Source: Chloroflexota bacterium (lineage in GTDB: Bacteria > Chloroflexota > Limnocylindria > Limnocylindrales > CSP1-4). Taken from it: a stretch of DNA of 64,000 nucleotides. The notes beneath the pieces were generated by a model. It was not told the origin of the DNA. It worked only from the letters and a program-made list of their open reading frames with translations, and did not search any database. The stretch's first letter is position 1. Each line of letters starts with the position of its first letter. The stretch lies in assembly GCA_021813655.1 (NCBI GenBank), contig JAKAJU010000072.1:853-64852 (forward strand), written 5' to 3'. Below, in pieces: positions 1 through 64,000 of this stretch. A program made the position numbers and the translations under genes.

Positions 1-9111: not shown

Positions 9112-10095
9112 ATGAAGGCCAGCGTCTATCACGCGCCTGGAGGTCCAGGGGTCCTCCGATACGAGGACGTGCCGGACCCCGTGACCGGCGAGGCGGAGAT
9201 CCTCGTCCGGATCGAGGCGATCAGCCTCGAGGGCGGCGACCGCGGCCACCGGGCCGGTGACCCCTCGCTCGCTGCCCCGGCCGGCGTCGGCTACCAGTGC
9301 GCCGGCACCGTCGTGGCGGTCGGCGGCGGGGTCACCCGGTTCCACGAGGGCGACAGGGTGGTGACCATCGGGGAGTCGGGGTCGCACGCCGAGCTCCGCG
9401 CCGTGGCCGAAAGGACGGCCTGGCGAATCCCGGCCGGTCTGTCGACGGATCGGGCGGCGTGCGTTCCGATCCCGTTCGGCACCGCCGACGACTCGCTCTT
9501 CGAGTACGGCCGGCTCGCGGCCGGCGAGACCGTCCTCATCCACGCGGGGGCGGGCGGCGTGGGGCTGGCCGCCATCCAGCTCGCCGGGCGGGCCGGGGCG
9601 CGGGTGATCGTGACCGCGTCGGGCGAGGGCAGGCTCGCCCGCCTGGCGGACTTCGGGGCGGCGCGGGGCATCGCCATCGAGGGGATCGACCACGTGACGT
9701 CGGACTTCGTCACCGAGGTCCGACGCCTCACCGGCGGTCACGGCGCGGACGTGGTCCTCAACACGCTCGGCAGCGTGACCCTGCGCGGCAGTCTCGCGGC
9801 GCTTGCCATCGGCGGGCGCTGCGTGACGATCCGCGACTTCGCGGGCCTGACCGCCCAGGGCGTCGACGCGGCCGCGCTGAAGGCCAGGGGCCAGGTCCTG
9901 GTCGCGTACTACCTGGGCGCGGAGATGGCCCGTGGCCCCCGCCTGTACCGGCTCGTCGGGCGACACCTCGCGGACGTCGCGGAGGGTCGGCTCGACGTCA
10001 TCATCGACCGCACGTTCCCGCTGTCAGAGGCGGCGGCAGCCCACGCCTACGTCGAGGAGCGCCGCGCCTTCGGGCGGGTCCTGCTCGTGCCATGA
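9112..10095 (+). CDS. NADPH:quinone oxidoreductase / zinc-type alcohol dehydrogenase family (MDR)
   Basis: MKASVYHAPGGPGVLRYEDVPDP..., with a GAGGVG Rossmann motif. RBS GGAGG precedes it. Confidence 0.85.
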   Translation: MKASVYHAPGGPGVLRYEDVPDPVTGEAEILVRIEAISLEGGDRGHRAGDPSLAAPAGVGYQCAGTVVAVGGGVTRFHEGDRVVTIGESGSHAELRAVAERTAWRIPAGLSTDRAACVPIPFGTADDSLFEYGRLAAGETVLIHAGAGGVGLAAIQLAGRAGARVIVTASGEGRLARLADFGAARGIAIEGIDHVTSDFVTEVRRLTGGHGADVVLNTLGSVTLRGSLAALAIGGRCVTIRDFAGLTAQGVDAAALKARGQVLVAYYLGAEMARGPRLYRLVGRHLADVAEGRLDVIIDRTFPLSEAAAAHAYVEERRAFGRVLLVP

Positions 10096-10664
10096 GTCGC
10101 GTGCGGCTCGCGCGGCGTGTCCGGTCCGCCGCCTGCGGTGGGTCGTCGGGCTTCGCGCGACTCGCGCGCCTCACCTGAGGCCGCGCCGCCCAGGAGGCGC
10201 TCGACGATCACGACGTCTCGCCATCTCCCATCGAGCCGGGCGTGGCGCCGGTAGACGCCGACCTCACGGAAGCCGACGCGCGCGAGGAGCCGCCGGCTGG
10301 CGGCGTTCTCGACGAATGCGCGCGAGAGGAGCTTCCACAATCCGGCCGACTCCGCCGCGGCGATGAGGGCCTCCATCACCTCGCGGCCGACGCCCTGGCC
10401 ACGGTGCTCGCGGGCCACGTAGACACCGAACTCGGCGACGCCCGCGTAGCACTCGCGCTGCCGATAGGCGGTCGTCTCGGCGAACGCGATGACCGCGCCG
10501 TCGCGCTCCGCGACGACGATCGGGTGGATGCCGTCGAACCACGCGAGCACGTCGTCGGGGGTCCGCGGCCGCGTCTCGAAGGTGGCGCTGCGGTCCTCGA
10601 TCCCCTCGTTGTAGATCCGGGCGATCGCGGCGGCGTCGGCGGGCGTCGCCAGGCGGGTGCTCAT
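10047..10664 (-). CDS. phosphinothricin/methionine-sulfoximine N-acetyltransferase-family GNAT (ArsN1-like, candidate arsinothricin acetyltransferase)
   Basis: PAT-family signature: IYNEGIEDRSATFE, RGQGVGREVMEALI, VGFREVGVYRRHARLDGRWRDVVIVERLL. It sits next to arsR-arsP and its 3' end overlaps the convergent QOR gene by 49 bp. Confidence 0.7.
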   Translation of the reverse strand: MSTRLATPADAAAIARIYNEGIEDRSATFETRPRTPDDVLAWFDGIHPIVVAERDGAVIAFAETTAYRQRECYAGVAEFGVYVAREHRGQGVGREVMEALIAAAESAGLWKLLSRAFVENAASRRLLARVGFREVGVYRRHARLDGRWRDVVIVERLLGGAASGEARESREARRPTAGGGPDTPREPHATHGTSRTRPKARRSST

Positions 10665-10802
10665 GACGGGCTGGAGTCTAGCGGCCGTCCATCGGGGCCG
10701 CCCGCCGTCCATCGCGGGCGCCTGTCGGTGCCAACCAGCCCGCCCGTCGGTGCCATTCGGCCCTCATATACATCAGCGCGGATTGACACACTCCCGGCTG
10801 AG

Positions 10803-11141
10803 ATGTCCGCCCGCGGCTCCGTCCTGCCGATCCTCCCGACGCCTCGGCTCGACCTGCCCGCACCCGATGTCACCGCACCCGTCGGGCTCGCGGCGCTCAT
10901 CGCGGATCCGACCCGCGCAGGCATCCTGGCGATGCTCCGAAGCGGTCCGCACTGCGTCTGCGAGATGGCCGCCGCCCTCGGCGAGCGTCAGAACAACGTC
11001 TCGATGCATCTCGCGCGCCTCCGCGATGCGGGGCTCGTCCGCGCGAGCCGCCACGACGCCGACGCGCGCTGGGTCTACTACGAGCGCGACGAGGAGGCCT
11101 GCGCTGCGGCCGCCACCGCGCTCGACGGACTCCTCCGATGA
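10803..11141 (+). CDS. arsR: ArsR/SmtB-family metalloregulator
   Basis: HTH with a CVCE motif (GPHCVCEMAAAL). Its stop overlaps the arsP ATG (ATGA). Confidence 0.85.
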   Translation: MSARGSVLPILPTPRLDLPAPDVTAPVGLAALIADPTRAGILAMLRSGPHCVCEMAAALGERQNNVSMHLARLRDAGLVRASRHDADARWVYYERDEEACAAAATALDGLLR

Positions 11142-12187
11142 CGACCCTGGCGGTTCGCCGGACCGGGTTCCCGTTCTGGCTCGGTGTGGCGGCAGCTGTC
11201 GCCGCGTGGCTCGTCGCGTGGCTCGTCGCCGCCCCTCTCGCGCTCTGGGTCACCTTCGAGCTCCTCCCCTTCGACGTCGGCACGCCCCTCGGCGACGCCG
11301 TGGCGTTCTTCCTCTACGACGTTCCCAAGGTCCTCCTCCTGCTCCTCGGGATCGTCACCGTCGTCACGCTCGTCCGTGGCTTCTTCCCGCCGGAGAAGGT
11401 GCGCGGCGCGCTCGTGGGGCGCGGAGAGGTCGTCGGTACCGTCGGTGCCGCCGGGCTCGGGATCGTCACGCCGTTCTGCTCCTGCTCTGCGGTGCCCCTG
11501 TTCATCGGCTTCGTGGAGGCGGGCGTGCCCCTGGGCGTGACGTTCGCGTTCCTCATCAGCAGCCCGATGGTCAACGAGGTCGCGCTCGTCCTCCTGTGGG
11601 GCCTGTTCGGTCCGACGGTCGCGCTCGTGTACATGGTCGCGGGCCTGTCGGTCGCGATCGTCGGCGGCCTCGTCATCGGCCGGCTGCACATGGAGCGCTA
11701 CGTCGCGGACTACGTCTGGGAGCTGCAGGGTGCCGGCACCGGCGCCTCGCTCGAGATCAAGCTCACGTGGGAGGACCGGGTTCGCGACGCCTGGGCATAC
11801 ACGGAGGGACTCGTCAAGCGGATCCTGCCGTACATCCTCGTGGGCATCGGCGTCGGCGCCTTCATCCACGGCTTCGTGCCGGCGGACCTCGTCATGGCGG
11901 TCGCGGGACCGGGCAACCCGCTCGCGGTCCCGATCGTCGTCCTCCTCGGTGTCCCGCTCTACTCGAACGCCGCGGGGACGATCCCGATCGTCCAGGCGCT
12001 CCTCGGCAAGGGGATGGCGGTGGGCACGACGCTCGCATTCATGATGGCGACCACCGCGATCAGCCTGCCCGAGCTGATCATCCTCAGGAACGTGATGAAG
12101 ACCCGCCTGCTCGCCGTCTTCGTCGCGATCGTGACCGCGGGGATCCTCTTCGTCGGCTACCTCTTCAACGTCCTCATCTACACCTGA
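11138..12187 (+). CDS. arsP: ArsP-type organoarsenical efflux permease (DUF318 permease family)
   Basis: Multi-TM protein with the TPFCSCS motif (GIVTPFCSCSAVPLF) characteristic of ArsP. Confidence 0.8.
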   Translation: MTTLAVRRTGFPFWLGVAAAVAAWLVAWLVAAPLALWVTFELLPFDVGTPLGDAVAFFLYDVPKVLLLLLGIVTVVTLVRGFFPPEKVRGALVGRGEVVGTVGAAGLGIVTPFCSCSAVPLFIGFVEAGVPLGVTFAFLISSPMVNEVALVLLWGLFGPTVALVYMVAGLSVAIVGGLVIGRLHMERYVADYVWELQGAGTGASLEIKLTWEDRVRDAWAYTEGLVKRILPYILVGIGVGAFIHGFVPADLVMAVAGPGNPLAVPIVVLLGVPLYSNAAGTIPIVQALLGKGMAVGTTLAFMMATTAISLPELIILRNVMKTRLLAVFVAIVTAGILFVGYLFNVLIYT

Positions 12188-12225
12188 GACACGCCGCGTC
12201 CGTCCACACGAAGGAGCCAGACAGC

Positions 12226-12474
12226 ATGAAGACGATCGAGGTCCTCGGACCCGGCTGCAGCAACTGCCAGCGCCTCGAGAAGAACGCCCGCGAGGCCGTC
12301 GCGATGGCCGGCGTCGAGGCGGAGGTGGTCCACGTGACCGATCCGCGCGAGATCGTCGCGCACGGGATCCTGTCCACCCCCGGCCTGATCATCGACGGGA
12401 AGATCCGCTCCTATGGACGGGTCCCGTCCGCCGGCGACATCGCGGTCTGGCTCTCCGACGCCCGAGGCGCTTGA
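12226..12474 (+). CDS. thioredoxin-like small redox-active disulfide protein
   Basis: 82 aa, MKTIEVLGPGCSNCQRLEKNAREA..., with a CxxC. RBS AAGGAG precedes it. Typical companion of permease genes in ars clusters. Confidence 0.75.
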   Translation: MKTIEVLGPGCSNCQRLEKNAREAVAMAGVEAEVVHVTDPREIVAHGILSTPGLIIDGKIRSYGRVPSAGDIAVWLSDARGA

Positions 12475-12548
12475 CCTTGAACCAGAGTGAACCTGCAGGA
12501 TGCTGACCTGACCCCGACCGAGACCACCGACTCGATGGGAGACGACCG

Positions 12549-13640
12549 ATGACCCGACTCCTCGCGCGCCTGGAGGACTTCCGGCTCCTGCCCGTCTTCG
12601 TCATCGTGAGCATGGCGATCGGGATCCTCATCGGGAACGCCCTGTCGATCTCGGACTTCACGCTCACGCCGCCGATCGACGCGCTCAAGTCGATCGCCGC
12701 GGGGACGTTCGAGCCGACGGTGCCCGCCCTGATCAGCCTCGGCGTCCCGCTCGGCCTGTTCGCGATGATGTACCCGGCCATGACGAACGTCCGCGTGACG
12801 GAGGTGGGACGGGCCGTCCGCTCTCCGCGCCAGCTCGGCGTCGTGCTCGTCGCGAACTACCTCGTCGCGCCGTTCTTCATGCTCCTGCTCGCGAACGTCT
12901 TCGTGGCGGACCCGGAGCTGCGGACGGGCCTCATCCTCTACGGCCTGGCGCCCTGCATCGCGATGGTGATCATCTTCACCTACCTCGCGAAGGGGAACGT
13001 CCCGATGGCGCTCGTCTTCGTGGCGCTCAACTCGGTCGTCCAGATGCTCCTCATCCCTGTCTACGCACGCCTGCTCATCGGCGATGTGAGCTTCGACGTC
13101 TGGGTCGTCGCGGAGAGCGTCGTCCTCTACCTCGGGCTGCCCCTCGTCGCGGGCGTCCTCACCCGCCAGACGGTCGTGCGGCGGGGCGGCGAGGAGGCGA
13201 TGGAGCGCCTGAAGCCCGGCCTGAACGCACTGTCGATCCTCGGCCTGCTCTTCACGCTCATCGTCATGTTCGCCCTGAAGGGCGACCTGATCCTCCAGCG
13301 CCCCCAGATCGTCCTCGAGATGGCGATCCCGATGGCGATCTTCTTCCTGGTCATGTTCGCCGTCGTCTACCTCGTCGGTGCGCGCCTCCGCTTCCCGTAC
13401 GAGGACGCCGTCGCGGTCGCGTTCAACTCGACCGGGCGCGACTTCGAGATCGCGATCGCCATCGCGATCACCGCGTTCAGCCCCACCGTCGCGCTGGCGA
13501 CCGTCGTGGGCCCCCTCATCGAGGTCCCGGTCATGCTCGCGCTGGTGTGGGGGGCGATGCGCCTCCGACCGCGACTCTTCGGCGGCTCTGAGCCGGCCGG
13601 CGCGCCGGTGACGGGCGGTGCGGCGCTCAGCGCGAAGTAG
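12549..13640 (+). CDS. acr3: ACR3-family arsenite efflux transporter
   Basis: 363-aa polytopic protein with BASS/ACR3 fold motifs (LGLFAMMYPAMTNV, GLAPCIAMVIIFT). Confidence 0.9.
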   Translation: MTRLLARLEDFRLLPVFVIVSMAIGILIGNALSISDFTLTPPIDALKSIAAGTFEPTVPALISLGVPLGLFAMMYPAMTNVRVTEVGRAVRSPRQLGVVLVANYLVAPFFMLLLANVFVADPELRTGLILYGLAPCIAMVIIFTYLAKGNVPMALVFVALNSVVQMLLIPVYARLLIGDVSFDVWVVAESVVLYLGLPLVAGVLTRQTVVRRGGEEAMERLKPGLNALSILGLLFTLIVMFALKGDLILQRPQIVLEMAIPMAIFFLVMFAVVYLVGARLRFPYEDAVAVAFNSTGRDFEIAIAIAITAFSPTVALATVVGPLIEVPVMLALVWGAMRLRPRLFGGSEPAGAPVTGGAALSAK

Positions 13641-13643
13641 CGG

Positions 13644-13681
13644 GCTCGTCCGCGCCGGCGGACCGCGCGACGCGGACGAGC
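13644..13681. terminator. inverted repeat GCTCGTCCGCG / CGCGGACGAGC between convergent acr3 and arsM
   Basis: 11-bp perfect arms with a GC-rich 16-nt loop. No U-tract follows. Confidence 0.35.
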
Positions 13682-13688
13682 GGGCAGA

Positions 13689-14492
13689 TCAGCAGGAGCC
13701 GTCCCCGCCGCAGCAGCCGCCGCTGGCCGTCTGGTCCCGGGCAGCCAGGTCGACGACGGGCCGCGCGTCGGTCGGCTTCGTGGCCTTGACGATCGCGCTG
13801 ATCATGCCGTCGGTGACTGTCTGGGTCGGCGTGATCGAGATGTCGACCATGCCGGCGGACTCGAGGCCGGCGCGATACTCCGCGAACGACAGCGCCCCGG
13901 CGATGCACCCGGCATACGATCCCCGCTCCGCCCGCTCCTCCGCCGACAGCCTGTCCTCCGCGACGATGTCGGCGATCCCGATCCGGCCGCCGGGACGCAG
14001 GACCCTGCCGATCTCCCGGAAGACCGCCGGCTTGTCCGCCGCGAGATTCACGACGCAGTTGCTGATCACGACGTCGATCAAGTCGGCAGGCAGCGGGATC
14101 GCCTCGATGTGGCCCTTGAGGAACTCGACGTTCGTCGCGCCCGCCTCGGCTGCGTTGCGCTGGGCGAGCGCGAGCATCTCGTCGGTCATGTCGAGGCCGA
14201 ACGCCCGCCCGGTCGGACCGACGCGCTTCGCCGAGAGCAGGACGTCGATCCCGCCGCCGGACCCGAGGTCGAGGACGCGCTCTCCCTCGCGGAGCTCGGC
14301 GACCGCCGTCGGGTTGCCGCAGCCGAGCGACGCCAGCACGGCCGCATCCGGAAGGTCCTGCTGCTCCAGCACGGTGTACAGCGACGCGCCGACCGCTTCG
14401 GGAGCACGGGTGGCCGACGCGCCCTCGGCTGCCCTGACGGCCGCCGCACTGTAGTGAGCGCGTACCTCTTCGCGGATCGCGTCGGTCGTCAA
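13689..14492 (-). CDS. arsM: arsenite S-adenosylmethionine methyltransferase
   Basis: Class I SAM-MTase motifs (VLDLGSGGGIDV) plus ArsM-type Cys residues, including a C-terminal Cys cluster. Probable TTG start at 14492 with RBS AGGAG; the track ORF extends to 14615. Confidence 0.8.
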   Translation of the reverse strand: MTTDAIREEVRAHYSAAAVRAAEGASATRAPEAVGASLYTVLEQQDLPDAAVLASLGCGNPTAVAELREGERVLDLGSGGGIDVLLSAKRVGPTGRAFGLDMTDEMLALAQRNAAEAGATNVEFLKGHIEAIPLPADLIDVVISNCVVNLAADKPAVFREIGRVLRPGGRIGIADIVAEDRLSAEERAERGSYAGCIAGALSFAEYRAGLESAGMVDISITPTQTVTDGMISAIVKATKPTDARPVVDLAARDQTASGGCCGGDGSC

Positions 14493-14511
14493 CGCATCTC
14501 CTGTCGGATGT

Positions 14512-14551
14512 GGTATCGAGACTTGACTATATCGAATGCCATCAATACCAT
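14512..14551. promoter_or_regulatory. arsR2 promoter (TTGACT 14523-14528, 17-nt spacer, TACCAT 14546-14551; leaderless ATG at 14558) overlapping the inverted repeat GGTATCGA...TCAATACC
   Basis: Read directly in the divergent arsM/arsR2 intergenic region. Confidence 0.45.
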
Positions 14552-14557
14552 CGGGCG

Positions 14558-14902
14558 ATGAAGCGCCAGACCGACCCGGACATCCTGCTCCTCCAGGGTG
14601 CGGCCGACCCGACACGGCTCGCGATCCTCCGGCGCCTGAGCAGCGAGGGCGAGGTCTGTGCCTGCGAGTTCACGTCGTGCTGCGGCGTGAGCCAGCCGAC
14701 GACCTCGCATCACCTCAAGGTGCTCCGGGAGACCGGATGGGTCGACGCGGAGCGTCGCGGGTCCTGGGTCTACTACAGCCTCCGCCCAGCGGCCGTGGCA
14801 AGCCTGCGGGCGCTCGTGGGCACGATCGAACCGGTCGCCGTCAGCCCGGTCAGGGCCACGACCGCGAGCCGCCGGCTCTCCGTCGTCCAGGCGACGGCCT
14901 GA
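14558..14902 (+). CDS. arsR: ArsR/SmtB-family metalloregulator (second copy)
   Basis: MKRQTDPDILLLQGAADPTRLAILRRL.. EVCACEF: As(III)-type Cys pair in the HTH. Confidence 0.85.
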   Translation: MKRQTDPDILLLQGAADPTRLAILRRLSSEGEVCACEFTSCCGVSQPTTSHHLKVLRETGWVDAERRGSWVYYSLRPAAVASLRALVGTIEPVAVSPVRATTASRRLSVVQATA

Positions 14903-14941
14903 CGACCCGCGACGACGTCGATCCCGGCCGGGAACTTCCGG

Positions 14942-15778
14942 TCAGGAGGGCGTGGCCCCCGCGCCAGCCCGGCGCGCCACCTCGATGAACGGGCGGATCC
15001 GCGCGGTCAGCTCCATCACGGTGCGCTCGAAGGCCGCGAGCTTGTCCTCGTCCGTTCCCGTGACCTCAGCCGGATCGTCGAGGCCCCAGTGGAGCGCGTC
15101 GTGCTCGCCCGGGAAGACCGGGCACGCCTGGCGGGCGCGGTCGCACACGGTGATCACGTAATCCCAGGGCTCGCCGACGAACTCCGTCACCGACGTCGAG
15201 CGCGCCCCCGACCAGTCGATCCCGACGGCGGCGAGCGCGCGGATCGTGTACGGGTTCACGCCCGCGGGCTCAGTGCCGGCCGATCGCACCTCGAACGCGG
15301 CGCCACCGAATCGGCCGAGGAGCGCCTCGGCCATCTGGCTCCGAGCGGAGTTGCCCGTGCAGACGAAGAGCACCCGGATCGGGCGGTCGGACATCGTCGC
15401 GTCTCCCGTGGCGCGGCCGGCGGCCGCGATCGTCTCCTCCAGGTCGGCGAGCTCGGCCTCGAGGCGGTCGAGCTCCTCGCGCCGGGCCGCGATCGTCGCG
15501 CGCTGCGCCGCGATGAGCGGTGCCAGGTCCAGGTCGGGCGCGCCACGCTCGACGCACAGCGCCGCGAGCCGCCCGGCATCCTGCGGGGGAAGCCCCAGCC
15601 GCCGCAGCGCCACGACGACCCGCAGTCGGGCGAGGTCGTCGTCGGTGTACTCGCGATACCCGTTCGCCTCGCGTCGAGCGAGCGGCAGCACGCCTGCCGC
15701 CTCGTAGAAGCGGACGGCGGATGCGGCCACCCCGGAGCGTCTGGCCAGCTCGGAGACCTTCACGGCCCGACCGTACAC
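14942..15778 (-). CDS. arsC: MerR-family HTH domain fused to low-molecular-weight phosphatase-type arsenate reductase (ArsC, LMWP family)
   Basis: N-terminal VKVSELARRSGVAASAVRFYE (MerR HTH plus coiled coil). C-terminal VLFVCTGNSARSQMAE (CX5R P-loop of LMW-PTP ArsC). One continuous frame. Confidence 0.8.
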   Translation of the reverse strand: MYGRAVKVSELARRSGVAASAVRFYEAAGVLPLARREANGYREYTDDDLARLRVVVALRRLGLPPQDAGRLAALCVERGAPDLDLAPLIAAQRATIAARREELDRLEAELADLEETIAAAGRATGDATMSDRPIRVLFVCTGNSARSQMAEALLGRFGGAAFEVRSAGTEPAGVNPYTIRALAAVGIDWSGARSTSVTEFVGEPWDYVITVCDRARQACPVFPGEHDALHWGLDDPAEVTGTDEDKLAAFERTVMELTARIRPFIEVARRAGAGATPS

Positions 15779-15796
15779 CTTCGAGTCACTCGAAGG
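15778..15796. promoter_or_regulatory. 19-bp perfect palindrome CCTTCGAGT(C)ACTCGAAGG abutting the merR-arsC start
   Basis: Read directly. Odd-centred dyad immediately 5' of the GTG at 15778. Confidence 0.4.
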
Positions 15797-15863
15797 TCAA
15801 GGGGTGGCAGGCGGCGGCGGGGGTGTGAGGCGACCGCGCTCGCGCACGTGGGCCGCGCGATCG

Positions 15864-64000: not shown

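What the first reader, a model, noticed from the sequence alone, without database searches (positions are those of the whole stretch)
14942..15796. MerR-family DNA-binding domain fused in frame to LMW-phosphatase-type arsenate reductase, with a 19-bp palindrome at its start
The frame is continuous from a MerR HTH and coiled-coil region into a complete ArsC (CTGNSARS P-loop). ArsC is normally a free-standing enzyme and ars regulators are ArsR-type. A MerR::ArsC fusion would be an unusual architecture. It could be a one-component arsenate-sensing regulator or a moonlighting enzyme. The odd-centred palindrome CCTTCGAGT(C)ACTCGAAGG abuts its start codon and could be its operator.
Basis: seen in the sequence. 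Interest (0 to 1): 0.55.

Follow-up and report, generated by a model that had tools for sequence, protein, structure and literature searches.

The report
Self-regulating MerR–arsenate reductase fusion
A soil Chloroflexota genome encodes an arsenate-detoxifying enzyme fused to a MerR-type DNA-binding domain that sits on a conserved palindrome inside its own promoter, which makes it a likely and so far undescribed kind of arsenic-sensing gene switch.

Summary
One open frame on the minus strand joins a MerR winged-helix and dimerisation helix to a complete thioredoxin-type LMW-phosphatase ArsC. The palindrome is 21 bp (15777-15797), not 19 bp. The true start is GTG 15763 (273 aa), not GTG 15778.

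The fusion is not an assembly artefact. Four independent assemblies give the identical ORF. More than 120 protein clusters and about 60 species-level genomes carry it, almost all Candidatus Limnocylindria.

The palindrome fills the 19-nt spacer between TTGACC and TACGGT, and the start codon follows 6 nt later, so the mRNA is leaderless. This layout recurs in 54 related loci while the flanks are unconserved. It mirrors the E. coli CueR/PcopA operator.

In other genomes the same operator also precedes acr3, a second ArsC, an aquaglyceroporin and a metallophosphoesterase. All catalytic residues are kept in 120 of 120 main-clade members.

The best reading is an autoregulated, arsenic-responsive MerR activator that uses ArsC as its effector domain. 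The nature of the signal is inferred, not shown. The closest known analogue is the ArsR-ArsC fusion. I found no description of a MerR-ArsC fusion.

The parts
14942..15763 (-). merR-arsC coding sequence as corrected: 273 aa, GTG start at 15763, stop codon included
   Evidence: ORF list. The start was reassigned from 54 related loci that have ATG or GTG at the homologous position. The identical protein is found in 4 independent assemblies.
15413..15763 (-). MerR module, residues 1-117: winged helix-turn-helix plus a 42-residue dimerisation helix
   Evidence: Pfam MerR_1, MerR and MerR-DNA-bind. AlphaFold2 places helices at 3-10, 14-22, 41-55, 60-73 and 76-117. The best solved relatives are CueR and SkgA.
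15380..15412 (-). Flexible linker, residues 118-128
   Evidence: pLDDT is 59-65, and below 50 at residues 119-121. Length varies in alignment A1. One orthologue, L062, carries about 40 extra residues in frame.
14960..15379 (-). ArsC domain, residues 129-268: LMW-phosphatase fold of the thioredoxin-coupled type
   Evidence: Pfam LMWPc 9e-18. TIGR02691 arsC_pI258_fam scores 116 bits. PDB 8p5n, D. indicus ArsC2, scores 5e-37 by sequence and TM 0.92-0.95 by fold.
15338..15361 (-). P-loop C135-T-G-N-S-A-R141-S, holding the nucleophilic Cys and the oxyanion-binding Arg
   Evidence: Read directly from the sequence. It aligns to Cys10/Arg16 of B. subtilis ArsC. It is conserved in 120 of 120 main-clade fusions.
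15122..15145 (-). Redox-relay segment C207-DRARQA-C214, equivalent to Cys82/Cys89 of pI258 ArsC
   Evidence: Alignment to 1jl3 and 8p5n. Conserved in the main clade.
15074..15076 (-). Asp230, equivalent to the catalytic Asp105
   Evidence: Alignment. Conserved in 123 of 124 sequences.
15554..15556 (-). Cys70 in MerR helix 4: nearly invariant, role unknown
   Evidence: Present in 122 of 124 sequences. My hand alignment to CueR, with the CueR sequence taken from memory and not tool-verified, places it at Phe70 and not at the metal-ligand position 77.
15777..15797 (.). 21-bp perfect dyad ACCTTCGAGT-c-ACTCGAAGGT: the predicted operator
   Evidence: Unique in the window. Conserved in 54 loci with flanks near 0 bits. 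Both arms change together in a 56%-identical orthologue.
15795..15800 (-). -35 hexamer TTGACC
   Evidence: TTGACC or TTGACA is present in all 54 loci that matched the promoter pattern.
15770..15775 (-). -10 hexamer TACGGT, exactly 19 nt after the -35
   Evidence: TTGACM-N19-TANNNT occurs once in the window against 0 expected.
15761..15763 (-). GTG start codon and predicted transcription start, giving a leaderless mRNA
   Evidence: The start codon lies 6 nt (47 loci) or 7 nt (7 loci) after the -10 hexamer, which leaves no room for a ribosome-binding site.
14558..14902 (+). arsR, convergent with merR-arsC and divergent from arsM
   Evidence: Pfam HTH_5. Gene call.
13689..14492 (-). arsM-like SAM methyltransferase
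   Evidence: Pfam Methyltransf_31. Gene call.
10803..13640 (+). arsR2-arsP-thioredoxin_3-acr3 operon: the rest of the ars island
   Evidence: Pfam HTH_5, ArsP_1, Thioredoxin_3 and SBF. Coordinates.

Best explanation
The gene encodes a 273-aa MerR-family transcription factor. In place of the usual C-terminal effector-binding module it carries a complete, catalytically competent thioredoxin-type arsenate reductase.

As a dimer it binds the 21-bp dyad that fills the over-long 19-nt spacer of its own promoter (TTGACC-N19-TACGGT). As in other MerR regulators, the promoter is poor until the effector-loaded protein distorts the DNA and realigns the -35 and -10 elements. Transcription then starts at the GTG itself, giving a leaderless mRNA.

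The proposed signal is arsenic engaging the ArsC domain. It is most likely arsenate, read out either as P-loop occupancy or as the Cys135 to Cys207 to Cys214 thiol/disulfide state that accumulates during turnover and is reset by thioredoxin. Arsenate would thus induce its own reductase. The arsenite produced would then de-repress the neighbouring ArsR-controlled arsM and arsP-trx-acr3 units. In other genomes the same operator also drives acr3, a second ArsC, an aquaglyceroporin and a metallophosphoesterase.

What is shown: the architecture, the promoter and operator geometry and their conservation, the ars context, and the conservation of catalytic residues. What is inferred: DNA binding, activation rather than repression, the identity of the signal, and the coupling between the domains.
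For: Domains and fold.

The fusion is real and widespread. The top 120 hits all carry MerR plus LMWPc at 271-289 aa. About 60 species-level genomes carry it. Four assemblies give the identical ORF.

Promoter and operator. The layout -35, 19 nt, -10, then 6-7 nt to ATG/GTG occurs in 54 loci. The dyad is strongly conserved while flanks are near 0 bits. Raw upstream regions examined without any filter show the same picture. In a 56%-identical orthologue both half-sites changed together.

The geometry and the outer half-site bases (ACCTTC/GAAGGT) match the E. coli CueR operator at PcopA. CueR is also the best-scoring MerR relative.

Arsenic regulon. acr3 lies directly downstream in 6 loci. Extra operator copies precede acr3, a metallophosphoesterase and a divergent arsC-metallophosphoesterase-MIP operon.

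C135, R141, C207, C214 and D230 are kept in 120 of 120 main-clade proteins. There is no other arsC in the 64-kb window. The analogous ArsR-ArsC fusion improves arsenate sensing (Chen et al. 2022, as cited and summarised in PMC9479143 and PMC11672702).
Against: There are no experimental data of any kind.

In this window the operator controls only the fusion gene itself, and no second site exists in 64 kb. The regulatory pay-off here is therefore autoregulation only.

The linker is flexible and tolerates a 40-residue insertion in one genome. That argues against rigid mechanical coupling between the ArsC domain and the coiled coil.

The ArsC domain scores below NCBIfam's equivalog cut-off, 116 against 174 bits.

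Two ArsR repressors already sit in the island, so a further arsenic sensor is not strictly required.

A nearly invariant Cys70 in the MerR part has no assigned role and could point to a different (thiol or As(III)) signal.
Confidence: 0.6

Rival explanations
1. Arsenite sensor by product channelling, as in ArsR-ArsC fusions. The ArsC domain reduces arsenate. The As(III) released is captured by thiols of the regulator, for example Cys70 of the partner subunit together with Cys207/Cys214, and this As(III)-thiolate complex is the activating ligand.
For: [quoted passage not shown] Cys70 is present in 122 of 124 fusions. A long flexible linker suits a tethered-enzyme model better than rigid allostery.
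Against: The MerR part has only one conserved Cys, and by my hand alignment to CueR it is not at the canonical metal-ligand positions. As(III) sites normally need two or three thiolates. Two ArsR As(III) sensors already exist in the island. P0060 lacks Cys70.
Confidence: 0.2
2. No allosteric coupling. The MerR module autoregulates in response to something else, or only sets a fixed expression level. The ArsC domain is a passenger enzyme whose fusion merely guarantees co-expression, or tethers the reductase near the DNA.
For: The linker is flexible and variable in length. The ArsC domain is fully catalytic, so enzyme function alone could explain its conservation.
Against: A MerR core without any effector module has no way to switch, and in the MerR family the module after the dimerisation helix is the effector site. 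The fusion has stayed intact across about 60 species, although related free-standing ArsC genes exist in the same phylum (loci L063-L076). Rare variants with a dead ArsC domain still keep the fusion, and at least one keeps the operator.
Confidence: 0.1
3. General thiol or disulfide-stress sensor. The three-cysteine LMW-phosphatase domain acts as a redox switch, oxidised when the thioredoxin pool is oxidised, independent of arsenic.
For: The Cys207-Cys214 disulfide of this enzyme class is reduced by thioredoxin, so its state reports the thioredoxin redox state. MerR-family redox sensors exist (SoxR and NmlR appear among the weak NCBIfam hits).
Against: The gene and its operator are found almost only in arsenic gene clusters, and the extra operator copies precede arsenic genes. 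The oxyanion-binding residues N138 and R141 are invariant even in the variant that has lost all three cysteines.
Confidence: 0.08
4. Assembly or sequencing artefact: a lost stop codon or a frameshift that joins two separate genes.
For: The window comes from a metagenome-assembled genome.
Against: The identical ORF occurs in 4 independent assemblies. More than 120 distinct protein clusters of 271-289 aa have the same architecture. About 60 species-level genomes carry it.
Confidence: 0.01

Closest known systems
ArsR-ArsC (ArsRC) fusion proteins, e.g. Paracoccus sp. ArsRC (Chen, Galvan, Nadar, Yoshinaga, Rosen 2022, Environ Microbiol 24:1977; known here only through citations in PMC9479143 and PMC11672702)
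   Same: A transcription factor is fused to an LMW-phosphatase-type arsenate reductase inside an ars cluster. The reported effect is better sensing of arsenate. ArsR-LMWPc fusions are numerous among relatives of this ArsC domain.
   Different: The DNA-binding module here is MerR (an activator type that distorts a promoter with a long spacer), not ArsR/SmtB (a repressor released by As(III)). The MerR part has no recognisable As(III) site. The operator lies between -35 and -10. The regulatory logic is expected to be positive.
CueR / ZntR / MerR heavy-metal-responsive MerR regulators (E. coli CueR at PcopA)
   Same: Winged HTH plus a long antiparallel dimerisation helix. The operator is a dyad inside a 19-nt spacer. 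The -35 TTGACC and the outer half-site bases ACCTTC/GAAGGT are identical to PcopA.
   Different: The short C-terminal metal-binding loop (Cys112/Cys120 in CueR) is absent and is replaced by a linker and a 140-residue enzyme domain. Scores are far below the NCBIfam equivalog cut-offs. The gene is autoregulated and leaderless.
Thioredoxin-coupled arsenate reductases: S. aureus pI258 ArsC, B. subtilis ArsC, Deinococcus indicus ArsC2 (PDB 8P5N/8P6M, PMC10483234)
   Same: LMW-phosphatase fold, with TM 0.92-0.95 to DiArsC2. The P-loop CX5R, Asp and the Cys82/Cys89-type pair are all present.
   Different: Those enzymes are free-standing proteins of 130-145 aa. Here the domain is the C-terminal half of a DNA-binding protein. 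It scores below the TIGR02691 cut-off.
MerR regulators with large C-terminal effector domains (TipAL, BmrR, CarH, SkgA)
   Same: The same modular logic applies: a MerR DNA-binding and dimerisation core followed by a separate sensing domain. SkgA (7cla) is among the sequence hits for the N-terminal part. The statement about TipAL, BmrR and CarH rests on general knowledge of the family.
   Different: None of those sensing domains is an LMW phosphatase/ArsC, and none is an enzyme acting on the inducer in the way proposed here.

Membership tests
MerR family of transcription regulators | N-terminal winged helix-turn-helix of the MerR type | tested here: met
   Pfam MerR_1 59.4 bits (cut-off 21.6) and MerR 44.3 bits (cut-off 28.2). 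The fold matches CueR.
MerR family of transcription regulators | Long C-terminal coiled-coil dimerisation helix after the HTH | tested here: met
   Pfam MerR-DNA-bind 25.6 bits (cut-off 25.4). AlphaFold2 predicts a helix at 76-117. Dimerisation itself was not tested.
MerR family of transcription regulators | Dyad operator inside a promoter with an over-long (19-20 nt) -35/-10 spacer | tested here: met
   TTGACC-19 nt-TACGGT with a 21-bp dyad. Conserved in 54 loci.
MerR family of transcription regulators | Activation by effector-induced DNA distortion | not testable with these tools
   Needs in vitro transcription or footprinting.
CueR/ZntR/MerR metal-sensing subfamily | Cysteine/histidine metal-binding loop at the C-terminal end of the dimerisation helix; score above the equivalog cut-off | tested here: not met
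   No Cys lies after the dimerisation helix before the ArsC domain. CueR scores 51.8 against a cut-off of 147.4, and ZntR 50 against 168.
Thioredoxin-coupled LMW-phosphatase arsenate reductase (pI258 ArsC family) | P-loop C-X5-R with the nucleophilic Cys (Cys10) and Arg16 | tested here: met
   C135-TGNSA-R141 aligns to B. subtilis ArsC and DiArsC2. Conserved in 120 of 120 main-clade proteins.
Thioredoxin-coupled LMW-phosphatase arsenate reductase (pI258 ArsC family) | Second and third redox cysteines (Cys82, Cys89) and catalytic Asp105 | tested here: met
   C207, C214 and D230 align to these positions.
Thioredoxin-coupled LMW-phosphatase arsenate reductase (pI258 ArsC family) | Score above the curated equivalog threshold (TIGR02691) | tested here: not met
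   116.4 bits against a cut-off of 174.3. The fold match is nevertheless very close, with TM 0.92-0.95.
Thioredoxin-coupled LMW-phosphatase arsenate reductase (pI258 ArsC family) | Thioredoxin-dependent arsenate reduction | not testable with these tools
   Needs an enzyme assay with Trx, TrxR and NADPH.
ArsRC (ArsR-ArsC) fusion regulators | ArsR/SmtB-type HTH_5 domain with an As(III) site fused to ArsC | tested here: not met
   The N-terminal domain is MerR, with no HTH_5 hit. True ArsR-LMWPc fusions are separate proteins, such as P0161, P0191, P0221, P0226 and P0254.

The most novel reading that the evidence does not exclude
This would be the first MerR-family arsenic sensor and a catalysis-gated transcription factor. 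The redox or substrate state of an enzyme active site (the ArsC thiol cascade working on arsenate and reset by thioredoxin) would be the direct input that twists a MerR promoter. The cell would then measure arsenate flux rather than arsenite concentration. It would also offer a natural arsenate-specific positive switch for biosensors.
Probability: 0.35. Interest if true: 0.8.

Novelty: new variant of a known kind. Interest (0 to 1): 0.62.

Why it matters
To my knowledge, the bacterial arsenic-responsive transcription factors characterised so far are ArsR/SmtB repressors that sense As(III), plus two-component systems for arsenite oxidation. I did not test that statement with the tools. Arsenate itself is sensed only indirectly.

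A MerR-type activator with a built-in arsenate reductase would add a second, positive regulatory logic to arsenic resistance. It would show an enzyme domain recruited as a MerR effector module. It could also supply an arsenate-responsive part for whole-cell biosensors, a stated goal of the ArsRC work.

The family is abundant in metagenomes and MAGs, apparently soil, peat and fen samples judging by record and isolate names. It occurs in Candidatus Limnocylindria, a class of uncultured Chloroflexota. It may therefore shape arsenic speciation in those habitats.

The conserved, compact promoter-operator-leaderless start unit is also a ready-made, testable regulatory element from a phylum with almost no characterised promoters.

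Tried and rejected
1. Missing stop or chimera: rejected.
2. The mechanical ORF start GTG 15778: rejected in favour of GTG 15763.
3. Bosea loci L078-L082, which matched residues 52-267 and looked like distant fusions: they are tandem ArsC-ArsC genes with no MerR hit.
4. Representative hits with two matched stretches: these are tandem LMWPc proteins. Proteins of about 260-300 aa with an N-terminal offset are ArsR-LMWPc or GNAT-LMWPc fusions, not MerR fusions.
5. The palindrome as a terminator or RNA element of the upstream kinase gene: no terminator-like site and no Rfam match. The dyad is also conserved behind different upstream genes.
6. A second operator copy in this window: none at up to 4 mismatches.
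7. Another arsC in the window: none.
8. The fusion on plasmids of cultured bacteria: no hit covers at least 80% of the query.
10. Literature: five searches found no description of a MerR-ArsC protein or a MerR-type arsenic regulator. The Chen et al. 2022 ArsRC paper is not held in the library.
11. The sigma-70 scan did not report the promoter because it allows only 16-18 nt spacers.

Full report
**1. The observation.** On the minus strand an uninterrupted frame runs from 15778 to 14942.
- Pfam places MerR_1 at residues 7-71, MerR-DNA-bind at 49-113 and LMWPc at 136-264 of the 278-aa mechanical ORF.
- NCBIfam's best hit for the C-terminal half is arsC_pI258_fam, the thioredoxin-type arsenate reductase. 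The best hits for the N-terminal half are CueR and ZntR. All of these score below the curated equivalog cut-offs.
- The palindrome reported at 15778-15796 exists. It is in fact a perfect 10+1+10 dyad, ACCTTCGAGT-c-ACTCGAAGGT, at 15777-15797.
- The dyad is unique in the 64-kb window even at 3 mismatches, against 0.04 expected.

**2. The fusion is not an artefact.** Exactly this protein is encoded on contigs from four independent assemblies: ENA ERZ27237587, NCBI GCA_027399795.1, and Logan assemblies of SRR13299515 and SRR17201078.
- A search of 5.8 billion proteins returned 4745 hits at E<=1e-10. The best 120 are all 271-289 aa and carry MerR plus LMWPc.
- A scan of one genome per species found about 60 species-level genomes with the full-length gene. 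Nearly all are MAGs labelled Candidatus Limnocylindrales, Chloroflexia or Chloroflexi, judging by their names from fen, peat and soil. One is labelled Dormibacterota.
- At 50% clustering only a few clusters carry the MerR-LMWPc architecture (P0121, P0124, P0140). ArsR-LMWPc, tandem LMWPc and GNAT-LMWPc proteins are many. The MerR fusion is one compact clade.
- It is absent from 72,556 plasmid records.

**3. Start codon and promoter.** The minus strand upstream of the gene reads ...CCCC TTGACC TTCGAGTGACTCGAAGGTG TACGGT CGGGCC GTG AAG GTC TCC....
- This is a near-consensus -35 (15800-15795), a spacer of exactly 19 nt that is almost entirely the dyad, a TAnnnT -10 (15775-15770), 6 nt, and then GTG 15763. 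That GTG opens the canonical MerR N-terminus, M-K-V-S-E-L-A.
- I extracted the upstream DNA of every related locus without any filter. More than 50 of 58 show the same arrangement at the same offset.
- A pattern count gives 54 loci with TTGACC/A, 19 nt and TAnnnT. The start codon follows after 6 nt in 47 loci and after 7 nt in 7 loci. It is ATG in 45 and GTG in 9.
- Information content is near zero 30 nt upstream and in the 6-nt gap, and high across the dyad. The pattern used to select sites forces the hexamers but not the dyad bases.
- TTGACM-N19-TANNNT occurs once in the window against none in 100 shuffles.
- It follows that the true start is 15763 (273 aa), that GTG 15778 lies inside the promoter, that the mRNA is leaderless, and that the dyad sits where MerR-family operators sit.
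- In a 56%-identical orthologue (P0121, locus L085) the geometry is identical and both half-sites have changed together, to ACCTTACAGT-t-ACTGCAAGGT. This is what a dimeric protein co-evolving with its site would produce.
- E. coli PcopA, the CueR target, reads CTTGACC TTCCCCTTGCTGGAAGGTT TAACCT directly upstream of copA. It has the same -35, the same 19-nt spacer and the same outer half-site bases (ACCTTC/GAAGGT).

**4. The protein.** Numbering below is for the 273-aa protein.
- AlphaFold2 (36-sequence alignment, mean pLDDT 84) predicts a winged HTH at 1-73, one 42-residue helix at 76-117, a low-confidence linker at 118-128, and an alpha/beta domain at 129-268.
- Foldseek matches the C-terminal domain to Deinococcus indicus ArsC2 (8P5N/8P6M, TM 0.92-0.95). 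It also matches B. subtilis and S. aureus pI258 ArsC. The N-terminal part matches CueR. No solved chain covers both halves (sequence level).
- DiArsC2 is a thioredoxin-linked ArsC with Cys15, Cys87 and Cys94 (PMC10483234). These align to C135, C207 and C214 here.
- R141 and D230 align to the P-loop Arg and the catalytic Asp.
- All five residues are present in 120 of 120 main-clade fusions.
- Two rare divergent representatives have lost cysteines. P0121 has C207S. P0124 has C135S, C207S and C214R. Both keep N138 and R141. These are single short contigs and should be weighted lightly.
- Cys70 in MerR helix 4 is present in 122 of 124 sequences. Its role is unknown.
- One orthologue has an in-frame linker about 40 residues longer.

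**5. Context and regulon.** In the window the gene is monocistronic.
- It converges on arsR (14558-14902). That arsR diverges from an arsM-like methyltransferase (13689-14492).
- An arsR-arsP-thioredoxin_3-acr3 operon (10803-13640) and a GNAT gene complete an ars island.
- No other arsC is present in the 64 kb.
- The same neighbours recur in other genomes.
- In six loci acr3 follows the fusion directly on the same strand. In L013 the gap is 37 bp.
- In L026, L029, L055 and L058 the operator-promoter precedes a leaderless metallophosphoesterase gene, which is followed by the fusion.
- In L031, L032, L038, L043, L048 and L054 a second, oppositely oriented copy (TTGACA-19 nt-TAGCCT) lies tens of base pairs upstream. 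In L031, where I called the ORFs and scanned them against Pfam, it heads a divergent operon. That operon encodes an LMW-phosphatase ArsC with an N-terminal extension, the same metallophosphoesterase, and a MIP-family channel. For the other five loci only the operator copy and the divergent ArsC-like gene were seen.
- Further operator copies lie just upstream of acr3 in L014, L044 and L055.
- The site is thus associated with arsenic genes beyond the regulator itself.

**6. Mechanism.** The evidence supports a MerR-type, autoregulated transcription factor that uses an ArsC domain in the position where the family places its effector module.
- I infer activation from the 19-nt spacer with good hexamers, the hallmark of MerR-activated promoters (established knowledge of the family).
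- I infer an arsenic signal from the context and regulon.
- I favour arsenate acting through the catalytic site, for three reasons. The island already has two ArsR-type As(III) sensors. The whole catalytic apparatus is conserved. And the oxyanion-binding residues persist even where the cysteines are lost.
- The flexible, length-variable linker argues against rigid coupling. It leaves room for a docking model or an As(III)-channelling model, as reported for the Paracoccus ArsRC fusion.
- My estimates are:

| Claim | Probability |
|---|---|
| Real fusion and operator | about 0.9 |
| Arsenic-responsive regulator | about 0.7 |
| Arsenate sensed via the active-site state | about 0.35-0.4 |

**7. 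Comparison and novelty.** The protein passes the sequence, fold and operator tests for the MerR family. It fails the tests for the CueR/ZntR metal-sensing subfamily, because it has no metal loop.
- It has every catalytic residue of thioredoxin-type ArsC but scores below the equivalog threshold.
- It is not an ArsRC, because its DNA-binding fold is different.
- Automatic annotation calls it either 'MerR family transcriptional regulator' or 'arsenate reductase'.
- No curated family model reached its cut-off in the Pfam and NCBIfam scans.
- Five full-text searches found no description of it, or of any MerR-type arsenic regulator.
- I rate it a new variant of a known kind: a MerR regulator with a new effector module, and a functional analogue of ArsRC with opposite regulatory logic.

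**8. Limits.** Everything is computational.
- Only 10-kb loci around the orthologues were available, so the full regulon is unknown.
- The operator consensus was partly ascertained with a pattern, although the unfiltered view agrees.
- The dimer and its DNA complex could not be modelled.

Noticed in passing
window 14523-14560 (+): arsR (ATG 14558) also looks leaderless. A sigma-70-like site, TTGACT-17 nt-TACCAT, ends at 14551, 6 nt before the ATG. Leaderless starts may be common in this organism.
   Followed up: partly
L026 4279-5004; L058 4170-4904; L055 3948-4667; L031 3410-4138 (-): A ~240-aa calcineurin-like metallophosphoesterase with a conserved E-C-G-C-A-[YF] motif is repeatedly placed under the MerR-ArsC operator. 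It sits next to ArsC and aquaglyceroporin genes. The same ArsC, aquaporin and metallophosphoesterase annotations appear together under a Deinococcus aquaticus plasmid hit (H3). Its role in arsenic metabolism is unknown.
   Followed up: partly
L031 ~4927, L032 ~4902, L038 ~3134, L043 ~4908, L048 ~4904, L054 ~4958: A second, oppositely oriented copy of the operator-promoter (TTGACA-19 nt-TAGCCT) lies tens of base pairs upstream of the fusion's own promoter. In L031 it drives a divergent arsC(N-extended)-metallophosphoesterase-MIP operon that has a normal leader and Shine-Dalgarno sequence. The other five loci were not examined beyond the operator and the divergent ArsC-like gene.
   Followed up: partly
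P0124 (281 aa) and P0121 (282 aa; L085 305-1153): These rare divergent MerR-LMWPc proteins have lost catalytic cysteines. P0124 has lost all three and P0121 has lost the Cys82 equivalent. Both keep the P-loop Asn/Arg and Cys70. P0121 keeps the promoter geometry with a symmetrically altered dyad and is followed by a glyoxalase/VOC-like gene. These may be sensor-only forms.
   Followed up: partly
L062 5010-5945: An orthologue has an in-frame insertion of about 40 residues in the linker between the MerR helix and the ArsC domain.
   Followed up: no
window 15864-18632 (-): Directly upstream on the same strand lies a 922-aa hybrid sensor kinase (several PAS domains, HisKA, HATPase_c and a receiver domain). 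It ends 85 bp before the mechanical ORF start. No link to the ars island is evident, and other genomes have different upstream genes.
   Followed up: no
window 10047-10712 (-): A GNAT acetyltransferase lies divergent from the arsR2-arsP-trx-acr3 operon, at the edge of the ars island. It may be of the ArsN type. A GNAT-LMWPc fusion (P0265) also exists among ArsC relatives.
   Followed up: no
L078-L082 (Bosea MAGs) and P0134, P0137, P0155, P0197, P0199: Tandem LMWPc-LMWPc (double ArsC) proteins or gene pairs, and an ArsR-LMWPc-LMWPc protein (P0128, 411 aa), are common among relatives of this ArsC domain.
   Followed up: no
window 15554-15556 (-), Cys70: A nearly invariant cysteine (122 of 124) lies in MerR helix 4. 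It is not at the canonical metal-ligand position, and its function is unexplained.
   Followed up: partly
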